A program made the translations under genes and the position numbers. A stretch of 64,000 nt of DNA from Candidatus Aenigmatarchaeota archaeon (GTDB lineage: Archaea; Aenigmatarchaeota; Aenigmatarchaeia; PWEA01). The stretch lies in contig JBKHHE010000002.1 of the NCBI GenBank assembly GCA_046539305.1, positions 35,928 to 99,927 of the forward strand. The letters are read 5' to 3'. The notes beneath the pieces are model-generated. The model was not told the origin of the DNA and made no database searches. It was given only the letters and a program-made list of their open reading frames with translations. Positions 1 through 64,000 of the stretch are shown here, piece after piece. How positions within the stretch are numbered: position 1 is the stretch's first letter; every line of letters begins with the position of its first letter.

Positions 1-175
1 TGAGAAGAGGCCTCTTGAAGACCGCAGACACGCCCTTGAAAGGGAGCTGGAACAGGGCAGGACGATAACCAGGTATACAAGAAGGTCGTATCTATCCCCA
101 AAGGAAGCGGAGTGGATATACAAGAAGACCAAAGACGACTACACCAACGACATATTTGAATGCTTCCCGGACGAG

Positions 176-1816
176 GTGGAGGACATAACGGAACCACATA
201 TAAGCAGAAATGCAACTATCGAAAACGTGTCCTACGGAGAGGGAGATGAAGACGTCCTCGACGAAGCTGAGGTCGGGATCTACGACGATGTGCTCGTCAT
301 GCAGAGCACCAAGTTCAGGAGCGATACCACGACCCTCAAGAGTTTGGAGGAGGGTGAGGAGGAGGTCCTCTACAGAAGGCTGATATCCAAGGTTAGGAAC
401 GAGGCCGAAGACAGCGTCCCCGAACTCCTTCTCACGCCCCACGGAGCCGGAGGTTTCGATGTAAAAAGGATAAACACCACGCCCGAATACAAGGAGCTGG
501 GGGGCGAAGAGAGGGACGCACCCGAGGTTTCAACGATAATGCCGCTTCCTACTTTCCAGTCCGTCGACAAACTTCTGGAGTTCAAGGACAAGGGCATAAG
601 GAACTGGAACACCAAGAGGATAGACAAACATATGCACGCGTCCGGAGCCGTGATTCAGACGGTCCTCGAAGATGGTTCCGAAATGACGGAGTATATAGAC
701 CACTCTTCACTGGTGGATATAGCGGAGAAGAAAAAAGAACTGGAGAAATACGAGGAGGGGAGTGAGGAATATGAGGAAGTGAAGGGAGAGATTGAGAAAA
801 TGTGCTCAAAGACCCCGAAAGTGAGAGCAGGGCTCTTCGATGCCCACCTAGGAAGCGCAAACGTCCCCGGAACCCCTTCGAACTACGAGAGAGCCGAAAG
901 GACGAAAAACTACCTGAAGGAGGTCTACGGTGACTTTGTAGACGAGCTGCTGTTTTCCGAGCTGATACATGGCGTACTGGAACACACAGGAACTGAACAA
1001 AGGGTCTATTCCGAGCCGCTCCCCCAGATAAGGAAGAAGAACAAAGAGGATTTGAGAAAGCTCACGGATGAGGAGGCGGAGGAACTTACCCAGGAGGACT
1101 ACGCCGAGGTCATCGAAGATATAGACAGGAGGTACAAGGAGGCCCTGGAACAGATATCCTGGCCCAACAGGAGCAAGCAGTTCGATATAGCGGAACACTA
1201 CGTGAAGGAACTTGTGGAGGGCACCGACCCGGAAAAGGTGATAAACATTTCCGGGAACCACGACCGTTCGGACGAAGGTGTGGACGAGGCAACAACCCTT
1301 GAAAGGATTATCAAGGGATTCGACTGGGAAGGTGAAATAATAAACTCGAGCGCCTTCGGAAGTAAACACGGTGGCTATGGAGGAATAAAGGACGAGAAGG
1401 TGATTATTGATGGAGAGGAAATGAGCACCGGGAAGTCGGTGGGGTTCCACCACAAGATTCCAGGTGGGAGGACCTCAAACACGAGGACGAAGAGGAAGAT
1501 GCTGAGAAGTGGATACATGTTCGACGAGCTGTTTGCGGGCCATGTCCACCAGCCAAGGGTAAGCTTCACATCGGGAACGGCCATCACGATATTTCCGGGG
1601 CAGGAGGGGTTGAGCGAATACGTTGAGCATCTGCCTGTGAACCCCGCGGTCTACGGAACCACAGTCAAGTATTCGAACGCCGCCCCAGAGGACCATCCAG
1701 CAAACGACATAATCTGGCACGGCTGGCACTTCGTCAACGACGAGACACTGGAAAGAGAAGAATACAAGGGCGACGAGTTCGACGAAGAACTTGAGCTCCT
1801 GTTCGAAGAGGAGTAG
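176..1816 (+). CDS. Acidic calcineurin-like metallophosphoesterase (DAH...GDFVD...GNHD...GHVH motifs); reading frame is open upstream to the window edge, so possibly 5'-partial
   Basis: ORF track; motifs LFDAHLGS, YGDFVDE, SGNHD, AGHVHQ visible in translation; no in-frame stop between nt 2 and 176. Confidence 0.5.
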   Translation: MEDITEPHISRNATIENVSYGEGDEDVLDEAEVGIYDDVLVMQSTKFRSDTTTLKSLEEGEEEVLYRRLISKVRNEAEDSVPELLLTPHGAGGFDVKRINTTPEYKELGGEERDAPEVSTIMPLPTFQSVDKLLEFKDKGIRNWNTKRIDKHMHASGAVIQTVLEDGSEMTEYIDHSSLVDIAEKKKELEKYEEGSEEYEEVKGEIEKMCSKTPKVRAGLFDAHLGSANVPGTPSNYERAERTKNYLKEVYGDFVDELLFSELIHGVLEHTGTEQRVYSEPLPQIRKKNKEDLRKLTDEEAEELTQEDYAEVIEDIDRRYKEALEQISWPNRSKQFDIAEHYVKELVEGTDPEKVINISGNHDRSDEGVDEATTLERIIKGFDWEGEIINSSAFGSKHGGYGGIKDEKVIIDGEEMSTGKSVGFHHKIPGGRTSNTRTKRKMLRSGYMFDELFAGHVHQPRVSFTSGTAITIFPGQEGLSEYVEHLPVNPAVYGTTVKYSNAAPEDHPANDIIWHGWHFVNDETLEREEYKGDEFDEELELLFEEE

Positions 1817-1824
1817 CCAACTTT

Positions 1825-2481
1825 CTAAAGCTCGGATTTTATGGCTTCGACTATCTCTCTCGGCTTGGTCACGATGTAATCAGGGTTTTCCGCCTCCAGA
1901 TCTTTCCTCGGTCGAAAGCCCCATGTCACGCCCACGGATTTCACCCCGGCCCTGTGGGCTGCCTGAATATCGGTTGGCTGGTCTCCTACGTACACCGCGT
2001 CTTCGGGGGTGCGGGCCATCCTTTCCACGCAGACCTTTATCATCTTCGGGTCGGGTTTGAGATGCTCGCCGACCTGGCTGTGAGTCACAACGGAAGTGAA
2101 ATACTTTTTCAGGCCGTACTGTTCCAACTTTTCGGAAATCACTTCCTCCCGGTTAGACGAGACGATTCCAAGTATATGTCTCGACGTGTGGAGCTCCTCC
2201 AAAACGTTCTTGATTCCTCCTTTCAGGGGAACATCCTGCTGCCTCATGTAGTCATGGAAAAGCTCGATTATCTTACCCTTGTCCTCCTCCCAGTTGAAGC
2301 CAAAACTTTCGTAGAGTTCTGTGAACGGTTCCCTGAAATTTCTTCTGAGTCCCTCAGGATCTGAAAAGGGATAATCTTTGCCGAACTGCTCGCAGCAGTA
2401 GTTCAGCCAGTCATGCGTAACGCCAAGGCTGTCCACGATAACACCGTCCCAGTCGAAGATAACCGCCTCTGGCATACTCAC
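1825..2481 (-). CDS. HAD-superfamily hydrolase (phosphatase)
   Basis: N-terminal DWDGV motif I, later S/K and GDxxxD motifs typical of HAD phosphatases. Confidence 0.8.
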   Translation of the reverse strand: MSMPEAVIFDWDGVIVDSLGVTHDWLNYCCEQFGKDYPFSDPEGLRRNFREPFTELYESFGFNWEEDKGKIIELFHDYMRQQDVPLKGGIKNVLEELHTSRHILGIVSSNREEVISEKLEQYGLKKYFTSVVTHSQVGEHLKPDPKMIKVCVERMARTPEDAVYVGDQPTDIQAAHRAGVKSVGVTWGFRPRKDLEAENPDYIVTKPREIVEAIKSEL

Positions 2482-2507
2482 CCACTTGGTTCCGAAGAAA
2501 TAAAAAT

Positions 2508-3380
2508 TTGGCTGTGTTTTTTATAACTGCATCCTCAGGGATAAATGGTATGAAGCATCCCAGAAGCGTCATATTCAGGATAGCAGAAAAGATAGGAAAA
2601 CATTCAGGTGAAGGGATAGCAAACTTTTTCAAGCCCATCAACAGAAAGCTCCTGAGGACGTTCTCCGAGCTTACCTTTCCCTTCCAGTCCGACGTCTTCA
2701 CGGCACGAGTCAACGGCACCTCAACGAGCTACTTCGTGAAGGACCCACAGGAACTCACCACGCTCCGGTGGAACTTCATATATGAAAAAAAGGTGCGAGA
2801 TGGCGTGCTCACCTCCCTGAGAGAGGAGGACGTTTTCTACGACGTCGGCGCGAACCTAGGCACCTACTCCCTTCCTGTAGCACAGAAGCTGGGCGAAGGG
2901 GCGATATACGCCTTCGAGCCGTTCAGGAAGAACATGGACAGACTCAAAGAGAACGCAGAGCTGAACGGCCTGGAAATTAACCTCTTTCCTCTTGCGCTCT
3001 CGGACACAAACGGAACCGCGGAGATGGAAGTCTTCAGCGACAGACCAGGCGAGACGAAGAACAGGCTGTCCCGGGGAAGGACCGGAAGGAAGACGGTAAA
3101 AGTCGAAACGAGGAGATGTGACGACCTGATAGAGGAAAGGGGGCTCGACAAGCCGGACGTGGTAAAGATAGATGTGGAAGGAGCTGAACTTGAAGTGCTC
3201 AGAGGTATGGAGGAAAGCCTAGAAAACTGCAGGCTTATATACTGTGAAGTCCACAAGGAGGGGTTGGAGGAGAGGAAAAGTTCAAGGGAGGAACTGTTAA
3301 AACTATTGCATGACTATGGCTTCGACCTGGGGGTCATACACAGAAGGGGAGGAGACCTGGAAATAAAGGGAGAAAAATAA
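2508..3380 (+). CDS. FkbM-family SAM-dependent methyltransferase
   Basis: DVGANLGTYS...YAFEP motif arrangement typical of FkbM methyltransferases. Confidence 0.55.
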   Translation: MAVFFITASSGINGMKHPRSVIFRIAEKIGKHSGEGIANFFKPINRKLLRTFSELTFPFQSDVFTARVNGTSTSYFVKDPQELTTLRWNFIYEKKVRDGVLTSLREEDVFYDVGANLGTYSLPVAQKLGEGAIYAFEPFRKNMDRLKENAELNGLEINLFPLALSDTNGTAEMEVFSDRPGETKNRLSRGRTGRKTVKVETRRCDDLIEERGLDKPDVVKIDVEGAELEVLRGMEESLENCRLIYCEVHKEGLEERKSSREELLKLLHDYGFDLGVIHRRGGDLEIKGEK

Positions 3381-3621
3381 AAGTCAGAAGCCGTTCAGTC
3401 CATTCCTCTTGAGGCGCTCCCTTACGTAGCACTCCGTACAGACGATTCCTTTCCCGTTTTCGAAACGCCTGCCTGTCGGCCTCCACGACTTCCCACACTC
3501 ACTGCAGATCGGCAAGTTCTCACCTGAAACAACAAAGTAAGTCGGCAGACTTATAAATTTTTCTGAGTCCCTCGCACAACATTTAAATATATAAAGGATA
3601 AACTTAAGGAAGTGTTTCGAA

Positions 3622-3786
3622 ATGGAGCTGAAATGCAACTCTTGCGGCGTGAATATGGTGGGCAAGGAAGATTTCGTAAAATTTAAATGTCCAAGTTGTG
3701 GGGAGACTGAAATAATACGCTGCAGGAAGTGCCGGAGGAAGAAAAACAAGTACCGCTGCGAGGAATGTGGTTTCGAGGGACCGTGA
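3622..3786 (+). CDS. Small zinc-ribbon protein, 54 aa, two CxxC pairs
   Basis: Hand translation MELKCNSCGVNMVGKEDFVKFKCPSCGETEIIRCRKCRRKKNKYRCEECGFEGP; TATA-like tttaaatatataaagg about 25 bp upstream; below the 60-aa cutoff of the ORF track. Confidence 0.45.
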   Translation: MELKCNSCGVNMVGKEDFVKFKCPSCGETEIIRCRKCRRKKNKYRCEECGFEGP

Positions 3787-3827
3787 CCTTTAAATCAGTT
3801 CAGCTCTGAAACAAACAAGGTGTCTGT

Positions 3828-4253
3828 ATGCCCGGAATGTTTGCAGCTCGAAAACTTAAGAAGGACAGGAAGAAGTTCCGCTGGAAGGAAAAGGACTACA
3901 AGGACAGGATGACCCAGTTCAAGGAGAAAAGGGAGCCCCTGGAAGGAGCTCCACAGGCCAAAGGAATAGTCCTGGAAAAGCGAGGAGTCGAAGCTATGCA
4001 GCCTAACTCCGCTCTCAGGAAATGTGTGAGGATCCAGCTTTTGAAGAACGGGAAGCGCATCACTGCTTTCTGTCCGGGCGACGGCGCGATAGAGCATATA
4101 GACGAGCACGACGAAGTTCTTATTGAAGGTCTGGGTGGCTCCGGGAAGGGAGCCAAAGGCGATATTCCTGGTGTGAGGTGGAAGGTAATAAAGGTAAACG
4201 GCGTCTCCTTAAAGGAACTGGTAGCAGGAAGGGCCGAGAAACCTACGAGATGA
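3828..4253 (+). CDS. rps12: 30S ribosomal protein S12
   Basis: Conserved S12 sequence ([27 protein letters not shown]...). Confidence 0.92.
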
Positions 4254-4259
4254 TAAACT

Positions 4260-4853
4260 ATGAAACTGTTTGATCGCTGGGACGTCGAGGGAATAGAGCC
4301 GGAGGATCCAGGGCTCAAAGACCACATAAACCTGGAACCTATGCTCGCTCCGAAAAAGTCACACGGCAGGCACGCCGCCGACCGTTTTACTAAAAGTGAA
4401 GTAAATCTCGTGGAGAGGCTTATGAACCACCTGATGGGGCCCGGACACCGAGGGAAAAAACATAAGGTAAGCTCCGGTAACTGTGGAGGGAAATCTCGGA
4501 AGGTCTGGGATATAACCAAGGAGACTTTTTCCATAATAAAGGAAAGGGAGGACGAAAATCCTTTGCGAGTCCTCCTCGGAGCCGTGGAAAATACCGCGCC
4601 CGTCGAGGAAGTATCCTCCTACCAGGTCGGTTCTATAATCAAGAGGAAGGCCGTGATAACCTCTCCGCAGAGACGGATCGACATTTCCCTGAGACACATC
4701 GCACAGGGCGCATACTCCAACTCCGTGGGCTCGGAAAAGGAAATGGCGGAGTGTCTGGCAGAAGAAATACTTGCGGCATACAACAAAGAGAGGGAATCCT
4801 ACGCCTTCAGGCAAAAAGAGCGCCTAGAAAGGGAAGCAGAAGGCGCGAGGTAA
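4260..4853 (+). CDS. rps7: 30S ribosomal protein S7
   Basis: Archaeal S7 homology; follows S12 as in the str operon. Confidence 0.9.
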   Translation: MKLFDRWDVEGIEPEDPGLKDHINLEPMLAPKKSHGRHAADRFTKSEVNLVERLMNHLMGPGHRGKKHKVSSGNCGGKSRKVWDITKETFSIIKEREDENPLRVLLGAVENTAPVEEVSSYQVGSIIKRKAVITSPQRRIDISLRHIAQGAYSNSVGSEKEMAECLAEEILAAYNKERESYAFRQKERLEREAEGAR

Positions 4854-4874
4854 GACACCTCCACTAAATATACT

Positions 4875-7073
4875 GTGATGAATATGGCCAAAGAAAAACT
4901 GGCTGAACGTGTGAAGAAGCTGATGAGCCAGCAGAAGCAAATCCGTAACATCGGTACAGCGGCGCACATAGACCACGGAAAGACGACGCTGACCGACAAC
5001 CTCCTGGCCGGCGCTGGGATGATTTCGGACGAACTTGCAGGAGATCAACTGTTCATGGACTACGACGACCAGGAGCAGGAGAGGGGGATAACCATCTACT
5101 CTGCAAACGTCTCGATGGTTCATGATTTCAAAGGGGACGACTACCTGATAAACCTGATCGATACGCCGGGCCACGTTGATTTCGGAGGGGACGTAACAAG
5201 GGCGATGCGCGCCGTGGACGGCGTGATAATTCTGACCTGTGCGGTGGAGGGAGTGATGCCACAGACAGAGACAGTGATACAGCAGGCGCTCAAGGAAAGG
5301 GTCAAGCCTATTCTCTTCATAAACAAGGTTGACCGTCTCATAAACGAGCTTGAGCTGGACGCCGAGGGAATGCAGGAGAAGTTCATGAAGATTATAAGGG
5401 AGGTAAACAACCTCATAAGGAAGTACGCGGAGGACGAGTACAAGGACAAGTGGACGGTTTCCGTGGACGACGGCTCTGTAATGTTCGGCTCCGCTCTCAA
5501 GAACTGGGCAATTTCAAAGCCTTACATGAAAGAAACCGGGATAACCTTCAAGGATATACAGGAGAAGTGCTCCAAAGAAAAACACAAGGAGCTTTGGAAG
5601 GAGGCACCACTTCACCAAATTGTCCTCAACGGCATAATAAGACACCTTCCAAATCCAAAAAAGGCGCAGAACTACAGGATACCCAAAATCTGGCCCGGTG
5701 ATGAGGAATCCCAGGCGGGGAAAGATATGAAAGGCTGCGACGCCGATGGTGAGCTGGCGGCCATAACAACTAAGGTATATAACGACCCGCACGCAGGCTC
5801 TGTAGCGACGGGAAGAGTATTTTCAGGCGCGCTGACCGAAGGGCAGGAGGTTCATTTGGTAGGACAGCACAAGGACGAAAGAATACAGCAGGTCTGCATC
5901 TACAAGGGCCAGGAAAGGGTGCAGATGGACGAGGTCCAGGCAGGGAATATAATAGGCCTTGTAGGTGTTCCTGATGCTTTTTCGGGGGAGACCATATGCA
6001 ACCCCGACTACAAGATAGATCCGTTTGAGGAGATAAAACACGTCTTCGAGCCCGTGGTGACAAAGGCCGTAGAAGCAAAGAAGACCAAAGACCTTCCCGA
6101 CCTCGTGCAGTTTCTAAGGAAGGCCAGCAGGGAAGACCCTACCCTCTTGGTAGAGATAGACGAAGAAACGGGAGAACATCTCGTTTCGGGACTTGGAGAA
6201 CTACATATCCAGGCAAAAGTGGAGAAAGGTCTACAGGAAGAAGGTATACCTGTGGAAACCTCACCGCCGATAGTTGTCTACAGGGAAACCCTGAAGGGTG
6301 AGAGCAATACCCTAGAAGGCAAAAGCCCAAACAAGCACAATAAGTTCTACTTTGAAGTGGAGCCCCTCGACGACGACGTGTACGAGGCGATAGCAGGAGA
6401 TGAGATACAAGAGGGGGAATACAAGGGCAAGGACAGCGACCTTGCGAACAAACTGAAGGACCTGGGAATGGATGACGACGATGCCGAGGGAGTTGAACTG
6501 ATAAAGGAGAAGAACATATTTACCGATGCAACCAAAGGAATTCAGTACCTGAATGACACTATAGAGCTTGTCAGGGAAGCTGTGAGAGATATAATAGAGG
6601 AAGGTCCTCTCGCAAGAGAGCCGTGCTCCAAGATACTGATAAGGCTCGTGGACGCAAAGCTGCACGAGGACGCCATACATAGAGGGCCGGCACAGGTGAC
6701 TCCTGCAGTCAGGCACGCCGTGAAAAACGCAATCCTTTCGTCAAAGCCCACCCTACTGGAGCCAAAACAGATCCTGAGGGTCGAGGCGCCACAAGAACAT
6801 ATGGGAAACGTGATGACCGAGGTGCAGAACAGGAGGGGTGAAGTTATAAACGTGGACACAGAGCAGGGAACTGCAGTCCTAAAGGTGAAACTACCCGTGG
6901 AGGAGATGTTTGGTTTTGAGGGCGAGCTGAAGTCGGCAACGGAGGGAAAGGGTTTCTACTACCTCAAGGACGTTCTATTCGAGTACATGCCCGACAGTCT
7001 CAAGGACGAGCGTATTAAGGATATCAGAGAGAGAAAGGGCCTGGGCCGGGAAGTTCCGCAGCCCGAGGCATGA
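4875..7073 (+). CDS. fusA: Elongation factor 2 (aEF-2)
   Basis: GTPase motifs AHIDHGKTT, DTPGHVDF, NKVD; full-length EF-2 architecture. Confidence 0.95.
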   Translation: MMNMAKEKLAERVKKLMSQQKQIRNIGTAAHIDHGKTTLTDNLLAGAGMISDELAGDQLFMDYDDQEQERGITIYSANVSMVHDFKGDDYLINLIDTPGHVDFGGDVTRAMRAVDGVIILTCAVEGVMPQTETVIQQALKERVKPILFINKVDRLINELELDAEGMQEKFMKIIREVNNLIRKYAEDEYKDKWTVSVDDGSVMFGSALKNWAISKPYMKETGITFKDIQEKCSKEKHKELWKEAPLHQIVLNGIIRHLPNPKKAQNYRIPKIWPGDEESQAGKDMKGCDADGELAAITTKVYNDPHAGSVATGRVFSGALTEGQEVHLVGQHKDERIQQVCIYKGQERVQMDEVQAGNIIGLVGVPDAFSGETICNPDYKIDPFEEIKHVFEPVVTKAVEAKKTKDLPDLVQFLRKASREDPTLLVEIDEETGEHLVSGLGELHIQAKVEKGLQEEGIPVETSPPIVVYRETLKGESNTLEGKSPNKHNKFYFEVEPLDDDVYEAIAGDEIQEGEYKGKDSDLANKLKDLGMDDDDAEGVELIKEKNIFTDATKGIQYLNDTIELVREAVRDIIEEGPLAREPCSKILIRLVDAKLHEDAIHRGPAQVTPAVRHAVKNAILSSKPTLLEPKQILRVEAPQEHMGNVMTEVQNRRGEVINVDTEQGTAVLKVKLPVEEMFGFEGELKSATEGKGFYYLKDVLFEYMPDSLKDERIKDIRERKGLGREVPQPEA

Positions 7074-7153
7074 AGCTTATAAAGGAGTATTTATAAAGGA
7101 AAAACACACATTACAAGGGGGGTATCTCCCACCATTCAAAAGGAGGTGTGAAT

Positions 7154-8422
7154 ATGGCAGACAAACCACATTTGAACCTGGTCACGATAGGCCACGTAGA
7201 TCACGGTAAGTCCACGTTAGTCGGACACCTGCTCTACGACACAGGAGACCTACCGGACAAGGAATACCAGAAGCTGGAAGAAGCTGCGAAGGAAGCCGGG
7301 AAAGAAACATTTGGCTTTGCCTTCGCGCTGGACAGCCTCAAGGAAGAAAGGGAAAGAGGTGTGACTATCGATGTCGCGCACCAGGAGTTCGAGACCGATA
7401 ACTACCACTTTACAGTTATCGATGCACCGGGACATAGAGACTTCGTGAAGAACATGATCACAGGAGCCTCACAGGCAGACGCAGCTCTGCTCGTGGTTTC
7501 CGCTAAGGACGGCGTACAGGACCAAACGAAGGAGCACAGCTACCTGGCAAAGGTTCTCGGTGTTGACCAGCTCATCGTAGCGATCAACAAGATGGACACC
7601 GTTGACTACTCCGAGGACAAGTTCGAGGAAGTGAAGGAAGAAGTGAAGGACCTCCTCAAGAGTATAGGCTTCGACCCGAGTGACATGCCTTTCGTCCCGA
7701 CCTCGGCGTACTACGGAGACAACGTCGCCGAGCCCAAGGACGAGATGGACTGGTACGGTGGTCCCACGGTTCACGAAGTTCTGGACGACTTGGAAGAACC
7801 AACGAAGCCCGTGGATAAGCCCATGAGGACTCCGATCCAGGACGTCTACACCATTACAGGTGTCGGAACGGTCCCGGTCGGAAGAGTAGAAACAGGAAAG
7901 CTGAGGAAAGGAGACGAAGTTCTGTTCCTGCCCTCTGATGTCACGGGAGAGGTCAAGTCCATCGAGATGCACCACGAGGAAATTGAGGAAGCCGAAGCGG
8001 GAGACAACATCGGTTTCAACACCAGAGGAATTTCCAAGGAAGACGTCAAGAGAGGTGATGTAGCCTGTGATCCGGACAATCCTGTGACCGTAGCAAAGGA
8101 GTTCAAGGCCCAGATAATCGTCATGGAACATCCCAACGTCATCGCAGAGGGATACACGCCTGTGTTCCACTGTAACACCGCACAGACAGCCTCCAAGTTC
8201 ATAGACCTTGAGAAGAAGATAGACTCAAAGACAGGAGAAACTTTGGAAGAGGACCCGGACTACATTAAGACAGGAGATTCCGCAGTGGTCAAGATCAGGC
8301 CTACAGAGCCTATGGCGATTGAGGAACAGAGTGAGTTCCCGGAGCTGAGCAGGTTCGCGATCAGAGACATGGGCAAGACCGTGGCTGCAGGAATATGCAT
8401 AGAAGTGACCGAAGAGGCCTAA
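7154..8422 (+). CDS. tuf: Elongation factor 1-alpha
   Basis: [21 protein letters not shown]...DAPGHRDF...NKMD; GGAGGTG Shine-Dalgarno 7 nt upstream of ATG 7154. Confidence 0.95.
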
Positions 8423-8440
8423 AACCCACCCCAATTTTTT

Positions 8441-8456
8441 ATTTTAACCCATCATT
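8441..8456 (+). terminator. Oligo-T tract after tuf (archaeal-type intrinsic terminator)
   Basis: CCCCAATTTTTTATTTTAACC directly after the tuf stop. Confidence 0.35.
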
Positions 8457-8534
8457 ATTCTCTTTTTCTTTTGAACGACCAAAAGCTATTTAAATTCTTA
8501 CATTCCAAAGTCGTGTGATAGATTCGGTGATAAC

Positions 8535-8858
8535 ATGCCCGGGAAGGCCAGGATAAATCTCGCAGGAAGAAATCATGAGGTCCTCGAAGAGATATGCAGT
8601 AGAATCACGAGCATTGCGGAGAAATATGGCGTAGCCTACTCCGGCCCGATTCCACTCCCGACGAAAGAACTGAAGGTTCCCGTCATGAAGACGCCTTCAG
8701 GCCAGGGCACTGGACACGGCAACGCAACGTGGGACCACTACGAACTCCGCATCCATAAAAGACTCATAGAGATGGAAGCAAACAAGCGCGCGCTCCGTCG
8801 GATAATGGGAACCGACATCCCGGAGGACGTTAACATCGAGATAGAGCTCGAGGAATAG
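8535..8858 (+). CDS. rps10: 30S ribosomal protein S10
   Basis: S10 homology (ARINLAGRNHEVLEEICSRI...). Confidence 0.9.
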   Translation: MPGKARINLAGRNHEVLEEICSRITSIAEKYGVAYSGPIPLPTKELKVPVMKTPSGQGTGHGNATWDHYELRIHKRLIEMEANKRALRRIMGTDIPEDVNIEIELEE

Positions 8859-8899
8859 TCCTTTAAAATATTTAAATTTCTATCTATTTATCTAGTACA

Positions 8900-9448
8900 A
8901 TGCTCAAAGAAATCAAAGAATATGAGGAAGTGAAGTTCAGTTGTGCAGGTTCGGACACTCAAGAAAAAAGGGAAAGCCTGGTGAAGGAAATAGCAGAGAG
9001 ATCCGGTCTTTCGAGGGGAGAGGCAAAGGAATATTACGACTTCATAATAACCGATCGGAACTACAAGCCTCTTTTTAACTCTCCTCCCGAGAAGAACGGT
9101 TGTCTGCTTCTGGGATACGAGGAGGAAGACTTTGAGGAACTTTTCTACGAAGAAGACGGTCTTCTTACGAAATCGATGAAAAAACTGATGCCGCAGCCTC
9201 TCAAAAAGAAATTTGATGAGCTTAGAACCTTTGCTGAAGCAAGAGTAGGCTACGTTCTCACACCCGAGGCAGGGGAGAGAATTATAGAAAAAGACAGTGG
9301 AGGTGGTTGGCCTGTGGGACCTGAAGATGACAGGAAGAAAATTGAAGAATATCTGAGCATAGGGCTCCTTGATGCTGGGATAAACAGGTTCGGTCAGTTC
9401 ACAGTCAAGACAAGCGAAAAGGCTGAAAATCTTCTTCAGAATTCTTAA
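8900..9448 (+). CDS. Hypothetical acidic protein
   Basis: ORF only; no recognisable motifs. Confidence 0.35.
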   Translation: MLKEIKEYEEVKFSCAGSDTQEKRESLVKEIAERSGLSRGEAKEYYDFIITDRNYKPLFNSPPEKNGCLLLGYEEEDFEELFYEEDGLLTKSMKKLMPQPLKKKFDELRTFAEARVGYVLTPEAGERIIEKDSGGGWPVGPEDDRKKIEEYLSIGLLDAGINRFGQFTVKTSEKAENLLQNS

Positions 9449-9530
9449 ATAATTTAAACCTCAAGACCAATTCTTGGAAGGAAGACAACTATGAGGTGGA
9501 CGTGATTTTCAATCACGTCAGTTTTTAGTC

Positions 9531-9669
9531 GCCGGGGTAGCGAAGCCTGGCCCACCGCGCCAGCTTGGAGACCTGAACAGAAAGCTGGTGTGCGTTATAA
9601 GATTGATGTGGTCTCGGACCACATCCTATGGCGAAGCACGCGTGGGTTCAAATCCCACCCCCGGCGCCA
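9531..9669 (+). tRNA. tRNA-Ser (anticodon GGA, class II); about 12-nt insertion after position 37 and an enlarged variable region holding a 9-bp hairpin. CCA is encoded
   Basis: Acceptor GCCGGGG/CCCCGGC; anticodon arm CCAGC-TTGGAGA...GCTGG; T-arm GTGGG-TTCAAAT-CCCAC; G discriminator then CCA. Confidence 0.65.
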
Positions 9670-9771
9670 GTTTATATTTTTCTGTTTAGAGAATGAGACC
9701 TGTTTCAGAAAATCGAAATCTGTCCAAAGTTTCCTGTGAGGTAGGGTTGTACAAAAATCAAACGCTAGGGA

Positions 9772-11028
9772 CTAGAGCTCGTACTCTGTCCCGACCCTCA
9801 GTTCGTTCTTATAGTCGGAGCCCACGTTCTTGTGCAGCTCCTCCATGACCTCCTCGGCTTCTTCGAAATTCTTCTCCCACTCCTTCCGGTACGATTCAAC
9901 GTGACTGTCGGGATCGAATCCCTTGGCCTTCGCTTCCTTTTTCAGCCTCTCTTCTGTGGGCCCGTACATTTTAAGCGGAAAATTCCAGGCTTTTCTGTAA
10001 ACAACATCTCCTAGGTCGTCCGATAGCTCTTCAAGTAGGCGAGGTAGCGTTTCTGGGTTGGGATTGTAGAAAAATGGATAAACGTCTATTCCAGCTTCAG
10101 CGTACTTTTTGAAGGAGCATTTTTGCTCTTCGAAGAATTCCTCATCGTATCTTGTGTTTCTCCGGAAGTTATCAGGGTCCGTTCCTTTAAAGCTTGCGAG
10201 GAGGCTGAAGTTATCGTATTCACCTATTTTTTGAAGGATATCCTCCTCCACTTCGCCCCTTTCCTCAAGCTCGTCGAGAAAGCGTCCGGTCGTAAGGTTC
10301 GTGTCGGACTGTACGTGGACTTCCTTGCCCAGACCGCGGTCCTCTAGATCACGGAGGACCTCGAGCCACTGTTCGGGGACCAGGCTCGGCTCCCCGCCGC
10401 TCGGCCTTATCCTGTTGAGCTCAAACTCCTCTCTTTCGCCTCTCTCGTCCTCAAAGGCGTCAAGGATCCCGTCCACTGAAATGAAGGCAGCACCCTTGTT
10501 CTCGACCGGGGTCTTGTTCGGCTCGTCCACGTAGCAGTAGGGACAGGAGAGGTTACAGGCCTTCAGCTGATAGATGAAGACGTCGTTATAGTTTTTCAGG
10601 TCCTCGTCAAGTCTGGCTTGTCCCTCGATGCTCCTGTAGGCCCAGGATGGCATGTCGAACCTCCCGGCCATCGCGTCCATTATCGCCTCCTCGTCCGACC
10701 AGTCGAAGTCCTCCTCTTTGAACTTGGGGACGTCCTCCTTTATCCTGAAAAAAGGATCTACAAGTAATTTTCTCCTTCTGTTTATATCCTTCTCCTGCCT
10801 CGTTCCTTCAAAGTTTGTGAGGAGGAGTTTCAGGCCCTCGTCCCTCTTCATGGCTCTGTCCCTCAGGCCGCGAAGCTGTTTGAAGTTCATCCAAAGAACG
10901 GTTAACAGGTAAATTTTAAATACCTTTTCTTCCAAACTAAGGTTGTCTCTCAACGTGCCGTTTGGGAAGACCGTCTTCCCACCTGAAAGGTGACTTTCAG
11001 GACCCGTTTGAAAAAAGACCTGATCCAC
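9772..11028 (-). CDS. Radical SAM domain protein with an N-terminal domain of unknown function
   Basis: CNLSCPYC (CxxxCxxC) cluster and GGEPSL motif. Confidence 0.7.
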   Translation of the reverse strand: MDQVFFQTGPESHLSGGKTVFPNGTLRDNLSLEEKVFKIYLLTVLWMNFKQLRGLRDRAMKRDEGLKLLLTNFEGTRQEKDINRRRKLLVDPFFRIKEDVPKFKEEDFDWSDEEAIMDAMAGRFDMPSWAYRSIEGQARLDEDLKNYNDVFIYQLKACNLSCPYCYVDEPNKTPVENKGAAFISVDGILDAFEDERGEREEFELNRIRPSGGEPSLVPEQWLEVLRDLEDRGLGKEVHVQSDTNLTTGRFLDELEERGEVEEDILQKIGEYDNFSLLASFKGTDPDNFRRNTRYDEEFFEEQKCSFKKYAEAGIDVYPFFYNPNPETLPRLLEELSDDLGDVVYRKAWNFPLKMYGPTEERLKKEAKAKGFDPDSHVESYRKEWEKNFEEAEEVMEELHKNVGSDYKNELRVGTEYEL

Positions 11029-11097
11029 TTCTAGCAGGTGCAGCCTCGAAAGTTATATAAACTTCCGGGCACCTGGAAAGGTGTGGTTTTGGACCCA

Positions 11098-11110
11098 CAC
11101 GTTTTTAAAG
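11098..11110 (+). promoter_or_regulatory. TATA-like box (TTTTTAAAGGTTT) for the L3 operon; a second box (AAGTTATATAAAC, about 11052) may serve the divergent radical-SAM gene
   Basis: AT-rich box about 40 bp upstream of the L3 ATG, followed by GGAG. Confidence 0.35.
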
Positions 11111-11144
11111 GTTTACGTGGAAAAAATAGGAGTTAAGTGATACC

Positions 11145-12104
11145 ATGCCGGAACCCAGCAGACCAAAGAAAGGCTCGACAGGAGTTTGGCCCAGGAAGCG
11201 GGCCAGTCGTATCTATCCCTCGCTCCATTCCTGGATCCAGACGGACGACTGCAAGCCTCTCGCGTTTGCGGGATACAAGGCCGGGATGACGCAGGTCATT
11301 ATGAAGGACCTGAGGAAAACATCCCCCACCAAAAACCAGCTCATTTCTGTTCCTGTGACTGTTTTCGACATACCACCTCTCTTTCTTCTTGGCGCGAGAT
11401 CCTACAAAGAAACGAATGAAGGGCTGGAGGTTCTGGAAGATATAGGAGCGGAGGCAGACGAGATTCCAAAGGACCTGCGGGAGAGGATCCATTTCGCCGA
11501 GAAAAGCAAACTGGAGAAAGAAGGCGATGAAATAAGGCTTATAGTATGCACACAACCGCGGAGAAGCGGTCTGGGCAAGAAGAGACCGGAAGTTTTCGAG
11601 GTCCCCCTTGGTGGAAACTTCAAGGAACAGAAGGAGTTCGTGGAGGAAAATGTGGGTGGGGAAATAGAGGTGGAGGACGTTTTTGAAGAAGGCGAGTTCC
11701 TGGACGCTGTGGCCATCACGAAAGGAAAGGGATACGAGGGACCTGTGAAGAGATACGGTGCGAAGATAGACAGAAGCAAGGACGAGTATCCAAGAAGGAT
11801 AGGGAGCATGGGGGCGAGGGGTCAGGGGAGGGTGCTTCACACAGCCCCACAGCCCGGACAGGACGGCTTTCACCGAAGAACTGATGAATGTAAGCACTTC
11901 CTTGGTACCTTCGACGCGGAGGAGGTGAATCCGGAGGACGGTTTCAAAAACTACGGGATCGTGAGGGAAAACTCTATGCTAGTAAAGGGAAGTACTCCGG
12001 GACCGAAAAAAAGGTTGGTCCTTTTCAGAAAAAGCATAAAGAACAGGAAGAAGCTTCCTGTGGAGATAAAAAACATAAAGAAATCAAGTCAGCAGGGTGC
12101 ATGA
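11145..12104 (+). CDS. rpl3: 50S ribosomal protein L3
   Basis: L3 homology; first gene of the conserved L3-L4-L23-L2 block; TTTTTAAAGG box about 40 bp upstream and GGAG RBS. Confidence 0.92.
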   Translation: MPEPSRPKKGSTGVWPRKRASRIYPSLHSWIQTDDCKPLAFAGYKAGMTQVIMKDLRKTSPTKNQLISVPVTVFDIPPLFLLGARSYKETNEGLEVLEDIGAEADEIPKDLRERIHFAEKSKLEKEGDEIRLIVCTQPRRSGLGKKRPEVFEVPLGGNFKEQKEFVEENVGGEIEVEDVFEEGEFLDAVAITKGKGYEGPVKRYGAKIDRSKDEYPRRIGSMGARGQGRVLHTAPQPGQDGFHRRTDECKHFLGTFDAEEVNPEDGFKNYGIVRENSMLVKGSTPGPKKRLVLFRKSIKNRKKLPVEIKNIKKSSQQGA

Positions 12105-12903
12105 TATGGTGAAAATACTGTCTTTGGACGGCGAGGAAACGAGGGAGAGAAAGCTTCCTGAAGTTTTTCAGGAGAACTACAGACCGGACCTGATAAAGAA
12201 GGCGGTAGAATACTACCAGTCCAGAAAGAGGCAGAGTTACGGAGCGGACAGAAAAGCAGGCATGAAGACGTCAGCACACTACGAAGGCTCCAGACACGTC
12301 GCCCCGAGCGCACAGATGATGAACCGGGAGATGTCAAGGATGCCGAGAGAGCACGGCGACACGGCACGTCGCTTCCGCGCCCTGCTTGCCCCACACGCTG
12401 TAGGGGGAATGAAGGCGCATCCCCCGAAGGCCGAGAAAAACTGGGAAAAGGATATGAACAACAAGGAGAGGAAGAAGGCCACGAGAAGCGCGATAGCTTC
12501 AACCGCGAAAAGGAAAGCAGTGGAGGAAAGGAACCACAGGTTCGAAGGAGAGCTCCCGATAGTGGTGGAAGACGGGCTCCAGGAGCTAGAAAAGACATCG
12601 GAGGTGGAGGAGTTTTTGAAAAAAATAGGACTTGGGGAGGATCTGCAGAGAGCCAGGGAAAGGAAGGTCAGAGGTGGAAAAGGCAAGAGGAGGGGAAGGA
12701 AATACAAGACGAAAAAATCCGTGCTGATAGTTGTAGCGGAGGACAAAGGTATAAAAAGATCCGCGAGAAATATACCCGGCGTCGAAGTCGTGGAAGTAGA
12801 AAACTTAAACTCCGAGGTGCTTTCTCCGGGGGCACACGGTACCAGACTGACAGTCTACACGGAGTCCGCGTTGAATGAAATCGATGGGAGGTGGAGTGCG
12901 TGA
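12097..12903 (+). CDS. rpl4: 50S ribosomal protein L4
   Basis: L4 homology and operon position. Confidence 0.9.
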   Translation: MHDMVKILSLDGEETRERKLPEVFQENYRPDLIKKAVEYYQSRKRQSYGADRKAGMKTSAHYEGSRHVAPSAQMMNREMSRMPREHGDTARRFRALLAPHAVGGMKAHPPKAEKNWEKDMNNKERKKATRSAIASTAKRKAVEERNHRFEGELPIVVEDGLQELEKTSEVEEFLKKIGLGEDLQRARERKVRGGKGKRRGRKYKTKKSVLIVVAEDKGIKRSARNIPGVEVVEVENLNSEVLSPGAHGTRLTVYTESALNEIDGRWSA

Positions 12904-13163
12904 AAAGGCCCATGGACGTGATAAAGTATCCCCACCTCACCGAGAAGTCCGTGGATATGGTGGAGAAGGAGAACAAGCTCGTATTTATAGTGGAGGACAA
13001 GACGAATAAAAATCAGATAAGATGGGCGGTGGAGGAGGAATTCGACGTAACCGTTGTAAAGGTAAATACCTTAAACACCATGAAAGGAAACAAAAAGGCC
13101 GTGGTAAAACTTTCAGAAGATGACAATGCGATTGATATAGCCACGCGCCTTGGAATGCTGTGA
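12891..13163 (+). CDS. rpl23: 50S ribosomal protein L23
   Basis: L23 homology and operon position. Confidence 0.88.
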   Translation: MECVKRPMDVIKYPHLTEKSVDMVEKENKLVFIVEDKTNKNQIRWAVEEEFDVTVVKVNTLNTMKGNKKAVVKLSEDDNAIDIATRLGML

Positions 13164-13169
13164 TGATAG

Positions 13170-13862
13170 ATGCCTAAAAGGACGAGATCTCAAAGGATGG
13201 GAAGCAGCAGAAACGTGGGGACCCCCAGCCACAGGTATTCCAGGGAAGTGGAATTTAACGACATCGAGGGCGAAGTGGTGGATATTATACACGACCCCGC
13301 CCGATCGGCGCCCCTAGCCAAAGTCAAGCTGGAGGACGGAAAGGAGAGGTATATAATAGCTCCGGAGGGCCTTGAAACCGGGGACGTTATAAAATGTGGA
13401 ATTTCCGCTCCAATAGAGCCGGGAAACAGGCTGAAGCTTGCGGAAATCCCGGAGGGAGTCCCTGTACACTCCATCGAGACAAATCCCGGTGAGGGCGGTA
13501 AACTGGTCAGGGCTTCGGGAACCTATGCAACGGTAAAAATGCATGACCTAGATAAGACCGTAGTAGAACTTCCCTCCGGTGAATCAAAGGAACTCAACCC
13601 GGCGTGCCAGGCGACTGTCGGAGCGGTAGCCGGAGGGGGGAGAAAGGAGAAACCATACGTAAAGGCGGGAAACAAATACAAGGCCAAGAAGGCCCGCGGA
13701 AAGAAGTATCCCAAGACTTCTGCCGTAGCGATGAACGCTGTAGACCATCCGTTTGGAGGGTCTACTAAACCCGGAAAACCGAAAACAACAAAGTCGACTG
13801 CGCCACCCGGCCAGAAGGCGGGGTCCTTTGGCGCGAAATCTTCCGGTAAAAAAGAGGACTGA
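13170..13862 (+). CDS. rpl2: 50S ribosomal protein L2
   Basis: L2 homology (HPFGG motif near C-terminus). Confidence 0.92.
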   Translation: MPKRTRSQRMGSSRNVGTPSHRYSREVEFNDIEGEVVDIIHDPARSAPLAKVKLEDGKERYIIAPEGLETGDVIKCGISAPIEPGNRLKLAEIPEGVPVHSIETNPGEGGKLVRASGTYATVKMHDLDKTVVELPSGESKELNPACQATVGAVAGGGRKEKPYVKAGNKYKAKKARGKKYPKTSAVAMNAVDHPFGGSTKPGKPKTTKSTAPPGQKAGSFGAKSSGKKED

Positions 13863-13879
13863 AGTAAAAACGTGTTATA

Positions 13880-14260
13880 ATGGCAAAGGACTTTCAGTTC
13901 AGGGGAAAGACAGTTGAAGAGTTGAGAGAGATGGACCTTACCGAGTTCGCGGAGCTGCTAGATGCAAGGAAAAGAAGGAGTCTGGTGAGGGGACTCACGG
14001 ACGCGCAAAAGAAGCTCATGGAGAAAATACGAGAAGGAGAGGACTACGTCAAGACACACGCCAGGGACATGGTAATCCTTCCTGAAATGGTAGGGACAAC
14101 CATAGGCGTACACAACGGCAAGGACTTCGTGGATATTGATATAGAGCCGGATATGATAGGTCACTATCTGGGCGAGTTCGCGGAGACCAGAAAGAAGGTC
14201 GAGCATTCAGCACCTGGACTCGGAGCTACAAGAACGTCCAAACATGTACCCCTGAAGTAA
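13880..14260 (+). CDS. rps19: 30S ribosomal protein S19
   Basis: S19 homology. Confidence 0.9.
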
Positions 14261-14274
14261 AGAGGTAGATTAAT

Positions 14275-14664
14275 ATGGTAGGTTACCCGGTCGAAGTTGA
14301 AGAAAGGGACGTCAAGGCAGCCGGCACAGACCTGAGAATATCCAGGAAGAAGGCGCAGAAAATATGCGAGGTAATAAACAACAAAAAAATGAAGCTGGAA
14401 AGGGCCCAGGAGTTCGTGCAGAACCTAATAGACGGCGAGGAAACTATAGGCAAGAAAACCTATAAAAAAGCAGCTGAGGGCATTCTGGAGGTTCTCAGGA
14501 ATGCGGAGAACAATGCCGAGTTCAAAGGTATCCCGGTAGAAAAACTACGTGTAAAAAGCATAACTACGGAGCCGGGAAGAACGCTGCGTAGGAGGAGGCG
14601 TAGGAGGGACTTTGGAAACAGGCTCAAAAATTCAAACGTAAAGGTCGTGCTGGAGAGAGGATAG
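14275..14664 (+). CDS. rpl22: 50S ribosomal protein L22
   Basis: L22 homology and operon position. Confidence 0.85.
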   Translation: MVGYPVEVEERDVKAAGTDLRISRKKAQKICEVINNKKMKLERAQEFVQNLIDGEETIGKKTYKKAAEGILEVLRNAENNAEFKGIPVEKLRVKSITTEPGRTLRRRRRRRDFGNRLKNSNVKVVLERG

Positions 14665-14665
14665 G

Positions 14666-15475
14666 ATGACGCTTGAAAAACAGTTCATAGATAAAGGGAT
14701 AAAGAAAGGTCAGCTCGAGGAGTTTTTTGAGGAGGAGTATCCAAGGGCTGGATATACGGGATGTGATATAAGAAGGACTCCCACGGGAGTCAAGATAACG
14801 ATACACGCGGACAAGCCCGGCCTCATAATTGGAAGGGGAGGAGGGAGAATAGACGAAGTTACCCAAAAACTGGGGGAAGAGTTTGGGTTTGAAGACCCGC
14901 AGATAGACGTTCAGGAGATAGAGAAGCCGGAACTCGACGCAAAGATAATGGCAAAGGAAATAAAGAACGCCATAGAGAGTGGCGCGAACTACAAGAGGGT
15001 GGCAGGCGGCGTGCTGAGGAGTATAATGGAGAGGGGCGCCGCGGGAGCGGAGATATCTATATCCGGAAAACTGTCGGGGGCAAGGGGCAGGACGGTCAGG
15101 TTCCAAGACGGGTATATGAAAAGCTGCGGTGAGCCCGCGAAGAAGCTTGTCGACAAGGCGGTAGAACATGCCAAAACAAAGCCAGGGACCATAGGAGTCA
15201 AGATGAAGATAATGGAGAGGAAGCCGGATGAAAAGGAGGAAAGGGAAGAGGAAGAAGAGGTCGAGGAGGAGGAATTCGAGCTCACGGAGGAAAAGGTAAA
15301 CGAGATAGTAGATTCATCCATAAACGATGCAAAGGAAAAAATCGAAGAAATAGACGAACACCTGGACATCGAGGACTACAAAACAATACTGGAATATGAA
15401 ATGGACGACAAGAAGAGGAAGGGTATGACGAAGTTCCTGAAAAGAAAGGTGGAAGAAAAGGAGGAGTCTGATTAA
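14666..15475 (+). CDS. rps3: 30S ribosomal protein S3, with a ~60-aa acidic C-terminal extension
   Basis: KH-domain S3 core (IGRGGGRIDEV); poly-E tail. Confidence 0.9.
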   Translation: MTLEKQFIDKGIKKGQLEEFFEEEYPRAGYTGCDIRRTPTGVKITIHADKPGLIIGRGGGRIDEVTQKLGEEFGFEDPQIDVQEIEKPELDAKIMAKEIKNAIESGANYKRVAGGVLRSIMERGAAGAEISISGKLSGARGRTVRFQDGYMKSCGEPAKKLVDKAVEHAKTKPGTIGVKMKIMERKPDEKEEREEEEEVEEEEFELTEEKVNEIVDSSINDAKEKIEEIDEHLDIEDYKTILEYEMDDKKRKGMTKFLKRKVEEKEESD

Positions 15476-15476
15476 A

Positions 15477-15674
15477 ATGGCAATACTGAAGGCGGAAGAA
15501 ATAGAGGAAATGGGAGAGGAGGAGCTGGAGAAGAAACTGGATGAACTGGAGCTGGAGCTGGCAAAGGAGAAGGCGCAAGTAAAGATAGGAGGAGTCCCGG
15601 AAAACGCCGGGAGGATGAACGAAATGAAAAGGACTATAGCAAGGATAAAAACAAAGCTTTCCAAAACGAGGTGA
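15477..15674 (+). CDS. rpl29: 50S ribosomal protein L29
   Basis: L29 homology and operon position. Confidence 0.85.
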   Translation: MAILKAEEIEEMGEEELEKKLDELELELAKEKAQVKIGGVPENAGRMNEMKRTIARIKTKLSKTR

Positions 15675-15680
15675 AAATAG

Positions 15681-15986
15681 ATCGCTAACTGCCCCGACTG
15701 TGGACTGCCGGAAGAGCTCTGCGTCTGTGATACGATAGCGAAGGAAGAGGAAAAAATAGAGGTCAGGAAAACTAGGAGAAGCTACGGAAAGGAACTCACT
15801 GTATTAGAAAACGTTTCGGAGGACATGAATCCCGAAGAACTAGCAAAGAACCTCAAGAAAAAGCTAGCATGTGGAGGAACCTACAAAGAAGGGAGGATCG
15901 AGCTCCAGGGGGACCACCTGAGGAAAATAAAGGATCTCCTGGTCGCAGAGGGGTTTCCGGAAAACAAGATCGAAATAAAGGATTGA
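15681..15986 (+). CDS. Translation initiation factor SUI1 (aSUI1/eIF1); no in-frame ATG, GTG or TTG start (see finding)
   Basis: Hand translation IANCPDCGLPEELCVCDTIAKEEEKIEVRKTRRSYGKELTVLEN...ACGGTYKEGRIELQGDH; conserved position between L29 and Rpp29. Confidence 0.6.
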   Translation: MANCPDCGLPEELCVCDTIAKEEEKIEVRKTRRSYGKELTVLENVSEDMNPEELAKNLKKKLACGGTYKEGRIELQGDHLRKIKDLLVAEGFPENKIEIKD

Positions 15987-15987
15987 G

Positions 15988-16266
15988 ATGAGAGATGCCA
16001 AGAACCTCCCCCGACACGAGCTTATAGGGCTCGAAGTGAGGGTGATGGAAAGTGAAAACGAAGTGGAGGAAGGTATACAGGGGAAGGTAATAGACGAGGG
16101 AAAAGGTGTTTTAAAAGTTGAGCACGAAGATGATGAGAAAACCCTTGCCAAGAAAGGGCGGGTCTTCAACTTCAAGCTTCCCTCCAACGAGGAAGTGAAG
16201 GTGGAAGGCGACGTCCTGGAAGGGAGACCCGAGGAAAGGATAAAGAAAAAATTGAGGAAATGGTGA
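15988..16266 (+). CDS. rnp1: RNase P protein subunit Rpp29 (Pop4)
   Basis: Strong similarity to archaeal Rpp29 (HELIGLEV...KGRVFNFKLP...GRPEERIKKKL); canonical position before S17. Confidence 0.75.
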   Translation: MRDAKNLPRHELIGLEVRVMESENEVEEGIQGKVIDEGKGVLKVEHEDDEKTLAKKGRVFNFKLPSNEEVKVEGDVLEGRPEERIKKKLRKW

Positions 16267-16270
16267 AAAA

Positions 16271-16588
16271 ATGGCTCTAGGCCTCGACGTAAAAGCTCCA
16301 GAAAAGGAGTGTGAAGACGAAAACTGTCCGTTCCATGGACAGGTATCGGTCAGAGGTAGAACTTTCGAAGGCGTGGTCAAGTCGAAGAGCGAAAAGACCG
16401 TGACGGTGCAGTGGCAGTACTACAAATACGTGCCCAAATATGAAAGGTATATGAGGAAAAACACAAAGATTATGAGCCATCTGCCTCCATGCCTCGAGAT
16501 AGAGGAAGGAGATAAAGTCAAGATAGGTGAAACCAGACCACTTTCAAAGGGTAAAAGCTTCGTAGTGCTCGAAAAGGTGGGTGATTAA
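16271..16588 (+). CDS. rps17: 30S ribosomal protein S17
   Basis: S17 homology and operon position. Confidence 0.88.
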   Translation: MALGLDVKAPEKECEDENCPFHGQVSVRGRTFEGVVKSKSEKTVTVQWQYYKYVPKYERYMRKNTKIMSHLPPCLEIEEGDKVKIGETRPLSKGKSFVVLEKVGD

Positions 16589-16987
16589 ATGAAGGCTGTA
16601 GGAAGCAATATCACCAGAGGGATTGGACATGGGGCAAAACTGGAATGTGCAGATAACACAGGAGCAAAGATGTTGAAAGTCACTTCCATAATCAACTACA
16701 AGGGAACCAGAGCCAGGCAACCCAGAGCTGGCGTAGGCAACATCGTCAGGTGCTCGGTAATAAAGGGTTCCCCGGAAATGAAGGAGGAGACGCCGCTCGC
16801 GGTAATTATACGACAAAGAAAGGAGTGGAGGAGGCCCGACGGCAGGAGGATAAAGTTCAATGACAACGCGGCGGTTCTAATAAACGAAAGAAACGAGCCC
16901 CGTGGAAACGAGATAAAGGGTGCCGTTGCAAAGGAAGTGGTCGAAAGGTTCCCCGAAATAGGAAAGGTGGCCAGAACCGTGGTATGA
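16589..16987 (+). CDS. rpl14: 50S ribosomal protein L14
   Basis: L14 homology. Confidence 0.9.
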   Translation: MKAVGSNITRGIGHGAKLECADNTGAKMLKVTSIINYKGTRARQPRAGVGNIVRCSVIKGSPEMKEETPLAVIIRQRKEWRRPDGRRIKFNDNAAVLINERNEPRGNEIKGAVAKEVVERFPEIGKVARTVV

Positions 16988-17511
16988 TGGTTAGAAGCAA
17001 AAAACCAAAGAAACAGAGGAAGGAAGTCTCAAGGACTCCCCTGCACAGGAGACAAAGGAAAGTATCCGCTCTCCTGGAAAGGAGTCTACGAGAGGAGTTC
17101 GACAGAAGAAACCTTCCTCTGAGAAGTGGAGACGAAGTGAGGATTATGAAAGGAGATTTCAAAGGGACGGAGGACGAAGTCCATGAGGTAGATTTGAGAA
17201 AGCAAAAAGTTACCCTGGAAGACCTGAATGTGGAAAAGGTTGACGGCACCGAGGTCAGGCCAAAGATAGATCCGTCCAACCTGATGATACTGGATCCGGA
17301 CCTTTCCGATAAAATGAGGAGCAAGATAGTTGAAAGGGCCGGAGGAGAGGTTTCAGAGGAGTTCACAGAGGCAGAAAGCGAAGAGGAAGAAGAGGAGGAA
17401 GAGGGAAAGAAGGAGGAGGGCTTTAGATGTGAGATATGTGGTGACGTCTTCGACTCAAAGAGGGGACTAAATATCCACAAAGGACAAAAACATCCTGAAT
17501 ACATGAAATGA
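16984..17511 (+). CDS. rpl24: 50S ribosomal protein L24 (KOW) with an acidic linker and a C-terminal C2H2 zinc finger
   Basis: L24 core (GDEVRIMKGDFKG); C-terminal FRCEICGDVFDSKRGLNIHKGQKH after a poly-E stretch. Confidence 0.85.
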   Translation: MMVRSKKPKKQRKEVSRTPLHRRQRKVSALLERSLREEFDRRNLPLRSGDEVRIMKGDFKGTEDEVHEVDLRKQKVTLEDLNVEKVDGTEVRPKIDPSNLMILDPDLSDKMRSKIVERAGGEVSEEFTEAESEEEEEEEEGKKEEGFRCEICGDVFDSKRGLNIHKGQKHPEYMK

Positions 17512-18233
17512 GTGATAAAATGTCAAAACACCAGAAGGCACTGTCTTCGCCGAAATCGTATCCAATAGGCAGAAAAGAAAGGCCCTGGACCTTGAAACCC
17601 AGAGCCGGTCCACACCCAAAGGATGACTCCATACCTCTGGGGATAGTGGTAAGGGACATGCTGGGGTACGTGGACAATGTAAGCGAGGTCAAGGAGGTAC
17701 TCGAAAAGGGCCTGTGCAAGGTAGACGGGAAGGTTGTCAGGGATCACAGACTCCCCCTCGGAACGTTCGACTCCCTGCAGCTGGGGGATGAGTATTTTAG
17801 ACTGATGCCATCTGAGGAGGGATTTGAACTTGTTGGGGTGGATGAAGCCGACTCCGGCAAAAAAGTATGCAGAGTCGAAGACAAGAAAACGGTCAAAGGT
17901 GGAAAGATCCAGCTCAACCTGAACGACGGTAAGAATATCGTGGTCGACAAGAAAAGGCTTAAGAAACTCCCTACCGGCTCATCGCTCGTCTTAAGCCTAC
18001 CCGAACTCGAGATAGAGGAAGTAATTGAATTTGAAGAAGGACAGGAAGCTATGGTAACAGGAGGAAAGAACAGAGGAAAGGTGGCGGAGCTCCAGGAGAC
18101 AAAAGAGCTCAAAGGAAGCAAGGAAAACAGAGTCGTGGTCTCAAGCAACGGCGACGAACTCGACCTCCCCGAAAAACTTGTCTTCCCCGTAAACGAGGAA
18201 ATGATAAAACTTCGGGATAACCATGACGAATGA
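17508..18233 (+). CDS. rps4e: 30S ribosomal protein S4e
   Basis: S4e homology. Confidence 0.9.
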   Translation: MSDKMSKHQKALSSPKSYPIGRKERPWTLKPRAGPHPKDDSIPLGIVVRDMLGYVDNVSEVKEVLEKGLCKVDGKVVRDHRLPLGTFDSLQLGDEYFRLMPSEEGFELVGVDEADSGKKVCRVEDKKTVKGGKIQLNLNDGKNIVVDKKRLKKLPTGSSLVLSLPELEIEEVIEFEEGQEAMVTGGKNRGKVAELQETKELKGSKENRVVVSSNGDELDLPEKLVFPVNEEMIKLRDNHDE

Positions 18234-18738
18234 AAACCCAATGAAGGAAATAAAGTTGGAGAAGGTCGTCCTAAACATAGGGGCAGGAGGTCCCGGTGAG
18301 AAACTTGAGAAGGCGAAAAACCTGCTCGAAAGTCTCACAGGAAGGGGGGCAAAGATCACGAAAGCCAGGGGCAGAAGCGCTTTCGGCGTCTCCAAAGGAA
18401 GGGATATAGGCGCAATGGTCACTCTAAGGGAAAATGAAGCCGAAAGGTTCCTTGAAAGGGTCTTTGAGGCCAAAGAAAATAGGATAAGCAGGGACGTCTT
18501 TGACCAGCAGGGAAACCTTTCCCTGGGCATAAAGGAACATATTGACCTTCCGGGAACCGACTACGACCCCGAGGTTGGTATCTTCGGGATGGACGTGGCC
18601 GTAAAACTTGAAAGGCCTGGCTTCAGAATTAAGAAGAAGAAGGTCTCCAAAGAAATAGGCAAGGACCATAAAATTTCCAAGGACGAGGCGATAAGCTTCA
18701 TCCAAAAAAACTTCGATGTCGAAGTAGTTGGTGATTAA
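18223..18738 (+). CDS. rpl5: 50S ribosomal protein L5
   Basis: L5 homology. Confidence 0.9.
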
Positions 18739-18739
18739 C

Positions 18740-18871
18740 TTGGCTAAAAAGGAAGTTCCAAAATGCAGGCGATGTGGAAACAGGAAGGGAGTGATAAGAA
18801 AATACGGCCTCTACATATGCAGGCAATGTTTTAGAGAGGTCGCCGAGGAGCTGGGTTTCGAAAAATACTAG
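18740..18871 (+). CDS. rps14: 30S ribosomal protein S14 (zinc-binding type), TTG start
   Basis: Hand translation (M)[42 protein letters not shown]; below the ORF-track size cutoff. Confidence 0.7.
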
Positions 18872-18880
18872 GTGACTTAA

Positions 18881-19267
18881 ATGAGGCATTCAATACTTGC
18901 GGACTGTATGTCGGCGCTCAAAAACGCAGAAGATGTGGGCAAGGATAGATGTACCGTTCAGGCATCGGGACTTGTCACGGAGATTTTGAAAACCCTCCAG
19001 GACAAGGGCTATATCGGTGAGTTCGAGTTGATAGAGGACAATAGAGGCGGAAAGCTAAGGATAAAAATGATAGGCAAGATAAACGACTGCAATATAATAA
19101 GGCCACATTTTTCCGTGAAGAAAGATAACTTCGAGGAATGGGAAAAGAGGTTCCTCCCGGCAAAGGGAATGGGCTACCTCCTGGTAAGCACTTCCCAAGG
19201 AATTAAAACCCACGAAGAGGCGAAGGAAGAGGAAATGGGCGGAAAGCTCATGGCCTACGTATACTGA
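18881..19267 (+). CDS. rps8: 30S ribosomal protein S8
   Basis: S8 homology. Confidence 0.9.
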   Translation: MRHSILADCMSALKNAEDVGKDRCTVQASGLVTEILKTLQDKGYIGEFELIEDNRGGKLRIKMIGKINDCNIIRPHFSVKKDNFEEWEKRFLPAKGMGYLLVSTSQGIKTHEEAKEEEMGGKLMAYVY

Positions 19268-19275
19268 GGATAATT

Positions 19276-19809
19276 ATGAAAAGAGAAGTCGAGATCCCCG
19301 AGGATGTTGAAATCAAGTTAGAAGGTAAAAGGGTCAGAATCAAGAGTGGGGATGAAGAGGTAGTAAAGAAGCTTGACCACCCCCTCCTGGATCTGGAGGT
19401 CGAGGACGACAGAATTATTATAAAGTCTTTAAAGGAAAACAAGAAGGTTGACAGCGTGTCCAGAACATTCAAGTCTAAGATAAAGAACGCGATAAAGGGG
19501 GTCCACGAAGGATTCGATTACAGGCTCAAGGTTATATACAGGCATTTCCCGATGGAAGTAAGTGTGAAAGGGGACAGGCTGGTGGTATCCAACTTCCTGG
19601 GTGAGAAGGCGGACAGGGAAGCCGAGATACTAGAGGGTGTGAATGTACAGGTAGAGGACGGAGAAATACTTGTCAGAGGTGCCGACAAGGAAAGGGTGGG
19701 CCAGACTGCCGCCAACATTGAAGGAAGGATGCAGGCACCCTCGGCCAAGGATAGGAGGGTGTTTGAGGACGGTATATATATAGTCGAAAAACCCGAAATG
19801 GAGGGCTAG
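19276..19809 (+). CDS. rpl6: 50S ribosomal protein L6
   Basis: L6 homology. Confidence 0.9.
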   Translation: MKREVEIPEDVEIKLEGKRVRIKSGDEEVVKKLDHPLLDLEVEDDRIIIKSLKENKKVDSVSRTFKSKIKNAIKGVHEGFDYRLKVIYRHFPMEVSVKGDRLVVSNFLGEKADREAEILEGVNVQVEDGEILVRGADKERVGQTAANIEGRMQAPSAKDRRVFEDGIYIVEKPEMEG

Positions 19810-19812
19810 ACC

Positions 19813-20127
19813 ATGTCAAAAGACAAGTTCAAAAGACAGAACTCGACCAGAAAGGTAAAGGACTCCTGGAGAAGACCCAAGGGCCACCATTCGTCCCTTA
19901 GAAAGGGTATAAAGGGGGCCGGAAAGAAACCTTCTCCGGGCTACGGTTCACCTGATAAAGGTATGCACCCTTCGGGATATTACGAGGTGCTCGTGAGGAA
20001 CCCGGATGATCTCGATAAAATAGATCAGGAGAAGGAAGCCGCAAGGATAAGCTCGAGGGTTGGAGAGAAGAAAAAAGAAAAGATAAGAGAAAAAGCAGAG
20101 GAAATGGATATAAAAGTTTTGAACTGA
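19813..20127 (+). CDS. rpl32e: 50S ribosomal protein L32e
   Basis: L32e homology. Confidence 0.85.
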   Translation: MSKDKFKRQNSTRKVKDSWRRPKGHHSSLRKGIKGAGKKPSPGYGSPDKGMHPSGYYEVLVRNPDDLDKIDQEKEAARISSRVGEKKKEKIREKAEEMDIKVLN

Positions 20128-20136
20128 GGTTTAAAG

Positions 20137-20298
20137 ATGTTCCTGAGATTTGACGAAAAGAAATGCCCGATCTGTGGAACCGTGGGCAAGGACTCCAGTA
20201 TAAAGGAGCTAAACCAGTGCCCAAGATGTGGTACAAGGTTCAATCAGTTCGGAATCATAGCCTCTTACAAAAAGGACAGAAAGCTCCAATGGACTTGA
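20137..20298 (+). CDS. Small zinc-ribbon protein, 53 aa, inserted between L32e and L19e
   Basis: Hand translation MFLRFDEKKCPICGTVGKDSSIKELNQCPRCGTRFNQFGIIASYKKDRKLQWT; it fills the gap exactly. Confidence 0.4.
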   Translation: MFLRFDEKKCPICGTVGKDSSIKELNQCPRCGTRFNQFGIIASYKKDRKLQWT

Positions 20299-20299
20299 G

Positions 20300-20764
20300 G
20301 TGGAAATGATGGATCTTTCAACTCAAAAAGAGATGGCAGCCGACGTCCTGAGTTGCGGAAAGAACAAAGTCTGGATAAACCCGGAAAGACAGGATGACGT
20401 AGCCGACGCGATAACAAAGGCAGACGTAAGGAGACTTATACAGAAGGGAGCGATAAAAAAGAAGTCAACGGACGGACAGTCACGAGGAAGGGTAAGAAAC
20501 AAAAAAATACAGGAGGAGAAAGGGAGAAGAAGCGGGCACGGGTCCAAAAAAGGAAATAATCAAACTGAGAAGAAGAAATGGATGTCCAAAGTGAGGGCCC
20601 AGAGAAAGCTGCTCAAGGAACTGCGGGACAAAGGTGATATAGATAGCTCCACTTACAGGGACCTTTATCAAAAGTCCAAGGGTGGAAGGTTTAATTCAAA
20701 AAAGCACCTCATGGAATATATGAAAAAGGGAGGCCTGATTGAAAAAGGTGATGAAATTGAGTAA
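20300..20764 (+). CDS. rpl19e: 50S ribosomal protein L19e
   Basis: L19e homology. Confidence 0.88.
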   Translation: MEMMDLSTQKEMAADVLSCGKNKVWINPERQDDVADAITKADVRRLIQKGAIKKKSTDGQSRGRVRNKKIQEEKGRRSGHGSKKGNNQTEKKKWMSKVRAQRKLLKELRDKGDIDSSTYRDLYQKSKGGRFNSKKHLMEYMKKGGLIEKGDEIE

Positions 20765-21326
20765 GGGAACAGGAAAGAAGAGAAGAAGGGAGAAAAAAAC
20801 TGACTACCGCCAGAGACTGAAGCTTCTGAAAAGCGAGGTGCCCAGGCTTGTAGTGAGGAAGAGCCTCAACAATACTATAGTCCAGCTGGTAAAATGGAAT
20901 GAAGACGGTGATAAGGTAATAGCCCAGGCGGAGGCACAGGAGCTGCCTAACTTGGGGTGGAAGGGCCACACGGGCAATATACCCGCTGCATACCTTGCCG
21001 GGCATCTTCTCGGCGAAAGGGCCGAAGAGAAAGGTGTAAAGGAATGTGTGCTGGACTTGGGCCTCCAGGAAAGCACGCAAGGTAACAGGATATATGCCGC
21101 CGCAAAAGGTGCCAGGGATGCGAATCTTGTGGTTCCGGTGGGTGAAGAGATGCTACCCCCGGAAAGCAGGGTAAGGGGGAAACACATAGAGGAATACGCA
21201 TCGGGGATGTCTTCCGATGAAAAAAAGGAACATTTTTCAAGTCTGATGGAAAGGGGTCTAGACCCGGAAAATCTTTCCGATAACTTTCAAGGAGTAAAGA
21301 AGAAAATAGAAAAGGAAGGTGAATGA
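20739..21326 (+). CDS. rpl18: 50S ribosomal protein L18 (L5e family)
   Basis: L18 homology (RLVVRKSLNNTIVQL). Confidence 0.88.
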   Translation: MKKVMKLSKGTGKKRRREKKTDYRQRLKLLKSEVPRLVVRKSLNNTIVQLVKWNEDGDKVIAQAEAQELPNLGWKGHTGNIPAAYLAGHLLGERAEEKGVKECVLDLGLQESTQGNRIYAAAKGARDANLVVPVGEEMLPPESRVRGKHIEEYASGMSSDEKKEHFSSLMERGLDPENLSDNFQGVKKKIEKEGE

Positions 21327-22035
21327 AATGGCCGAAGAACAGACGAAGGATTGGACACCACATACCGAACTGGGAAAGGAAGTGGTTGACGGTAAGATAA
21401 CGTCAGTAGAGGAGATCTTCGAGCAGGGAAAGAAAATAATGGAACCCGAAATAGTAGATCTCCTCGTTCCCAACCTGGACCATGAGCTGATCCTCATAGG
21501 AGGTTCTCCTGGGAAAGGAGGTGGAATGAGAAGGACGCCGGCGAAGAGAACCGCGAAAATGCACAAAAGCGGGCGGAAATACAAGATGACAGCCTTTGCC
21601 GTCGTAGGCAACAGTAACGGATATGTAGGAGTTGGTGAAGGGCAGGCCACCGGATCTGGCGCTTTCAGAACCGCAATACAGAAGGCAATAAAAAATGCGA
21701 AGCTTAATATCATACCGGTGCGCAGGGGATGTGGTTCGTGGGAGTGCGAGTGCGCCTCCCCCCATTCTCTGCCCACAGAAATAGAGGGCAGCGAGGGTAG
21801 TATTAGGGTAGTTCTAAAACCGGCCCCAAGAGGTGTGGGCCTGGTGGTATCTGATGAAGTCAAGAAATTTATGAAGCTGGCCGGTGTCGAAGACTGCTGG
21901 ATAAAGACATTCGGCGAGACGAGAACAAGAACAAATCTGATAAAGGCCGTTTACAACGCATTCAACAACCTCAACCACCTCAGGATGGAAGAAGATTTCA
22001 AAGAAAAAACAGGAACGGTAATGGGTGAGATCTGA
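21319..22035 (+). CDS. rps5: 30S ribosomal protein S5
   Basis: S5 homology. Confidence 0.9.
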   Translation: MNEMAEEQTKDWTPHTELGKEVVDGKITSVEEIFEQGKKIMEPEIVDLLVPNLDHELILIGGSPGKGGGMRRTPAKRTAKMHKSGRKYKMTAFAVVGNSNGYVGVGEGQATGSGAFRTAIQKAIKNAKLNIIPVRRGCGSWECECASPHSLPTEIEGSEGSIRVVLKPAPRGVGLVVSDEVKKFMKLAGVEDCWIKTFGETRTRTNLIKAVYNAFNNLNHLRMEEDFKEKTGTVMGEI

Positions 22036-22436
22036 TGTATGCTGTAGTTCGTCTACGCGGAAAGGTTGGGGTCCGAGATGAGTTTGAGGACACCCTGAGA
22101 ATGCTCAATCTGAAAGACAAGTTCGCCTGTACTTTCCTTCCCGAGACAAAGGACTATGAAGGGATGCTGAAAAAGGTCAAAAACTTCGTGACTTGGGGAG
22201 AGGTTGACAAAGAGACTGCAGAAGAAATTATAAACAAGAAAGGTGACATGGAAAACGCGGAGGAAGTAATAGAAATTCTGGAAAAGGATAGGAACTTGTC
22301 GGAAATGGAGAGAAGAAGTTTTCCACTCTCTCCGCCTTCGGGTGGATTTAAAAAACCAACAAACAAGCTTCACCCCAATGGAGAAGCCGGATACAGAGGC
22401 GAAGAAATAATCCCGCTTCTCAAAAACATGGTGTGA
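22035..22436 (+). CDS. rpl30: 50S ribosomal protein L30
   Basis: L30 homology. Confidence 0.85.
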   Translation: MYAVVRLRGKVGVRDEFEDTLRMLNLKDKFACTFLPETKDYEGMLKKVKNFVTWGEVDKETAEEIINKKGDMENAEEVIEILEKDRNLSEMERRSFPLSPPSGGFKKPTNKLHPNGEAGYRGEEIIPLLKNMV

Positions 22437-22439
22437 AAA

Positions 22440-22856
22440 ATGACTGATAAGAAAAAATACAGAGGTTCCGGCACCCATGGTGGTGGATCCAAGAAAAAGA
22501 GGCGGGGAGCGGGCTCCCATGGCGGTAGAGGAAGGGATGGTGAGAAGCACAGGAAGTTCAAATACATAAAGGAGGGCGACGAAGAAAGGGGCTTCAAGAG
22601 ACCCGAGAACGTAATTGACAAGAAGAGAACCATAAACCTGTCCAAGCTGGACATGAGGGTGGAAGAGCTTCTCGAAAAAGATGTGGCAGAAGAAACCGAT
22701 GATGGTATTGAAATAGATATCTCCGAAATTGGATACGACAAGCTTCTGGGCTCCGGTAAAGTTACGAGGAAACTCAATGTAAAGGCCAAGGAATTCTCCG
22801 AAAAGGCAAAACAAAAACTAGAGGAAGCAGGGGGAAGCGCAATTGAACTACCGTGA
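22440..22856 (+). CDS. rpl15: 50S ribosomal protein L15
   Basis: L15 homology (glycine/basic N-terminus). Confidence 0.88.
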   Translation: MTDKKKYRGSGTHGGGSKKKRRGAGSHGGRGRDGEKHRKFKYIKEGDEERGFKRPENVIDKKRTINLSKLDMRVEELLEKDVAEETDDGIEIDISEIGYDKLLGSGKVTRKLNVKAKEFSEKAKQKLEEAGGSAIELP

Positions 22857-24216
22857 CCTACTTGGAATCGCCCCGGGAATTGAAGGTCCCAAGAAAAGGC
22901 TCAACTTCAACGACAAGCTCAAGTGGACAGGAATAATAGTCATTATATACTTCGTAATGGGCCAGATCACGGTATGGGGTGTCTCGTCAGCCGGCATGGA
23001 AAGGTTCGAATTCCTTCAAACTGTAGTCGCCTCCGACTTCGGTTCTCTTATCACTCTTGGTATTGTTCCTATAGTCAACGCATCTATCATACTACAGCTT
23101 CTCACGGGAAGTGAAATACTTCAGTGGGATACCAATACTCCGGAGGGCAAAAAGCTGTTCATGGGAACACAGAAGCTTCTGGCTATAGTTTTCTGCGTGG
23201 TCCAGGCCATAGCCTTCGTATCCTTCGGTGCAGTCCCTGCACAGCAGGGAATGACAGCAGTGGTAATAACCCAGATAGCCGCGGGTGGGATACTAATCGT
23301 CCTGATGGACGAAGTTATATCCAAATGGGGCTTCGGCTCCGGTGTTTCACTTTTCATAGCCTCAGGTGTATCCATGCAAATAATTGTAGGGCTTTTCAAT
23401 CCGATAGAAAAGGCAGGAAAGATTCCTGCGCTTATAGATGCACTGCTACTTGGAAGCCTGCCCGAAGCCGGAGGTGCACTGATACCTATAATCTTTACAG
23501 TGCTCGTGTTCTTACTTGTCATCTACCTCAACTCGATGAAGGTGGAAATACCACTAGCCTTCGGCCAGGTCAAGGGCTTCGGTCAGAGGTATCCGCTCAA
23601 CTTCCTGTACACGAGCGTTATCCCGATAATCTTCACCCACGCACTCCTCGCGAATCTAAATATAATGGGTCAGATGCTTGCGGACAAGGGGACGCCGCTA
23701 TTGGGCACCTTCGGTGAGGGAGGAATCCCAGAGTCGGGGCTTTTATACTGGATATATAGCCCACAGGCCGCTGCACCCAGAGACGGTCTCCTCACTGAGA
23801 TGGTAGTTTCAAGGATAACAGAGGCATCACTACCTGAAATAACGATCGCATGGTTCCCATATGCAGCTACAGTGTGCGCTCTCACGATAATCTTCTCTGT
23901 GTTCTGGTCCAAAACCTCCGGACAGGATGCGGGCACAGTGGCGGAGCGAATACATGATATGGGCATGTCCGTCCCAGGCTACAGGCGCGACAAGAGGATA
24001 ATCAAGAGGATACTGGACCGTTACATACCTTACCTCGCAGTTCTATCTGGATTTTTCATAGGCCTGTTGTCCGTTCTGGCGGACTTCGTGGGAGCCGTTG
24101 GTGGGGGTATAGGTATCCTCCTGGCCACGATGATAATATACAGGCTATACGAGGAGCTTGCGCAGCAGCACATGGAGGATATGCATCCTGCACTGCGCCA
24201 GTTCATGGGCAAATAG
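22843..24216 (+). CDS. secY: Preprotein translocase subunit SecY
   Basis: 10-TM SecY homology at the end of the ribosomal operon. Confidence 0.93.
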   Translation: MNYRDLLGIAPGIEGPKKRLNFNDKLKWTGIIVIIYFVMGQITVWGVSSAGMERFEFLQTVVASDFGSLITLGIVPIVNASIILQLLTGSEILQWDTNTPEGKKLFMGTQKLLAIVFCVVQAIAFVSFGAVPAQQGMTAVVITQIAAGGILIVLMDEVISKWGFGSGVSLFIASGVSMQIIVGLFNPIEKAGKIPALIDALLLGSLPEAGGALIPIIFTVLVFLLVIYLNSMKVEIPLAFGQVKGFGQRYPLNFLYTSVIPIIFTHALLANLNIMGQMLADKGTPLLGTFGEGGIPESGLLYWIYSPQAAAPRDGLLTEMVVSRITEASLPEITIAWFPYAATVCALTIIFSVFWSKTSGQDAGTVAERIHDMGMSVPGYRRDKRIIKRILDRYIPYLAVLSGFFIGLLSVLADFVGAVGGGIGILLATMIIYRLYEELAQQHMEDMHPALRQFMGK

Positions 24217-24249
24217 ATTTTTAACGGTCGAGAACAATTTTGTAGAAAG

Positions 24250-24885
24250 GTGAAACAAATGGTGCTGGAAAACGCTCTGTACGGTGTATTCATCATAGCT
24301 GTAGGTGTGAGTTTTCTGACCTCACTGTTTTACAAAATTCTAATGGATCAGAAAGATGTAAAGAAGATAAAGGAGAAGATGAGCGAGCTTCAAGAGAAGT
24401 CGAAGGAAGCAAGGGAGGAAGGTAATGAGGAGAAGGCTATGGAATACCAGCAGGAGGTCATGAGTCACACCACGGAGCAAATGAAGATGCAGTTCAAGCC
24501 CATGATCGCCACCTTTATAGTAATAATACCTATATTTACCTTCCTGTTTCCTAGCCTTTACCCTGCGGCGACGGTCAACCTGGATGAAACGGACACACTA
24601 ACCTATGAGGGAACCAACTGGACCGTATCCTTGAACTCCGAGGATCCCCTGGAAATAAATATTGACGGAGAGACCTACTCTGAGGATGAAATAATTCAAA
24701 TTGATGGGCACGAGTTTAAAGTTGACAGCTACGAGGAAGGAAAGCTCAAAATGTCTAGGGTGGCTGCAAAACTTCCTCTTTCCCTGCCCTACGTAGGCAG
24801 CACGCTGGGATGGCTTGGGTGGTACATACTCGTGACCCTAGGATTTTCTCAGATCCTTAGAAAGTTGATGGGAGCAAGACCATGA
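24250..24885 (+). CDS. DUF106/EMC3-like membrane protein (putative archaeal Oxa1/YidC-like insertase) with an inserted soluble domain
   Basis: TM-coiled coil-TM architecture; conserved position after secY. Confidence 0.5.
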   Translation: MKQMVLENALYGVFIIAVGVSFLTSLFYKILMDQKDVKKIKEKMSELQEKSKEAREEGNEEKAMEYQQEVMSHTTEQMKMQFKPMIATFIVIIPIFTFLFPSLYPAATVNLDETDTLTYEGTNWTVSLNSEDPLEINIDGETYSEDEIIQIDGHEFKVDSYEEGKLKMSRVAAKLPLSLPYVGSTLGWLGWYILVTLGFSQILRKLMGARP

Positions 24886-25841
24886 AGCGTGAGTTTCAGT
24901 TCAAGGAGGCAGTTCTTTCTGACCCGAGCTACGGGAAATACCCCGGAGCACATACCATGGAAGAGGTTACGGAAAGGGGCATCGTGGTTCTCGACAAACC
25001 TGAGGGTCCAACCTCCCATCAAGCCACGGGCTGGGTGAAAGACATACTTGGCCTGAGCAAGGCCGGTCATTCAGGAACTCTGGATCCCAGGGCCACGGGC
25101 GTCCTTCTCATCGCGCTCGGAAAGGCCACGAAGACTATGCCTGTACTGAGTAACCTGGACAAGGAGTACGTTTCCCTGGTGATGCTGCACGGAGAGGTGA
25201 GCGACGGCGAGTTGGAGACGGCTCTTGAACAGTTCAGAGGCAAGATAAAGCAAACTCCTCCGAAGAAGTCAGCCGTGAAGAGGGAAGAGAGGGTCAGGGA
25301 AGTGAAGGAGCTGGAACTTCTGGAGAGAGGGGAGAATAAAATTTTGCTTAGGGTAAAATGTGAGGCAGGGACCTACATAAGGAAGCTCGCGCACGACCTC
25401 GGCGAGGAGCTTGGATGTGGCGCGCATATGAAAGAGCTCAGGAGGACGGCCGTGGGCCCCTTTGACGAGGAGGAAGCGGTGAAACTCCAAACACTGAAGG
25501 ACGACCGTGTTTTCTACGAGGAGGGGGAAAACGAAAATATAAGGGGTGATATTCTACCCCTGGAGATGGTCGCCGACGTTTCAAGCTGTATCGTGGTAAA
25601 GGACACGGCCGTGGAAGCACTCTGCAACGGAGCGGACCTGGGCGTGGGGGGTATCTCGGCTGTGGAGAGGAGCCTGAATAAGGGGGATAAGGTTTCGTTG
25701 CTCACAGGCAAGGGCGAGCTAGTCGCGATAGGCAAGGCAGAGATGGGCCCGAAGGATATCTACGAAAGCAACAGGGGAAAGGCGGTCTCGTTGATAAATG
25801 TGCTAATGGAGAGAGGGACCTATCCGAAGGCGTGGAAATAG
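24882..25841 (+). CDS. cbf5: tRNA/rRNA pseudouridine synthase Cbf5 (TruB family, PUA domain)
   Basis: VLDKPEGPTSH...HSGTLDP catalytic motif; archaeal Cbf5 N-terminal extension. Confidence 0.9.
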   Translation: MKREFQFKEAVLSDPSYGKYPGAHTMEEVTERGIVVLDKPEGPTSHQATGWVKDILGLSKAGHSGTLDPRATGVLLIALGKATKTMPVLSNLDKEYVSLVMLHGEVSDGELETALEQFRGKIKQTPPKKSAVKREERVREVKELELLERGENKILLRVKCEAGTYIRKLAHDLGEELGCGAHMKELRRTAVGPFDEEEAVKLQTLKDDRVFYEEGENENIRGDILPLEMVADVSSCIVVKDTAVEALCNGADLGVGGISAVERSLNKGDKVSLLTGKGELVAIGKAEMGPKDIYESNRGKAVSLINVLMERGTYPKAWK

Positions 25842-25878
25842 TCGAGATATTTAAATCTTAATCAAAATTTCTAAAATA

Positions 25879-26481
25879 ATGAGTTATGCAACAGTCCTGG
25901 AAAGTTACAGGAACCAAGGGTTAGAAGAAGCTGTAGAAAACCTTGACGAACTGCCGGAAACCGAGAAGAAAGCGGCTGCAAATCAACTCTTTGGAGAACT
26001 TGAGGACTACAAAGAAGGTAGAAAACTTCTCGAGAAAGTCAAAGAGGAGGTCGAATACAACCCTTTCACGGAGATCGAAAGGCTTGTTAGAGAAGTGTAC
26101 AGTGAAGTAGCAAAAGGAAAGAACCCGGAGAGGAAAAAGGGTGAAATTGTTGCCCTTGCACAGGGTGCAAAGAAGAAACTAGGAGATGATTTCAAGAGAA
26201 CTGTCGAACATGAGAATCCAGAACCGCTGAAACTTAAATCTAGCACGAAGGAGTTCGGAAAGCTCATAAAAGAATATTTAGAAAATGCAGAACCTTACGA
26301 GGAAAATAAAAGTTTGGAAGGTTTCTTTAGAGATTCCTACCACAACATGAGAAAAGTATTAACAGAAGTCAAAGAATCGAAGATAGACGCCATCTTTGAC
26401 CTGGACATGAAGGACCAGGCAGAACTTCTCAACGCAAGGGAAAGGACTCCTAAACCATCTCTCCGAAGTTCCCAAGAATAA
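25879..26481 (+). CDS. Hypothetical E/K-rich protein
   Basis: ORF only. Confidence 0.35.
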   Translation: MSYATVLESYRNQGLEEAVENLDELPETEKKAAANQLFGELEDYKEGRKLLEKVKEEVEYNPFTEIERLVREVYSEVAKGKNPERKKGEIVALAQGAKKKLGDDFKRTVEHENPEPLKLKSSTKEFGKLIKEYLENAEPYEENKSLEGFFRDSYHNMRKVLTEVKESKIDAIFDLDMKDQAELLNARERTPKPSLRSSQE

Positions 26482-26484
26482 TTT

Positions 26485-26757
26485 TCACACTTTCAGTTTC
26501 TTGAGTTTGGGAATTATCTTCCTGTAGGTGAGGAGAAACAAGTAAGCTATAACCGTCGCTGCTACGGCGACTATAAAGTCGACGACTATCTGCATGCTAG
26601 CACCGAAGAGTAATGCGAAAGAGCCCTGAAGTGCTGTCCTCAGAAACTCGGCCCAGAAGACCGCGACCGTGACTATCACAGCGAACTTGAGGTTCTTGGG
26701 CACGGTCCGGCCCACATCGACTATAGGTTTTTCTTTTCTTTGGCCATAGGTTAACAT
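26485..26757 (-). CDS. Small membrane protein, 2 TM
   Basis: ORF with two hydrophobic helices. Confidence 0.4.
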   Translation of the reverse strand: MLTYGQRKEKPIVDVGRTVPKNLKFAVIVTVAVFWAEFLRTALQGSFALLFGASMQIVVDFIVAVAATVIAYLFLLTYRKIIPKLKKLKV

Positions 26758-26763
26758 TGGGAT

Positions 26764-27012
26764 TTGGGATTAAAAACTGTAAGGCGGCAAAAAATGCCGC
26801 AAAGTTTAAAAAGGTTAGGAGGCATAAGAGTTGTGATGTCTTCCGCGGGAACGGTGCAGGAACTTATGGATGTGCTCGCCTGCCCCAAGTGCAAGGGCGA
26901 GGTTAAACTTAATAAGGACGAAAATAAGATAGTTTGTCACGACTGCCGGCTCAAGTTTTCGGTGGAAGAGGGCATTCCAAACATGCTCCTGGAGGAAGCG
27001 GAGAGGTTTTAA
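26764..27012 (+). CDS. Trm112-like zinc-ribbon protein (methyltransferase activator family)
   Basis: LACPKCKGEV...IVCHDCRLKFSVEEGIPNML matches the Trm112/DUF343 pattern; likely true start at internal Met (MSSAG). Confidence 0.65.
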   Translation: MGLKTVRRQKMPQSLKRLGGIRVVMSSAGTVQELMDVLACPKCKGEVKLNKDENKIVCHDCRLKFSVEEGIPNMLLEEAERF

Positions 27013-27035
27013 ATATAGGCGTGGTCTATACCACG

Positions 27036-27241
27036 GCCGGGGTAGCGAAGCCAGGTTCAACGCGCCGGATTTGAGACCGGATTTGTTGACGTGAGGATGA
27101 CAAAAGGTTTGCAAGAAATCCGGTGGGCCGTGTAGGACCTGCAGCCGCGGAAGCCCGCGTGGGTTCAAAAGAAAACCCTTTCAAAAAGTGTTTTCATTCC
27201 CAAAGGAGAAGGGGTTTCGGGAAGTCCCACCCCCGGCGCCA
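27036..27241 (+). tRNA. tRNA-Ser (anticodon TGA) with about a 42-nt intron at 37/38, an expanded variable arm and about a 56-nt insertion in the T-loop. CCA is encoded
   Basis: Acceptor GCCGGGG/CCCCGGC; anticodon arm CCGGA-TTTGAG[...]A-TCCGG; T-arm GTGGG-TTCAAA[...]T-CCCAC. Confidence 0.65.
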
Positions 27242-27261
27242 AAACCCGTTGGGAGGCAAGG

Positions 27262-27729
27262 TTGGATATGACAGAAAGGAAGAACATACTGAGGTTGTTC
27301 GAAACGGACATTCCCGGAGAGCTGGAGATAATCAACGGTCTCAGACGGATAAAGGGTATAGGTTTTACCGCTAGCAAGGCGGTGCTGGAAGAGACAGAAA
27401 TAGATCCCCACAAACCCGCAGGAGAAATAAGCGACGAAGAAGTCAATTCACTGAAAGATATCATAAAAAATGGCGGTATTCCGGACTATCTTTTGAATAG
27501 AAAAAAAGATCCTGAAACCGGCAAGGACAGTATGCTCGTAGCCAGTAAACTGGAGATAGAGAAGAGACAAGACATAGACAGGATGAAGAAGCTTGGAAGC
27601 TACAGAGGTATAAGACACAGGCACGGTTTGCCTGTCAGAGGACAGAAAACACAGTCCAGCTTTAGAGGCGAATCATCTGTCGGCGTAGCGACGGAAGAAA
27701 TAAAGGAAGAAAGGAGTGAAGGTGAATAA
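27262..27729 (+). CDS. rps13: 30S ribosomal protein S13, TTG start
   Basis: S13 homology (KKLGSYRGIRHRHGLPVRGQKT). Confidence 0.9.
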   Translation: MDMTERKNILRLFETDIPGELEIINGLRRIKGIGFTASKAVLEETEIDPHKPAGEISDEEVNSLKDIIKNGGIPDYLLNRKKDPETGKDSMLVASKLEIEKRQDIDRMKKLGSYRGIRHRHGLPVRGQKTQSSFRGESSVGVATEEIKEERSEGE

Positions 27730-27730
27730 A

Positions 27731-28210
27731 ATGGGCGATCCGAGAAAACAGAAAAAACAATACGAGAGGCCTCTAATTCCATGGGACGAGAGAAGAATAG
27801 AAAAAGAAAAGGAACTGATGGAGGGGTATGGACTCAAGAGAAAGGAAGAAATACTCAAAGCGGAAAGTTTTCTAAGAAAGCTGAGGAGGAGGGCAAGAAA
27901 TATATCTGCAAGAGGTTCAGAGGAGGAAAGGAAAGACCTCCTGGAAAAATGCAGAAAGATAGGGCTTATAGGTGAAGAGGACGAGGTTGGGCAGATACTT
28001 AGAATAGAGTTGAGGGACGTCTTGGACAGAAGGTTCCAGACCTTGGTAACAAGGATAGATGGCGTGGAGGGACCACAGCACGCCAGACAACTCGTGACCC
28101 ATGGACATGTAAAGGTAGGAGATAAAGAAATGAACTCGCCGTCTTTTTTGGTTCCAAAAAAACTGGAAGACAAGTTAAGCGTCGATAAAAAGGCCCTTGC
28201 AAGTGATTGA
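27731..28210 (+). CDS. rps4: 30S ribosomal protein S4
   Basis: S4 homology ([14 protein letters not shown]...). Confidence 0.9.
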
Positions 28211-28596
28211 CCATGCAAAAAAAAGGTATCGTGCACATCCATTCATCGCAGAACAACACAATAGTACACATCACCGACGTTACCGGAGCGGAGACCATGA
28301 GCAGATACACGGGTGGTATGGTGGTAGATCAGGACAGGGACAAGGGCACACCTTTTGCTGCAATGCAGGCGGCGAGAAAAGCGGCCGAAGAGTCCAAGGA
28401 CAAAGGAATTGAAAAGGTTGATATCAAGGTGAGAGCTCCGGGTGGACACAAATCCAAGAGCCCGGGATCTGGCGCACAGCCCGCAATCCGGGCCATAGCC
28501 AGAACGGGTATGCAAATAGGTAAGATAGAAGATATAACTCCCGTACCGCATGACTCGACCAGGAGACCGGGAGGAAAGAGAGGGAAGAGGGTCTGA
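28207..28596 (+). CDS. rps11: 30S ribosomal protein S11
   Basis: S11 homology. Confidence 0.9.
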
Positions 28597-28597
28597 T

Positions 28598-29383
28598 ATG
28601 GAGATAAAGAAGATGGAAGAGAAGAATGAAACCCTGAAGGTGCTGGTCAAAGACACGAATCCGGCTATGATGAACGCCCTTAGAAGGATCTCAATGAAAG
28701 GAATCCCTGTGCTCGCAATAGAAGACGTGGCTATTGTGAAGAACAACTCCCTCCTCTTCGACGAGGTAATAGCCCAGCGTCTGGGTCAAGTTCCCCTCGA
28801 TTTTGATCCGGACAAGTTCGAAATGCATGGGGAATGTGACTGTGAAGAAGGCTGCCCGAACTGCGAGGCAGTGTTCTCGTTAAAGGTGGAGGGACCAGGA
28901 AAGGTTTACTCTGGGGATCTTGTCTGTGAGTCAGGCGAAATCGAGCCGTTTTACGATGAAATACCTCTAACGGAGCTGGACGAAAACCAAGAGATTGAGA
29001 TGGAGGCCACGGCTATCCTGTCCACTGGAGAAGATCACTCCAAGCACCAGGCGGCTATCTCCTCATATCAGTATTATCCTATAATAAACGTGGATCAGGA
29101 TGAACTCACCAAAAAGGAGAAAAAGGAAGTAGCCGAGCTTTGTCCCCGTGGTGTGTTCGAAGTAAAGGATGGGAAGCTTGAGGTTACAGAGGAAGCAAGG
29201 TGTACGCTCTGCAGGGAGTGTGTGGAGGCAGTAGGCCCAGAAGGTATCACAGTCGCAGGAGACGATGAGAAGTTCATATTCAAGGTCGAGTCTATATCAG
29301 CGCTTGAACCTGACTGGATTATAAAAAAGACCGCTGAGATACTGGAGGAGAAGGCCGACAAGGTAATAGACAAGCTGGATTAG
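28598..29383 (+). CDS. rpoD: DNA-directed RNA polymerase subunit D
   Basis: RpoD homology with cysteine cluster (CDCEEGCPNC...CTLCREC); conserved position after S11. Confidence 0.88.
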   Translation: MEIKKMEEKNETLKVLVKDTNPAMMNALRRISMKGIPVLAIEDVAIVKNNSLLFDEVIAQRLGQVPLDFDPDKFEMHGECDCEEGCPNCEAVFSLKVEGPGKVYSGDLVCESGEIEPFYDEIPLTELDENQEIEMEATAILSTGEDHSKHQAAISSYQYYPIINVDQDELTKKEKKEVAELCPRGVFEVKDGKLEVTEEARCTLCRECVEAVGPEGITVAGDDEKFIFKVESISALEPDWIIKKTAEILEEKADKVIDKLD

Positions 29384-29559
29384 CGGGGGTAACCAAGTGG
29401 TCAAAATTGAAATTTTGACTTTCGCCAGCAAGCTGACGAAATGGTCAAAATATGGCCAAAGGTGCAGGACTTAAGGCAACTTAAGTGTTGAGGTATAAAT
29501 CCGATGATAAGAAATCCTGTGGCTTAGTGCCTTCGTCGGTTCAAATCCGGCCCCCCGCA
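29383..29559 (+). tRNA. tRNA-Leu (anticodon TAA) with about a 53-nt insertion in the D-loop and about a 38-nt intron at 37/38. Its first base is the last base of the rpoD stop codon
   Basis: Acceptor GCGGGGG/CCCCCGC; anticodon arm CAGGA-CTTAAG[...]A-TCCTG; T-arm GTCGG-TTCAAAT-CCGGC. Confidence 0.65.
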
Positions 29560-29574
29560 TCAGTTGGTGGAAAA

Positions 29575-29928
29575 ATGAAGAAGACAAACCCCGTATTGAA
29601 GGAGACTATACAGGAGATCGAAGAGAAAGGCAGAAAGGAAAATGTAGACATATGGAAAGACGTGGCTGAAAGGCTGAAAAAGTCCAGGAGAAAGAAGAAT
29701 TCCGTAAACATATCAAAGATAAACAGGCACGCGGAGGGTGGTGACGTGATCTTAGTTCCGGGAAAGGTGACCGGATACGGAAACCTTGACAAAGAGGTTA
29801 CGGTTGCGGCTCTTTCATTTTCGAACGGAGCAAAGAAGAAGGTGGAGGAAAGAGGCGAAGCTATAAAGATATCTGAACTGATCGAGGAACATCCTGAAGG
29901 TCAGGGAGTAAAAATAATGGAGGGTTAA
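29575..29928 (+). CDS. rpl18e: 50S ribosomal protein L18e
   Basis: L18e homology from the internal Met (MKKTNPVLKE...); upstream part of the longer ORF overlaps tRNA-Leu and is discounted. Confidence 0.85.
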   Translation: MKKTNPVLKETIQEIEEKGRKENVDIWKDVAERLKKSRRKKNSVNISKINRHAEGGDVILVPGKVTGYGNLDKEVTVAALSFSNGAKKKVEERGEAIKISELIEEHPEGQGVKIMEG

Positions 29929-29929
29929 G

Positions 29930-30328
29930 ATGATAGTAGATGCAGAAGGACAGGTGATGGGAAGACTTTCGTCGGAGATAGCGCCCAAACTTCTTGACAA
30001 GGAAGAGGTAGAAGTGATCAACTGCGAAAAAGCTATAATCACTGGAGACCCGGAAAAGACCGTGGAAAAATACCTGGAGAAGAAGAGCATAGGCACCCCC
30101 AAGCACGGCCCGCAAACCTCTCTAAAGCCGGAAAAGATACTCAAAGACTCGATAAAGGGCATGCTTCCCATGGACAAGGGCAGAGGAAGGGAAGCGATCA
30201 AAAGGCTGGAGGTTCAGAGAGGTAACCCCGGGGAGAAGGAGGGCAAAAGGGTTTCAAAAAGCGCTTCCGAACTAACGACAAATTATATAACTCTTGAAAA
30301 ACTATCAAGGAAGATAGGTGGAAAATAA
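29930..30328 (+). CDS. rpl13: 50S ribosomal protein L13
   Basis: L13 homology. Confidence 0.88.
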   Translation: MIVDAEGQVMGRLSSEIAPKLLDKEEVEVINCEKAIITGDPEKTVEKYLEKKSIGTPKHGPQTSLKPEKILKDSIKGMLPMDKGRGREAIKRLEVQRGNPGEKEGKRVSKSASELTTNYITLEKLSRKIGGK

Positions 30329-30726
30329 TGGAAACGGCAATAGGTAAAAGAAAGGAAGCCAGTGCACGAGTCACAGTGGAAAAAGGCGACGGAAAGGTAA
30401 GGATAAACTCCCGGCCCCTTGAGAGTTTTAGCGATGAAATGATAAGGCTAATGGTAAAGGAACCTCTGGAACTGGCCGGTGAACTCACAGAAGAAGTGGA
30501 TATAGAGGTTGACGTCTCCGGAGGAGGGAAGGTAGGCCAGGGTGAGGCCGTGAGACAGGCAATAGCCAGAGGTCTGGTGAAATTCTCCGGAAGTGAGGAG
30601 TTATCAGAGAAGTTCGAGGAATACGATAGATACCTTCTCGTCAGAGATGACAGAACGACCGAACCGCATAAGCCTTCTGTATCCACAAAGGGCGCAAGAA
30701 AACACAAGCAAAGGAGCAAGAGGTGA
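30328..30726 (+). CDS. rps9: 30S ribosomal protein S9
   Basis: S9 homology (C-terminal ...KGARKHKQRSKR). Confidence 0.9.
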   Translation: METAIGKRKEASARVTVEKGDGKVRINSRPLESFSDEMIRLMVKEPLELAGELTEEVDIEVDVSGGGKVGQGEAVRQAIARGLVKFSGSEELSEKFEEYDRYLLVRDDRTTEPHKPSVSTKGARKHKQRSKR

Positions 30727-30730
30727 AAAG

Positions 30731-30925
30731 ATGATAATACCTGTGAGATGTATCAGCTGTGGGAAACCTGTAGGACACCTCTGGGAAGAATACAAGGAAA
30801 GGACTCAGGACGGTGAAGAGCCCAAAGAAGTTCTCGACGACTTGGGTCTGGAAAGATACTGCTGCCGAAGCCTCTTCTTGACCCACACCGATCTGACAAG
30901 TAAAGCCGCCAAGTTCAAGAAGTGA
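30731..30925 (+). CDS. rpoN: DNA-directed RNA polymerase subunit N
   Basis: MIIPVRCISCGKPVGHLWEEY... classic RpoN/Rpb10 zinc motif. Confidence 0.88.
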   Translation: MIIPVRCISCGKPVGHLWEEYKERTQDGEEPKEVLDDLGLERYCCRSLFLTHTDLTSKAAKFKK

Positions 30926-30964
30926 GCCGCATAATCTTTATTTATTAGAAAGACAAATCTACTG

Positions 30965-32368
30965 TTGGTGGACAGCTTGAAGAAAGTCCTTCTGATTTTT
31001 TCGGTGCTTTTTGTATTCGCAGCTTTAATCCCCAGCTCTCTAGCCATGGAAGTGAACTATGAAGGGAAGGGATCATGCAAATTTACCCCCTACACCTATG
31101 AAATCAACGTAACCAACGGACAGGAATCCAGGGATATAATCAGGATTGGGGCTCCACGCAACCTGTCCAACTGGGTTTCAATACAGAACCGTATAATGGT
31201 TTTAGAACCCGGTGAATCGGAGACAACGGACGTCAAGGTTGACCCTCCCCAGGATGTCAAGATGGGGGAATACACGGCGGGAATATCCTTCACTTCGGAA
31301 GAATATCCTGAACTGAGCCGGACCGAGGAGATCTGTTTCATTGTCCTAAGAGAATACCGTATGGTTGCGGAGGAGTTGCAGGTAAAAAAGGAAAAATATA
31401 AGCCGGGTGATACGGTGGAATATTCGATCGCCGTTGAAAACGACGGGACCAAAGACTTCGAAGACGGTGAACTGAAGGTTGAGGTAATGAAGGGAAACAA
31501 CGATGTGAAGTCCGTGGTCACGGACTTCGACCTCGTGGCAGACAGGAAGAAAACGGTCAAAGATTCCTTCTCACTGGACAAGTATGAGAGCCCGGGGGAA
31601 TATGAACTTGCCTACGAAGTAATCGGAGCAGGAAGAGTCTGGACCGATGGCAAAGAATCCTTCGAAGTTGACCCGGTAGCAGAAACGGAAAGGAGTAAGA
31701 CGGTTAACAGGGGGTATCTGGGCTCCACAAAAACTATAGAGGTAAAAAACAAGGGTAACTCGGCGCAAAAGGAAAAGATTATAGAAGAAATTGGTCTGCC
31801 TGCAGCACTACTTGTTACCGCTGAGGAAGCAGAAGTGGAAAGAAGTGGACTATCAAGGATTTATACCTGGGAACTGGAGCTTAAGCCCGATGAGACTGGA
31901 CAGGTAAGTTATAAAATCCATTATTGGCCTGTATACCTTCTTCTGATACTTGTAGGGATTATAGCCTTCAGGAGCTACCTTTACCTGAAAGCTCCCGTAG
32001 TGGAAAAAAACGTCACGAAGAGCGAGATATCTGGAGATAAAAGAATTTTGACTGTGTCCCTGGAGATAAAAAACCGCCTCTTTGGAAGGGCGAAGAACGT
32101 GGTCTTGGAGGATTCGGCACCTTCTGTTACAAGGGTAATAGAAGATTTTGACACTGTGGAACCTAACGTAGAGAGGGGCGAGGAAGATACCGTACTGAGA
32201 TGGAAGATTGGAAAAATCAATCCAGGTGAAAGCAGGATTATACACTACAAGGTTAAGGTGCTCCTGGAGTCCGTCGACTATCTGAAGTTCTCGAAGGCAA
32301 AAATAAGAGGAGGTGTCGACGGGAGAACGTTTGAGAGGTCTTCCTCATCCGTAAAAATAGAGGTTTGA
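30965..32368 (+). CDS. Secreted/surface protein with signal peptide, CARDB-like (VxNxG) repeat domains and a TM helix near residue 310
   Basis: N-terminal hydrophobic signal; IAVENDGTKDFEDGELKVEV-type motifs; hydrophobic segment WPVYLLLILVGIIAF. Confidence 0.45.
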   Translation: MVDSLKKVLLIFSVLFVFAALIPSSLAMEVNYEGKGSCKFTPYTYEINVTNGQESRDIIRIGAPRNLSNWVSIQNRIMVLEPGESETTDVKVDPPQDVKMGEYTAGISFTSEEYPELSRTEEICFIVLREYRMVAEELQVKKEKYKPGDTVEYSIAVENDGTKDFEDGELKVEVMKGNNDVKSVVTDFDLVADRKKTVKDSFSLDKYESPGEYELAYEVIGAGRVWTDGKESFEVDPVAETERSKTVNRGYLGSTKTIEVKNKGNSAQKEKIIEEIGLPAALLVTAEEAEVERSGLSRIYTWELELKPDETGQVSYKIHYWPVYLLLILVGIIAFRSYLYLKAPVVEKNVTKSEISGDKRILTVSLEIKNRLFGRAKNVVLEDSAPSVTRVIEDFDTVEPNVERGEEDTVLRWKIGKINPGESRIIHYKVKVLLESVDYLKFSKAKIRGGVDGRTFERSSSSVKIEV

Positions 32369-32732
32369 ACTTTCTCAGGGGGAAAGATTTATAAAAATAA
32401 ACTAAGAAGTAAGAGAGGTTTTTGGTGAGGTCCTTTAGAGTACAGTGTTGTGGTATATTAGGGTCATCCGCCAGAAATTAAGTGTGGAATCATCCCCTAT
32501 TTACTGGTGGTATAGTCCACACTTAATGGTCCTTGTTGGGGAGACAAAGGCCAGACTGGGCATTACCTTCCAAGAAATGGTATTCAGGTAGTCTTGCCCA
32601 GTCATATTGGTTTATTGTTGGTCCTTTGTCTATTTTAAAGTTTGGTATAACGATCGTCGAAATAAATCTTTTTGAAGTAATCAAAATGGGAAACCAAGGT
32701 AAATTTTAAAAGTCTTGTCTTCAATTATTAGG

Positions 32733-32852
32733 AAGGCTGGCGGCCAAAGCGGAGGGGCAACTCCCGTACCCATCCGAACACGGAAGAAAAGTCCTCCAGC
32801 GATTTGGTCAGTATCCTCAATCCGAGGAGAACTCCAGGACGCTGCCAGCCGC
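32733..32852 (+). rRNA. rrf: 5S ribosomal RNA
   Basis: GGCUGGCGGCCAAAGCGGAGGGGCAACUCCCGUACCCAUCCGAACACGGAAG...GCUGCCAGCC closes a terminal helix; matches the archaeal 5S consensus (CCGAAC, GGAAGUUAAG-like, AGCG). Confidence 0.75.
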
Positions 32853-32914
32853 TATTTATTCTCCGGGCTAAGCATAAATACTTAAAAGGTTTGTCACAAG
32901 AATGTTATGTCGTT

Positions 32915-33012
32915 GCCGCGATGGTGTAGCGGCTCAACTCTCGAAGAGAGGGGGCCAAGCATAGAGCCCTGTCGAGGCTCTGACCCGGGTTCAAATCCCG
33001 GTCGCGGCGCCA
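32915..33012 (+). tRNA. tRNA-Asp (anticodon GTC) with about a 22-nt insertion in the D-loop region. CCA is encoded
   Basis: Acceptor GCCGCGA/TCGCGGC; anticodon arm GAGCC-CTGTCGA-GGCTC; T-arm CCGGG-TTCAAAT-CCCGG. Confidence 0.65.
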
Positions 33013-33050
33013 ACTAACAAATGACGTGGTCCTTGACCACGTCCTCTGCC

Positions 33051-33191
33051 GGGCCCGTAGCTCAGTCTGGGAGAGCACTGGGCTTTTAAGAACACTTTGG
33101 AAAAACGTTCATGGAAAAATATTTTGATGGACCTTTTTCGAAAAGGTTCTAAGACACCCAGGAGTCGCGGGTTCAAATCCCGTCGGGCCCA
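33051..33191 (+). tRNA. tRNA-Lys (anticodon TTT) with about a 67-nt intron at 37/38
   Basis: GGGCCCG-TA-GCTC-AGTCTGGGA-GAGC-A-CTGGG-CTTTTA[intron]A-CCCAG-GAGTC-GCGGG-TTCAAAT-CCCGT-CGGGCCC-A. Confidence 0.75.
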
Positions 33192-33338
33192 TTTAAGACT
33201 TTGTGTTTGTAAACATTCATATGGTAAAATCGACGAAAGATTTGGATGAAACCTTTGGGAAGAAGAATCTTCCCAATACTTGGAACTCGGTTCCAATATT
33301 TTCTAAAGGTTTCTTCCTGGATCCCGTCGGGCCCATAA
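33192..33338 (+). repeat. 147-bp element directly 3' of tRNA-Lys(TTT), ending in a 16-bp direct repeat of the tRNA 3' end (ATCCCGTCGGGCCCAT); identical to copy 2 at 41209-41355
   Basis: Exact sequence identity of the two copies; internal 9-bp hairpin TTGGGAAGA-AGA-ATCTTCCCAA and palindrome GGAACTCGGTTCC. Confidence 0.8.
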
Positions 33339-33460
33339 GAACCTCAAAGCCATTAGACACCGAAACACTTATAAACGTTAACATATAATAGACAACACCA
33401 GTCTTGGAAACTTTCTTGAAAGCAGAGGGTATGTAGTTTTGTTTAAAAGTTGGGGAGAAA

Positions 33461-33706
33461 ATGGCCGAAGAGTATGACGTAACGGACCACATCCAGGTTC
33501 CGAAGCATGAGGTTCTTTCATCCGAAGAGAAGGAGGAGCTGCTCGAGGAGCTAGAGATAAAGAAAGAACAGCTCCCAAAAATCTACGACAGCGATCCTGT
33601 CGTAAAGGAAATCGGAGCCTCAATCGGTGATGTGGTCAAAATTACAAGAGATAGCCCCACTGCTGGGAAGGCAGTTTATTACAGGCTCGTCGTAGAGGAA
33701 AAATAG
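33461..33706 (+). CDS. rpoH: DNA-directed RNA polymerase subunit H
   Basis: RpoH/Rpb5 homology; directly precedes rpoB. Confidence 0.88.
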
Positions 33707-33707
33707 A

Positions 33708-35207
33708 TTGTGGTTTGCCATGAGAAAGGGAAAATTTCAGTCCCTGTTGAAAGCGTTCAAATCTGAAAAGGGCTTCGCGCAGTACCAGATAGATGCCTTC
33801 AACCGTTTCGTTGACAAAAGGTTGCAGGCAATAATAGATGAGATAGGAACCATAGAGCCCGAATCAGAGAAGCTTGGAGAGTTCCTCATAGAGCTTGGAG
33901 AAGTGAGAGTGGGAAAACCATCAGTAAAGGAAGCTGACGGGAGCCTGAGACAGATACTGCCACAGGAGGCCAGGCTCCGTGACATAACTTACGCAGCTCC
34001 CATCTTTCTTGAAATGACTACAAAAGCCGACGGTGAGATACATGAAGAAAGGGAAGTTAAAATAGGTGAGCTCCCGATTATGGTTAGGTCCAAGAAGTGT
34101 CCTCTCTCAGATATGAGCGACGAGGAACTTATTGAGGCAGGGGAGGATCCGGAAGGCCTTGGAGGCTACTTCATTATAAATGGGACGGAAAGGGTATTGA
34201 TGCTTCTGGAGGAAGTCGCACCCAACAGAATAATAGTGGAGAAGAAGGACAAAAAGAAGGTTGAATACGCCGCCAGAGTAAATTCGGAAAGGAGGGGATG
34301 GGGACAGAGGCATACAATAAATAAAAGAAGGGACGGTCTTCTGACAATTTCTTTTGCAAACGTTCGAAAGGTTCCGTTGGTGGTAGTGATGAGGGCCCTG
34401 GGTCTAGAAACCGACAAAGATATCGTCGAATCTATAACGGAGGAGGAAGAATACCAGGAAGAGATATATGCTAACCTCTACGAAACCGAGGTTTCGGACA
34501 CGGAGGAGGCCCTGGACTACATAGGGAAAACCATGAACGTCTCGGAAAAGGATTATAGGAAGGAGAGGGCACAGGAAGTCATAGACAAATACCTCCTTCC
34601 TCATATAAGCCAGGACGAAGAAGACAGGCTTGATAAAGCAAAATACCTTGGAAGGACCGCGAAAAAGATACTGTACATCTCAAATGAAGATATGGAGCCG
34701 GACGATATAGATCACTACAGAAACAAGCGGCTGAGGACCAGCTCGGACCTGCTCGAAATACTTATTAGAAGTAAGCTTCTTGGAAGGGTGGGCCTGATAT
34801 CAAGGATAAAATATAACTACAAGAAGATAGCAAGAAGGGGGAAGGTGCCAACGATAAATACAGTGGTTGAATCGGACATGCTCACTGGCCAGATTCAATC
34901 CGCCTTCGCCACGGGACTCTGGGTTGGAGGCAGAACGGGGGTCTCCCAGAGGCTTGAAAGGACCAACTATGTGAAAACCCTCTCCCACCTGAGGAACGTG
35001 ACATCTCCCCTATCCACACAGCAGGAGCATTTCGACGCCAGACAGCTCCATGCCACCCACTGGGGACGTCTTGGAGCGACGCAGACGCCTGAAGGACCTA
35101 CCATCGGTCTGAGAAAATACCTCGCGATCATGGCATCCATATCTACTGGTCTTGATCAGGAGGAGGCAGAAGACGTCCTGAAGGGCCTGAAAACTGAAAT
35201 TTCATGA
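33708..35207 (+). CDS. rpoB2: DNA-directed RNA polymerase subunit B'' (N-terminal part of split B)
   Basis: RpoB N-terminal homology; separate ORF ends 4 nt before rpoB1. Confidence 0.93.
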   Translation: MWFAMRKGKFQSLLKAFKSEKGFAQYQIDAFNRFVDKRLQAIIDEIGTIEPESEKLGEFLIELGEVRVGKPSVKEADGSLRQILPQEARLRDITYAAPIFLEMTTKADGEIHEEREVKIGELPIMVRSKKCPLSDMSDEELIEAGEDPEGLGGYFIINGTERVLMLLEEVAPNRIIVEKKDKKKVEYAARVNSERRGWGQRHTINKRRDGLLTISFANVRKVPLVVVMRALGLETDKDIVESITEEEEYQEEIYANLYETEVSDTEEALDYIGKTMNVSEKDYRKERAQEVIDKYLLPHISQDEEDRLDKAKYLGRTAKKILYISNEDMEPDDIDHYRNKRLRTSSDLLEILIRSKLLGRVGLISRIKYNYKKIARRGKVPTINTVVESDMLTGQIQSAFATGLWVGGRTGVSQRLERTNYVKTLSHLRNVTSPLSTQQEHFDARQLHATHWGRLGATQTPEGPTIGLRKYLAIMASISTGLDQEEAEDVLKGLKTEIS

Positions 35208-35211
35208 TAAA

Positions 35212-37008
35212 ATGTCTGATGTATTTTTGAACGGACGGTTTGTAGGAGAAACGGAAGAGCCAAAGGAACTGGTCAGAGAAATTCGTGAGAAAAGAAGAGA
35301 TGACACAGTTCCTAAAGAGTTTAATATAAATTACAACAAGGAGGAAGGGAGTATACGGATAAACACCGATTCCGGTCGCGTCAGAAGACCACTGATAAGG
35401 GTGGAAGATGGAGAACCTTTGCTATCAGAAGAACACATGAAAAAACTGGAAGATGGAGAACTGGGATGGAAGGATCTGGTTGAGGAGGGTATAATCGAAT
35501 GGGTGGACGCGGAAGAGGAAGAGCTTCTGCTCATAGCTGCGGAAAAGGAAGAGCTTACCGAAGAGCACACACACCTTGAAATACACCCTGCAAACATACT
35601 TGGAATAAACGCTTCGCTCATACCGTTTCCCGAATACAACAGGGGAGACCGTATAAGTTACGGCGCGAAGATGATAGGGCAGACCCTGGGATTTTATAGC
35701 GCCAACTATCCCCTGAGGGCTGATACAAAAAGCAACCTTCTCACCTATCCACAGACTCCTCTTGTGACTACGCAGTCCGAAGCCGCGGTAGATCTAGAGA
35801 ACCACCCCGCAGGACAGAACGTAGTCGTGGCGCTTCTTTCCTACAAGGGTTTCAATATAGAAGACGCAGTTATAGTTAACAGGAGCAGCGTGGAAAGGGG
35901 ACTGGGAAGAAGCTACTTCTTCAGAACCTACGATGCCGAGAAACAGAGGTACTCGGGCGGCCAGGAGGACGAAATAAAGATTCCTGACAAGGATGTAAGA
36001 GGTTACAGATCCGAAGAAGCATACTCACGGCTTGCTGAAGACGGTGTAATCCCACCTGAGATGGAGGTGGGAAGTGGAGATGTACTCGTTGGGAAAACTT
36101 CCCCTCTGAGATTTATGGGGAGCGGAGACTTTGTCACAGGTATACAGAACAGAAGGGAAACCTCCGTAACCGTCAGACATGGCGAAGGTGGCGTAGCGGA
36201 CAAGGTTCTCCTTTCCGAAACGGAGGAGGGAAACAAACTTGTCAAGGTCACTTTAAGGGAGAAGAGAGTACCGGAGCTTGGAGATAAGTTCGCGACCAGA
36301 CATGGACAAAAGGGTGTGATAGGTCTCCTGGAGCCCGAAGAAAACCTTCCCTTCACCAAGGATGGTATAACCCCGGACATAATCCTAAATCCCCATGGAA
36401 TACCTTCCAGACAAACCGTAGGGCAGCTATTGGAGGTTTTAGCGGGCAAGACGGGCGCTCTTGGAGGAAAAAAGGTAGATGGAACTGCGTTCAGTGGTAG
36501 AGAAGAAAACGATTTAAGGGAAGAGCTGAGGGAACTGGGTTTCAGGTCCGATGGAAAGGAGGTACTATACAACGGGATGACGGGTGAAAGAATGGAAGCT
36601 GAAATCTTCCAGGGTGTCGTATACTACGAGAAACTTGAACACATGGTGTCCAACAAGATACATGCCAGGTCCCGTGGACCTGTTACTCTACTCACAAAGC
36701 AGCCCACTGAAGGAAGGGCGAAAGAAGGTGGGCTCCGGCTTGGAGAGATGGAAAAGGACTGTTTCGTCGGTCATGGCGCCTCAATGACCCTTAAAGAAAG
36801 GTTCTCCTCGGACGAGGTCAAACTACCGGTATGCAAAAAGTGTGGTATGATAGCAATGGAAAATGAAACGGAAGGAGAGGTCGTATGCCCGATGTGTAAG
36901 GGAAGTGAAACGGAAGAAGTGGAGATGAGCTATGCCTTCAAACTTCTCTTAGACGAGCTGAAATCAATGGTTATATACCCAAAACTGGATGTAGAGGAGA
37001 TGGTATAA
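35212..37008 (+). CDS. rpoB1: DNA-directed RNA polymerase subunit B' (C-terminal part of split B)
   Basis: RpoB C-terminal homology incl. zinc motif CKKCGMIAMEN...CPMC. Confidence 0.93.
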   Translation: MSDVFLNGRFVGETEEPKELVREIREKRRDDTVPKEFNINYNKEEGSIRINTDSGRVRRPLIRVEDGEPLLSEEHMKKLEDGELGWKDLVEEGIIEWVDAEEEELLLIAAEKEELTEEHTHLEIHPANILGINASLIPFPEYNRGDRISYGAKMIGQTLGFYSANYPLRADTKSNLLTYPQTPLVTTQSEAAVDLENHPAGQNVVVALLSYKGFNIEDAVIVNRSSVERGLGRSYFFRTYDAEKQRYSGGQEDEIKIPDKDVRGYRSEEAYSRLAEDGVIPPEMEVGSGDVLVGKTSPLRFMGSGDFVTGIQNRRETSVTVRHGEGGVADKVLLSETEEGNKLVKVTLREKRVPELGDKFATRHGQKGVIGLLEPEENLPFTKDGITPDIILNPHGIPSRQTVGQLLEVLAGKTGALGGKKVDGTAFSGREENDLREELRELGFRSDGKEVLYNGMTGERMEAEIFQGVVYYEKLEHMVSNKIHARSRGPVTLLTKQPTEGRAKEGGLRLGEMEKDCFVGHGASMTLKERFSSDEVKLPVCKKCGMIAMENETEGEVVCPMCKGSETEEVEMSYAFKLLLDELKSMVIYPKLDVEEMV

Positions 37009-39483
37009 ATGCCCTCAAAAATCGACAAAGTAGAGTTTGGAATCCTGTCGCCACAGCAGATAAAGGAGCTCGCAGTCGCAGAGATAAATAAGCCGGAGCT
37101 TTACGACAAAAGCGGTTACCCGGCGGAAGGCGGCGTTATGGATCCGAGAATGGGAGTAATAGATCCGGGTATGAAATGCAGGACATGTGGAGGAAGCATA
37201 GGAACATGCCAGGGACATTTCGGATACATCGATCTCTCAAGACCCGTGATACACGTCCGCTACGTTAAAACTATTTACAAGCTTCTGAGGGCCACCTGTC
37301 AGGAATGTCACGAACCACTTGCAGAGAAGGAAGAGCTGGAGGAAATGAACGATCCCCTCTACGAGCTGTACCTGAAGAAAAGAAGTAAATGCCCGCACTG
37401 CGACGCGGAACAGGACAAGGTGAAGAGGCAGAGGCCACACAACTTCACCCTGGGCGGCAAGCAGATGAACCCCAGAGAGATAAGGGAATGGTTTGAAGAC
37501 ATATCTGATGAAACCGTCGAAGAATTCGAACTGGAAGGTGGAAGGCCTGAATGGCTTATTCTGACCCTGCTACCCGTGCCCCCCGTCACTATGAGGCCCT
37601 CGATAACGCTTGAATCTAGCCAGAGGTCGGAGGACGACCTGACCCACAAACTAGTCGACCTTATAAGGATAAACCAGAGGCTTGCAGACAATATTGAGAT
37701 AGGAGCACCCGACTTCATAATAGATGACCTTTGGGAACTTCTACAGTATCATGTCTCCACCTTTTTCGACAACAACCTTTCAAGCGTCCCACAGGCCAGG
37801 CACAGAAGCGGTAGGGCGCTCAAGACTTTGGCGCAGAGACTCAAAAGCAAGGAAGGAAGGTTCCGTGGAAACCTTGCGGGGAAGCGTGTTGACTTCTCTT
37901 CGAGAACTGTAATTTCTCCCGACCCAGACATATCTATAAACGAGGTCGGGATTCCTGAAGAAATCGCAAAGGAAATAACCATACCCGAGAAAGTAAGAGA
38001 AGATAACTTTGATGAGCTCAAAAGGTTTGTCGAAAACGGACCCGAAGAGCATCCCGGCGCTAACTATCTTATAAGGCCTGACGGCGGAAAGAAAAAAATA
38101 ACTCCGGATAACTCCAGACAGATAGCCGAGGAACTGGAGACAGGGTTCACCGTGGAAAGGCATCTACAGGACGGGGATGTTACCCTCTTCAACAGGCAGC
38201 CTTCGCTCCATAGGATGAGTCTTATGGCTCACCGGGCAAGGATAATGCCCTGGAAAACGTTCAGAATCAATCTATGCGTGTGTGTTCCTTACAACGCCGA
38301 CTTTGATGGGGACGAGATGAATCTCCATGTCCCGCAGACGGCCGAGGCAAGAGCCGAAGCAGAAGAACTTATGCTTGTGCAGGAGAACCTTAGAAGCCCG
38401 AGGTTCGGCGGTCCTATAATAGGATGCACGCAGGACCATATCTCTGGTCTTTATATCTTGACGGATGACGGCGTAGAGTTTTCAAGGAAGGAGGCACAGG
38501 AACTGATAACTCAGGCCGGCAAGGAAGATGTCAGACTTGAAAGTGAAACCCTCACCGGTAAGGAGATTTTCTCCAGATTTTTACCTGACATCACTTTGGC
38601 CTTTGAATCAGAATCGGGGGAGGAGAAAGTTATTATAGAGGATGGTGAACTAAAAAAAGGCAGAATAGATGAAGCAGCGGTGGGTTCGTTCGCGGGCAAG
38701 ATAACGGAGAAAATAGAAAGGGGCTATGGAAGTGAAAGGGCCAAGGACTTCCTGAATCAGGTCAGCCGGCTTTCGCTCGAATACCTCAACAGAAGAGGAT
38801 TCAGCATAGGAGTTTCCGACGTCGACATTTCGGATAGCTCTCTCAAGGATATAGAAGATATAATTACGGACGCCGAGGATGAGGTTAAAGACCTTATAAA
38901 ATCCTTCGAAGAAGGCGAAACTGACCAGCTTCCTGGCCAGACCATGAAAGAATCCCTGGAGTCACATATAAACAGGAGACTTGGACAGGTCCAGAATACT
39001 GCAAACGAAGTTGTCACAGAAGACCTGCAGAGAGATAGTTCAGCAGTTGTAATGGCAAAGTCCGGCGCAAGGGGCGGTATGATACAGCTATCTCAGATAG
39101 CCGGGGTAGTAGGCCAGCAAACCTTGGAGGGTGAAAGGATACACCGGGGCTACAAGGACAGGACTCTGTCGTTGTTCGAAAGGGAAGAACTGTCGCCAGA
39201 AGCCCACGGATTCGTCCGCTCGTCTTTCAAGAAGGGGTTGTCGCCAGAAGAGTTCTACTTCCTTGTGATGAATGGAAGGGAAGGGTTAATGGATACCAGC
39301 CTGAGGACGAGGAAGAGTGGGTACATGGAGAGGAGACTTGTAAATGCTCTTCAGGACCTGAAGGTAGAAGTAGACGGAACCGTGAGAGATAATAGAAAGG
39401 TTATAATACAGTTCACCCCTGGCGAGGACGGTGTGGACCCCGCAAAAAGCAAGGAAGGTGAGGTCCCGGTTGAATTAAAGTGA
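37009..39483 (+). CDS. rpoA1: DNA-directed RNA polymerase subunit A'
   Basis: RpoA' homology (zinc motif CRTCGGSIGTCQGHFG; NADFDGDEMN catalytic motif). Confidence 0.95.
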   Translation: MPSKIDKVEFGILSPQQIKELAVAEINKPELYDKSGYPAEGGVMDPRMGVIDPGMKCRTCGGSIGTCQGHFGYIDLSRPVIHVRYVKTIYKLLRATCQECHEPLAEKEELEEMNDPLYELYLKKRSKCPHCDAEQDKVKRQRPHNFTLGGKQMNPREIREWFEDISDETVEEFELEGGRPEWLILTLLPVPPVTMRPSITLESSQRSEDDLTHKLVDLIRINQRLADNIEIGAPDFIIDDLWELLQYHVSTFFDNNLSSVPQARHRSGRALKTLAQRLKSKEGRFRGNLAGKRVDFSSRTVISPDPDISINEVGIPEEIAKEITIPEKVREDNFDELKRFVENGPEEHPGANYLIRPDGGKKKITPDNSRQIAEELETGFTVERHLQDGDVTLFNRQPSLHRMSLMAHRARIMPWKTFRINLCVCVPYNADFDGDEMNLHVPQTAEARAEAEELMLVQENLRSPRFGGPIIGCTQDHISGLYILTDDGVEFSRKEAQELITQAGKEDVRLESETLTGKEIFSRFLPDITLAFESESGEEKVIIEDGELKKGRIDEAAVGSFAGKITEKIERGYGSERAKDFLNQVSRLSLEYLNRRGFSIGVSDVDISDSSLKDIEDIITDAEDEVKDLIKSFEEGETDQLPGQTMKESLESHINRRLGQVQNTANEVVTEDLQRDSSAVVMAKSGARGGMIQLSQIAGVVGQQTLEGERIHRGYKDRTLSLFEREELSPEAHGFVRSSFKKGLSPEEFYFLVMNGREGLMDTSLRTRKSGYMERRLVNALQDLKVEVDGTVRDNRKVIIQFTPGEDGVDPAKSKEGEVPVELK

Positions 39484-39487
39484 TAAG

Positions 39488-40639
39488 ATGGACTACGAGG
39501 AAAAGGTAAAGGAACTGGAAGGTGAACTCCCGAAGACTGTGAGGAGTAAACTCCTGGAAAAGATGGAAGAAGAGGAACTGAACAAGACAGAAGTCGAGGA
39601 GCTTATAGAAAGAACCAAAAAATCTTACAGGGAAATGAGATACGATCCCGGGGAACCGATAGGCGTAGTCGCCGCGCAGTCCATATCGGAGCCGGCCACC
39701 CAGATGACTATGCGTACCTACCATGTTGCAGGAGCTGCAGGAGGCGTAGAAATCACCCAGGGCCTGCCGCGCCTAATCGAAGTTGTGGACGCGAGGAAGA
39801 CCATAAAGACGCCATCGATGGATATATATCTGGAGGAAGACTATCAGACGGAGGAAGGAGCCAGGGAAGTTGCAGGGAGAGTCAGAGAAACGAAACTCAA
39901 GGACCTCATCAGTGAAGACAGAATAGACCTTCTCAACCTTGTAATTGAGGTGGAGGTGAATAAAGGATCTTTGGAAGATATTGGCATGGAAACGGAGGAA
40001 ATCGTCAATAAGCTTAACAAGGGAAGAGGCAAATACGAGGTGGAGGCCGAAGACAATCTTCTAAAAGTGGTACCGAAGGACGATGATATATCTGTAAGAG
40101 ATCTCCAGAAGATGAAAAACAAAATCCTGGACAAGCACCTGAAGGGTATAAAGAAAATCCCTCAGGCGGTAGTCAGTGAAGAGGAAGGTGAATGGAAAAT
40201 ACAGACGCTTGGAACCAACCTGAAAAAGGTCTTAAAGGTCGAAGGTGTAGATCCAACTAGAACAGTTTCCGCAGATCCCAGGGAAATGGAAAAGGTGTTT
40301 GGAATAGAGGCCTCCAGAAAAACTATACTTAAGGAGGCTCACAAAACTATTCAGGAACAGGGTCTGGATGTGGACATAAGACATATAATGCTGGTGGCGG
40401 ACACCATGACCGTGGACGGAGAGATAAAAGCGATAGGAAGGTACGGTGTGGCTGGAGAGAAGGGCTCCGTTCTGGCCAGGGCTAGCTTCGAAGTGACTGT
40501 GAGACACTTGACCGAGGCCTCTATCAAAGGCGAGGTGGACGAACTCAATTCTACCGTGGAAAACGTGATAATAAATCAGACAGTACCCGTAGGCACCGGA
40601 ATGTACGACGTGGTCTACGAGCCGCCAACAGGGGAATAA
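39488..40639 (+). CDS. rpoA2: DNA-directed RNA polymerase subunit A''
   Basis: RpoA'' homology. Confidence 0.93.
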   Translation: MDYEEKVKELEGELPKTVRSKLLEKMEEEELNKTEVEELIERTKKSYREMRYDPGEPIGVVAAQSISEPATQMTMRTYHVAGAAGGVEITQGLPRLIEVVDARKTIKTPSMDIYLEEDYQTEEGAREVAGRVRETKLKDLISEDRIDLLNLVIEVEVNKGSLEDIGMETEEIVNKLNKGRGKYEVEAEDNLLKVVPKDDDISVRDLQKMKNKILDKHLKGIKKIPQAVVSEEEGEWKIQTLGTNLKKVLKVEGVDPTRTVSADPREMEKVFGIEASRKTILKEAHKTIQEQGLDVDIRHIMLVADTMTVDGEIKAIGRYGVAGEKGSVLARASFEVTVRHLTEASIKGEVDELNSTVENVIINQTVPVGTGMYDVVYEPPTGE

Positions 40640-40640
40640 G

Positions 40641-41045
40641 ATGAAGAAAAAGTTCGACAAGGAGGCGATCCAAGCAATAAATCTCTTTGAAGAAGAAACC
40701 GGTGTGGAGGTCAAGGACTTTATCCAGGACGAGGAATCGGCCTACTTCCTTGTAGAGAAGGGAAAGGCAGGGCTCGCAATAGGCAAGAACGGCAAGAATA
40801 TAAAGAAAATCGGTAAGATGCTTGGGAAACGCATAAAGGTATTTGAATACGAGGGCGATGAAAAGAAACTAATAGAAAATATGGTAATGGAATCAAACTC
40901 GGTCAAAATAGATGGTCAAACAGCCCTCGTAGACGTGGACAGCGGCGATCGGGGAAAGGTCATAGGCAGCAACGGAAGCAACATCGAAAAGGTTCGAACC
41001 CTTCTCAGAAGGAACAGTAATCTTGAAGAACTCAGGTTGAAGTAA
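40641..41045 (+). CDS. nusA: NusA-like KH-domain transcription termination/antitermination protein
   Basis: Two KH motifs (IGKNGKNIKKIG, IGSNGSNIEKV); canonical position after rpoA''. Confidence 0.85.
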   Translation: MKKKFDKEAIQAINLFEEETGVEVKDFIQDEESAYFLVEKGKAGLAIGKNGKNIKKIGKMLGKRIKVFEYEGDEKKLIENMVMESNSVKIDGQTALVDVDSGDRGKVIGSNGSNIEKVRTLLRRNSNLEELRLK

Positions 41046-41086
41046 TGGAAAGTTTTATATTTTTCTATAGACCAAAACCCTTCCGT

Positions 41087-41208
41087 GGGCCTGTAGCTCA
41101 GTCTGGGAGAGCGCTAGGCTCTTAACTTTTAAGAGCGCGTAATGGGACCGGTCGGTCCTTATGACGAAAGAAACCTAGAAGTCGCGGGTTCAAATCCCGT
41201 CGGGCCCA
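41087..41208 (+). tRNA. tRNA-Lys (anticodon CTT) with about a 48-nt intron at 37/38
   Basis: GGGCCTG-TA-GCTC-AGTCTGGGA-GAGC-G-CTAGG-CTCTTA[intron]A-CCTAG-AAGTC-GCGGG-TTCAAAT-CCCGT-CGGGCCC-A. Confidence 0.75.
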
Positions 41209-41355
41209 TTTAAGACTTTGTGTTTGTAAACATTCATATGGTAAAATCGACGAAAGATTTGGATGAAACCTTTGGGAAGAAGAATCTTCCCAATACTTGG
41301 AACTCGGTTCCAATATTTTCTAAAGGTTTCTTCCTGGATCCCGTCGGGCCCATAA
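41209..41355 (+). repeat. Second identical copy of the 147-bp tRNA-Lys-associated element with the 16-bp terminal direct repeat
   Basis: Identical to 33192-33338 over its full length; flanking sequence diverges immediately after ...GGGCCCATAA. Confidence 0.8.
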
Positions 41356-41364
41356 ATTTAGTTT

Positions 41365-41619
41365 TTAAAGAAGTGAAACGTTTTCCACGGTAACGGAGGT
41401 AACTCCCTTCATATCGGATATATAGTTTTCTATATCGTCCGTACCACCCTCATCCTCGTCCCGAACTATGAGAAGTTTGAGTGCAGTCAGCCCAAAGCCT
41501 ATCTCCTCGGTGTCGGAGTCCTCAACGGGGAACTCCCCTGCTATCTTCTCTGTGAGGTTTTCCAGATCCACGTCCGTTCCGTCCGGGGTTACTTTAAGTG
41601 ATATTGCTACGTCGCCCAT
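41365..41619 (-). CDS. Elongation factor 1-beta (aEF-1beta)
   Basis: MGDVAISLKVTPDGTDVDLE...FGLTALKLLIVRDEDEGGTD pattern typical of archaeal EF-1beta. Confidence 0.8.
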   Translation of the reverse strand: MGDVAISLKVTPDGTDVDLENLTEKIAGEFPVEDSDTEEIGFGLTALKLLIVRDEDEGGTDDIENYISDMKGVTSVTVENVSLL

Positions 41620-41623
41620 CCTA

Positions 41624-41809
41624 TCAGTCCTTTCTTTTCCCCGTCACTTTCTTGTTTTTCCAGCTCTCGTTCTTTATCTTCTTTGTCTTTCCGAAACCGC
41701 AGGCAGTGCAATACCCCTTGGATCGGTTGAAAGACTTTTTGCCGCATCTTCTACAGATTCCATGGGTCTGCTTCTTCTTTTTTCCTGCGGATGGTGTACC
41801 CTTTGTCAT
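41624..41809 (-). CDS. rpl37e: 50S ribosomal protein L37e (C4 zinc)
   Basis: [27 protein letters not shown]...CTACG; adjacent to LSm as conserved in archaea. Confidence 0.85.
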
Positions 41810-41836
41810 TCCAAAACACCTCACGAAGCAACGGTC

Positions 41837-42067
41837 CTAGGCTGGAGAGGCAAAGATGACGTTGTCTCCTCGGACTACGATGGTTCCAAGCTTGGTCTTG
41901 CTCCCATCTTCTTCGACTCTTTCTGCGTTCTCCAGCCAGAGATTGAGATGCAGGTCAAAAGCCACGAGCTTCCCTGCGACCTTTTCACCGTTCTTGAGGT
42001 TCGCTATTATTCTCTCATCTCTGGCGTTTTCCAGCGCATCTAGCGGCCTTTTACCATTTTCCCCCAT
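41837..42067 (-). CDS. Sm-like protein (archaeal LSm/SmAP)
   Basis: Sm1/Sm2 motifs (...GKLVAFDLHLNLWLENA...IVVRGDNVIF). Confidence 0.85.
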   Translation of the reverse strand: MGENGKRPLDALENARDERIIANLKNGEKVAGKLVAFDLHLNLWLENAERVEEDGSKTKLGTIVVRGDNVIFASPA

Positions 42068-42195
42068 GCTACCACGTTGTTTTTTATTGAAATACTATTT
42101 AAAGGTATGGGTCAAAACTTGAAAGGGAACCTTTTCAAACCTAAAGTCTTTCAACTTTTAAGATATTTAAATGATGAGGCTAAATCTGTGAGGAT

Positions 42196-42576
42196 ATGTG
42201 GCAAGGAAAATCCAGAAGAAACATCTCCGGTGGAAGGAGAAAGACGAAAAGGAAGAGAAGGAAATACGAGCTTGGAAGAGAAACATTGTTCTGCAAAGTT
42301 TCGGACTCGGACACCCAGAAAAAGATAGATGTAAGAGGGAAGACGGATAAGATTAGAGCCAAAAAGGCTTCAAAGGTCAATGTCACTGATCCAGAGACGG
42401 GAAAGACTTCAACCGAGAAAATAGAGGACGTTCTGAAGACCCCCGCCAATCCCCATTTTGTAAGGAGAAATGTTGTAACGAAGGGTACAGTAGTAAAAAC
42501 GAGCGGGGGAAAAGCAAAAATCACATCAAGGCCAGGTCAGGACGGCCAAATAAACGCTATAAAGGTAGAGGACTAA
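42196..42576 (+). CDS. rps8e: 30S ribosomal protein S8e
   Basis: MWQGKSRRNISGGRRK... S8e N-terminus. Confidence 0.85.
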   Translation: MWQGKSRRNISGGRRKTKRKRRKYELGRETLFCKVSDSDTQKKIDVRGKTDKIRAKKASKVNVTDPETGKTSTEKIEDVLKTPANPHFVRRNVVTKGTVVKTSGGKAKITSRPGQDGQINAIKVED

Positions 42577-43172
42577 CTTCTCTCGAACCTATAGAGCGTA
42601 ACCTTGATAGTTCTGAGGTCCTCATCGTGCCAAGGCATGGTCCTGCTCAGAGGGAATTTCAACCTTTCCTTGAAGGCAATCCTCCCGCCCAGATCTTTCA
42701 CGTATTCTTTGACAAACTCCTCCGTCTCGCTCATGTGGAATGAATAGACGGTGGGAGCTATTTCCAGAGATTTTCGGATGAAGGGTCGGTCGTTTCCTTT
42801 TTTCTGGGAACCGAATGGGGGGTTCTGTACCACCAGATCGGCTTCGGCCCTGAATTCACCGATTTCGGAGGCTTCAAATTCGACGGTTACATCAAGCCTC
42901 TCGGCGTTTTTCCTCGCCGTTTCAATAGCGCCTTCATCCACGTCCACTCCAACCACCTCCGAGGCGCCCAGGAGCTTTGCCCCTATGGCCAGGGTCCCGG
43001 TCCCGCATCCCAGATCACATACCTTCTTTCCTTTGATTTCGCCGCTCATATAGGCCTTCCACAGGAGTGTCGAAGCTATCCTTGCAGGAGTCCGATACTG
43101 CTCTAAAACAGCCTTTGGCTCAGAAAACCCTTCCAGCTTCTGCAGCTTCATCTCAAGCTCCTTCCTGTCCAT
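42573..43172 (-). CDS. Class I SAM-dependent methyltransferase, METTL5-like (NPPFG motif; probable rRNA/N6-adenine methyltransferase)
   Basis: VCDLGCGTGTLAIGA (motif I) and VVQNPPFGSQ (motif IV). Confidence 0.75.
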   Translation of the reverse strand: MDRKELEMKLQKLEGFSEPKAVLEQYRTPARIASTLLWKAYMSGEIKGKKVCDLGCGTGTLAIGAKLLGASEVVGVDVDEGAIETARKNAERLDVTVEFEASEIGEFRAEADLVVQNPPFGSQKKGNDRPFIRKSLEIAPTVYSFHMSETEEFVKEYVKDLGGRIAFKERLKFPLSRTMPWHDEDLRTIKVTLYRFERS

Positions 43173-43377
43173 ACCACCAACTATTAAATGCTTATTTTTA
43201 AATAATGGAAAACAGTTTTCGTTATAAGGTCTCGTATGTCCGCGAGAATACTTGGGGGTATAGATATACTGGGGGGTTTCCTACTAGTTCTGTCCAGAGT
43301 CCAGTATCCGAGGTTTGGTATCATTTTCCTGGGCCTGATTCTGATTGGAAGGGGTATATTCTCCTTACTGTGATACA

Positions 43378-43935
43378 ATGCTCCCTAGAAAATTTTATTT
43401 GAGGGACTCCTCGGAGGTTGCAAAGGACCTCCTGGGCAAGGTTCTTACGAGGGATGGGATAAAGGGAAGGATAGTGGAGACCGAAGCATACTACGGAGAG
43501 GGGGATCCCGCATCACACGCCTGCAACGGAAGGACAGAAAGAAATGAACCGATGTTCGGAGAAGCAGGAAGGACCTATATTTATCTTTGCTACGGTATCT
43601 ACTACCTTCTAAACGTGACCACCGAGGAAGAGGGAAGCCCCGGAGCGGTCCTCATAAGGGCTCTGGAACCAAGGGAGGGTGTGGGAAAAATGAGAGAAAA
43701 TCGAGGCGTGGAAGAGAAAGAGGAGCTTACAAACGGTCCTGGAAAGCTGACCCAGGCGCTAAACATAACCAAAGAATACAACGACCAGGACGTTACCAAG
43801 AGTAGCTCTGATATAAGGATCTGTGAAGGAGAAGAAGTAGAAGAGATGGGGTCCAGCAAGAGGACTGGCGTAAGTGAACACCACAACAAAGAGCTTCGTT
43901 TCTTTGATAAAAACTCGGAATATATCAGCGGATAA
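43378..43935 (+). CDS. DNA-3-methyladenine glycosylase (Mpg/AAG family)
   Basis: GRIVETEAYYGEGDPASHACNGRTERNEPMFGEAG motif cluster typical of MPG; start taken at the internal ATG 43378. Confidence 0.75.
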   Translation: MLPRKFYLRDSSEVAKDLLGKVLTRDGIKGRIVETEAYYGEGDPASHACNGRTERNEPMFGEAGRTYIYLCYGIYYLLNVTTEEEGSPGAVLIRALEPREGVGKMRENRGVEEKEELTNGPGKLTQALNITKEYNDQDVTKSSSDIRICEGEEVEEMGSSKRTGVSEHHNKELRFFDKNSEYISG

Positions 43936-43965
43936 ATTTTTAAATCATAGCTGTTTATTTATAGT

Positions 43966-45576
43966 ATGCAGGGGACAAAGTGGGTTTTCATTTCTGGAGG
44001 CGTGCTTTCCGGCCTGGGTAAAGGGCTGGTATCCGCTTCCATCGGAAAGTTCCTTCAGACAAGGGGTCACAAAGTTGTTCCTATAAAATGCGACGGCTAC
44101 CTCAACGTTGACCCCGGAACGATGAACCCTATAGAACATGGTGAGGTTTTCGTGCTGGAAGATGGTGGTGAGGTGGATATGGACTTCGGACACTACGAAA
44201 GGTTCCTTGGTATAAATGGGAAATTTACCTGGAACCTGACCTCGGGTAAGATCTTTCAGTCTGTGATAAAGAAGGAACGTGCAGGAGAATACTTAGGTAA
44301 TACCGTCCAGATGATACCACATGTCACGGACGAGATAAAGGAGAGGTTGGAAAGGGTTGGGGAGAAGGAGAAAGCAGAGGTCGTACTGGTCGAGGTAGGG
44401 GGCACGGTCGGTGACATGGAGAACATGATCTTTCTGGAAGCGATAAGGCAGATGAGGAGTGAACTTCCGGGGGAACAGACCTGTCTCATACATGTGACAC
44501 TCGTACCGTGGCTTGAAACGGTCGGAGAACAGAAAACGAAGCCTACACAGCACTCGGTCAAAGAACTACAGAGGCTAGGACTTGAAGCGGATATAATAGT
44601 TGGAAGGGCGGAGAAGAGGTTAGAAGAAAAAGTCAAAGAGAAGATAGCTCTCTTTTGTGACGTGCCGAAAGACCATGTAATATCAAATCCCGATGTGGAG
44701 GATGTCTACAGAATACCCCTGAGCCTTATGGAGGATGGAGCGGACGAAGTAGTATCAGAGGAGCTTGGTCTGGAAAACAAGGAAAGTGATATGGAAGACT
44801 GGAAACAACTGGTGGAAAGGATGGAAGATCCTGAGGAAGAAATTAATGTGGTTATATGTGGCAAATACACCAAACTGGAAGATTCCTATATCTCCATAAT
44901 GGAAGCCCTCAAACACTGCTCCGCCCACCTGAGCTGTGGAGTGAACTACAGGTTCCTGGAGACGACTAAAATCGAGAAAGGTGAAAAAGACGTGGAGGAA
45001 GTATTAAAAAATACAGAAGGAGTGATAATACCTGGGGGGTTTGGAAAACGGGGCACAGAGGGAAAGATAAAGGTAGCGGAGTTCTGTCGGGAAAATAAAA
45101 TATCCATACTCGGTCTCTGTTATGGGCTTCAGCTTATGGTGGCGGAGTTCGCTAGAAACAAATGTGGGCTGGAAGGGGCCAATTCTACGGAGATCGACGA
45201 AGACACACCACATCCGATTATAGACCTTATCCCCGAACAGAAGAGTGTAGAGGCGAAAGGCGGGACCATGAGACTGGGAGGTCAAGTGACGAAAATAAAG
45301 GAAAACTCGATGGCACACGAAATATACGGACAAGAGGAGATAAAAGAAAGGTTCAGACACAGATACGAGATAAACCCCGAATATCACTCTCGCCTAGAAG
45401 AAAACGGATTGAAGCTTACCGGAGTGGCGAAGAAGGAAAAACATATAGTTCAGACAGTCGAGCTGGAAGACCATCCATTCTACTTTGGTACGCAGTTCCA
45501 TCCCGAATTCACTTCAAAGTTCGAAAGGCCGAACCCTGTTTTCATGGAGTTCGTCAAATCCTGCAGAGAGAGGTAA
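43966..45576 (+). CDS. pyrG: CTP synthase
   Basis: Full-length PyrG: N-terminal synthetase (KWVFISGGVLSGLGKG) and C-terminal glutamine amidotransferase (GLCYGLQ, HPEF). Confidence 0.95.
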   Translation: MQGTKWVFISGGVLSGLGKGLVSASIGKFLQTRGHKVVPIKCDGYLNVDPGTMNPIEHGEVFVLEDGGEVDMDFGHYERFLGINGKFTWNLTSGKIFQSVIKKERAGEYLGNTVQMIPHVTDEIKERLERVGEKEKAEVVLVEVGGTVGDMENMIFLEAIRQMRSELPGEQTCLIHVTLVPWLETVGEQKTKPTQHSVKELQRLGLEADIIVGRAEKRLEEKVKEKIALFCDVPKDHVISNPDVEDVYRIPLSLMEDGADEVVSEELGLENKESDMEDWKQLVERMEDPEEEINVVICGKYTKLEDSYISIMEALKHCSAHLSCGVNYRFLETTKIEKGEKDVEEVLKNTEGVIIPGGFGKRGTEGKIKVAEFCRENKISILGLCYGLQLMVAEFARNKCGLEGANSTEIDEDTPHPIIDLIPEQKSVEAKGGTMRLGGQVTKIKENSMAHEIYGQEEIKERFRHRYEINPEYHSRLEENGLKLTGVAKKEKHIVQTVELEDHPFYFGTQFHPEFTSKFERPNPVFMEFVKSCRER

Positions 45577-45582
45577 TCCTCA

Positions 45583-46715
45583 TGGAAGCGGACTGGATAT
45601 TGATACGTTACGGTGAAATAGGCCTGAAAAGCGATCACGTTAGAAGAAGCTTTGAGGACAGACTTATCCATAACATTCACGAGGGCCTGAAATCCAAGGA
45701 AATCAAGGAAAACATAAAAAGGGGGTATGGAAGAATATTTGTAAACACCAAAGAAGTCGAACGGGCCTCTGAGGTCCTGAAAAGGACCTTTGGAATAGTT
45801 AGCTTCTCCCCCTGCGAAAAAATGGATGCAAGCTTTGAAAAAATAACGGAGAGGCTGGCTGAAGTCGGGGAGGAAAATATAGAAAGTGGGGAAAGCTTCG
45901 CTGTCAGGGTAAGGAGGACGGGCAGCCATGACTTTAGCTCCAAAGACGTAGAAGAAGTTGCTGGAGCTAAAATACTAAAAAGGGTAGAAGCAGAGGTAGA
46001 CCTCGACGAACCCGATAAAAAGATCATGGCGGAGGTCAGACAAGGGCAGTGTTATATCTTCACAGATAAGATAGAAGGGCCTGGGGGGCTACCGCTCGGC
46101 ACACAGGGAAAGGTGGTTTCCCTTCTAAAGGGAGGGTATAAATCGTTTCTGGCAACCTGGCTTATGATGAAGAGGGGGTGTTCAGTCGTGGCTTTACATG
46201 GGAACCTCGGGCCTTATGCCCAAGGAGGGGGAAGTGGAGAAGTTGTGAAGGAGCTCAGAAAATGGAGCCATGGGTCGCCTGTGGAAGCGCTAGAATTTGA
46301 CCATAGCGATAATATTTTCACATTTTCCGAGGAGGGAAAAAGGGGGATGACCTGCGTGCTTTGTAAAAGGTTTCTGTACAGGCTCGCGTCCAAAGTTGCA
46401 GATAAAAGGAACGCCAAGGCCGTAATATCCGGTGAGTCTATTGGAAACAACCTAAAGAGAATGAGTGCAACTGATTCAGTCAGTGACCTCCCCATTATAA
46501 GACCTCTTGTAGGTCTTGGAAGAGAAAAAATAAAGAAAAAATGCAGGGAAATTACGGGAAGACAGTTTACCAAACCGGGCTGCGAGGCCGAGGACAGTGG
46601 TATTTCGGAGTTCACGGAGGAAGAGCTGAAAGAAGTTGAGAGTGAAACTGACGTTGAAAATATGATAGAAGAAAAGTCGGATGAGGTGCTTGAGGTTGAA
46701 GATACCCAATCCTGA
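45583..46715 (+). CDS. thiI: tRNA 4-thiouridine synthase ThiI-like (THUMP + PP-loop domain; PP-loop looks degenerate: KGGYKS)
   Basis: MEADWILIRYGEIGLKS N-terminus; THUMP; C-terminal GESIGNNLKRMSATDS motif; start taken at ATG 45583 after the pyrG stop. Confidence 0.75.
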
Positions 46716-47082
46716 GCTGGTGAAGAGGATAATAAGACAGAAACTGAAGGAGAGAGGCGTTGTAAGAAGTCAGGAAGAACTTGGTAAATTAGTGGATGAG
46801 GAGCTTCAGAGGATAGACGATTCTTTCCAGATATCCCCTGAAAGGACAAGAAGGATAGCGCTGGAACTTTCAAACGTGGAGGTAACGGTAAAAACGAGAA
46901 AGTCTCGAGAAAAGAGGCCAGAGGAATGTCCTGCCTGTGGTGGAGAGTTAAGGGGCCTCTACGCAAAAAATCTGGAAGGGGAAAGGACTGAGGTCGGTTT
47001 TAGATGTGAAAACTGTGGTTATCACGGCGATGTAGAGGCATTTATACCCATGAGATACGAGTTCAGGTTGACCAAGGATTAA
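46681..47082 (+). CDS. Hypothetical protein with a C-terminal C4 zinc ribbon
   Basis: CPACGG...CENCGYHGD; start uncertain because the 5' end overlaps thiI. Confidence 0.4.
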   Translation: MRCLRLKIPNPELVKRIIRQKLKERGVVRSQEELGKLVDEELQRIDDSFQISPERTRRIALELSNVEVTVKTRKSREKRPEECPACGGELRGLYAKNLEGERTEVGFRCENCGYHGDVEAFIPMRYEFRLTKD

Positions 47083-47116
47083 ACTCTTATAGTTTGAGGC
47101 CTTTCATATAAACTGC

Positions 47117-47330
47117 GCCGGCGTGGCCGAGTCAGGCTCAAGGCGGTGGATTCGAGTCCGGATATGTTGAGCAAACGCGATGAAAGAGAAACATCCACTG
47201 GGCGTTAAGGACAGAGCGCGTAGGTCTCACCTACGCCGGTCGACTAGGCCCGCGCAGGTTCAAAGGAACCTTTTTCGAAAAAAGGTTCATCAAAAAGGAG
47301 AAGGTTCGGGAAATCCTGCCGCCGGCGCCA
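47117..47330 (+). tRNA. tRNA-Ser (anticodon CGA) with three insertions: about 36 nt at 37/38, about 44 nt in the variable arm (8-bp hairpin) and about 48 nt in the T-loop. CCA is encoded
   Basis: Acceptor GCCGGCG/CGCCGGC; D-arm GCC...GGC; anticodon arm GTGGA-TTCGAG[...]A-TCCAC; variable stem GGGC/GCCC; T-arm GCAGG-TTCAAA[...]T-CCTGC; followed by an oligo-T tract. Confidence 0.65.
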
Positions 47331-47365
47331 TTTCTTTTTTTAATCATGAGATACACAGTCTCGAC

Positions 47366-48031
47366 ATGGTAGAAGAGTTCAAAGGTATAGTTTTCGACAT
47401 GGACGGCGTGCTGGTAAACTCAATGCAGTACCACGCGGTTTCATTTGAGAAAACTCTGAAAAAAATAGGCGTGGATGTGGACAGGAAAGACGTTTACATG
47501 CTGGAAGGAGAAGGGTCGGAGCTCGTCATAAGAGATATTCTCGGGAAGAAGGGAGTTGAGACTGGGGATGAAATTGTAAGGGATCTAGTCGAGAAGAAGA
47601 GGGAGATGTTCGACGAGATAGAGAACACAGAACCCTTTCCAGGAATAAGGAACTTCCTGGAAAGGCTCAAGAACAAGTTCAAGCTTGGACTGGTGACAGG
47701 AACCAACCGAGACACTGCACAAGGTTACATAGAAGAATATTTCGGGGGTGTTTTTGACGAGATAATAACCGAGGACGATACGGAGAACAAAAAACCCGAG
47801 CCTGAGCCCTACAGTAAATGTTTCGAAAGGCTGGGACTTTCGTCCGAAGAAGTTCTGGTCGTGGAAAACGCGCCCCTGGGCGTGAAGGCCGCGAAGAGGG
47901 CCGGTGCAACCTGCTGGGCAATAGCGACCTACGTGGACAGCGAGGCTCTGAAAGGAGCCGATGCTGACAGTGTGTTTGAAAACCACGAGGAGTTCATAGA
48001 GCATGCCGGGGAAGCGTTGTTACCAGGATAG
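47366..48031 (+). CDS. HAD-superfamily hydrolase (beta-phosphoglucomutase-like)
   Basis: IVFDMDGVLVNS motif I; K...GDxxxD motifs; the upstream 62 codons of the ORF overlap tRNA-Ser and are discounted. Confidence 0.8.
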   Translation: MVEEFKGIVFDMDGVLVNSMQYHAVSFEKTLKKIGVDVDRKDVYMLEGEGSELVIRDILGKKGVETGDEIVRDLVEKKREMFDEIENTEPFPGIRNFLERLKNKFKLGLVTGTNRDTAQGYIEEYFGGVFDEIITEDDTENKKPEPEPYSKCFERLGLSSEEVLVVENAPLGVKAAKRAGATCWAIATYVDSEALKGADADSVFENHEEFIEHAGEALLPG

Positions 48032-48077
48032 CGTTCGGGAAAGCTTTATATTGATTAACGGACAACTGAAATACCGT

Positions 48078-48152
48078 GCGGTCGTGGTCTAGTGGCTAGG
48101 ACACGACCCTGCCACGGTCGTAGCCCGGGTTCAAATCCCGGCGACCGCACCA
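48078..48152 (+). tRNA. tRNA-Gly (anticodon GCC), intron-less. CCA is encoded
   Basis: GCGGTCG-TG-GTCT-AGTGGCTAGGAC-ACGACC-CTGCCAC-GGTCGT-AGC-CCGGG-TTCAAAT-CCCGG-CGACCGC-A-CCA. Confidence 0.9.
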
Positions 48153-48182
48153 GTTTTATTTCTTGAAATATAGATATAAGGT

Positions 48183-48848
48183 ATGTCCTGGAGAGATGTG
48201 ATTCAGGAGAAAAGCGACGAGGTGCCCTTCCTTGTTTTCGTATCCTTTCTCATCTCGTTTTTGGCCGCGCGAATATATGTGTACTTCCTGGGAAATGTAG
48301 GGACCGCTGCAGACATCTTTCCCTTTGAGAAATACATCCTACATCACTTATACTACGGCGTGGGTCTCCTTATAATCGCAGGATGGATATCAATAATATA
48401 CAAAGATAAAAACCTTAACAGAATCTCCGCGGTTATCTACGGTGCTGGCCTGGGAATATTCTTCGACGAAGTGGGCCTTCTTCTGACTGAATTCGCGGAC
48501 TATTGGGCAGGTATAACCTACACTGTAGTAGTTGTTATATCTCTTTTGCTTCTGAATATAGTATTCTTCTCGGATTTCTGGGAGGAAGTAAGGTCTGGGG
48601 TAACGGCATTTGCAGAAAGACACAGGCTTGACCGCGGTCCCTGGAACCTGATGGGTATGGTCGATATACTTGAGGAGGTTGAAGATAAAATGTCTCAAAC
48701 CAGGAAAATAACCACTGTCTTCGTCGGGATAATCCTGATAGTGACGGGGATACTGGTAATAAGGTACCCCTCTCTGATAAAATACTGGGTGGGCGGGGCC
48801 TTCGTCCTGAGTGGCATAGCCCATCTAATAGAAGTTGCCAAGAAATAA
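48183..48848 (+). CDS. Hypothetical integral membrane protein (about 6 TM)
   Basis: ORF with multiple hydrophobic helices. Confidence 0.5.
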   Translation: MSWRDVIQEKSDEVPFLVFVSFLISFLAARIYVYFLGNVGTAADIFPFEKYILHHLYYGVGLLIIAGWISIIYKDKNLNRISAVIYGAGLGIFFDEVGLLLTEFADYWAGITYTVVVVISLLLLNIVFFSDFWEEVRSGVTAFAERHRLDRGPWNLMGMVDILEEVEDKMSQTRKITTVFVGIILIVTGILVIRYPSLIKYWVGGAFVLSGIAHLIEVAKK

Positions 48849-48883
48849 CAAGAAATTTAAAGCTCGACGACGCAGGTAGAACC

Positions 48884-49420
48884 ATGTCTGAAGGTTTCAG
48901 CAGCAGGATATATTCAGACTGGATGAAGTCTACCCAAGAGAAGAAGTACACAGAGATACTACTGGACTTTATCCTGCCCCTGAAGAATAAGTTAAATATA
49001 GAAAACTGCCGAGTTCTTGACGTCGGTGTGGGTAAAGGATGGTTTGAGAAAAAGCTGATTGAAAGAGGTATGGACGCCGAGATTGTTGGCCTGGATATTG
49101 AAAAAACCGACTTAGCCACGGAAGGCGTTAGATTAATGCTTGGATCGGGTGACAGAATACCTCTGAAAGAGGAGAGTTTTGATTTCGTGGTTTCCTTCGA
49201 TACTGTTCACCTCCTCAAGAGTCCGGAGGAGATAGAGAGGGTTCTCAGTAAAGGAGGCTACGCACTAATCACCAGCCACTGCAATGAAAGAAACTTTAAA
49301 AAGAAGAAACAAAAAATTAACTCACTGTTCGAGATGGATGTGCTGAAGGAGGGGCTAGTGGGAGACCCTCAGGAGGAAATGAGCTACGCCGTTTTGTTAA
49401 AGAAAGGGTCCGTGGTCTAG
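48884..49420 (+). CDS. Class I SAM-dependent methyltransferase. Its last 15 nt overlap tRNA-Val
   Basis: VLDVGVGKGWF (motif I) and FDFVVSF (motif II). Confidence 0.7.
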   Translation: MSEGFSSRIYSDWMKSTQEKKYTEILLDFILPLKNKLNIENCRVLDVGVGKGWFEKKLIERGMDAEIVGLDIEKTDLATEGVRLMLGSGDRIPLKEESFDFVVSFDTVHLLKSPEEIERVLSKGGYALITSHCNERNFKKKKQKINSLFEMDVLKEGLVGDPQEEMSYAVLLKKGSVV

Positions 49421-49521
49421 CGGCTGGGAATCTTTTGTAAAGGTTGGTTATAAGATTCCACGTAAATGACGTCGCCTTGACATGGCGAAGGTCCCCCGTT
49501 CAAATCGGGGCGGACCCACCA
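49406..49521 (+). tRNA. tRNA-Val (anticodon GAC) with about a 39-nt insertion in the D-loop. CCA is encoded
   Basis: GGGTCCG-TG-GTCT-AGCGGCT[insertion GGGAATCTTTTGTAAAGGTTGGTTATAAGATTCC...]TGAC-G-TCGCC-TTGACAT-GGCGA-AGGTC-CCCCG-TTCAAAT-CGGGG-CGGACCC-A-CCA; oligo-T follows. Confidence 0.7.
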
Positions 49522-49547
49522 CTCTTTTTTTATCTCAGAAATTTTCT

Positions 49548-50456
49548 TCAAACTTCCGGCTGAGTAGTAACAGTAACGTCGTCCTCTACGAAGTATCCGT
49601 AACGAAGTCTGATTTTTACGGGTATCGCCATCTCGGGCTCAACATCGTCTTCATCAATATCTATTCTGCATCCTTTCCTGAAGTCGTGATCCCAGAAACT
49701 TACCTCTCCAAATTCTCCTCCGTAAGCATCGGCACAGTCGCCTACAAGTTCTCCAGGGTCTCCGACATCTATCTTCATTTCTATAGTATTCCTATCCAGG
49801 TCGTCCAGGACGCTACCCTCCAGGTATGCGGTGCCAGGCCCGGTATTCTGGCCAATAATAGTCAGCCTGAAGTCATCACCACCTTCCTCTATAGAAGGTG
49901 CCCTGCCTGGCTCCGGCAGGCTCACGGAAAACGGTCCTGCGGAGGTCACCGGTGCTTCAACTGCAGGTATTTCTTCGTCCTCCCTTGCCCTTGCCCTGTG
50001 CTCGTTTCTGTTCAGGGCAGGAACGTTCACCTCGGCAACGGTTTCGTATTCGTAATATACCCTCACCTTCGGGTTGTCTGTCCGCTCGACTGACTCCACC
50101 TCTGGAGCTTCAAGGCTCCAGTCCTCCGTCCTCGACTCTCCCTGATATTCATCTGTGGCCTTCTCCAAGGTATCGATGTCTTTCGGATTATCTTCATTTT
50201 CCTTCAAACTCAGTTTTCCTCGGTTGAAGATTTGAGCTTTGATGTTTTCCGCATTTACTGTTCCCATATTTTTGACATCCAGTATGATTTCCAAATCCTC
50301 GTTACTATAGACGGCCTCTGGATAGGCCTCAAGTCTATCAATTATTACACCGTCTTGTTGCGGTTCTGACTCCTCCTCGCCGAAGTCTAAACAACCGGAA
50401 ACCGCAACTACAAGCAAAGATGTGATAAGTAAAGCACCGATCTTCTTAGCTCTCAT
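49548..50456 (-). CDS. Secreted CARDB-like lipoprotein, paralog 1 (signal peptide + VSGC lipobox-like cysteine)
   Basis: MRAKKIGALLITSLLVVAVSGC...; GGDDFRLTIIGQNTGPG motif; about 300 aa, acidic. Confidence 0.6.
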   Translation of the reverse strand: MRAKKIGALLITSLLVVAVSGCLDFGEEESEPQQDGVIIDRLEAYPEAVYSNEDLEIILDVKNMGTVNAENIKAQIFNRGKLSLKENEDNPKDIDTLEKATDEYQGESRTEDWSLEAPEVESVERTDNPKVRVYYEYETVAEVNVPALNRNEHRARAREDEEIPAVEAPVTSAGPFSVSLPEPGRAPSIEEGGDDFRLTIIGQNTGPGTAYLEGSVLDDLDRNTIEMKIDVGDPGELVGDCADAYGGEFGEVSFWDHDFRKGCRIDIDEDDVEPEMAIPVKIRLRYGYFVEDDVTVTTQPEV

Positions 50457-50505
50457 CTATCCACCTAATTGTATTTTGGAATATTTACTTTATAAGGCTT
50501 TGCCT

Positions 50506-51408
50506 TTAAGGTGCGACTGTCACGGAAACCATACCATCAATAATGTATCTGTAGTCAGCATATACTTCAAACGACTCCTCTTCAAGTATGTCCACCTTGT
50601 CAGGAGCAACAAAACGACAGGATATCGTGGAAGTTTCATCCTCATGGAAGTAAAGGTCATCGGCCAAAGTGAGGTTGCCATTCTCTTCAACCATCTTTCC
50701 CTGGCATCCACCTTTCTGGTTCAGCGAATCCTCGGGCCAGTCCAAGACCACGCTCCCCTCTTCAAGGACCTGATCCTTTACACTTCCCTCGCCGACGTTC
50801 CTGAACTTTATCTCAAGTATGAAATCATCTCCTCCCAGTACTGGCTGTTCGTCGGGTGTGGAGATGTTTATGTCAAGGGGCGAATCCCTCTTGAAATACC
50901 CCAGCTCCAAAGGCTCCTCAACGCCCTCATCCTTCCTCCTTAGAAACTCGTCCTCGGACATGATGGCGACGCCGTAGCTTGCATACCCTTCTGAATCGTA
51001 CCCAACCCTGTAACGGAAATTAGAAGTCCTGGCCATGGGGACATCTCCCGCCACAAACCCCCATTCCAGGTTTTTGATCTCTCCTGGTTTGAGATCGCCA
51101 ACCTCCTTCTCCTTGTACGCGTCCTCCTCCACCGACTCAAAATGGCCGAGGTCCGTCATCTTCAGCAAAACGTCGCCAACAGTGGCATTTCCTTCGTTCT
51201 CAATTTCGAACTGAAGCCTTGTCTTCCTGCCCACTTCAACTTCATCCCGCAGAGACTCCGCCGAAACCGAAACCTTTTCCGTGACTATATACTCCGGCTC
51301 ACCAACCCCCAGAATCCCTGCCAGGTCAACGTCCGTAGCGAAGCCCATACATCCCGATACACCTACTACAAGAAGTAAGGCCAGGAGAACAGCTGCCGTC
51401 TTATTCAT
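50506..51408 (-). CDS. Secreted CARDB-like lipoprotein, paralog 2
   Basis: MNKTAAVLLALLLVVGVSGC...; GGDDFILEIKFRNVGEG motif. Confidence 0.6.
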   Translation of the reverse strand: MNKTAAVLLALLLVVGVSGCMGFATDVDLAGILGVGEPEYIVTEKVSVSAESLRDEVEVGRKTRLQFEIENEGNATVGDVLLKMTDLGHFESVEEDAYKEKEVGDLKPGEIKNLEWGFVAGDVPMARTSNFRYRVGYDSEGYASYGVAIMSEDEFLRRKDEGVEEPLELGYFKRDSPLDINISTPDEQPVLGGDDFILEIKFRNVGEGSVKDQVLEEGSVVLDWPEDSLNQKGGCQGKMVEENGNLTLADDLYFHEDETSTISCRFVAPDKVDILEEESFEVYADYRYIIDGMVSVTVAP

Positions 51409-51430
51409 GTCTGATCAAGGGATTTGGAAT

Positions 51431-52354
51431 CTACGGCTCTACCTCTACACTATGCTCGTGCAAAAGCTCGTACTCGTAGTCGTTTATTTCGACCTGGACT
51501 GTCTGCTCCTCTACCGGGCCCGGTCCTTCTATTGTCGCGTCTTCAATGACGCAGGATATTCTCGGTGTGGAGCCCTCGCTGAAGTAAAGGGTTTTATCGG
51601 TATTCCTCATAGGCCATATACAGTATTTACCTCCATTATCCTGCTCTTCCGTGTAGAAGTCTTTTATTTCCTCGCCGTTGTGCTTTATCGTTATATCCTC
51701 GGTACCCAGCTCGGTTCCCATCTTTCCTTCGCCTGTGTTCTCCATGTAGATATCGAAACCAACATCAGTTTCCTCGATAAGGGGCTGGTCTCCCCAGAAG
51801 TCTATGTAGGCCTTGATAGGTCCGTCTGCGTAGCTCGCCGTCGGACTGACCCCTATGCTCTCACCTCTCCGGTCCATCTCCCTGACATGGTCCTGGGTCA
51901 CGAGGTATAGGTCGTGTGTGGACCGGGCGTCGAAGGTATAGCTCACTCTAAATCTAAGTGAACAGTCTCTTGGCATGTGTCCCATATCCTCGGAATCGGG
52001 CGTCTCAAAATTCCACCGAACCTCCCTCTCCCCTCCCCTGTATATGTCGTCATCTCTGATATCACTGCCTTCCGTTCGGTTACACATACCCCAATCGTAA
52101 AGTTCCACGTCAACACCTTCGGTGTCCTCATTCTCGTACAGATTCTTTACCAGGAAAGAAAACTCAAAGCCCGAATCCGAAGCTATGGGCGGATTGGGTA
52201 TTACATTTTTATCGGCAACCTCAAGAACGTCGCTGGGAGCTTCCTCTTCCTCCGTGCCGACGCCCATGATCCCGGCAAGGCCTCCTCCTTCCACACATCC
52301 AGAGGTAAATAAGACTAATCCCAGGGCCAGGATCAGAACCACAAACCTTTTCAT
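51431..52354 (-). CDS. Secreted CARDB-like lipoprotein, paralog 3
   Basis: MKRFVVLILALGLVLFTSGC...; similar size and motif layout. Confidence 0.6.
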   Translation of the reverse strand: MKRFVVLILALGLVLFTSGCVEGGGLAGIMGVGTEEEEAPSDVLEVADKNVIPNPPIASDSGFEFSFLVKNLYENEDTEGVDVELYDWGMCNRTEGSDIRDDDIYRGGEREVRWNFETPDSEDMGHMPRDCSLRFRVSYTFDARSTHDLYLVTQDHVREMDRRGESIGVSPTASYADGPIKAYIDFWGDQPLIEETDVGFDIYMENTGEGKMGTELGTEDITIKHNGEEIKDFYTEEQDNGGKYCIWPMRNTDKTLYFSEGSTPRISCVIEDATIEGPGPVEEQTVQVEINDYEYELLHEHSVEVEP

Positions 52355-52417
52355 AAAACCACTATATCTTGTTTTTGCTCCCCAGTAAATATAAATCTTT
52401 CCATTTACTCACCATCC

Positions 52418-55336
52418 TCATCCTCCTCCACCCCCACCATCGTCCTCATCTCCATCCTCTGGAACACATCTATAGACGTCTCCATCGCACTTGTAATCCT
52501 CCTCGAAGCTATCTTTACACCGACTATCGCCGTATTCATCGTGGCCAGGAATACATTCGTACCTCACCTCGACCGTGCTGGTCCTGCTGAACTGATACCT
52601 GTACTCTACCTCCGTCATCAGGTTTTTGGTCTGGTCAGGAGCACCATCTATGTCCAAGTGTTGTTCACCGTCGACGACACACCTCGCATCGATTGTCTCG
52701 TCCGGCTCCAGACCCAGCTTCTCACCTGTCTCATGCTCGTGTGCCTGCAGGCTCTCTATAGTTTCTAGCCTGTTGTTGATGTCCTTCTCTATAACCTTGC
52801 CGCATTCCTTTCCATCATTGCTTTCTACGGGTTCTCCGTCTATCGTTATATTTTTGATCGTTATATCTCTCAGATAGCCCTCGCCCCGGTTGGTCACGGG
52901 GAAGAAAAGGGTCCTGGTCTCACCGTCTTTCACGGGCTGCTGCGTGCCCACGCCGAGGCCGACAGCAAGGGGACCCCATTCGAACCTTGACGTGGGTTCA
53001 TAGAAATCTGTGTCACGGAGCTGGTCGTACCTGTCCTCGCTGTAAATTTCCACCTCCAGATCTGCGTAGGTGTGGACATCGTAGGCCGCGTCGATGCCGT
53101 AAGTCATGTACTCTCCAGGCTTCGCGTTTTCTTCGAAAGCAGTGTGTGTGACCGTGAAAGTGTGGGACTGTCCGGGTCTGAGGTCGACTTTACAGGGTTG
53201 TGAATCCCAATAAGCCCTATATGATTCTTCGTCATCATCGGATTCTGTGTGTCCACTCGCATCTTCACAAGGCGGACCAAACTCCCAACTGCTCCCTATA
53301 GTATTAAGAACGGGGCCGTCGGGCGACCATGTTTTCTCGGAGGTGTCGTAAATAGTCCTGGGAGCCAACTTGACATCCTCTACGGTAGGTGGTTCGTCGA
53401 CGTCTTCACGGGTCAGGGTATTCTTCAGGTCAAAGGTGTAAGTAAATATACCCTCTTCGTCAAAACCTTGGTCAGTTTTTATTGGTTCCTCAATCCTGTT
53501 CCCTGGAAGGCCTACCGGCTCCGGATTGGTTACCTCAACTGCCGTGTAGGACTTCTCAGCCTCGGTATCCGGCCGCCATATCTCCATACACGCCTGCGGT
53601 GACTGGAGACAGGTCCAGCCCTGGCCCATAGTCATCTGAATATCCTGGAAACCTGTAAGCATAGGAGAAGCTGCCGACTCAATTACCTGTATCCTGTTGT
53701 GCACGGTCGGCCACCAATCCCCAAATACAGCCTCCCCCATAACCTGTGGATAGGCCGTGGTTGCGGCCATAATTGCTATAGGTAAAACTATCATCCCCAT
53801 TACAGGCCTGGCCTCTGGAATAGGAACGGCTGTGGAGAGTCCCATCAAGACGATACCGATGTAAAGGACGGCCGCGACCGTGGTTCCCATGAGGGCGTAT
53901 CCACCCAAAACCAGGCCAATTAAGCCAGTAATTCCGGAAAACGCGGTACCGGCTTGTCCAGAACCAAAGGCCTTATACAAAAAAATTATCCCAATAAAAC
54001 CAGCAACCACTGGAAGTATCCAACGGGGGGAAATAATAATTGCCAGAATAACACCTATGATAATAAAAAAGATTAAAGATGTTTTTAAAATTCCCGGCGG
54101 TCCCTTGTTAACCGCTTCTATAAAGCCATCTGCCGCCTCCTTGAAACCTTTTGCTATTTCACCAGGCTTGCCTTCTCCGTAATCTCTAAATTTAGGAATT
54201 ACGATAAAGAAGGCTAATGAGAGAGAGAGTAGGGAAAGACCAAGTTTCCAATTTGTACTCCATATTCCGGAACCCCATACAAATGTCCAGTTGAATAGAG
54301 GTATCAGAACAAAAGCACCGTAAATAAACCTCATAATCATCATTATTCTTTCCAGCTGCCTCTCCTCTTCCCGGTCTGCAGAAGGCTTGCTGGGAAAGGT
54401 GAAGATTCCTATGGCCGCGACGATCATGGGGATCATCCTAAACACTGCCCGATCACCGACGAAAGCCAAAAGGCCGCCCGTAAGGAATATGAATCCGAAT
54501 ACCCTGAAACCGGGCTTCGCGTAGCCCCACGGAAGCGTCTTAGGAAAAATACGGTCGAAGACTAAACCAATTATTCCAAGCATGGTCAAGGCGTAGGCCA
54601 TTCCTCCGAAGCCTATCATCGGGAGGACTATGGCTATAATTAAAACCGCTATGAACATGAAAGCTATGCTTGCGACCCTCGAGCGCAGCGCCTCGCCAAA
54701 CTCGCTCGATGCCCTTTCCTTTTCCTCTTCCTTTTTATTCGCCTTTGCCGTTAATTCCTCCAGCCTTTCTGTGCTTCTAGCAAATTCTCCACATTTATTA
54801 CATTCCCACACTTCTTTATCCGGGTCGTAAGTCCAATCATCGTGGATTTCCTCGCAGTTGTCACAGTACCAGTTCCATTTGGATTCATCTTCCTCCGTTT
54901 CTTCGCCTTTTCCTTCTCCACTGTCTTTATCAGAAGGTGGAAGTCTCTCTTCAGCCTGCTTTTCTTGAATCATTTTATATAGCTCCTGTTCCTCATCTCC
55001 TGTCAAATTCCTGCCGCCTTGAAGTCCCCATTTCCTGACCTTCTGCTGAGCTTCCTGTAATTCTTCCCACGTCTCGGCTTTCTCTATCTTCTCTTTGATT
55101 TTTTCCTTATGCTCTTCTTTGGCTGCCTCCATCTCCGGCTCCCTTCTTTCTGTTTTTGGCTTCGGTTTTCCCTTCTCTTCCTTCCCGTAAACCCTGTCGG
55201 CGAGCTTTTCGATATAGTCGCGGCTCACGTTCTCGAAGACATCAGAAGTCCTGCGGACGGCCTCGTCTCTGGGAACTTCCATCTTCCTGTGGTTAATCAA
55301 AGCCTGCCTGGCTCTTTCACGGGGATCTTTGGGCAA
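52418..55336 (-). CDS. Large polytopic membrane protein (972 aa): charged coiled-coil N-terminus with a C4 zinc ribbon, at least 10 TM helices and a large cysteine-containing C-terminal ectodomain ending in poly-Gly
   Basis: WNWYCDNCEEIHDD...WECNKCGEF; long hydrophobic block at residues ~230-540; C-terminal ...CVPEDGDEDDGGGGGG. Confidence 0.6.
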   Translation of the reverse strand: MPKDPRERARQALINHRKMEVPRDEAVRRTSDVFENVSRDYIEKLADRVYGKEEKGKPKPKTERREPEMEAAKEEHKEKIKEKIEKAETWEELQEAQQKVRKWGLQGGRNLTGDEEQELYKMIQEKQAEERLPPSDKDSGEGKGEETEEDESKWNWYCDNCEEIHDDWTYDPDKEVWECNKCGEFARSTERLEELTAKANKKEEEKERASSEFGEALRSRVASIAFMFIAVLIIAIVLPMIGFGGMAYALTMLGIIGLVFDRIFPKTLPWGYAKPGFRVFGFIFLTGGLLAFVGDRAVFRMIPMIVAAIGIFTFPSKPSADREEERQLERIMMIMRFIYGAFVLIPLFNWTFVWGSGIWSTNWKLGLSLLSLSLAFFIVIPKFRDYGEGKPGEIAKGFKEAADGFIEAVNKGPPGILKTSLIFFIIIGVILAIIISPRWILPVVAGFIGIIFLYKAFGSGQAGTAFSGITGLIGLVLGGYALMGTTVAAVLYIGIVLMGLSTAVPIPEARPVMGMIVLPIAIMAATTAYPQVMGEAVFGDWWPTVHNRIQVIESAASPMLTGFQDIQMTMGQGWTCLQSPQACMEIWRPDTEAEKSYTAVEVTNPEPVGLPGNRIEEPIKTDQGFDEEGIFTYTFDLKNTLTREDVDEPPTVEDVKLAPRTIYDTSEKTWSPDGPVLNTIGSSWEFGPPCEDASGHTESDDDEESYRAYWDSQPCKVDLRPGQSHTFTVTHTAFEENAKPGEYMTYGIDAAYDVHTYADLEVEIYSEDRYDQLRDTDFYEPTSRFEWGPLAVGLGVGTQQPVKDGETRTLFFPVTNRGEGYLRDITIKNITIDGEPVESNDGKECGKVIEKDINNRLETIESLQAHEHETGEKLGLEPDETIDARCVVDGEQHLDIDGAPDQTKNLMTEVEYRYQFSRTSTVEVRYECIPGHDEYGDSRCKDSFEEDYKCDGDVYRCVPEDGDEDDGGGGGG

Positions 55337-55369
55337 CCTTCCACCTGTTTTACTTTAAAATCTTCACTT

Positions 55370-56569
55370 TTAATAGGTTACTTCGAAGTCGGAGAGGTAG
55401 AAGCCTCCCTCTCCCCCTACTTCAAACTGGAGGGTATTTTCTCCCACCGCCAAATCATCCTTCGTTATCTCTATTGAAATAGTTTCTCCCTCTTTTAGGG
55501 GTTTACCGGCCAGGATATCCTTTTCCTCACCTTCTGCAGTTTCTATCTTCAGGGTGAGGAACCTGGGGTTTCCCTCTATACGGTCTATTTGGAAAGTTAT
55601 GTTGCCAGGGAGCTGGTTATAGTTTCCGGAACTTACATCGAGCACTTTCCTGGAGGCCTCGGAATAGCCGGCGTTCCAGAAATAAACCATTTTCGCTGAG
55701 TCGAAGCTGTAAGAGGAATCCACCTCGGTGAAAAGGGTTAGCTCGTTTTGTCCTTCCTCCACCTCAGCTTCCTCAAAGTCTATCCACATCGACCTTTCCG
55801 CCCGATACTCCGGTATGTCCCTGTAAACGTCCTTTCCGTTGACCTGAACCACGAGGGGACTCTCATCCACAAACTCGTCGGGCATAAAAACCAACCTCCC
55901 CATCCTGAAGTTGTCGGCCTGATCTTCCGTGAGGGAGAACTCGAAACTCCTTTCATTCCTCCCAAGTATATCAGCCTTCATCGTGAAGTTTTCCAGTATG
56001 TAAACGGTCGGAGCCCAGAACCTCCAGCCGGAGGATTTGGGGGATATCTCCAGTTCGTTTGTCTTATCGAGCAGAGTCCTGTTCACATCTACGGTATAAG
56101 ACCTCTCGGGGGCGGGGTAACCGGAGTATACCTCCCCACCGTTGAGGAATAGCTCCAGTTCATTCATCCGGTTCGTGTCCTTCACCCAGAAGTCCAGACC
56201 AAAGGAAACTATATTATCAAGTTCGCTCTGAGTAAGGTTGAAGGCAACCGAGCGGGTTTCGCTGGTGCCTATGCCCCTCCTGACATCCACATCTTCCAGT
56301 TTTCCAAGGGTCCTCTCCTCCTCGTGGAACGAAACCTTAAAGGGTTCGTTCGAGAGAGTCACGTGCTTGAAGGCCGTGTCTTCTATCCTTCCCACGTAGA
56401 AAGCCTCCCCGGGCTCCTCCTCACCTTCCTCCTCATCACCGTCGCTGGGACCAGGAATCAGAGGGCCTTCTTCCTCACCGTCTTCTATGAAATCCATCTC
56501 CCCTCCAAATAGGACTAGGAGAACTCCAAAGAGAACTATAGCAACCAGCAGAACCCTTGCAAAATCCAT
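55370..56569 (-). CDS. Secreted acidic protein with an N-terminal signal/anchor (399 aa)
   Basis: MDFARVLLVAIVLFGVLLVLFGG then a poly-E/D linker. Confidence 0.55.
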   Translation of the reverse strand: MDFARVLLVAIVLFGVLLVLFGGEMDFIEDGEEEGPLIPGPSDGDEEEGEEEPGEAFYVGRIEDTAFKHVTLSNEPFKVSFHEEERTLGKLEDVDVRRGIGTSETRSVAFNLTQSELDNIVSFGLDFWVKDTNRMNELELFLNGGEVYSGYPAPERSYTVDVNRTLLDKTNELEISPKSSGWRFWAPTVYILENFTMKADILGRNERSFEFSLTEDQADNFRMGRLVFMPDEFVDESPLVVQVNGKDVYRDIPEYRAERSMWIDFEEAEVEEGQNELTLFTEVDSSYSFDSAKMVYFWNAGYSEASRKVLDVSSGNYNQLPGNITFQIDRIEGNPRFLTLKIETAEGEEKDILAGKPLKEGETISIEITKDDLAVGENTLQFEVGGEGGFYLSDFEVTY

Positions 56570-56621
56570 CTTACCACTTATATTAATTCATGTAACTAAT
56601 AAATATTTGTCGGGTGGTATC

Positions 56622-57653
56622 GTGAAAATCCTGGAAAGAAACGAAAAACAAGGTCTTGTGAAGCTGAAGGTGGAGAATCCCAACGACGTGTGGGAGTTGG
56701 AGCACGTTATTGAAGAGGGCGACCTGGTGGGCGGAAGGACCTTACGCAGAAAGATGATTGAAAGGAAGGATGGCGAAGAGAAGGGGGAGAAGAGACCTGT
56801 TTACCTGACCATCCAGGCGGAAAAAATCAAAATACACGAACACACAGGTAACCTTAGAATCACCGGAAAGATACAGGAAGGGCCCGAGGACGTGGAAATG
56901 GACAGCTACCACACGATAGTCGCGGAGCCCGGGAAAGTTCTTACGGTAGTGAAGAAAGGTGGATGGAAGGACTGGCAGCTCAAGACCCTCAAGAGAGCCT
57001 ACAGAAAGCCACCGAAGGTCTTGGTCTGCGTCCTTGACCGGGATAAAGCTACTCTGGCCAAAGTCACGAACGAAGTAGATATCCTGACCGAGGTTGAGTC
57101 CAGGGAGCCGGGAAAGCAGTACGATTCAGAGAAAAGTGGGGAGTATTTCGGCGAGGTGATCTCGATTCTGGAAAGAAAGTACAAAGATTTCGACAAAGTA
57201 GTTGTGGCGGGTCCTGGTTTCGCCAAAGACGGACTCTACGAAAAAATAAAGGACAGGAACAAAGAAATGGCGGAGAAGGTAACCAAGGCTTCCACGAGCC
57301 AGACGGAGAGGACGGGCGTCCAGGAGGTTATAAACAGGGGTATTATAGAGGACATCGTGAGGGAATCGAGGATTTCGGAGGAGAGCAAGGAGGTGGAGAG
57401 GGTTTTTGAAGAGATTTCCAAGGATACGGGAAAGGTCACGTACGGAGAGGAAGAAGTAAAAAAGGCCGTGGAAATGGGGGCCGTGGAGAGAATCCTGGTC
57501 TCGGAGAAGAAACTGAAGGAGCACAGGGAACTGGTTGCCGAGGCCGAGGACAAAGGGGCGGGGGTTTTAATAGTCTCGGAGAGGCACGAATCAGGCGAGA
57601 AATTAAACAATATGGGGGGCATCGCAGCTTTTCTGAGATATAGGATCGAATGA
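56622..57653 (+). CDS. Pelota/Dom34 mRNA surveillance protein (GTG start)
   Basis: VKILERNEKQGLVKLKVENPNDVWELEHVIEEGDLV... matches the aPelota N-terminus; eRF1-like central and C-terminal domains; ATAAATATT box upstream. Confidence 0.85.
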   Translation: MKILERNEKQGLVKLKVENPNDVWELEHVIEEGDLVGGRTLRRKMIERKDGEEKGEKRPVYLTIQAEKIKIHEHTGNLRITGKIQEGPEDVEMDSYHTIVAEPGKVLTVVKKGGWKDWQLKTLKRAYRKPPKVLVCVLDRDKATLAKVTNEVDILTEVESREPGKQYDSEKSGEYFGEVISILERKYKDFDKVVVAGPGFAKDGLYEKIKDRNKEMAEKVTKASTSQTERTGVQEVINRGIIEDIVRESRISEESKEVERVFEEISKDTGKVTYGEEEVKKAVEMGAVERILVSEKKLKEHRELVAEAEDKGAGVLIVSERHESGEKLNNMGGIAAFLRYRIE

Positions 57654-57692
57654 TTCGAGGTATTTAAATTTTAGATATCCCTTCTATCTTCT

Positions 57693-58205
57693 ATGAAGGA
57701 AGACGCAACCGGTCTGATTATGGTCCACGCACATCCGTACTACGACGGTAGACACACAGAGGATAAAGTTATTGAGGTTCTACAGAAGTTCGGTGGAACA
57801 GCCTACGAGCTGCCTGCGGGTGATAGAACGTCCTACGGGAGAGATCAGGGGCTTTACGATCAAGCGCTTGAGGAAAAGGCACACGGGAAGCTAAGGCCGA
57901 GGGATTCCAAGGATCTAGTCCGGGGACACGAAAAGGTTCTCCTTGGTGGTGGATTTGCAGGGGGATGTATGAGGAATACTTACGACTCTCTAAAGGACGA
58001 AAGGGATTTACTTAGTATAGATACTGAGATAAGGGTGGTTCCGGAAGTATCTTACGGGGGAAACTACAGATTCAATAAATGGAAGGGAAGGTTCGATTTT
58101 GGTGAAATATTTACCCTGGAAGAAATCAAGGACTGGGATCTGGAAGACCTTCCTGCAAGGATTTCTGAATACCTGGAAAATGAAAATATTGAAAGTATTC
58201 TCTAG
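57693..58205 (+). CDS. Hypothetical protein (possible isochorismatase-like cysteine hydrolase fold; weak)
   Basis: VLLGGGFAGGCMRNT resembles a nucleophile-cysteine motif; otherwise no clear match. Confidence 0.3.
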   Translation: MKEDATGLIMVHAHPYYDGRHTEDKVIEVLQKFGGTAYELPAGDRTSYGRDQGLYDQALEEKAHGKLRPRDSKDLVRGHEKVLLGGGFAGGCMRNTYDSLKDERDLLSIDTEIRVVPEVSYGGNYRFNKWKGRFDFGEIFTLEEIKDWDLEDLPARISEYLENENIESIL

Positions 58206-58232
58206 GAGAAAGCTTGTAAACTCAGAAAAGTG

Positions 58233-58346
58233 ATGGACCCGGCGGGATTTGAACCCGCGGTCTCCACCATGCCAAGGTGGCGTCTTTTCGTTGGAACCTT
58301 TTGATGAATCTTTTTGGAAAAGATTCCTTCCACTAGACTACGGGCC
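58233..58346 (-). tRNA. tRNA-Ala (anticodon GGC) with about a 38-nt insertion in the D-loop
   Basis: Reverse complement gives GGGCCCG-TA-GTCT-AGTGG[insertion]AGAC-G-CCACC-TTGGCAT-GGTGG-AGACC-GCGGG-TTCAAAT-CCCGC-CGGGTCC-A. Confidence 0.7.
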
Positions 58347-58438
58347 CTGGTAAATGCTTGGAAAACAGTTTAATAAAGATTTGGGGCCGCGCAAGGGCAA
58401 GTTTTATATAGTAGCTAGCATATTATGGCATCTGTAAG

Positions 58439-59008
58439 ATGCCTCTCCAAAAAAGGATAAAGGCCACGAATTCAGGCGTGAAGAAGAGGGGCGATATGGA
58501 AGAGATAGCCGATTTCTCAGAAAGAGTCAGAGAAATTATAGAGGGAGAGGAGGGGAACTCTTCTGCGAAAAAATTTGAAAGGTGGAGGCCCAGATCTTCT
58601 GATCACGAGAAGGATATAAAGAAGAAGACCGTGTTGGACGCGGTGACGGAAAAGACAAAAGCAGAAAAGAAGGGAGAGGGGATTAAGAGGGACCTCTCCA
58701 GGGCTATGGTAAAAACTAAGGAAGCAGAGGAGAGGGTCAAGTGCAGGAAAGTTCCAAAAAACGAGGCCAAGGAAGCTCTGAAAAACCTCTTCCGCCCCCT
58801 AGTCGCCAAGCTAATGAATCTGCTCAGGACCGTGGAAGGGTCCATCTATTCCAAACTCATGCTGAAATTTAATCCGTATTTCTTCGAGTGTCGCGACTTC
58901 TCCGTGGACCTGAGGAAGATTGAAGACGATGAATACGAAATGGAGGTAAACACACCTCAGGAAGAAAACAGTAGGAAGCTTAAGGGAAAATTCGGCTTAG
59001 AAGAGTGA
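58439..59008 (+). CDS. Hypothetical basic K/E-rich protein
   Basis: ORF only. Confidence 0.35.
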   Translation: MPLQKRIKATNSGVKKRGDMEEIADFSERVREIIEGEEGNSSAKKFERWRPRSSDHEKDIKKKTVLDAVTEKTKAEKKGEGIKRDLSRAMVKTKEAEERVKCRKVPKNEAKEALKNLFRPLVAKLMNLLRTVEGSIYSKLMLKFNPYFFECRDFSVDLRKIEDDEYEMEVNTPQEENSRKLKGKFGLEE

Positions 59009-59017
59009 AGAGAGAAA

Positions 59018-59950
59018 ATGGAAGCTTTCCTTTTCATAGTGGCAATATCCGCATCCGTATTCATGGGGATTTCTATAGGATCTTCCAGCGTAGCCCCGGC
59101 TTTCGCGCCCGTGAACATATCTAACTCCTCAAATATACTGAAACTGGCCCTTTTTGCGGGCATCTCGGCACTGATAGGCTCGATCCTGCAGGGAGAGAGG
59201 GTGGCGGAGAGCGTTGGTGCCGAAATACTCACAGGAGAGATAGTTATCCTTCAAGCTGCGATTATACTGATTATAGGAGCATCGCTTGTCCTCCTCAGCG
59301 TAATAACCGACTATCCTATGCCCACCGCCTTTACCATAGTCGGTGCTGTTGTGGGGAGCGGCCTCGCCTTCGGAAACAATATAATGTGGGGTTCCCTACA
59401 AAAGATCGTGCTGTTCTGGATCCTAACCCCCCTCGCAGCTTCGATGATGGGATACATTGTGTCGAAAGTTATTCGGAAATACCTGCACAAGGAAGAAAAC
59501 AGAGATATGATACGATACTTTTTACTGATAGCGGGGTGTTACGTTGCCTATACAGCCGGGGCGGCCTCCGTCGGCCTGGCCGTAGGACCCCTCCAAGGAC
59601 TGGGATACAGCACCACAAGCCTTCTCGTATTCGGAGGTTTCACCATACTTTTGGGGGCCTGGATGTATTCTCCCAGAATAATAAAGGCAGTGTCCTACGA
59701 CTACTCAACAGTGGGGCCCAGGAGGTCGCTCGCAGCTTTGATAAGCTCTGGTATACTTGCTCAGGTGGGTGTTTTTCTGGGGGTTCCGGTATCGTTTAGC
59801 CTGGCAATCCTTCCTGCAATCATAGGGAGTGGGATATCAGGAGAAAAGTCGGAGAGGAGCAAGAAAAAGATAACCTTCACTGGGTTGAGGTGGATTTCTT
59901 CCTTCTTCCTTGCAATGGGACTCGCCTATATCCCCGCATTTTTCCTCTGA
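59018..59950 (+). CDS. Inorganic phosphate transporter, PiT family
   Basis: Duplicated motif GISIGSSSVAPAFAPV / AGAASVGLAVGPL resembling the GANDVANA signature; about 10 TM. Confidence 0.65.
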   Translation: MEAFLFIVAISASVFMGISIGSSSVAPAFAPVNISNSSNILKLALFAGISALIGSILQGERVAESVGAEILTGEIVILQAAIILIIGASLVLLSVITDYPMPTAFTIVGAVVGSGLAFGNNIMWGSLQKIVLFWILTPLAASMMGYIVSKVIRKYLHKEENRDMIRYFLLIAGCYVAYTAGAASVGLAVGPLQGLGYSTTSLLVFGGFTILLGAWMYSPRIIKAVSYDYSTVGPRRSLAALISSGILAQVGVFLGVPVSFSLAILPAIIGSGISGEKSERSKKKITFTGLRWISSFFLAMGLAYIPAFFL

Positions 59951-60000
59951 GAAAAAATCTAAATAAGAAAAAAGGGTTTTGGTCCATACTGACTTCAAAA

Positions 60001-60339
60001 TCAACTATGGACCACTTCGTGGCCGGAGACCATCTCCGCAGTCCTCCAAAGGAAGTAAAGGTTCAGTAGCGGAATCAGTCCAAAGATAATCCACTTGATA
60101 GTGGACTCCTTCCTGTCCATGTGGTCAACTCTCTCAAACTCGCCGAACTTCTTCTCATGGCCGGACACAAACTGGGCAATCCTGTACAAGAGGTACAGAC
60201 CTATGATGAAAGCGGCCACGTAGCCAATCATGAGGCCCGCTGCACCTCCTGCGACACCTGCCTCAGTTCCTATCAGGGCTCCCCCGAAAAGCCCTCCGAC
60301 AGCTATTACCATGATTGTCACAGGTATCAGAAAAACCAC
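60001..60339 (-). CDS. Small membrane protein with an internal repeat (STxKW...LIP..NLYFLW...AE.VSGHEV); a start-less extra repeat copy lies upstream in frame
   Basis: ORF track; the repeat is seen three times including the in-frame region 60340-60540. Confidence 0.4.
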   Translation of the reverse strand: MVFLIPVTIMVIAVGGLFGGALIGTEAGVAGGAAGLMIGYVAAFIIGLYLLYRIAQFVSGHEKKFGEFERVDHMDRKESTIKWIIFGLIPLLNLYFLWRTAEMVSGHEVVHS

Positions 60340-60590
60340 GAACCATTTTCCCGTGGAGTCCTTCCTGTCTCTGTGTCTTACTGCCTCGTACTCCCCAGAA
60401 ACTCCTACTTCATGACCAGAAACGCTCTCAGCAAGCTTCCAGAGGAAGTACAGATTAATTATCGGGATAAAAAAGAAGATGAACCACTTGATGGTCGAAT
60501 CCTTTTTTCCAGGATGTTGAAGTTTTGGAATCTTACCACCTAAAGAGGATTTGTTTTGAGTTTATAAAAAGCTATTTAAGGATAGAACTA

Positions 60591-60706
60591 TGGGCCTGCG
60601 CGGATTTGAACCGCGGATCTCCACCTCTTTTCTACGAAGTAGGAAAGTTCGAAATCCCCGATTTCGTATCGTGAAGGTGGCGTCATAGCCGCTAGACCAC
60701 AGGCCC
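60591..60706 (-). tRNA. tRNA-Val (anticodon CAC) with about a 42-nt intron at 37/38
   Basis: Reverse complement gives GGGCCTG-TG-GTCT-AGCGGCTA-TGAC-G-CCACC-TTCACG[intron]A-GGTGG-AGATC-CGCGG-TTCAAAT-CCGCG-CAGGCCC-A. Confidence 0.7.
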
Positions 60707-60749
60707 AGCCAAGGCAACTACTTTTATACATACACTGTTATTTATATTT

Positions 60750-61241
60750 ATGAATCTTGAGGCTGCCGTGGAGAAAGCCGAAGATCTGGATGAAATCAAG
60801 GATATTCTGGACGAGGAGGGATTCCTCTGCTCCGCGTACCTCATGCTTGAGGAGGGAGAGGGGCCAGAGGTCTGGAACCTCGCATTCTACTCCGAAGGGA
60901 AAAACGAAATAACTGCAGTGGAAGTAACTTCAGAGGACGCGACGTTGGGAGTGACGGACGCACCGCTGCGGGAGGATACAGGGAAAATAAGTCTTGAGGA
61001 GGTTAAAGTAGGCGCGAAAGAAGGCCTGGAGAAGGTAAAGAAAGTTCTTGAGGAGGAGTTCGGAGGCTCCTATAAAAAGCTCTTATTCTCATTGAAATCG
61101 GAAGGTGGAAGACAGGAATGGCGGGCCGTCTTCGTGGGAAAGAGCCTCTCCATCATAGTTATCTCCCTGGACGCAGAGACGGGAGAGGTACTTGAAAAGG
61201 AGAAAAAAAGTATGAACAGGAATGGATTGTTCGGAAGCTGA
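60750..61241 (+). CDS. Hypothetical acidic protein with two related halves
   Basis: ORF only. Confidence 0.35.
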   Translation: MNLEAAVEKAEDLDEIKDILDEEGFLCSAYLMLEEGEGPEVWNLAFYSEGKNEITAVEVTSEDATLGVTDAPLREDTGKISLEEVKVGAKEGLEKVKKVLEEEFGGSYKKLLFSLKSEGGRQEWRAVFVGKSLSIIVISLDAETGEVLEKEKKSMNRNGLFGS

Positions 61242-61330
61242 GGAACGGGACCGCCGGGATTGACGGAGGAAGCTTTCCAAAACCTTCAATTCAAATATTC
61301 TTTTTCATGAATGTTTAAAAAAGATTCTGA

Positions 61331-61545
61331 TGGGACCGCCGGGATTCGAACCCGAGATCTCCGGCTTCCATGCCGCGCACGACGGAATTTACCGAAAGCG
61401 AAGCTTTCGTAAAACACGAAAACCCGCGTTTTCGGCGATTTACGCGCGGTGGCCTTATAAGACCGGCGCTTTGGTCAAGTCTTTCCCTTTTTGATGAACC
61501 TTTTTTCGAAAAAGGTTCTTTCTAACCAAGCTAAGCCACGGTCCC
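61331..61545 (-). tRNA. tRNA with two large insertions (about 50 nt in the D-loop, about 89 nt at 37/38); the anticodon reads TAT, so a candidate tRNA-Ile(UAU)
   Basis: Reverse complement gives GGGACCG-TG-GCTT-AGCTTGGTT[insertion]-AAGC-G-CCGGT-CTTATA[intron]A-GCCGG-AGATC-TCGGG-TTCGAAT-CCCGG-CGGTCCC-A. Confidence 0.5.
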
Positions 61546-61606
61546 ATCTAATAGGGACAGTTAAACTGCAAGACTTTTATTAGTTTTCTGTCTTAAAAAT
61601 ATAACC

Positions 61607-62509
61607 ATGAAGGTTGACCTGATACGGGACCTGAAAAGGTTTCTGGAGGAAAGAGGTTACGATACTTTTGAATACTTCCGGGGCTGTTTCGACCTGGCCG
61701 CGAAGCGGGAGAAACTGCTTCTGATAAAGGTTCTCGGGAACGTTGACTCCTTCAAAGAGGGCCAAGCAAGGGACCTCAAGGTTCTCACGGAGTCCCTGTC
61801 CGCTTCCGCTATAATTACGGGTGAAAGAACTAGGAAGGAAAAACTCAAAGAAGGCATCATATATGAAAGGTTTGGGATACCTGTTCTACACCCCGAAACT
61901 CTGAAAAACACGGTGAAAGGAAACCATCCTACGAAATTCAGGTCGAGAGGTGGAACCTTCGGGAAGATAGACCCTGAAAGGTTGAAGGATTTTCGGAAGA
62001 GAAAAAACCTTACACAGGAGGAACTTGCCGAAAAGCTGGGGGTTTCACAGAAAAATATATCGGAACACGAGCGATATTCAGAAAAAGCTCAATACTCCAT
62101 GATAAGACTAGGTGAAAAGGTTCTCGGAGAAGAGATAAAGGAGCGGATAAATCCTCTGGACCAGGAAGTAAACGGACTGGTCGAAGAGAAGGGAAAGCCA
62201 GAATTCAAGGAGGTTGGGAGGTGTATGCAAAGGACAGGCTTCAAAATAAGGTACACTGAAAGGGCGCCTCCTCAGATACTTGCAGAAAAAGAAGTCACAG
62301 TACTTTCACGGTTTGATAGCGATAAGAAAAGGCTGAAAAGAAAGTCGGAAGAGCTTAAGAAGTTCTCGAGTATAAGCGGGTCGCCCGCCTTCATGGTAGC
62401 CAAGGAAAAGGTCGAAAGCAAGGTCCCTGTCTTACTGAAAAATGAGCTGAACAGAATAAAAAGTTCCGAAGAACTGCTGAAGATAATTGAGGAAAAGAAA
62501 GGGGTCTAA
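61607..62509 (+). CDS. HTH (XRE/Cro-C1 type) DNA-binding protein with an N-terminal domain of unknown function
   Basis: LTQEELAEKLGVSQKNISEHER helix-turn-helix. Confidence 0.55.
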   Translation: MKVDLIRDLKRFLEERGYDTFEYFRGCFDLAAKREKLLLIKVLGNVDSFKEGQARDLKVLTESLSASAIITGERTRKEKLKEGIIYERFGIPVLHPETLKNTVKGNHPTKFRSRGGTFGKIDPERLKDFRKRKNLTQEELAEKLGVSQKNISEHERYSEKAQYSMIRLGEKVLGEEIKERINPLDQEVNGLVEEKGKPEFKEVGRCMQRTGFKIRYTERAPPQILAEKEVTVLSRFDSDKKRLKRKSEELKKFSSISGSPAFMVAKEKVESKVPVLLKNELNRIKSSEELLKIIEEKKGV

Positions 62510-63346
62510 CTACTTCCTCAAACTCTTGCACTTCTCTATATTCCACTTGAAGCCCTTGTTATCCACAGGTGTTTCCAGGACCATTGGAAGGTCTCTGAGC
62601 TTCTCGTGGTTTATGAGGATTTCAAAGGCTTTCTCGCCTATTTCACCCTCGCCTATATGATCGTGCTCGTCTTTCTCCGAGCCCTCTGGATACTTTGAAT
62701 CGTTCAGGTGGAGGAAATGAAGGTTGTCAAGACCTATAACTTCGTCAACCCTGTCAACCAATTCGTCTATTTTCTCTCTTTCGGTGAAATCGTGGCCCGC
62801 GGCGTACATGTGACAGGTGTCCAGACATACCCCAAGGTCCGAGTAGGTGTAGTCCGAAAGCTGGACCATCCTGTCCAGCTGTGAAAAGTCTTTGCCCAAC
62901 GTGGTTCCCTTGCCCGCAGTATTCTCAAGTAGAAGTTTTACGCCGTCGGGTATTTCCACCTTCGAGAGCCTTTCGGCTATGTTATTTATTCCCTGTTCCT
63001 CGCCGGCGCCCGTATGGGCCCCGGGATGGAACACGTAGTAAGGTATCCCTAGCTCCTTGGTCACATCCAGCTCCTGTTGAACTGCCTCGATGGATTTCTT
63101 CCCGAGGTCTTTCTTAGGGGTGGCAAAGTTTATCAGGTAGGTCCCGTGGACTATCCAAGGTCCGATGTTTCTCTCCTCCGACCTTTCCTTGAATCCATTG
63201 GCTTCATTTTTTCCGGGTTGGGATACCTTCCAGCCGCGGGGTGAGCCAACAAAGATCTGGCCGCAGTTACCGCCCAGTTTCTCTTCCCTCTCCACGGCCT
63301 TATGTATACCTCCGCCCACGGAGACGTGTGCTCCTATCCGGAACAT
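62510..63346 (-). CDS. nfo: Endonuclease IV (AP endonuclease family 2)
   Basis: Nfo TIM-barrel metal-binding motifs (HGTYLINF, HPGAHTG, CLDTCH, HLNDS). Confidence 0.88.
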   Translation of the reverse strand: MFRIGAHVSVGGGIHKAVEREEKLGGNCGQIFVGSPRGWKVSQPGKNEANGFKERSEERNIGPWIVHGTYLINFATPKKDLGKKSIEAVQQELDVTKELGIPYYVFHPGAHTGAGEEQGINNIAERLSKVEIPDGVKLLLENTAGKGTTLGKDFSQLDRMVQLSDYTYSDLGVCLDTCHMYAAGHDFTEREKIDELVDRVDEVIGLDNLHFLHLNDSKYPEGSEKDEHDHIGEGEIGEKAFEILINHEKLRDLPMVLETPVDNKGFKWNIEKCKSLRK

Positions 63347-63493
63347 ATCCTAGACTCCTCAGGCAGAGTTAAATTTCTTGCCCAACAAAATCCGTAACTT
63401 TTAAATATGTGCATGGAGGTATATTGGGTCTGGGGCGAAAGCCATTATTCCAACTCTTAAACCCGATTAGTTGATAATTTCAAACACAAGGAG

Positions 63494-64000
63494 GTGATAA
63501 CCATTCCACAAGGAACACAAGGTGTTGGTCAGCCCATCTTCATTCTAGGCGAAGACGCCGAGAGGCAGAGCGGCAAGGGCGCGCAGAAAAACAACATCGC
63601 CGCAGGAAAAGCAGTAGGCGAGACAGTAAGAACGACGCTCGGTCCGAAAGGCATGGACAAGATGCTAGTTGATTCAGTGGGCGACATTGTAGTAACAAAC
63701 GACGGCGTGACCATCCTCGACGAGATGGAAATCGAGCATCCAGCCGCGAAGATGATGGTCGAAGTAGCGAAGACTCAGGAAGAACAGGTCGGTGACGGGA
63801 CAACGACGGCCGTAGTCATTGGTTCGGAGCTGTTAAAACAAGCGGAAGATCTCCTGGACCAGGACATCCACCCGACCGTGATAACCCGAGGTTTCAACCT
63901 TGCCTCAACAAAGGCACTGGAGAGCCTCGAGGACATCAGCGAGAAAGTTGACTTCCAGGAAAACGAAGACCTTCTCAAGAGGATAGCTATGACCGCGATA
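63494..64000 (+). CDS. ths: Thermosome/group II chaperonin subunit (3'-truncated by the window edge), GTG start
   Basis: Hand translation ...[49 protein letters not shown]...GDGTTTAVV; runs to the window end. Confidence 0.8.

What the first reader, a model, noticed from the sequence alone, without database searches (positions are those of the whole stretch)
47117..47330. tRNA-Ser(CGA) is interrupted three times (anticodon loop, variable arm, T-loop); other tRNAs carry one or two insertions, many at non-canonical positions
- Of the 12 tRNAs here only tRNA-Gly is uninterrupted.
- Insertions occur in the D-loop (Asp, Val-GAC, Ala, Leu, and the candidate Ile), in the variable arm (Ser-CGA, Ser-TGA, probably Ser-GGA) and in the T-loop (Ser-CGA, Ser-TGA), as well as at canonical 37/38.
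- Multi-intron tRNAs at such positions are known from only a few archaeal lineages (Thermoproteales, Korarchaeota, some DPANN) and are unexpected alongside a split rpoB.
- The variable-arm insertions in the three Ser tRNAs each form long perfect hairpins (GCGTAGGT-CTCA-ACCTACGC; GATGTGGTC-TCG-GACCACATC).
Basis: partly seen in the sequence, partly recalled or inferred. Interest (0 to 1): 0.6.

Follow-up and report, generated by a model that had tools for sequence, protein, structure and literature searches.

The report
Triple-intron serine tRNA gene, Aenigmatarchaeota
A serine tRNA gene of a small DPANN archaeon (Aenigmatarchaeota) really is broken by three short introns, and 11 of the 12 tRNA genes nearby are interrupted too; this gene structure is already known from other archaea, but here it appears in a new lineage, at very high density, and standard tRNA finders miss or mis-call it.

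Summary
Window 47117-47330 (+) is a tRNA-Ser(CGA) gene with three insertions: 47157-47192 (anticodon loop, 37/38), 47209-47247 (loop of the long variable arm) and 47265-47313 (T-loop, 59/60). Removing them gives a canonical 90-nt tRNA-Ser. Six related genomes carry syntenic orthologues with the same three insertion sites. Exons are about 96% identical, while the inserts are 81%, 69% and 53% identical. The helices expected of bulge-helix-bulge (BHB) splice motifs are kept through compensatory changes. ARAGORN's "uninterrupted" tRNA-Asp is an artefact. tRNA-Ser(UGA) also has three introns, which the title missed. The organism is a Candidatus Aenigmatarchaeota (DPANN) relative, so the split rpoB is not a conflict. 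Six introns at three different tRNA positions share one hairpin-containing sequence family, including a 33-nt identical block. The Asp and Val-GAC introns are absent from close relatives. Together this looks like the intron spread described in Thermoproteales. Verdict: a new member of a known kind. Excision by the splicing endonuclease is inferred, not shown.

The parts
47085..47095 (+). Putative archaeal TATA/BRE promoter element (CTCTTATAGTT) about 25-30 nt upstream of the tRNA 5' end
   Evidence: The motif AAWTYCTTATA sits at the same distance upstream in all 7 orthologous loci (read directly). Promoter function is inferred.
47117..47330 (+). tRNA-Ser(CGA) gene: four exons and three introns, with G73 and CCA encoded
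   Evidence: Syntenic orthologues are in L002, L003, L004, L005, L126 and L128.
47117..47156 (+). Exon 1: acceptor 5' strand, D-arm, anticodon stem 5' strand and loop positions 32-37 (anticodon CGA)
   Evidence: ARAGORN cloverleaf of the spliced product. Exons are at least 94% identical across 7 genomes.
47157..47192 (+). Intron 1, 36 nt, canonical position 37/38. Relaxed motif (hBH/BHL-like): a 3-nt 3' bulge, a central helix UUCG/AGAA (3 of 4 pairs here, 4 of 4 in 5 orthologues), and an inner helix of only 1-2 bp
   Evidence: register maximum, 26 of 28; RNAalifold; the intron's 3' segment covaries with the anticodon loop in Ser-CGA, Ser-UGA, Ser-GGA and Leu-UAA.
47193..47208 (+). Exon 2: position 38, anticodon stem 3' strand, variable-arm 5' strand and loop (UGGGC GUUAA)
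47209..47247 (+). Intron 2, 39 nt, between the last loop nucleotide and the 3' strand of the long variable arm. Central helix CGUU/GACU (3 of 4 pairs), outer helix 4 bp, inner helix GAC/GUC, plus an 8-bp hairpin GCGUAGGU-CUC-ACCUACGC (47219-47237)
   Evidence: register maximum, 23 of 28; hairpin with 5-6 covarying pairs; 31 of 36 central-helix pairs; U-A changes to G-C in L126 and Ser-UGA. All three Ser isoacceptors have an intron at this site.
47248..47264 (+). Exon 3: variable-arm 3' strand, T-stem 5' strand and T-loop positions 54-59 (GCAGG UUCAAA)
47265..47313 (+). Intron 3, 49 nt, T-loop position 59/60, with a full hBHBh' motif: T-stem as outer helix, central helix UUCA/GGGA (3 of 4 pairs), and an inner helix GAACCUU.../...AAGGUUC. 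It contains the 33-nt block GAACCTTTTTCGAAAAAAGGTTCATCAAAAAGG (47266-47298), shared with the D-loop intron of tRNA-Ile(UAU)
   Evidence: (89.7% of cells paired, 9 pairs with changes on both sides, 0 of 500 shuffles reach this, slid controls at most 63%).
47314..47330 (+). Exon 4: U60, T-stem 3' strand, acceptor 3' strand, G73, CCA; followed by a T-run (47331-47341)
27036..27241 (+). tRNA-Ser(UGA), the second three-intron gene. Introns: 27076-27117 (37/38), 27134-27152 (variable arm), 27170-27224 (T-loop 59/60)
   Evidence: the spliced 90-nt product is called tRNA-Ser(tga); central helices pair 4/4, 4/4 and 3/4.
9531..9669 (+). tRNA-Ser(GGA), two introns: 9571-9582 (37/38, 12 nt) and 9599-9635 (variable arm, with hairpin GATGTGGTC-TCG-GACCACATC)
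   Evidence: ARAGORN -i mis-calls this gene as tRNA-Pro.
29383..29559 (+). tRNA-Leu(UAA), two introns: 29405-29459 (D-loop) and 29476-29513 (37/38)
   Evidence: The D-loop boundary was chosen by BHB pairing and D-loop length; no orthologue was available to check it.
32915..33012 (+). tRNA-Asp(GUC) with a 22-nt D-loop intron at 32937-32958 (central helix GGCU/GGCC 4/4, inner helix 5 bp, no outer helix: HBh' type)
   Evidence: Alignment A1: the insert is present in the window and L005 and absent in L002, L003 and L004..
33051..33191 (+). tRNA-Lys(UUU), one anticodon-loop intron at 33090-33156 (67 nt) belonging to the GAAC-hairpin family
   Evidence: The introns at this site in L002-L005 are unrelated in sequence.
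41087..41208 (+). tRNA-Lys(CUU), one anticodon-loop intron at 41125-41172
49406..49521 (+). tRNA-Val(GAC), one D-loop intron at 49426-49465 (40 nt, inner helix 8 bp)
   Evidence: L003 and L004 have the same gene without the insert (ARAGORN and Rfam call them intact)..
58234..58347 (-). tRNA-Ala(GGC) with G3:U70, one D-loop intron at 58288-58327 (40 nt, inner helix 9 bp)
60591..60706 (-). tRNA-Val(CAC), one anticodon-loop intron at about 60627-60669. The exact boundary is uncertain: only 2 of 4 central-helix pairs form in the register used
61331..61545 (-). tRNA-Ile(UAU), two introns: D-loop 61471-61521 (51 nt) and anticodon loop 61366-61454 (89 nt)
   Evidence: The D-loop boundary is one of three BHB-compatible registers.
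48078..48152 (+). tRNA-Gly(GCC), the only uninterrupted tRNA gene in the window

Best explanation
47117-47330 is a functional tRNA-Ser(CGA) gene. It is most likely transcribed as one precursor from a TATA-box promoter about 30 nt upstream. The precursor carries three protein-spliced, BHB-type introns in three separate arms: the anticodon loop (37/38), the loop of the long variable arm, and the T-loop (59/60).

In each arm the intron pairs with the adjacent exon to form a 4-bp helix. The two cleavage sites lie 2 nt 3' of that helix on either strand. The T-loop and variable-arm introns form bulge-helix-bulge motifs with flanking helices. The anticodon-loop intron forms a relaxed bulge-helix-loop.

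By analogy with all known archaeal tRNA introns, the tRNA splicing endonuclease (EndA) cuts at these six sites and RtcB ligase joins the four exons into a 90-nt class II tRNA. Because the three motifs are local and do not overlap, they can be processed independently.

The gene is one case of a lineage-wide load: 18 introns in the 12 tRNA genes of this window. Part of that load comes from a recently spreading intron family.

Shown here: the exon/intron architecture, its conservation, covariation of the helices, and insert polymorphism among relatives. Inferred: transcription as one precursor, cleavage by EndA, ligation, and the order of events.
For: 1. Splicing in silico gives a canonical 90-nt tRNA-Ser(CGA) with G73 and a long variable arm, in the window and in L002-L005. 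L126 and L128 yield the same 90 exon nucleotides.
2. Seven genomes (rpoA'' 75-77% identical, downstream HAD gene 55-72% identical) have three inserts at identical sites. Exons average 96% identity; inserts average 81%, 69% and 53%.
3. Among registers shifted by up to 4 nt on either side, the register that yields the canonical tRNA gives the most central-helix pairs for the anticodon (26 of 28) and variable-arm (23 of 28) introns. For the T-loop intron (23 of 28) it is the best of the registers that give the same product.
4. Covariation. For the T-loop motif, 89.7% of cells pair, 9 pairs change on both sides, 0 of 500 shuffles reach this, and slid controls reach at most 63%. The variable-arm hairpin and central helix covary. 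The 3' end of each anticodon-loop intron tracks the anticodon loop it must pair with: UUCG/CGAA, UUUG/CAAG, UUGG/ACAG, CUUA/UAAG.
5. The same treatment turns all 12 genes into canonical tRNAs, with 62 of 72 central-helix positions paired.
6. For Asp and Val-GAC, intron-free orthologues define the junctions exactly where the BHB rule puts them.
7. Precedent: archaeal tRNAs carry up to three introns; 59/60, D-loop and variable-region sites are known; and a 59/60 intron of a DPANN archaeon (ARMAN-2) was cut in vitro by its EndA (PMC4033280, PMC4090602, PMC8450103, PMC3239211, PMC4307357).
Against: - No RNA data exist. Cleavage sites rest on the BHB rule and on comparison with relatives.
- In this window all three central helices have one mismatch (3 of 4 pairs).
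- The anticodon-loop intron has almost no inner helix (1-2 bp), so its 5' site lies in a loop. Such relaxed motifs need a broad-specificity EndA.
- The EndA of this lineage was not found. No EndA or RtcB domain matched any of the 40 window ORFs scanned, nor any gene in the tables of the loci fetched with the look-up of encoding contigs.
- BHB-like candidates are plentiful by chance within the gene, so the motif alone would not be convincing.
- An alternative helix (intron GGAUGU with ACAUCC at the 3' junction) competes with the anticodon stem.
Confidence: 0.9

Rival explanations
1. The locus is a decaying pseudogene, a tRNA-Ser gene disrupted by three junk insertions and no longer used.
For: Standard detectors do not recognise the unspliced locus. 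All three central helices carry one mismatch in this genome.
Against: Exons are 94-100% identical across 7 genomes while the inserts diverge to 34-76% (T-loop). The few exon changes keep pairing (C6-G67 to U6-G67; GGGC to GGGU in the variable stem). The insert helices covary. The promoter motif and the encoded CCA are conserved. The other Ser isoacceptors have the same architecture.
Confidence: 0.03
2. The inserts are real, but they are either kept in the mature RNA as arm expansions or removed by a route other than EndA/BHB splicing.
For: Excision has not been observed. The anticodon-loop motif is relaxed. No EndA gene was seen in the DNA examined.
Against: A 49-nt insert in the T-loop and a 36-nt insert next to the anticodon are incompatible with the tRNA L-shape and with decoding (established tRNA structure). 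The inserts are far too short for group I or group II introns, and no Rfam intron family matches them. The 4-bp helix plus 2-nt offset geometry is kept at 18 sites and covaries, which is exactly what EndA recognises.
Confidence: 0.04
3. The exon/intron boundaries are partly wrong: different registers, nested introns, or a different anticodon.
For: Repeated bases at the junctions (AAA at the T-loop, G at the variable arm) allow several cuts to give the same product. Elsewhere in the window several registers are BHB-compatible (Ile and Leu D-loop introns), and Val-CAC pairs poorly (2 of 4). The Leu D-loop intron contains an internal second BHB-like pairing.
Against: For Ser-CGA the chosen registers are the maxima over 7 genomes and give a product of standard length with a standard 7-nt T-loop and anticodon loop. 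Registers that only shift within repeated bases give the same mature tRNA.
Confidence: 0.1
4. The structure is an assembly or binning artefact of a metagenome-assembled genome.
For: The source is an uncultivated MAG lineage.
Against: The same architecture is present in 7 independent assemblies from NCBI, ENA and Logan, with conserved flanking genes.
Confidence: 0.01

Closest known systems
Multiple-intron tRNA genes of Thermoproteales (e.g. Pyrobaculum calidifontis, Thermofilum pendens; Sugahara 2007/2008, as summarised in PMC4033280 and PMC8450103)
   Same: Up to three BHB introns per tRNA gene, at canonical plus D-loop, variable-region and T-loop positions, with relaxed motifs at the non-canonical sites. 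The density is comparable: 18 introns in 12 genes here (1.5 per gene, a sample only), against 71 in 46 genes for the record holder P. calidifontis and a mean of 0.84 for Thermoproteales (PMC8450103).
   Different: A different superphylum (DPANN, Candidatus Aenigmatarchaeota) with a split rpoB. The endonuclease type is unknown here, whereas Thermoproteales use a heterotetramer with a Crenarchaea-specific loop. Only 12 genes of this genome were seen.
Intron transposition among Thermoproteales tRNAs (Fujishima et al. 2010, as described in PMC4033280 and PMC4090602)
   Same: Near-identical intron sequences sit in unrelated tRNAs at different structural positions. One family is found in Ser-CGA T-loop, Ser-UGA T-loop, Ile D-loop, Ala D-loop, Val-GAC D-loop and Lys-UUU anticodon-loop introns, with a 33-nt identical block. 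Introns are present or absent between close relatives (Asp, Val-GAC).
   Different: The shared module is a hairpin with a tail (GAACCUUUUU-CGAA-AAAAGGUUC-AUCAAAA). In some hosts it forms the inner BHB helix; in others (Ile) it lies in the interior of the intron. So it may spread as a module within introns rather than as whole introns. Neither mechanism nor direction was tested.
Disrupted tRNA genes of other DPANN archaea (ARMAN-2 / Candidatus Micrarchaeum; PMC3239211, PMC5829648)
   Same: A DPANN lineage with many interrupted tRNA genes, including 59/60 T-loop introns; one was cut in vitro by the ARMAN-2 endonuclease. tRNA-Ile(UAU) is present there too. DPANN endonucleases with an extra loop correlate with more disrupted tRNA genes.
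   Different: ARMAN-2 has 56% disrupted genes and two-intron tRNAs. Here 11 of 12 genes are disrupted and two have three introns. The searchable literature holds no analysis of tRNA introns in Aenigmatarchaeota.
Variable-region introns (position 45/46; Aeropyrum pernix tRNA-Lys, PMC4307357, PMC4090602)
   Same: [quoted passage not shown]
   Different: Here the intron sits inside the loop of the long variable arm of a class II tRNA, at the same site in all three Ser isoacceptors and in 7 genomes. I could not establish whether this exact site has been described before.

Membership tests
Archaeal protein-spliced (BHB) tRNA intron | Removing the insert restores a canonical cloverleaf tRNA | tested here: met
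   ARAGORN calls all spliced products canonical tRNAs. Ser-CGA is 90 nt with a 7-nt anticodon loop, a 7-nt T-loop and a long variable arm.
Archaeal protein-spliced (BHB) tRNA intron | A 4-bp central helix between the 5' exon end and the intron 3' end, with both cut sites 2 nt 3' of the helix (3-nt bulges) | tested here: met
   Ser-CGA in the window pairs 3 of 4 at each of the three sites; orthologues pair 4 of 4 at many. Totals: anticodon loop 33/36, variable arm 31/36, T-loop 26/32. The register is the maximum over 7 genomes. Across all 18 window introns, 62 of 72 positions pair.
Archaeal protein-spliced (BHB) tRNA intron | Flanking helices h (exon-exon) and h' (intron-intron), as in the strict hBHBh' motif | tested here: inconclusive
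   T-loop intron: both are present (h 5 bp, h' 7-11 bp, covarying). Variable-arm intron: h 4 bp, h' 0-3 bp plus an internal hairpin. Anticodon-loop intron: h 7 bp, but h' only 1-2 bp, so it is a relaxed hBH/BHL form.
Archaeal protein-spliced (BHB) tRNA intron | Cleavage by the tRNA splicing endonuclease EndA and ligation by RtcB | not testable with these tools
   This needs RNA sequencing or an in-vitro assay. The precedent for a 59/60 intron in a DPANN archaeon is PMC3239211.
Archaeal protein-spliced (BHB) tRNA intron | The genome encodes an EndA able to cut relaxed motifs at non-canonical positions | not tested
   Pfam found no EndA or RtcB domain in the 40 window ORFs scanned or in the gene tables of the loci fetched with the look-up of encoding contigs.
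Multiple-intron tRNA (maximum three per gene) | Two or three separate introns in one colinear tRNA gene | tested here: met
   There are three in Ser-CGA and Ser-UGA, and two in Ser-GGA, Leu-UAA and Ile-UAU. No gene exceeds the known maximum of three (PMC8450103).
Transposing tRNA-intron family (Thermoproteales type) | Significantly similar intron sequences in non-homologous tRNAs and at different positions | tested here: met
   six introns are linked, each with shuffle p = 0/200; a 33-nt identical block is shared by the Ser-CGA T-loop intron and the Ile D-loop intron.
Transposing tRNA-intron family (Thermoproteales type) | Recent gain: an intron present in one genome and absent from the orthologous gene of close relatives | tested here: met
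   The Asp intron is in the window and L005 but not in L002-L004. The Val-GAC intron is in the window but not in L003 or L004. The Lys-UUU intron was replaced by a family member. Gain versus loss is not polarised.
Split or permuted tRNA gene | Exons encoded at separate loci or in permuted order | tested here: not met
   All exons are colinear within 214 nt, and there is one conserved upstream promoter motif.
Group I / group II self-splicing intron | A ribozyme core of at least about 200 nt that matches Rfam models | tested here: not met
   The inserts are 12-89 nt long, and no Rfam intron family hits them even at E-values up to 10.

The most novel reading that the evidence does not exclude
This Aenigmatarchaeota clade may have undergone a burst of tRNA-intron proliferation independent of Thermoproteales. 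It reaches about 1.5 introns per gene and includes an insertion site inside the long variable arm of all three tRNA-Ser isoacceptors. The burst would be driven by a mobile hairpin-containing intron module that is still active. Signs of recent activity are the identical 33-nt block in two genes, and introns gained or replaced between genomes whose rpoA'' proteins are 75-77% identical. Several introns also contain a copy of the adjacent upstream exon (for example the 9-nt repeat CCGGATTTG in Ser-UGA). That hints that local duplication or templated copying, not only transposition, creates new BHB introns. If so, closely related MAGs with and without a given intron would make the unknown mechanism of archaeal tRNA-intron gain directly testable.
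Probability: 0.35. Interest if true: 0.6.

Novelty: new member of a known kind. Interest (0 to 1): 0.4.

Why it matters
1. Annotation. Default ARAGORN finds 2 of the 12 tRNA genes and calls one of them wrongly. Rfam finds 7 and misses all three tRNA-Ser genes. ARAGORN in intron mode mislabels Ser-GGA as Pro, and Val-GAC and Ala-GGC as Trp. In DPANN MAGs such misses are read as 'missing tRNAs', lower completeness, or lost decoding capacity. Kaneta et al. (PMC5829648) already warned that unidentified disrupted tRNA genes remain in DPANN.

2. Evolution. Very dense tRNA-intron loads have so far been linked mainly to Thermoproteales. A second, unrelated lineage with the same signature (three-intron genes, one intron family at different positions, presence/absence between relatives) would show the process is general. 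It would also supply natural before-and-after pairs for studying how BHB introns are gained.

3. Enzymology. The relaxed motifs at D-loop, variable-arm and T-loop sites predict a broad-specificity splicing endonuclease in Aenigmatarchaeota. That prediction can be checked.

Tried and rejected
- Metagenome scan with the exon-4 pattern CCTGCCGCCGGCGCCA. None of the loci it returned carries the Ser exon 1 or the T-arm.
- Orthologues of the Ala/Val-CAC/Ile cluster, sought through the neighbouring phosphate transporter. The best homologues are only about 60% identical, come from mixed lineages and are not syntenic. Whether the Ile D-loop intron is recent therefore stays untested.
- Search for the splicing machinery. 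Pfam scans of 40 window ORFs found a ribosomal-protein/EF/SecY/Cbf5/RNA-polymerase/eRF1 region but no EndA or RtcB.
- Alternative reading of GGATTCGAGTCC (47148-47159) as a T-arm, and a BHB at 47166-47198. Rejected because the flanking helix is not conserved in L003 and the product is not a tRNA (plus hand comparison).
- The 128-nt element after both tRNA-Lys genes read as a further (T-loop) BHB intron. Rejected: at most 1 of 4 central-helix pairs form at the 58/59 or 59/60 registers (checked by hand).
- A viral-contig scan for that element found nothing.
- A K-loop (C'/D'-like) reading of the conserved UGUUGA...GAUGA in the anticodon-loop introns. Not rejected, but weak: in L002, L126 and L128 the UUGA/CUGA lies in the loop of a GGAUG/CAUCC hairpin, and L126 has AAUGA. 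It is kept only as a passing note.
- Loci L002-L005 could not be read from the Python sandbox. Their Ser genes were copied by hand.
Full report
**What is at the coordinates.**
- Window 47117-47330 (+) starts with GCCGGCG and ends with CGCCGGC-G-CCA. That is a perfect 7-bp acceptor stem with the G73 discriminator and an encoded CCA.
- Between these ends lie a class II D-arm, an anticodon arm (GUGGA-UUCGAG...A-UCCAC), a variable arm (GGGC...GCCC) and a T-arm (GCAGG-UUCAAA...U-CCUGC). Three of them, the anticodon arm, the variable arm and the T-arm, are each interrupted by extra sequence.
- Default ARAGORN and the Rfam tRNA model both miss the locus, even in a 350-nt sub-search at E-values up to 10.
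- Deleting 47157-47192 (36 nt), 47209-47247 (39 nt) and 47265-47313 (49 nt) leaves 90 nt. ARAGORN folds that as a textbook tRNA-Ser(CGA) with a 4-bp variable stem and 5-nt variable loop.

**Source organism.**
- The rpoA'' protein of the window is 75-77% identical to four Candidatus Aenigmatarchaeota MAGs.
- The HAD-family gene just downstream of the tRNA is 100% identical to a protein NCBI annotates as Aenigmatarchaeota, in assembly GCA_046545755.1.
- NCBI places this phylum in Nanobdellati, the DPANN group.
- A contig that carries the identical rpoB' gene shows the same split rpoB gene pair.

**Comparative test.**
- The region is syntenic in the four MAG loci. Two more loci were reached through homologues of the HAD gene. 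All six carry an orthologous tRNA-Ser(CGA) gene.
- Every one has three inserts at exactly the same three sites. L126 and L128 yield the same 90 exon nucleotides as the others.
- Exon identity averages 96% (minimum 94%). Insert identity averages 81% (anticodon loop), 69% (variable arm) and 53% (T-loop), and T-loop insert length ranges from 37 to 101 nt.
- The few exon substitutions preserve pairing (C6-G67 to U6-G67; variable stem C-G to U-G).
- This pattern is selection on a spliced product. It excludes a pseudogene or an assembly artefact.

**Splice motifs.** I applied the standard BHB geometry: a 4-bp helix formed by the last exon bases (minus two) and the last intron bases (minus two), with cleavage 2 nt 3' of the helix on each strand.
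- Among all registers shifted by up to 4 nt on either side, the register that yields the canonical tRNA gives the most central-helix pairs summed over 7 genomes for the anticodon (26 of 28) and variable-arm (23 of 28) introns. For the T-loop intron (23 of 28) it is the best of the registers that give the same product. The only higher value there is the T-stem pairing with itself.
- The T-loop intron forms a full hBHBh' motif. On 8 sequences, 89.7% of cells pair and 9 pairs change on both sides. None of 500 shuffles reaches this, and slid controls reach at most 63%.
- The variable-arm intron has a 4-bp outer helix, a central helix with compensatory changes (U-A becomes G-C in L126 and in Ser-UGA), and an inner hairpin with 5-6 covarying pairs.
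- The anticodon-loop intron shows the anticodon stem, a 3-nt 3' bulge and the central helix, but almost no inner helix. Its 5' site therefore lies in a loop, a relaxed hBH/BHL form.
- Its 3' segment tracks the anticodon loop it must pair with in four different tRNAs: UUCG/CGAA, UUUG/CAAG, UUGG/ACAG and CUUA/UAAG.
- In this particular genome each of the three central helices has one mismatch. Several relatives have perfect 4-bp helices.
- Thermodynamic folding of the precursor reproduces the outer and inner helices of the variable-arm and T-loop motifs, and leaves the splice sites in internal loops.

**The other tRNA genes.** After removal of the proposed inserts, all 12 are called canonical tRNAs.

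| tRNA gene | Introns | Positions |
|---|---|---|
| Ser-GGA | 2 | anticodon loop, variable arm |
| Ser-UGA | 3 | anticodon loop, variable arm, T-loop |
| Leu-UAA | 2 | D-loop, anticodon loop |
| Asp | 1 | D-loop |
| Lys-UUU | 1 | anticodon loop |
| Lys-CUU | 1 | anticodon loop |
| Ser-CGA | 3 | anticodon loop, variable arm, T-loop |
| Gly | 0 | none |
| Val-GAC | 1 | D-loop |
| Ala-GGC | 1 | D-loop |
| Val-CAC | 1 | anticodon loop |
| Ile-UAU | 2 | D-loop, anticodon loop |

- That makes 18 introns in 12 genes: 8 anticodon-loop, 5 D-loop, 3 variable-arm and 2 T-loop.
- 62 of 72 central-helix positions pair, against roughly 37% expected by chance.
- ARAGORN's uninterrupted tRNA-Asp is wrong. Rfam gives it 21 bits, against 61.9 bits for the intact orthologues. 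Alignment A1 shows a 22-nt D-loop insert (32937-32958) in the window and L005 that is missing in L002-L004. Its central helix (GGCU/GGCC) pairs at all four positions (G-C, G-C, C-G, U-G) and its inner helix is 5 bp.
- The 40-nt D-loop insert of Val-GAC is likewise absent from L003 and L004.
- Some boundaries elsewhere remain uncertain: the Ile and Leu D-loop introns and the Val-CAC intron.
Three small corrections apply: Ser-UGA also has three introns, the quoted Ser-CGA hairpin has a 3-nt loop, and the short Ser-UGA variable-arm intron has no long hairpin.

**Intron family and turnover.**
- All-against-all comparison of the 18 introns links six of them: Ser-CGA T-loop, Ser-UGA T-loop, Ile D-loop, Ala D-loop, Val-GAC D-loop and Lys-UUU anticodon loop. 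They share the module GGAAYCUUUUU-CGAA-AAAAGRUUC-AUCAAAA, and none of 200 shuffles reaches the observed scores.
- The Ser-CGA T-loop intron and the Ile D-loop intron share 33 identical nucleotides.
- The Lys-UUU intron of the window belongs to this family, whereas the introns at the same site in L002-L005 are unrelated in sequence.
- Together with the Asp and Val-GAC polymorphisms, this is the signature described as large-scale intron transposition in Thermoproteales (PMC4033280, PMC4090602).

**Comparison with what is known.**
- Archaeal tRNA genes are known to carry up to three introns.
- Non-canonical sites include 20/21, 22/23, 45/46, 53/54, 56/57 and 59/60.
- The record density is 71 introns in 46 genes in Pyrobaculum calidifontis. 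The means are 0.84 per gene in Thermoproteales and 0.21 across archaea (PMC4090602, PMC8450103).
- Among DPANN, ARMAN-2 has 56% disrupted genes, and one of its 59/60 introns was cut in vitro by its endonuclease (PMC3239211).
- DPANN endonucleases with an extra loop correlate with more disrupted genes, and unidentified disrupted tRNA genes were predicted to remain in DPANN (PMC5829648).
- No paper in the searchable library deals with tRNA introns in Aenigmatarchaeota.
- The finding is therefore a new member of a known kind. It shows a notable density (1.5 per gene in this sample, 11 of 12 genes interrupted). Its intron site inside the long variable arm is shared by all three Ser isoacceptors, and I could not place that site in the literature.

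**Mechanism and its limits.**
- One precursor is probably made from the conserved AAWTYCTTATA box about 30 nt upstream and ends at the T-run after the CCA. This is read directly.
- The three local motifs should be cut by EndA and the exons joined by RtcB, as in all studied archaea. This step is inferred.
- The relaxed motifs predict a broad-specificity endonuclease. None is encoded among the 40 window ORFs scanned or in the gene tables of the loci fetched with the look-up of encoding contigs, and the rest of the genome was out of reach.

**What led nowhere.**
- Synteny through the phosphate transporter failed.
- A viral scan for the tRNA-Lys flanking element was empty.

Noticed in passing
window 33179-33338 and 41196-41355: Both tRNA-Lys genes are followed by the same roughly 128-nt sequence, bounded by a 16-nt direct repeat of the tRNA 3' end (ATCCCGTCGGGCCCAT). 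The 188-nt repeat is 98% identical between the two loci. The element is absent after tRNA-Lys(CUU) in L002-L005. It folds into a long helix in which the second copy of the tRNA 3' end pairs with an internal segment (z = -4.3). It does not fit a BHB intron, and a viral-contig scan found nothing. It looks like an att-type target duplication by a small mobile element, or gene conversion between the two Lys genes.
   Followed up: partly
window 47266-47298 (+) and 61486-61518 (-); also 58288-58327, 49426-49465, 33090-33156, 27170-27224: One hairpin-containing intron family (GGAAYCTTTTT-CGAA-AAAAGRTTC-ATCAAAA) occupies T-loop, D-loop and anticodon-loop introns of six different tRNAs. A 33-nt identical block is shared between Ser-CGA and Ile-UAU.
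   Followed up: partly
window 32938-33012: ARAGORN reports an uninterrupted tRNA-Asp here, using part of the D-loop intron as a false acceptor strand. The true gene is 32915-33012, with a 22-nt intron. ARAGORN -i also mislabels Ser-GGA (9531) as Pro, Val-GAC (49406) and Ala-GGC (58347) as Trp, and Ile-UAU (61545) as Ser.
   Followed up: yes
window 27065-27090; 29465-29490; 29395-29455; 47257-47290: Some introns contain a copy of the exon sequence just upstream. In Ser-UGA, CCGGATTTG (9 nt) is repeated 3 nt downstream. In the Leu anticodon-loop intron the copy is ACTTAAG. In the Leu D-loop intron it is TGGTCAA(AAT). In the Ser-CGA T-loop intron it is AGGTTCA. Four of 36 tests reach shuffle p < 0.025. 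This could be a trace of how the introns arose (local duplication), or it could be chance.
   Followed up: partly
window 47164-47186 (also 27084-27101 and 29485-29507; orthologues in L002-L005, L126, L128): The anticodon-loop introns of Ser-CGA, Ser-UGA and Leu-UAA share UGUUGA(G/C), then 8-13 nt, then GAUGA. This resembles box D'/C' of a K-loop. The 6-8 nt before UUGA can pair with positions 38-43, and the N+5 rule would then point at U39. However, in three orthologues the UUGA lies in a hairpin loop, and L126 has AAUGA (by eye). This is speculative.
   Followed up: partly
window 61331-61545 (-): A tRNA-Ile with anticodon UAU, rather than the usual archaeal CAU/agmatidine solution for AUA codons. 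The same was reported for ARMAN (PMC3239211). This hints that the lineage lacks TiaS.
   Followed up: no
all 12 tRNA genes: CCA is encoded in 6 genes (Ser x3, Asp, Gly, Val-GAC) and not in the other 6 (Lys x2, Leu, Ala, Val-CAC, Ile).
   Followed up: no
L002 3505-3712 and L005 3505-3712, versus window 33013-33050: Relatives carry a small cysteine-rich ORF between tRNA-Asp and tRNA-Lys(UUU). It is missing in the window, where the two genes lie 38 nt apart.
   Followed up: no
window 29405-29459: The 55-nt D-loop intron of tRNA-Leu contains a second, internal BHB-compatible pairing (GGUC/GGUC, 44-nt register). This suggests a nested or duplicated intron.
   Followed up: no
window 32736-32850: A 5S rRNA gene lies directly upstream of the tRNA-Asp / tRNA-Lys pair and of the rpoH-rpoB''-rpoB'-rpoA'-rpoA'' cluster. 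The 5S rRNA gene, the tRNA-Asp and tRNA-Lys(UUU) genes and rpoA'' keep the same order and spacing in L002-L005.
   Followed up: no

What the first reader, a model, noticed from the sequence alone, without database searches (positions are those of the whole stretch)
47263..47312. A conserved palindromic ~33-nt module recurs inside the introns of different tRNAs, in both orientations
- GAACCTTTTTCGAAAAAAGGTTCATCAAAAAGG occurs essentially identically in the T-loop intron of tRNA-Ser(CGA) and in the D-loop intron of the candidate tRNA-Ile (minus strand, about 61480-61525).
- Close variants sit in the tRNA-Ala D-loop intron (GAATCTTTTCCAAAAAGATTCATCAAAAGGTTCC) and in the tRNA-Val(GAC) D-loop intron (GGAATCTTTTGTAAAGG...AAGATTCC).
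- The tRNA-Lys(UUU) intron carries it inverted (TTTTGATGGACCTTTTTCGAAAAGGTTC).
- The core GAACCTTTTTCGAAAAAAGGTTC is a perfect hairpin.
- Unrelated tRNAs interrupted at different positions thus share a mobile-looking palindromic unit. Many of the non-canonical introns may therefore derive from insertions of a small palindromic repeat family (MITE-like) that the splicing endonuclease now removes. Alternatively the module could be a shared processing or guide-RNA signal.
Basis: seen in the sequence. Interest (0 to 1): 0.72.

Follow-up and report, generated by a model that had tools for sequence, protein, structure and literature searches.

The report
Dispersed archaeal hairpin repeat inside tRNA introns
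The 30-base palindrome shared by several tRNA introns is real and belongs to a sharply bounded hairpin repeat also scattered between genes in many archaeal phyla, so it is a concrete candidate for how archaeal tRNA introns are copied from gene to gene.

Summary
GAACCTTTTTCGAAAAAAGGTTC+ATCAAAA occurs identically in the T-loop intron of tRNA-Ser(CGA) and the D-loop intron of tRNA-Ile(UAU). Variants or decayed copies lie in tRNA-Ala(GGC), tRNA-Val(GAC), tRNA-Ser(UGA) and, as a tail-to-tail inverted pair, tRNA-Lys(UUU).

The window comes from a Candidatus Aenigmatarchaeota (DPANN) genome. The unit, here called E, is not just a splicing-motif helix. A scan of species-representative genomes found it in more than 90 archaeal loci across many phyla. 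There it has sharp 28-30 nt boundaries, covarying outer stem pairs and an invariant ATCAAAA tail. Most of those copies lie in gene spacers, and some are flanked by 20-57 bp direct duplications or form tandem arrays.

In about 191 kb of Aenigmarchaeota DNA, every clear copy is in a tRNA intron. Orthologous tRNAs in relatives show gain, loss, replacement and decay of these introns. Perfect copies sit at non-orthologous sites, which implies copy-paste spread.

In the introns, E starts 1-4 nt after the 5' splice site. Its 5' arm pairs with a second GGTTC arm next to the 3' splice site, forming the intron-side helix of the splicing motif.

The spreading mechanism and any function outside introns remain unknown. 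This extends the known "tRNA intron transposition" phenomenon. Interest is moderate to high.

The parts
47117..47330 (+). tRNA-Ser(CGA) gene with an anticodon-loop intron and a T-loop intron
   Evidence: In-silico spliced sequence is called tRNA-Ser(cga) by ARAGORN. Coordinates.
47265..47313 (+). T-loop (59/60) intron of tRNA-Ser(CGA), 49 nt
   Evidence: Removal restores the T-loop TTCAAAT. The minimum-free-energy fold gives the T-stem, a 7x7 internal loop and an 11-bp helix, z = -3.5.
47266..47295 (+). Element E: hairpin GAACCTTTTT-cga-AAAAAGGTTC plus tail ATCAAAA (the finding)
   Evidence: Starts 1 nt after the inferred 5' splice site.
47297..47313 (+). Second 3' arm GGAGAAGGTTC (47297-47307), then GGGA (pairs with exon TTCA, 3 of 4) and the first two bases (AA) of the 3-nt bulge AAT that holds the 3' splice site
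   Evidence: minimum-free-energy structure. Inference from the geometry of the bulge-helix-bulge (BHB) splicing motif.
61331..61545 (-). tRNA-Ile(UAU) gene with D-loop and anticodon-loop introns
61489..61518 (-). Element E in the tRNA-Ile D-loop intron (intron 61472-61522), identical to the Ser copy over 33 nt
   Evidence: The ortholog in L031 has the compensatory GAAAC/GTTTC variant.
61302..61327 (-). Degenerate E-like hairpin GAATCTTTTTT-AAACATTC+ATGAAAA directly 3' of tRNA-Ile
   Evidence: Weak; it may simply be the T-run terminator.
58234..58347 (-). tRNA-Ala(GGC) gene with a D-loop intron (58286-58328)
58299..58326 (-). E variant GAATCTTTT-cca-AAAAGATTC+ATCAAAA. Its 5' arm also pairs with the downstream AAAAGGTTCC.
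49406..49521 (+). tRNA-Val(GAC) gene. The D-loop intron (49426-49465) carries a decayed E (GGAATCTT...AAGATTCC, no tail).
   Evidence: The ortholog in L333 has no intron.
33051..33191 (+). tRNA-Lys(UUU) gene with a canonical 37/38 intron (33089-33155)
33090..33149 (+). Tail-to-tail inverted pair: degenerate E (33090-33118, +) and E (33122-33149, inverted). Together they fold into one long helix whose ends abut the splice-site bulges.
   Evidence: minimum free energy -32.1 kcal/mol, z = -5.0.
27170..27224 (+). T-loop intron of tRNA-Ser(UGA), a diverged homologue ('E3': GAAAACCCTTT..AAAGTGTTTTC+ATTCCCA) of the Ser(CGA) intron
   Evidence: Nearly the same intron sits in tRNA-Ser(CGA) of relative L331.

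Best explanation
The module is one copy of a short dispersed repeat, here called E. E is a 9-10 bp A/T-cored hairpin (GAACCTTTT-loop-AAAAGGTTC) followed by a single-stranded ATCAAAA tail, 28-30 nt in all. It is propagated by copying, not built anew at each site.

In many archaeal phyla E lies in short spacers. Its hairpin side more often faces a gene end than a gene start.

In this Aenigmarchaeota lineage E lives in tRNA introns. There it starts 1-4 nt after the 5' splice site. Its 5' arm is the intron-side strand of the outer helix of the bulge-helix-bulge (BHB) splicing motif. The partner strand is a second GGTTC-type arm placed directly before the 4 nt that pair with the exon and the 3' splice-site bulge. 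In the Lys intron the partner is the far arm of an inverted second copy.

The splicing endonuclease removes the whole insert from the RNA, so the insert is harmless to the tRNA. D-loop and T-loop introns are portable between tRNAs because the exon nucleotides they must pair with (GTGG in the D-loop, TTCA/TTCG in the T-loop) are the same in most tRNAs.

Shown here:
- the sequence facts;
- the distribution across phyla;
- the sharp boundaries;
- stem covariation;
- gain, loss and replacement among orthologous tRNAs.

Inferred:
- splicing at the stated sites;
- that spread is at the DNA level;
- that E is selfish rather than useful.

The enzyme that moves E is unknown.
For: Not chance
- 0 matches expected in window shuffles.

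Distribution across phyla
92 are archaeal: Aenigm-, Micr-, Iain-, Woese- and Nanoarchaeota, Methanobacteriales, Methanocaldococcus, Methanomethylicales, Bathy- and Thaumarchaeota.
- Nearly all of these carry the GAAC that completes the hairpin, although the pattern did not ask for it.

Boundaries and structure
- Information content drops from about 2 bits to about 0 at both ends.
- In 21 copies anchored only on the inner core and tail, the outer 4 stem pairs covary: 3.86 of 4 paired versus 2.88 with shuffled partners, and 0 of 2000 shuffles reach the observed value. Variants are listed.

Copy-paste spread
- The identical 30-mer is found in window Ser (T-loop), window Ile (D-loop), L031 Ala (anticodon loop) and L006/L100 Gln (T-loop).
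- The orthologous Ser(CGA) T-loop intron in five relatives carries a loop insertion, other variants, or no inner arm.
- Orthologous tRNA-Val(GAC) is intron-less in L333 and has four other intron states elsewhere.
- tRNA-Ala has E in the D-loop intron here but in the anticodon intron in L031.

Empty versus filled site
- Paralogous Micrarchaeota T-loop introns differ by presence or absence of E.

Footprints outside tRNAs
- Direct duplications of 20-57 bp flank E. Three independent cases duplicate the start of the downstream ORF (L052, L115, L011/L015).
- Tandem [flank+E] arrays occur, and copies sit at contig ends.

Role in the splicing motif
- Folds.
- The spliced products are valid tRNAs.
Against: - No transposase or any other conserved neighbouring gene was found.
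- The flanking duplications vary in length, are seen in only about 15-20% of copies, and are not evident at the D-loop intron sites. The insertion mechanism is therefore undefined.
- Near-identity of a 28-mer across phyla is unusual for a selfish repeat. It would be easier to explain by binding to a conserved host factor.
- Orientation is biased with respect to genes: the hairpin side faces gene ends 34 times versus 12 gene starts. Within introns about 12 copies are forward and 1 inverted. This hints at an RNA-level role.
- In Aenigmarchaeota no copy was found in ordinary spacers, so intron copies and spacer copies might spread by different routes.
- Gene calls in the loci were crude (long ORFs only).
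- Splicing was not observed, only inferred.
Confidence: 0.55

Rival explanations
1. E is a host-useful RNA (or single-stranded DNA) signal: a hairpin plus AUCAAAA that is recognised by a conserved archaeal factor. In spacers it would mark or protect transcript 3' ends or processing sites. In introns it would help folding, splicing or intron fate. Its sequence conservation would then come from that factor, and copying would only be how new sites arise.
For: - Cross-phylum identity of the core and tail, with compensatory stem changes.
- The orthologous tRNA-Ile intron keeps the hairpin through a compensatory C:G to A:T change and keeps the tail.
- Co-orientation with upstream genes, often 0-7 nt after the stop codon.
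- Forward orientation in nearly all intron copies.
- A look-alike hairpin family in giant-virus contigs is strictly intergenic (1 of 113 inside ORFs) and abuts gene ends.
Against: - Many intron copies are visibly decaying (Val(GAC), Lys first copy, Ser(UGA); L334, L335), so the sequence is not needed for splicing.
- It is absent from ordinary spacers in about 191 kb of Aenigmarchaeota DNA.
- Tandem arrays and duplicated gene starts are not expected of a simple signal.
- No Rfam family matches.
- A T4-5 run inside a tRNA gene would be harmful if E were an efficient terminator.
Confidence: 0.25
2. The intron copies form a lineage-specific family of related BHB (bulge-helix-bulge) introns that spreads only among tRNA genes. 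Spread would be by gene conversion through conserved D- and T-loop exon sequence, or by RNA-level reinsertion. The resemblance to spacer hairpins in other phyla would then be secondary: either they derive from escaped introns or the likeness is coincidental.
For: - All Aenigmarchaeota copies are in tRNA introns.
- Whole introns, not just E, are shared between Ser(CGA) and Ser(UGA), between Val(GAC) and Val(CAC), and between Ser and Gln.
- Micrarchaeota also carry E in T-loop and anticodon introns.
- Precedent: intron transposition in Thermoproteales (reviewed in PMC4033280 and PMC4090602).
Against: - The same E core sits in introns at three different tRNA positions with different 3' ends. Exon-homology-driven conversion cannot explain that.
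- The spacer copies match over all 28-30 nt with identical boundaries, which is far beyond coincidence.
Confidence: 0.15
3. Convergent structural constraint: each intron independently evolved a GAACC/GGTTC helix because the endonuclease needs it.
For: Many introns of this clade begin (A/G)GAAC or GAAAAC and end with the complement next to the 3' splice site.
Against: - 33-nt identity that includes the loop, the inner 3' arm and a tail that play no part in the splicing-motif helix.
- Copies in protein-gene spacers of other phyla.
Confidence: 0.03

Closest known systems
[quoted passage not shown] 2010, as summarised in PMC4033280 and PMC4090602)
   Same: [quoted passage not shown] There is rapid gain among related species, and the mechanism is stated to be unknown.
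   Different: - A different superphylum (DPANN, Aenigmarchaeota).
- The shared part here is a defined 28-30 nt hairpin-plus-tail unit.
- That unit also exists outside tRNA genes in many archaeal phyla. I did not find this reported, but the original paper could not be read.
Bacterial REP (repetitive extragenic palindrome) elements, their inverted doublets (REPINs) and the REP-associated tyrosine transposase RAYT (PMC2817692, PMC3116915)
   Same: - A 20-40 nt palindrome with a short conserved single-stranded tag at one end.
- Extragenic location close to gene ends.
- Inverted doublets (Lys intron, L026).
- Dispersed copies without their own gene.
   Different: - REP sequences are lineage-specific, whereas E is nearly identical across phyla.
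- No RAYT-like gene was found or tested for.
- REPs are not known inside tRNA introns.
- E copies sometimes carry long flanking duplications.
Miniature inverted-repeat transposable elements (MITEs)
   Same: Small, non-coding, multi-copy, with inverted terminal arms and sharp ends.
   Different: - E is far smaller than typical MITEs.
- It is asymmetric because of the 7-nt tail.
- There is no fixed-length target duplication and no cognate transposase.
tRNA gene disruption by integrating mobile elements (Sugahara et al. 2012, PMC3293823)
   Same: Inserted DNA in or next to tRNA genes is flanked by duplicated tRNA fragments (L045: tRNA-Pro followed by two units of E plus a tRNA 3' fragment).
   Different: That model involves a 1.8-kb element with a recombinase. 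Here the insert is about 30 nt, and the duplicated flanks also include protein-gene starts.
Hairpin 3'-end signals of giant viruses (the 'hairpin rule' of Mimivirus transcripts; from my own knowledge, not checked in a paper here)
   Same: A/T-cored hairpins (TAAACTTTT..AAAAGTTTA) followed by CAAAA-type tails, strictly intergenic and abutting stop codons.
   Different: - Homology is not established.
- The GAACC/GGTTC form gave a single match in viral contigs, which lacks the GAAC 5' arm and looks like a chance hit.
- The exact ATCAAAA tail is only a minority among the viral hairpins.

Membership tests
Archaeal bulge-helix-bulge (BHB) tRNA intron | Lies inside a tRNA gene, and its removal restores a canonical cloverleaf | tested here: met
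   ARAGORN calls Ser(cga), Ile(tat), Ala(ggc), Val(gac) and Lys(ttt) after in-silico splicing.
Archaeal bulge-helix-bulge (BHB) tRNA intron | Splice sites lie in two 3-nt bulges separated by a 4-bp helix, or in a relaxed helix-bulge variant | tested here: inconclusive
   - Ser T-loop: T-stem / UUCA:GGGA (3 of 4 pairs) / bulges AAG and AAU / 11-bp helix.
- Lys: CUUU:UAAG (3 of 4 pairs).
- Val(GAC) and Ala D-loop introns are plausible by hand.
- The Ile D-loop register is ambiguous.
- All registers were assigned by hand or from single-sequence folds.
Archaeal bulge-helix-bulge (BHB) tRNA intron | Cleaved by the splicing endonuclease and the exons ligated | not testable with these tools
   Needs RNA data or an enzyme assay.
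Transposed tRNA intron family (Thermoproteales type) | Highly similar intron sequence in tRNAs of different identity and/or position | tested here: met
   33-nt identity between Ser T-loop and Ile D-loop. The same 30-mer is in L031 Ala (anticodon intron) and L006/L100 Gln (T-loop). The E2 variant is in L331 Val(GAC) and L031 Val(CAC).
Transposed tRNA intron family (Thermoproteales type) | Presence or absence differs between orthologous tRNAs of related genomes | tested here: met
   Val(GAC) is intron-less in L333. Ala and Val(CAC) differ between the window and L031.
MITE (miniature inverted-repeat transposable element) | Terminal inverted repeats | tested here: met
   The two hairpin arms are inverted repeats, but the 3' tail makes the unit asymmetric.
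MITE (miniature inverted-repeat transposable element) | Target-site duplication of fixed short length | tested here: not met
   Flanking direct repeats are variable (about 20-57 bp), present in a minority of copies (21 of 114 above the 99th percentile of the null), and not evident at D-loop intron sites.
MITE (miniature inverted-repeat transposable element) | A related autonomous element with the same ends and a transposase | tested here: not met
   No protein family is shared by more than 4 of the loci within 2.5 kb of E. Only 8-kb flanks were available.
REP elements and their RAYT transposase (bacterial) | 20-40 nt palindrome with a conserved tag at one end, extragenic, multi-copy | tested here: met
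   About 1 extra copy per 23 kb in archaeal loci, a rough and biased sample.
REP elements and their RAYT transposase (bacterial) | A single-copy Y1 (HUH-type) transposase gene flanked by the repeats | not tested
CRISPR repeat | Regularly spaced repeats separated by unique spacers | tested here: not met
   Arrays have identical 'spacers' (85-bp units in M. curvatus; 39- and 30-bp units in L085 and L054). Most copies are solitary.
Intron-encoded C/D box small RNA | C box RUGAUGA and D box CUGA with guide spacing | tested here: not met
   UGAUGA exists on the reverse strand, but no CUGA follows. SNORD59 scores 12.8 bits against a gathering score of 45.
Any Rfam family | Score at or above the gathering threshold | tested here: not met
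   Only tRNA and 5S rRNA were found in the window. Nothing but weak chance hits over E.

The most novel reading that the evidence does not exclude
E is an active, non-autonomous mobile hairpin found across the Archaea. Its insertion into the conserved D-, T- or anticodon loops of tRNA genes supplies a ready-made intron helix and so creates new endonuclease-removable introns. It would then be the missing vehicle for archaeal tRNA intron gain and 'transposition'. The same element would seed local duplications, including duplicated gene starts, elsewhere in genomes.
Probability: 0.3. Interest if true: 0.85.

Novelty: new variant of a known kind. Interest (0 to 1): 0.62.

Why it matters
How archaeal tRNA genes gain introns, and how the same intron turns up in unrelated tRNAs, is an acknowledged open question. 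[quoted passage not shown]

Here the shared part of the introns is a defined 28-30 nt unit that also exists as a free-standing repeat in many archaeal phyla, including cultured methanogens. The question therefore becomes testable. One can look for empty and filled alleles, for the factor that binds or moves the hairpin, and for its effect on endonuclease cleavage.

The result also shows that tRNA gene finders miss most genes of this kind. ARAGORN found 2 of 12 in this window. It also flags a repeat that breaks assemblies of metagenome-derived genomes.

Tried and rejected
- **Promoter reading** (palindromic TATA-like core with flanking factor sites). Spacing to tRNA 5' ends (5-7 nt) and to start codons does not fit a TATA box at about -26. 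The window's own tRNA promoters look canonical (TTTAAATA, TTTATTAAA).
- **CRISPR repeat, or spacer integrated off-target.** Arrays have identical inter-repeat units, and most copies are solitary.
- **C/D box small RNA.** There is no D box.
- **The tail as the built-in 4-nt pairing strand plus 3-nt bulge of a self-contained BHB (bulge-helix-bulge) intron.** The arithmetic fits (4+3). However, the upstream positions show no complementary UGAU, and the real introns use a downstream strand instead.
- **Target-site duplication as the origin of the intron 3' ends.** The Ser T-loop and Ile D-loop introns show exon-like repeats. In the D-loop introns, however, the intron 3' end is complementary to the exon (GUGG:CCAC), not a copy of it.
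- **Conserved neighbouring gene or transposase.** None found.
- **Viral origin.** The GAACC form has only a single match, which looks like chance, in IMG/VR.
- **Literature search by sequence strings** returned only irrelevant hits. REP surveys that include archaea do not describe this element.
- **Metagenome scan with the exact 30-mer** returned only the two Aenigmarchaeota loci already in hand.
- **Fujishima 2010** could not be read.
Full report
**1.

- The 23-nt palindrome GAACCTTTTTCGAAAAAAGGTTC is present exactly at 47266-47288(+) and 61496-61518(-). Dinucleotide-preserving shuffles give no match even at three mismatches.
- With the tail ATCAAAAAGG, the two copies are identical over 33 nt.
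- Fuzzy and structure-aware scans find further copies:
  - GAATCTTTTCCAAAAAGATTCATCAAAA at 58299-58326(-);
  - an inverted GAACCTTTTCGAAAAAGGTCCATCAAAA at 33122-33149;
  - a degenerate forward copy next to it at 33090-33118;
  - a tail-less GGAATCTT...AAGATTCC hairpin at 49428-49460;
  - a diverged homologue in a second T-loop intron at 27170-27224;
  - a weak look-alike just 3' of tRNA-Ile at 61302-61327.
- ARAGORN sees only 2 tRNAs in the window and Rfam sees 7. By eye there are 12, most of them interrupted.
- Removing the proposed introns yields sequences that ARAGORN calls tRNA-Ser(CGA), Ile(UAU), Ala(GGC), Val(GAC) and Lys(UUU).

**2. Source organism**

- A window protein (ThiI-like) is 100% identical to one named "Candidatus Aenigmatarchaeota archaeon", and the CTP synthase maps to assembly GCA_046545755.1.
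- Window 56-64 kb is syntenic with an Aenigmatarchaeota contig, L031, at 66-74% nucleotide identity.
- DPANN lineages are known for relaxed-specificity splicing endonucleases and disrupted tRNA genes (PMC5829648).

**3. The unit exists far beyond these introns**

- I scanned one genome per species with CTTTT-N2-4-AAAAAGRTYCATCAAAA, a pattern that omits the 5' arm.
- 92 of the 115 are archaeal, although archaea are a small minority of species in that collection (my own knowledge). They include:
  - Aenigm-, Micr-, Iain-, Woese- and Nanoarchaeota;
  - Methanobrevibacter curvatus, Methanovirga, Methanobacterium oryzae and Methanocaldococcus;
  - Methanomethylicales, Bathyarchaeota, Thaumarchaeota and Methanofastidiosum.
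- Nearly all archaeal hits carry GAAC immediately 5' of the pattern, which completes the hairpin although the pattern did not ask for it.
- Aligned on the element, information content is about 2 bits inside and about 0 immediately outside both ends. There is only a weak preference for A just upstream.
- I call this unit E. It is a hairpin of 9-10 bp with an invariant inner CTTTT/AAAAG, a 2-4 nt loop and the tail ATCAAAA.
- The same loci also hold sister variants whose outer stem pairs change together: GAAAC/GTTTC, TAAAC/GTTTA, CAAAC/GTTTG, CGAAC/GTTCG, TGACC/GGTCA and CAACC/GGTTG. The window itself has GAATC/GATTC.
- In 21 copies anchored only on the inner core and tail, the outer four positions pair 3.86 of 4 times. 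With shuffled partners the figure is 2.88, and none of 2000 shuffles reach the observed value.
- So a hairpin, in RNA or single-stranded DNA, is maintained, and the tail is read as sequence.
- No Rfam family matches. A full-text search for the sequence found nothing relevant.

**4. Contexts outside tRNA introns**

- No protein family recurs near E.
- With crude ORF calls, the hairpin side faces a gene end 34 times and a gene start 12 times, often 0-7 nt after the stop codon. The tail side faces 19 starts and 13 ends.
- About 16% of copies lie within 400 nt of an ARAGORN tRNA. More lie in introns that ARAGORN misses.
- E on the opposite strand directly precedes whole tRNAs (L021, L029, L096) and tRNA 3' fragments (L045 twice, L020, L056).
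- A minority of copies are flanked by direct repeats of the local sequence: 21 of 114 exceed the 99th percentile of a null.
- In three independent cases the repeat contains the start codon and first codons of the downstream gene. E thus sits between a decaying copy and the intact gene start. The cases are L052 and L115 in Micrarchaeota, and L011/L015 in two Methanocaldococcus isolates.
- Repeat lengths range from about 20 to 57 bp.
- Units of flank plus E also form tandem arrays: 85 bp in M. curvatus, and 39 and 30 bp elsewhere. In Methanovirga, copies sit at contig ends.
- Tail-to-tail inverted pairs occur in L026 and in the window's Lys intron.
- Two paralogous Micrarchaeota T-loop introns differ by presence or absence of E in the apical loop of an otherwise conserved hairpin.

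**5. Behaviour within Aenigmarchaeota**

I fetched six syntenic loci from relatives with ThiI at 53-59% amino-acid identity. I scanned about 191 kb of this phylum in total. Every clear member of the family is in a tRNA intron, and none is in a protein-gene spacer.

Orthologous comparisons show rapid turnover.

- The tRNA-Ser(CGA) T-loop intron is:
  - a perfect E here;
  - an E with a 15-nt loop insertion and a mismatch in L335;
  - an 'E2' form with a GC-rich loop and the tail GCGAAAA in L334;
  - another variant in L332;
  - an 'E3' form in L331 that is almost the window's Ser(UGA) intron;
  - a minimal 37-nt intron without inner arm or tail in L333.
- Orthologous tRNA-Val(GAC) is:
  - intron-less in L333;
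  - interrupted by a decayed E here;
  - interrupted in L331 by an E2 D-loop intron nearly identical to that of tRNA-Val(CAC) in L031;
  - interrupted by an unrelated D-loop intron in L335;
  - interrupted only by a short GAACC...GGTTC anticodon intron in L332 and L334.
- tRNA-Ala(GGC) has E in its D-loop intron here. In L031 it has E in a canonical anticodon intron, with a different D-loop intron.
- tRNA-Ile keeps E at the same place in both genomes, with a compensatory C:G to A:T change and an unchanged tail.
- The perfect 30-mer is shared by non-orthologous sites: Ser and Ile here, Ala in L031, and Gln in L006/L100.

Perfect copies at unrelated sites, alongside diverged copies at orthologous sites, is the signature of ongoing copying or homogenisation. 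It is not the signature of vertical conservation or convergence.

**6. What E does in the intron (inference from folds and geometry)**

- In forward copies E begins 1 nt after the inferred 5' splice site in Ser, Lys, window Ala, L031 Ala, L044 Val and L006/L100 Gln. It begins up to 4 nt after the site in Ile.
- For the Ser T-loop intron, the minimum-free-energy fold (z = -3.5) pairs GAACCUUUUUC with a second arm GGAGAAGGUUC, not with E's own 3' arm.
  - This leaves symmetric 7-nt strands.
  - On the 5' side the strand is UUCA+AAG, and on the 3' side it is GGGA+AAU.
  - The result is a 3-of-4 central helix and two 3-nt bulges, and cleavage there restores the T-loop UUCAAAU.
- The Ala D-loop intron behaves the same way (GGAAUCUUUU with AAAAGGUUCC), as does a Micrarchaeota Val intron in L044.
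- In Lys the two inverted copies zip into one long helix whose ends abut the bulges (z = -5.0).
Its inner 3' arm and tail are loop decoration.
- The 4 nt that pair with the exon are intron-specific. In D-loop and T-loop introns, however, they pair with universally conserved tRNA sequence (GTGG; TTCA/TTCG). This explains why such introns can function after moving to another tRNA.
- I looked for direct target duplications at intron sites. The Ser and Ile introns show exon-like repeats. In the D-loop introns the intron 3' end is complementary to the exon rather than a copy. A duplication origin of these introns is therefore not supported.

**7. Interpretation**

- The best-supported reading is that E is a small dispersed repeat that spreads by copying. 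In this lineage it rides in, or seeds, tRNA introns, where the splicing endonuclease makes it harmless.
- This extends the 'intron transposition' described for Thermoproteales, whose mechanism is unknown (PMC4033280, PMC4090602). It adds a new superphylum and a defined unit that also lives outside tRNA genes.
- In form E most resembles bacterial REP elements and their inverted doublets (REPINs): a palindrome plus a single-stranded tag, extragenic, and occurring as inverted doublets. It fails the tests for a MITE, a CRISPR repeat and a C/D box RNA.
- The main rival is that E is a useful hairpin signal recognised by a conserved factor. Cross-phylum identity, orientation bias and the compensatory change in the Ile ortholog favour that. 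Decaying intron copies, arrays and duplicated gene starts argue against it.
- The two readings are not exclusive. In either case, identical 30-mers at non-homologous sites require copying.
- The enzyme or process that moves E, and whether spread happens as DNA or through RNA, remain open.

**8. Side findings**

- A sister form with AAAC/GTTT stems is abundant in IMG/VR contigs. Several of these encode giant-virus-type capsid and polymerase proteins.
- In those contigs it is strictly intergenic, abuts stop codons and forms short-period arrays.
- The exact ATCAAAA tail is a minority there, and homology to the archaeal element is not shown.
- Five related Eubacteriales/Oscillospiraceae genomes (L003, L036, L046, L064, L112) carry a full E. 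In four of them (L036, L046, L064, L112) it lies about 45 nt upstream of a homologous gene, which in L036 is a YgiQ-type radical SAM gene.

Noticed in passing
IMG/VR loci L120-L229 and L230-L330 (e.g. L141, L184, L199, L136/L142): The hairpin TAAACTTTT-N2-4-AAAAGTTTA followed by ATCAAAA or other N0-2-CAAAA tails is abundant in viral contigs. Several encode giant-virus-type major capsid protein or family-B DNA polymerase. It is strictly intergenic (1 of 113 inside ORFs), overlaps stop codons (TAA of the stem) and forms 29-38 bp tandem arrays. Its relation to the archaeal element is unknown.
   Followed up: partly
L003, L036, L046, L064, L112 (Eubacteriales/Oscillospiraceae metagenome-assembled genomes): A complete GGAACCTTTTTGAAAAAAGGTTCATCAAAA copy follows a GC-rich hairpin. 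In L036, L046, L064 and L112 it lies about 45 nt upstream of a conserved gene, which is a YgiQ-type radical SAM gene in L036. These are the only bacterial hits with the full hairpin.
   Followed up: partly
window 1-64000: There are twelve tRNA genes in 64 kb, ten of them interrupted (up to two or three introns each, in D-loop, anticodon loop, variable arm and T-loop). ARAGORN found 2 and Rfam found 7, so standard annotation would miss most of them.
   Followed up: partly
window 29383-29560 (+), tRNA-Leu(UAA): The D-loop intron without E is bracketed by three copies of (G/A)TGG(T/C)CAAA(AT). The splice register is therefore ambiguous, and the intron looks like an insertion with duplicated D-loop sequence.
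   Followed up: no
window 61331-61545 (-): The isoleucine tRNA has anticodon UAU, an uncommon way of reading AUA in archaea. From my own knowledge, this is reported for Nanoarchaeum and Korarchaeum, which lack the agmatidine enzyme.
   Followed up: no
window 33002-33269 vs 41087-41286: tRNA-Lys(UUU) and tRNA-Lys(CUU), together with about 80 nt of their downstream flanks, are duplicated (83% identity over 202 nt). Their introns are unrelated: only the UUU copy carries E.
   Followed up: no
L011 (Methanocaldococcus sp. 16A) vs L015 (sp. 28A): At an orthologous spacer, 16A has one E. 28A has E, then a 130-nt block of other small palindromes, then a 5'-truncated second E (24 bp duplicated). Other mini-palindromes appear to insert into E in these genomes.
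   Followed up: partly
L334 (Ser T-loop), L331 (Val-GAC D-loop), L031 (Val-CAC D-loop and anticodon introns): A second shared intron module, 'E2', has the form GAACCTTTT(T)-12-16 nt GC-rich loop-AAAA(A)CGTTC-(A/G)CGAAAA. It recurs in different tRNAs, positions and genomes.
   Followed up: partly
L017, L081, L013, L076, L088, L104 (Methanobrevibacter curvatus DSM 11111): Tandem arrays of an 85-bp unit (57-nt AT-rich segment plus E), with at least four units in L081, occur in a cultured methanogen. This organism could be used for experiments.
   Followed up: no
L020 and L056 (Methanomethylicales): An ORF with a ribbon-helix-helix-like C-terminus (my reading of the sequence; no domain search was run) reads through an inverted E straight into a tRNA 3' half (T-arm plus acceptor plus CCA). 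No 5' half lies nearby. This could be a remnant of an integration site or a split tRNA.
   Followed up: no
window, whole: There is strong purine excess on the + strand over 1-48 kb (GC skew up to 0.26, AT skew up to 0.39), and it flips at about 48-56 kb. This follows gene orientation. From my own knowledge, such purine loading is typical of thermophiles.
   Followed up: no

What the first reader, a model, noticed from the sequence alone, without database searches (positions are those of the whole stretch)
49548..56569. tRNA-Val-adjacent minus-strand locus: three tandem CARDB-like lipoprotein paralogs, a 972-aa zinc-ribbon membrane protein and a secreted acidic protein
- Five co-directional genes start 27 bp after tRNA-Val(GAC) and run to the pelota promoter region.
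- Three are about 300-aa paralogs with signal peptide plus [VT]SGC lipobox-like cysteine and VxNxGxG (CARDB/DUF11-like) motifs.
- Upstream of them lies a very large polytopic membrane protein, and further upstream a signal-peptide acidic protein.
- The architecture (a membrane platform with a cytoplasmic zinc ribbon plus multiple paralogous surface lipoproteins) suggests a dedicated cell-surface assembly, adhesion or appendage system with no obvious characterised counterpart.
- Its position next to a tRNA and the tight tandem paralogy suggest accessory or rapidly evolving status.
Basis: partly seen in the sequence, partly recalled or inferred. Interest (0 to 1): 0.7.

Follow-up and report, generated by a model that had tools for sequence, protein, structure and literature searches.

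The report
Conserved Aenigmarchaeota cell-surface gene cluster
Five neighbouring genes in this uncultured DPANN archaeon (Aenigmarchaeota) encode a large membrane protein, three lipid-anchored copies of its outer domain and a membrane-anchored protein with a sugar-binding-type fold; the set recurs in the same order across the phylum, matches no characterised system, and is most likely an undescribed cell-surface complex.

Summary
Five co-directional minus-strand genes (49548-56569) lie between an intron-containing tRNA-Val(GAC) and pelota. The window is a Candidatus Aenigmatarchaeota MAG.

The three ~300-aa proteins are true paralogs (22-25% identity) with lipoboxes. The 972-aa protein (M) has a cytoplasmic CxxC…CxxC zinc ribbon, 11 predicted TM helices and an invariant FGxWWP motif. 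Its ectodomain is a fourth copy of the lipoprotein module. The 399-aa protein (A) is TM-anchored and modelled as three jelly-roll domains.

The "accessory, rapidly evolving, tRNA-linked" reading is not supported:
- The order pelota<- ->A-M-P-P-P(-P) recurs across deeply diverged relatives (pelota 36-61% identical). It is seen in 26 of 30 metagenomic loci with enough flank.
- The paralogs have position-specific 1:1 orthologs.

Best reading (inferred): a fixed-composition, membrane-anchored surface complex with a structural or adhesive role. The function is untested. It is a new variant among archaeal Ig-like surface-protein clusters, built from new protein families.

The parts
55370..56569 (-). 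A (399 aa). It has an N-terminal TM anchor (aa 2-21, ending in a conserved FGG), a disordered acidic linker (aa 23-54) and three beta-sandwich/jelly-roll domains. It carries the invariant motif SSGWR[FI]WAPTVYI.
   Evidence: ORF. AF2 model with pLDDT 80.6. Foldseek hits to GH35 C-terminal domains, BcsB, PNGase F and Cry protoxin jelly-rolls. 53% identical to the ortholog in L003. Family alignments.
52418..55336 (-). M (972 aa, TTG start). A polytopic membrane platform: cytoplasmic helical N-terminus plus zinc ribbon, 11 TM helices, an extracellular stalk helix, a two-beta-sandwich ectodomain and a Cys-rich acidic tail.
   Evidence: ORF. AF2 model of aa 150-972 with pLDDT 82.9 and pTM 0.73. 100 family representatives at E<=1e-3 in the exhaustive HMMER search. 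No Pfam or NCBIfam family covers it.
54791..54865 (-). Zinc ribbon of M (Cys158-x2-Cys161 ... Cys179-x2-Cys182), on the cytoplasmic side before TM1.
   Evidence: Sequence. Two short beta-hairpins in the model. Weak Pfam hits to DUF5816 and GATA. Zinc-ribbon Pfam domains (DZR, Zn_Ribbon_1 and others) in several family members, and CxxC...CxxC motifs in many.
53753..54676 (-). TM region of M (aa ~221-528). It has 11 helices with the N-terminus inside and the C-terminus outside, and a cytoplasmic loop between TM6 and TM7. That loop is where the gene is split in the sister lineage.
   Evidence: Hydropathy. AF2 secondary structure. Split orthologs of 1020 aa and 589 aa in L003. Conserved positions are Gly, Pro, Phe and Trp plus two Arg, with no conserved acidic or His residues.
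53708..53725 (-). Invariant FGxWWP motif (F538 G539 x W541 W542 P543) at the outer end of TM11, at the start of a ~50-residue extracellular helix.
   Evidence: Invariant in 76 aligned family members. Helix at model residues 381-429.
52565..53539 (-). Ectodomain of M (aa ~600-924). Two beta-sandwich domains form a fourth paralog of the P lipoprotein module.
   Evidence: BLASTP of M aa 718-924 against P2 gives E 2e-8. The P-family HMM hits M at 5e-15, and the M-family HMM hits P1-P3 at 5e-06 to 6e-12. AF2 strands.
51431..52354 (-). A lipoprotein (TSGC lipobox) with the two-beta-sandwich module. It is always the first P gene after M.
   Evidence: Position-specific orthology. A TATA-like TTTATATT lies ~40 nt upstream.
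50506..51408 (-). P-beta (300 aa). A lipoprotein (VSGC) that is always the second P gene.
   Evidence: The exact protein also occurs on Logan contigs from two sequencing runs.
49548..50456 (-). P-gamma (302 aa). A lipoprotein (VSGC) in the third position. This type is duplicated in most other lineages, which have four P genes.
   Evidence: Sub-threshold CARDB hit at E 6.4e-4.
56570..56624 (.). Short AT-rich divergent intergenic region between A and pelota, containing TATA-like elements. The pelota/A divergent arrangement is conserved.
   Evidence: Sequence. Pelota lies divergently within 400 bp of A in 36 of 51 metagenomic loci with enough upstream sequence, and in L008, L010-L016.
49406..49521 (+). 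tRNA-Val(GAC) with a ~37-45-nt non-canonical intron in the D-arm. It is convergent with P-gamma. It marks the boundary of the cluster and is not part of it.
   Evidence: An intron-less ortholog is at the same place in L003, and ~2 kb downstream in L016 and L017.

Best explanation
The locus is a vertically inherited envelope module specific to Aenigmarchaeota, as far as sampled. I call it A-M-P(alpha, beta, gamma).

M is an 11-TM platform with its N-terminus in the cytoplasm (helical domain plus zinc ribbon). Its last helix extends outward as a stalk, starting at the invariant FGxWWP motif, and carries a two-beta-sandwich module. That module exists again as three separately encoded, lipid-anchored paralogs; most relatives have four. 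A is tethered by an N-terminal TM helix and a flexible linker, and displays tandem jelly-roll domains of carbohydrate-binding type.

Inference: the five proteins assemble on the outer face of the membrane into a hetero-oligomer of fixed composition. It would act as a structural and/or adhesive surface complex, either as a membrane-proximal scaffold for the cell coat or as a contact device. A would bind glycans, and the cytoplasmic part of M would couple the complex to an intracellular partner. The complex is not an enzyme or an ATP-driven machine.

Shown here: gene content, paralogy, predicted topology and folds, conservation and synteny. Inferred: physical assembly, glycan binding and the structural or adhesive role.
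For: - Paralogy of P1-P3 and of the M ectodomain.
- Lipobox conserved in essentially all P orthologs. Lipoproteins are reported to be prevalent in DPANN (PMC12462473).
- One-to-one, position-specific orthologs and fixed gene order across lineages whose pelota is 36-61% identical.
- M follows A in 33 of 44 metagenomic loci with at least 4 kb downstream. M plus at least two P genes follow in 26 of 30 loci with at least 8 kb downstream.
- Short intergenic gaps, with Shine-Dalgarno-like GGTG before most of the genes.
- Confident AF2 models give the topology and folds.
- A resembles jelly-roll domains of glycoside hydrolases, BcsB and PNGase F.
- The TM region of M has conserved Gly, Pro, Phe and Trp plus two Arg, but no conserved acidic or His residues.
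- No ATPase or enzyme domain occurs in any of the five proteins or their orthologs.
- N-glycosylation sequons are ~10-fold denser in the ectodomains than in pelota.
- The surface parts diverge faster than neighbouring housekeeping genes.
Against: - There is no direct evidence that the proteins interact. No multimer prediction, expression data or proteomics were available.
- The jelly-roll matches of A are at fold level only (TM-scores ~0.2), and carbohydrate binding is not shown.
- Some lineages carry A without adjacent M or P genes. One distant M-family gene stands without A or P. The parts can therefore exist apart.
- The number of P genes varies between 3 and 4, which argues against one rigid ring stoichiometry.
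- Aenigmarchaeota MAGs are reported to carry separately annotated S-layer genes (PMC8407114), so this is probably not the S-layer itself.
- A polytopic protein with 11 TM helices could still be a transporter of an unknown family.
Confidence: 0.5

Rival explanations
1. The cluster is a host-contact or attachment apparatus of an ectosymbiotic DPANN cell. The surface modules and the lectin-like A protein would recognise the envelope of a host or partner cell, and M would anchor the device and signal contact to the cytoplasm. This overlaps with the best explanation but makes partner recognition the primary role rather than the cell's own envelope architecture.
For: - DPANN archaea are mostly ectosymbionts that depend on surface contact (PMC11329633 abstract; PMC8407114).
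- The surface proteins evolve faster than their neighbours.
- A has carbohydrate-binding-type jelly-rolls.
- One M-family member (P0088, 1612 aa) carries a C-terminal SLT lytic-transglycosylase domain at E 1.6e-10. This suggests an ectodomain that acts on a foreign cell wall.
Against: - Strict conservation of order and one-to-one orthology across very different habitats (soda lakes, hot springs, freshwater sediments) fits a housekeeping envelope role better than host-specific adhesins, which usually vary in copy number and domain content.
- A, the candidate lectin, is the most conserved member (53% identity against 32-38% for the P orthologs).
- The SLT fusion is a single case.
- No host is known for this lineage.
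Confidence: 0.22
2. The cluster is a transport or export conduit. M would be a channel or permease of a new family, for example for uptake of host-derived lipids or glycans, or for export or assembly of a surface polymer. The lipoproteins and A would act as extracytoplasmic capture or guide subunits, by analogy with BcsA-BcsB or with lipoprotein binding proteins.
For: - M has 11 TM helices arranged as two bundles that are separable into two genes.
- A resembles BcsB-type jelly-rolls anchored by one TM helix.
- Two conserved Arg residues lie near the cytoplasmic ends of TM helices.
- A distant M-family gene lies next to an AliA_AliB-family gene and a type IV filament ATPase/platform operon.
Against: - There are no conserved charged or polar residues inside the TM helices.
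- No ATPase, glycosyltransferase or energy-coupling component occurs in any of the conserved loci.
- The P proteins have Ig-like beta-sandwich folds, not the alpha/beta fold of solute-binding proteins.
- The adjacency to type IV filament genes was seen next to an M-family gene only once.
Confidence: 0.13
3. M is a transmembrane sensor or regulator. It would act as a membrane-tethered zinc-ribbon factor whose ectodomain senses the state of the P/A surface proteins or an external ligand, and whose cytoplasmic N-terminus regulates transcription or translation. The conserved divergent pairing with pelota would then reflect co-regulation.
For: - A conserved cytoplasmic helical N-terminus and zinc ribbon are present.
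- One close homolog (P0005) has a precomputed TFIIB-type zinc-ribbon Pfam hit.
- The divergent pelota-A arrangement is conserved in 36 of 51 loci.
Against: - No recognisable DNA-binding or signalling domain is present.
- The cytoplasmic region is highly variable in length and content among relatives: 150-750 aa, with CarboxypepD_reg-like repeats in one lineage.
- Many family members appear to lack the N-terminal half entirely.
- The pelota linkage is explained equally well by backbone synteny, since the tRNA-Val and an MJ0043_C-type gene are also syntenic.
Confidence: 0.08
4. The cluster is a tRNA-linked genomic island, mobile element or recently expanded accessory paralog array.
For: The cluster ends 26 nt from a tRNA gene. 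The products are fast-evolving surface proteins.
Against: - The same cluster sits at the same chromosomal position in distant relatives.
- The tRNA-Val is itself syntenic.
- The paralogs are ancient, with one-to-one orthologs.
- No integrase or mobile-element domain occurs in or beside the locus.
- No relative of the M family was found on viral contigs.
Confidence: 0.02

Closest known systems
CARDB / DUF11-type archaeal Ig-like 'S-layer domain' surface proteins (Pfam PF07705 and relatives DUF7507, NPCBM_assoc)
   Same: The first beta-sandwich of the P module carries an xNxG motif. It gives weak CARDB, DUF7507 or NPCBM_assoc hits in some members. The proteins are extracytoplasmic and membrane-tethered.
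   Different: Scores are below Pfam's cut-off for the window proteins, and only 3 of 23 members match CARDB. The unit here is a specific two-domain module with a conserved linker (GP), a Cys pair and a C-terminal YxY...VxV strand. It is lipobox-anchored and is also fused to an 11-TM protein.
Predicted archaeal secretion/membrane-remodelling complex around arCOG01314 (Makarova et al. 2015, PMC5898192)
   Same: Both are conserved archaeal neighbourhoods of membrane and secreted proteins with Ig-like 'S-layer-like' domains and unknown function.
   Different: That system is defined by a MoxR-type AAA+ ATPase, vWA-domain proteins, the DUF4350 protein arCOG01314 and DUF1616 proteins. None of these was detected in the Pfam scans of the locus or of its orthologs. 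A possible link to the DPANN-wide NEQ255 family, described as 'next to arCOG02487' (PMC6393860), could not be tested.
BcsB, the periplasmic subunit of bacterial cellulose synthase
   Same: A399, like BcsB, consists of tandem jelly-roll (carbohydrate-binding-type) domains tethered by a single TM helix and encoded next to a polytopic membrane protein (Foldseek probability ~1).
   Different: TM-scores are only ~0.2. A is anchored at its N-terminus and lacks flavodoxin-like domains. M has no glycosyltransferase domain. There is no sequence similarity.
Bacteroidia type V pilus operons (FimA/Mfa lipoprotein pilins). Comparison from my own knowledge.
   Same: Both have several paralogous lipoproteins, each made of two beta-sandwich domains, encoded in a fixed order in one operon.
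Enterococcal WxL-locus surface complexes (WxLIP) and PapD/Caf1M-type two-Ig-domain proteins
   Same: These are the nearest solved structures for the two-beta-sandwich module (Foldseek probability 0.4-0.8, TM-score normalised to the target ~0.26-0.31). WxL loci also encode multi-protein cell-surface complexes.
   Different: The matches are weak and generic. The lineage, anchoring and partner proteins all differ.
Oligosaccharyltransferase AglB/STT3
   Same: Both are polytopic membrane proteins with a C-terminal extracytoplasmic beta-rich domain and a Trp-Trp motif just after the last TM helix.
   Different: There is no STT3 Pfam hit. The Foldseek match to A. fulgidus AglB has probability 0.12 and TM-score 0.09. 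M has 11 rather than 13 TM helices and no conserved acidic residues in its TM region.

Membership tests
Archaeal lipoproteins (lipobox proteins) | N-terminal signal peptide ending in the lipobox [L/V/I]-3 [A/S/T/V/I]-2 [G/A/S]-1 C+1 (definition from PMC12462473). | tested here: met
   P1 has AVSGC, P2 GVSGC and P3 FTSGC. The P3 lipobox has Thr at -3 and P1/P2 have Val. The Gly-Cys pair is invariant in 23 aligned orthologs. 26 of 31 orthologs match a lipobox pattern and the rest have close variants.
Archaeal lipoproteins (lipobox proteins) | Actual lipid modification of the Cys and its dependence on AliA/AliB. | not testable with these tools
   This needs mass spectrometry or genetics. An AliA_AliB-family gene was seen next to a distant M-family gene in L009, which is only circumstantial.
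CARDB (PF07705) | Score at or above Pfam's gathering threshold (22.7 bits). | tested here: not met
   P1 scores 20.3 bits, P2 14.8 bits and P3 has no hit. 3 of 23 orthologs match at E<=0.01, the best at 1.3e-5.
Zinc ribbon | Two CxxC knuckles on beta-hairpins. | tested here: met
   Cys158/161 and Cys179/182. Strands at model residues 19-22 and 27-30, with moderate local pLDDT (55-72). Pfam zinc-ribbon families match several M-family members. Metal binding itself was not tested.
Type IV filament (TFF) / archaeal pilus systems | A T2SSE-type ATPase, a T2SSF-type platform protein, and subunits with class III signal peptides. | tested here: not met
   No T2SSE or T2SSF hit was found in the five proteins or in the scanned neighbours. 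The P N-termini are lipobox-type, not class III. TFF genes were adjacent only to one distant M-family gene.
arCOG01314-associated predicted secretion system (PMC5898192) | A MoxR/GvpN AAA+ ATPase, vWA-domain protein, DUF4350 (arCOG01314) and DUF1616 (pfam07760) membrane proteins. | tested here: not met
   None of these Pfam families hits any protein of the locus, its scanned neighbours or the aligned orthologs.
Oligosaccharyltransferase STT3/AglB | STT3 Pfam domain, 13 TM helices, conserved acidic residues in the first external loop, and a WWDYG motif. | tested here: not met
   No STT3 hit. Foldseek match to 3wak has probability 0.12. 11 TM helices. No conserved acidic residues in the TM region.
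S-layer protein | Forms the two-dimensional surface lattice and is among the most abundant proteins of the cell. | not testable with these tools
   This needs proteomics or cryo-ET. Weak NCBIfam hit to PACE-CTERM 'putative S-layer protein' at 14 bits against a cut-off of 110. Sequon density is compatible with surface glycoproteins.
tRNA-linked genomic island / mobile element | An integrase or other mobility genes, variable presence among relatives, and insertion at a tRNA 3' end. | tested here: not met
   No mobility domains. The cluster is present at the same site in relatives. The tRNA is convergent, not a target with a duplicated 3' end, although flanking repeats were not searched. No viral relatives of the M family.
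BcsB (cellulose synthase subunit B) | BcsB Pfam domain, a C-terminal TM anchor, jelly-roll plus flavodoxin-like domain pairs, and a BcsA partner. | tested here: not met
   Only fold-level similarity of the jelly-rolls. No Pfam hit. A is anchored at its N-terminus. There is no glycosyltransferase in the locus.

The most novel reading that the evidence does not exclude
The A-M-P cluster encodes a previously unknown kind of archaeal envelope machine that is a hallmark of the phylum Aenigmarchaeota. In this reading, a membrane platform with a new 11-TM fold nucleates a pseudo-symmetric hetero-oligomer from its own ectodomain and its lipid-anchored paralogs. A lectin-like subunit caps the assembly. 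The whole would form the cell's principal surface scaffold or its symbiotic contact organelle, and the zinc-ribbon domain would link it to the cytoplasm.
Probability: 0.25. Interest if true: 0.8.

Novelty: new variant of a known kind. Interest (0 to 1): 0.55.

Why it matters
Almost nothing is known about the cell envelope of Aenigmarchaeota, which have no cultured representative I am aware of, or about how most DPANN archaea build their surface and contact partner cells. A five-gene module conserved in order across much of the phylum, made of three protein families with no matching Pfam, NCBIfam or PDB entry, is a concrete target for structural prediction of the complex, for metaproteomics and for cryo-ET. 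It also gives three sequence markers for recognising this lineage's envelope genes in metagenomes: FGxWWP in M, SSGWRIWAPTVYI in A, and the P-module pattern of a lipobox followed by NxG, GP, NxGxG and YxY motifs. If the complex proves to be the surface scaffold or a contact device, it would be a new architecture in which a polytopic protein pairs with lipid-anchored copies of its own ectodomain.

Tried and rejected
- **Word-index homology search with M:** found nothing. With the 76-sequence M profile it returned only two proteins, because the candidate list saturated. The exhaustive HMMER search was needed.
- **Pfam and NCBIfam on all five proteins:** only sub-threshold hits. Pfam on 58 M-family and 23 P-family members found no family covering the cores.
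- **Profiles of M, P and A against PDB sequences:** nothing below E 0.2.
- **The afdb50 structure library:** unavailable. The taxonomic spread by fold and a possible link to N. equitans NEQ255 could therefore not be tested.
- **hhalign of the P profile against the A profile:** unrelated, probability 2%.
- **AglB/OST idea, prompted by the WW motif after the last TM helix:** rejected.
- **Type IV pilus link, prompted by pilin-like genes in L007 and TFF genes in L009:** judged incidental. TFF genes lay next to an M-family gene in one locus only, and pilin-like genes appeared upstream in 9 loci.
- **Sulfolobus 'thread' cluster as an analogue:** read and set aside. Its subunits are Sec-secreted, not lipoproteins, and its membrane partners are uncharacterised.
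- **Viral origin:** no relatives of M on viral contigs. The P alignment was too diverse for a pattern scan, and so was the M alignment for the metagenome scan.
- **Structure prediction of A with locus-derived homologs:** It was solved by first registering those proteins through an exact-sequence look-up.

Full report
**What is there**

The window carries five co-directional minus-strand ORFs exactly as described:
- P1: 49548-50456, 302 aa
- P2: 50506-51408, 300 aa
- P3: 51431-52354, 307 aa
- M: 52418-55336, 972 aa, TTG start
- A: 55370-56569, 399 aa

The gaps between them are 22-63 nt. Most genes are preceded by a GGTG-type ribosome-binding motif, and TATA-like elements lie upstream of A, P3 and P1.

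NCBI names two of these proteins as hypothetical proteins ACLFTQ_01740 and ACLFTQ_01750 of a 'Candidatus Aenigmatarchaeota archaeon' MAG. The surrounding genes are housekeeping: split RNA polymerase B, A' and A'', NusA, CTP synthase, ThiI, a HAD hydrolase, a methyltransferase and pelota.

It spans 49406-49521 (+) and is recognised once a ~37-45-nt insertion in the D-arm is removed.

**The proteins**

*The P lipoproteins.* P1-P3 are significant paralogs at 22-25% identity (E 2e-10 to 8e-12). Each begins with a signal peptide ending in a lipobox (VSGC, VSGC, TSGC).

*The membrane protein M.* Residues 718-924 of its C-terminal ectodomain are a fourth paralog of the P module (E 2e-8 against P2; reciprocal HMM hits). 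An AF2 model of M residues 150-972, built with 76 homologs, is confident (pLDDT 82.9, pTM 0.73). Reading from the N-terminus, it shows:
- two zinc-ribbon hairpins (Cys158, 161, 179, 182)
- eleven TM helices, with the N-terminus inside and the C-terminus outside
- a ~50-residue extracellular helix beginning at the invariant FGxWWP motif
- two beta-sandwich domains and a Cys-rich acidic tail

Conserved positions in the membrane part are Gly, Pro, Phe and Trp plus two Arg. There are no conserved acidic or His residues, which argues against catalysis or ion-coupled transport.

*The anchored protein A.* Its model (pLDDT 80.6) shows an N-terminal TM helix, a disordered acidic linker and three jelly-roll domains. 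Their nearest solved folds are the C-terminal domains of GH35 beta-galactosidases, BcsB, PNGase F and Cry-protoxin carbohydrate-binding-like domains. Foldseek probability is ~1 but TM-scores are ~0.2. A and P are unrelated at profile level.

All five proteins are acidic (pI 4.2-4.6). Non-halophilic relatives of M are less so. The acidity looks like a lineage trait rather than a feature of this locus.

**No known relatives**

- Pfam gives only sub-threshold hits: CARDB at 20.3 bits against a 22.7 cut-off for P1, DUF7507 and CARDB for P2, nothing for P3 or A, and weak zinc-finger hits for M. NCBIfam gives nothing meaningful.
- Of 23 P orthologs, 3 match CARDB at E<=0.01. Of 58 M-family members, none has a Pfam domain over the conserved core. 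Several have N-terminal zinc-ribbon domains and one has an SLT domain.
- Profiles of all three families find nothing among PDB sequences.

**Distribution and synteny**

An exhaustive HMMER search with M found 100 cluster representatives at E<=1e-3. They share the core of residues ~460-610 and the motif G-x-A-x-F-G-x-W-W-P. Every named member of the M and A families is from Aenigmarchaeota.

In a soda-lake relative (L003/L011) the arrangement is:

pelota<- ->A, two inserted genes, M split into 1020 + 589 aa, then three P genes, tRNA-Val(GAC), methyltransferase

This is the same position as in the window. Orthology between the two genomes is one-to-one:

| Protein | Identity |
|---|---|
| A | 53% |
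| P-alpha | 38% |
| P-beta | 36% |
| P-gamma | 32% |
| M | 28-32% |
| Neighbouring housekeeping genes | 60-76% |

Distant lineages keep the order pelota<- ->A-M-P-P-P(-P), although their pelota is only 36-49% identical. The first, second and third/fourth P genes form three position-specific orthogroups.

A metagenome scan with the A family returned 80 loci:
- M follows A in 33 of 44 loci with at least 4 kb downstream.
- M plus at least two P genes follow in 26 of 30 loci with at least 8 kb downstream. Of these 26, 20 have four P genes and 6 have three.
- Pelota is divergently adjacent in 36 of 51 loci.

A minority of lineages have A alone, and one distant M gene lacks A and P. No relatives of M occur on viral contigs. 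A recurrent downstream gene of MJ0043_C type, present in 22 loci, belongs to the same conserved backbone and not to the module.

**Interpretation**

The locus is therefore not an accessory, tRNA-targeted or recently expanded array. It is an old, vertically inherited module whose surface-exposed parts evolve quickly.

Several features point the same way:
- fixed order and one copy of each P type
- a polytopic protein bearing the same module as its lipoprotein neighbours
- universal membrane tethering of all five products through linkers or a stalk
- no ATPase or enzyme domain in the locus
- sequon density ~10-fold above a cytoplasmic control

Together these are best explained by a hetero-oligomeric complex on the outer face of the membrane with a structural and/or adhesive role. 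A would act as a glycan-binding subunit. The cytoplasmic zinc-ribbon region of M would be the link to an intracellular partner. This assembly is inferred, not shown.

The rival readings are a dedicated host-contact device, a new transporter or export conduit, and a transmembrane regulator. The host-contact reading is supported by the DPANN lifestyle and by one SLT-bearing family member. The transporter reading is supported by the 11 TM helices and the BcsB-like A protein, and is opposed. The regulator reading rests on the zinc ribbon and the pelota pairing.

**Comparison with known systems**

- The nearest described concept is Makarova and colleagues' predicted archaeal envelope or secretion complexes built from Ig-like 'S-layer-like' proteins (PMC5898192). 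Its defining components are absent here: a MoxR ATPase, a vWA protein, DUF4350 and DUF1616.
- The lipoprotein character fits the recent finding that lipoproteins are prevalent in DPANN (PMC12462473).
- Type IV filament systems, AglB, BcsB, type V pili and the Sulfolobus thread cluster were each considered and fail defining features (see the membership table).

**Verdict**

The cluster is built from three families that no database or fold search used here could place. Its function remains unproven, so I rate it a new variant among archaeal Ig-like surface-protein clusters, of moderate-to-good interest.

Noticed in passing
window 49406-49521 (+); also 41087-41208 (+), 60591-60706 (-), 58234-58298 (-): The tRNA-Val(GAC) carries a ~37-45-nt insertion in the D-arm, a non-canonical intron position. 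Both ARAGORN and Rfam's gathering threshold miss it. The orthologous tRNA in the sister genome (L003 12820-12895) has no intron. Two other Rfam tRNA hits in the window are 116-122 nt long, so they probably contain introns too, and a fourth hit barely reaches threshold.
   Followed up: partly
L003 5107-9942 (same as L011 14050-18885) versus window 52418-55336: In the sister lineage M is split into two genes of 1020 and 589 aa, exactly at the cytoplasmic loop between TM6 and TM7. Its cytoplasmic part has three inserted repeats that look CarboxypepD_reg-like. Two extra genes lie between A and M: a 174-aa protein and, on the opposite strand, a 661-aa protein with C-terminal CxxC motifs. Many M-family representatives appear to be the C-terminal half only.
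   Followed up: partly
protein P0088 (M family, 1612 aa), residues 1462-1497: One M-family member has a C-terminal SLT lytic-transglycosylase domain (E 1.6e-10), which is a peptidoglycan-cleaving enzyme type, on what should be the extracellular side. A Glucosaminidase hit was also seen in one family member in the alignment-wide scan.
   Followed up: partly
L009 10001-20312: A distant M-family gene (1151 aa, with several N-terminal CxxC pairs) has no adjacent A or P genes. It lies next to an AliA_AliB-family (PF01889) membrane protein, two T2SSF platform genes, a T2SSE ATPase and two genes with class III (pilin-like) signal peptides.
   Followed up: partly
L007 2416-2883 (-); 9 metagenomic loci, e.g. 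L070 734-1153 (-): Small proteins with class III, pilin-like N-termini (e.g. MNFKGQVVFEFMIAV..., MKGISTIVVMVLIL...) recur near the cluster, upstream beyond pelota or divergent from the P genes. It is unclear whether this is functional linkage or backbone synteny.
   Followed up: no
L008 12271-13527 (-); L055 17680-20085 (-); 22 metagenomic loci: A gene of ~419 aa starting with a PHP-like motif (DLHLHSHYS), annotated MJ0043_C, is a recurrent convergent neighbour downstream of the last P gene. In L055 it is 801 aa with a weak, sub-threshold intein-splicing hit.
   Followed up: partly
window 58439-59008 (+): A DUF5828 protein (E 5e-20). From my own knowledge this family comes mainly from haloarchaea. 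Together with the strongly acidic proteins of the locus, it suggests that this Aenigmarchaeota lineage is salt-adapted.
   Followed up: no
window 45162-46715 (+) versus 43966-45576 (+); window 56487-57653 (+): The mechanical ORFs for ThiI and pelota extend upstream into their neighbours. The ThiI ORF overlaps CTP synthase by ~400 nt, and the pelota ORF overlaps the start of A. Orthologs are shorter (373-376 aa and 341 aa), so the real starts lie downstream. For pelota the likely start is GTG 56625.
   Followed up: partly
window 48183-48848 (+): A conserved 221-aa membrane protein with no Pfam family (60% identical in L003) lies between tRNA-Gly(GCC) and the methyltransferase gene. It is part of the same syntenic block.
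   Followed up: no
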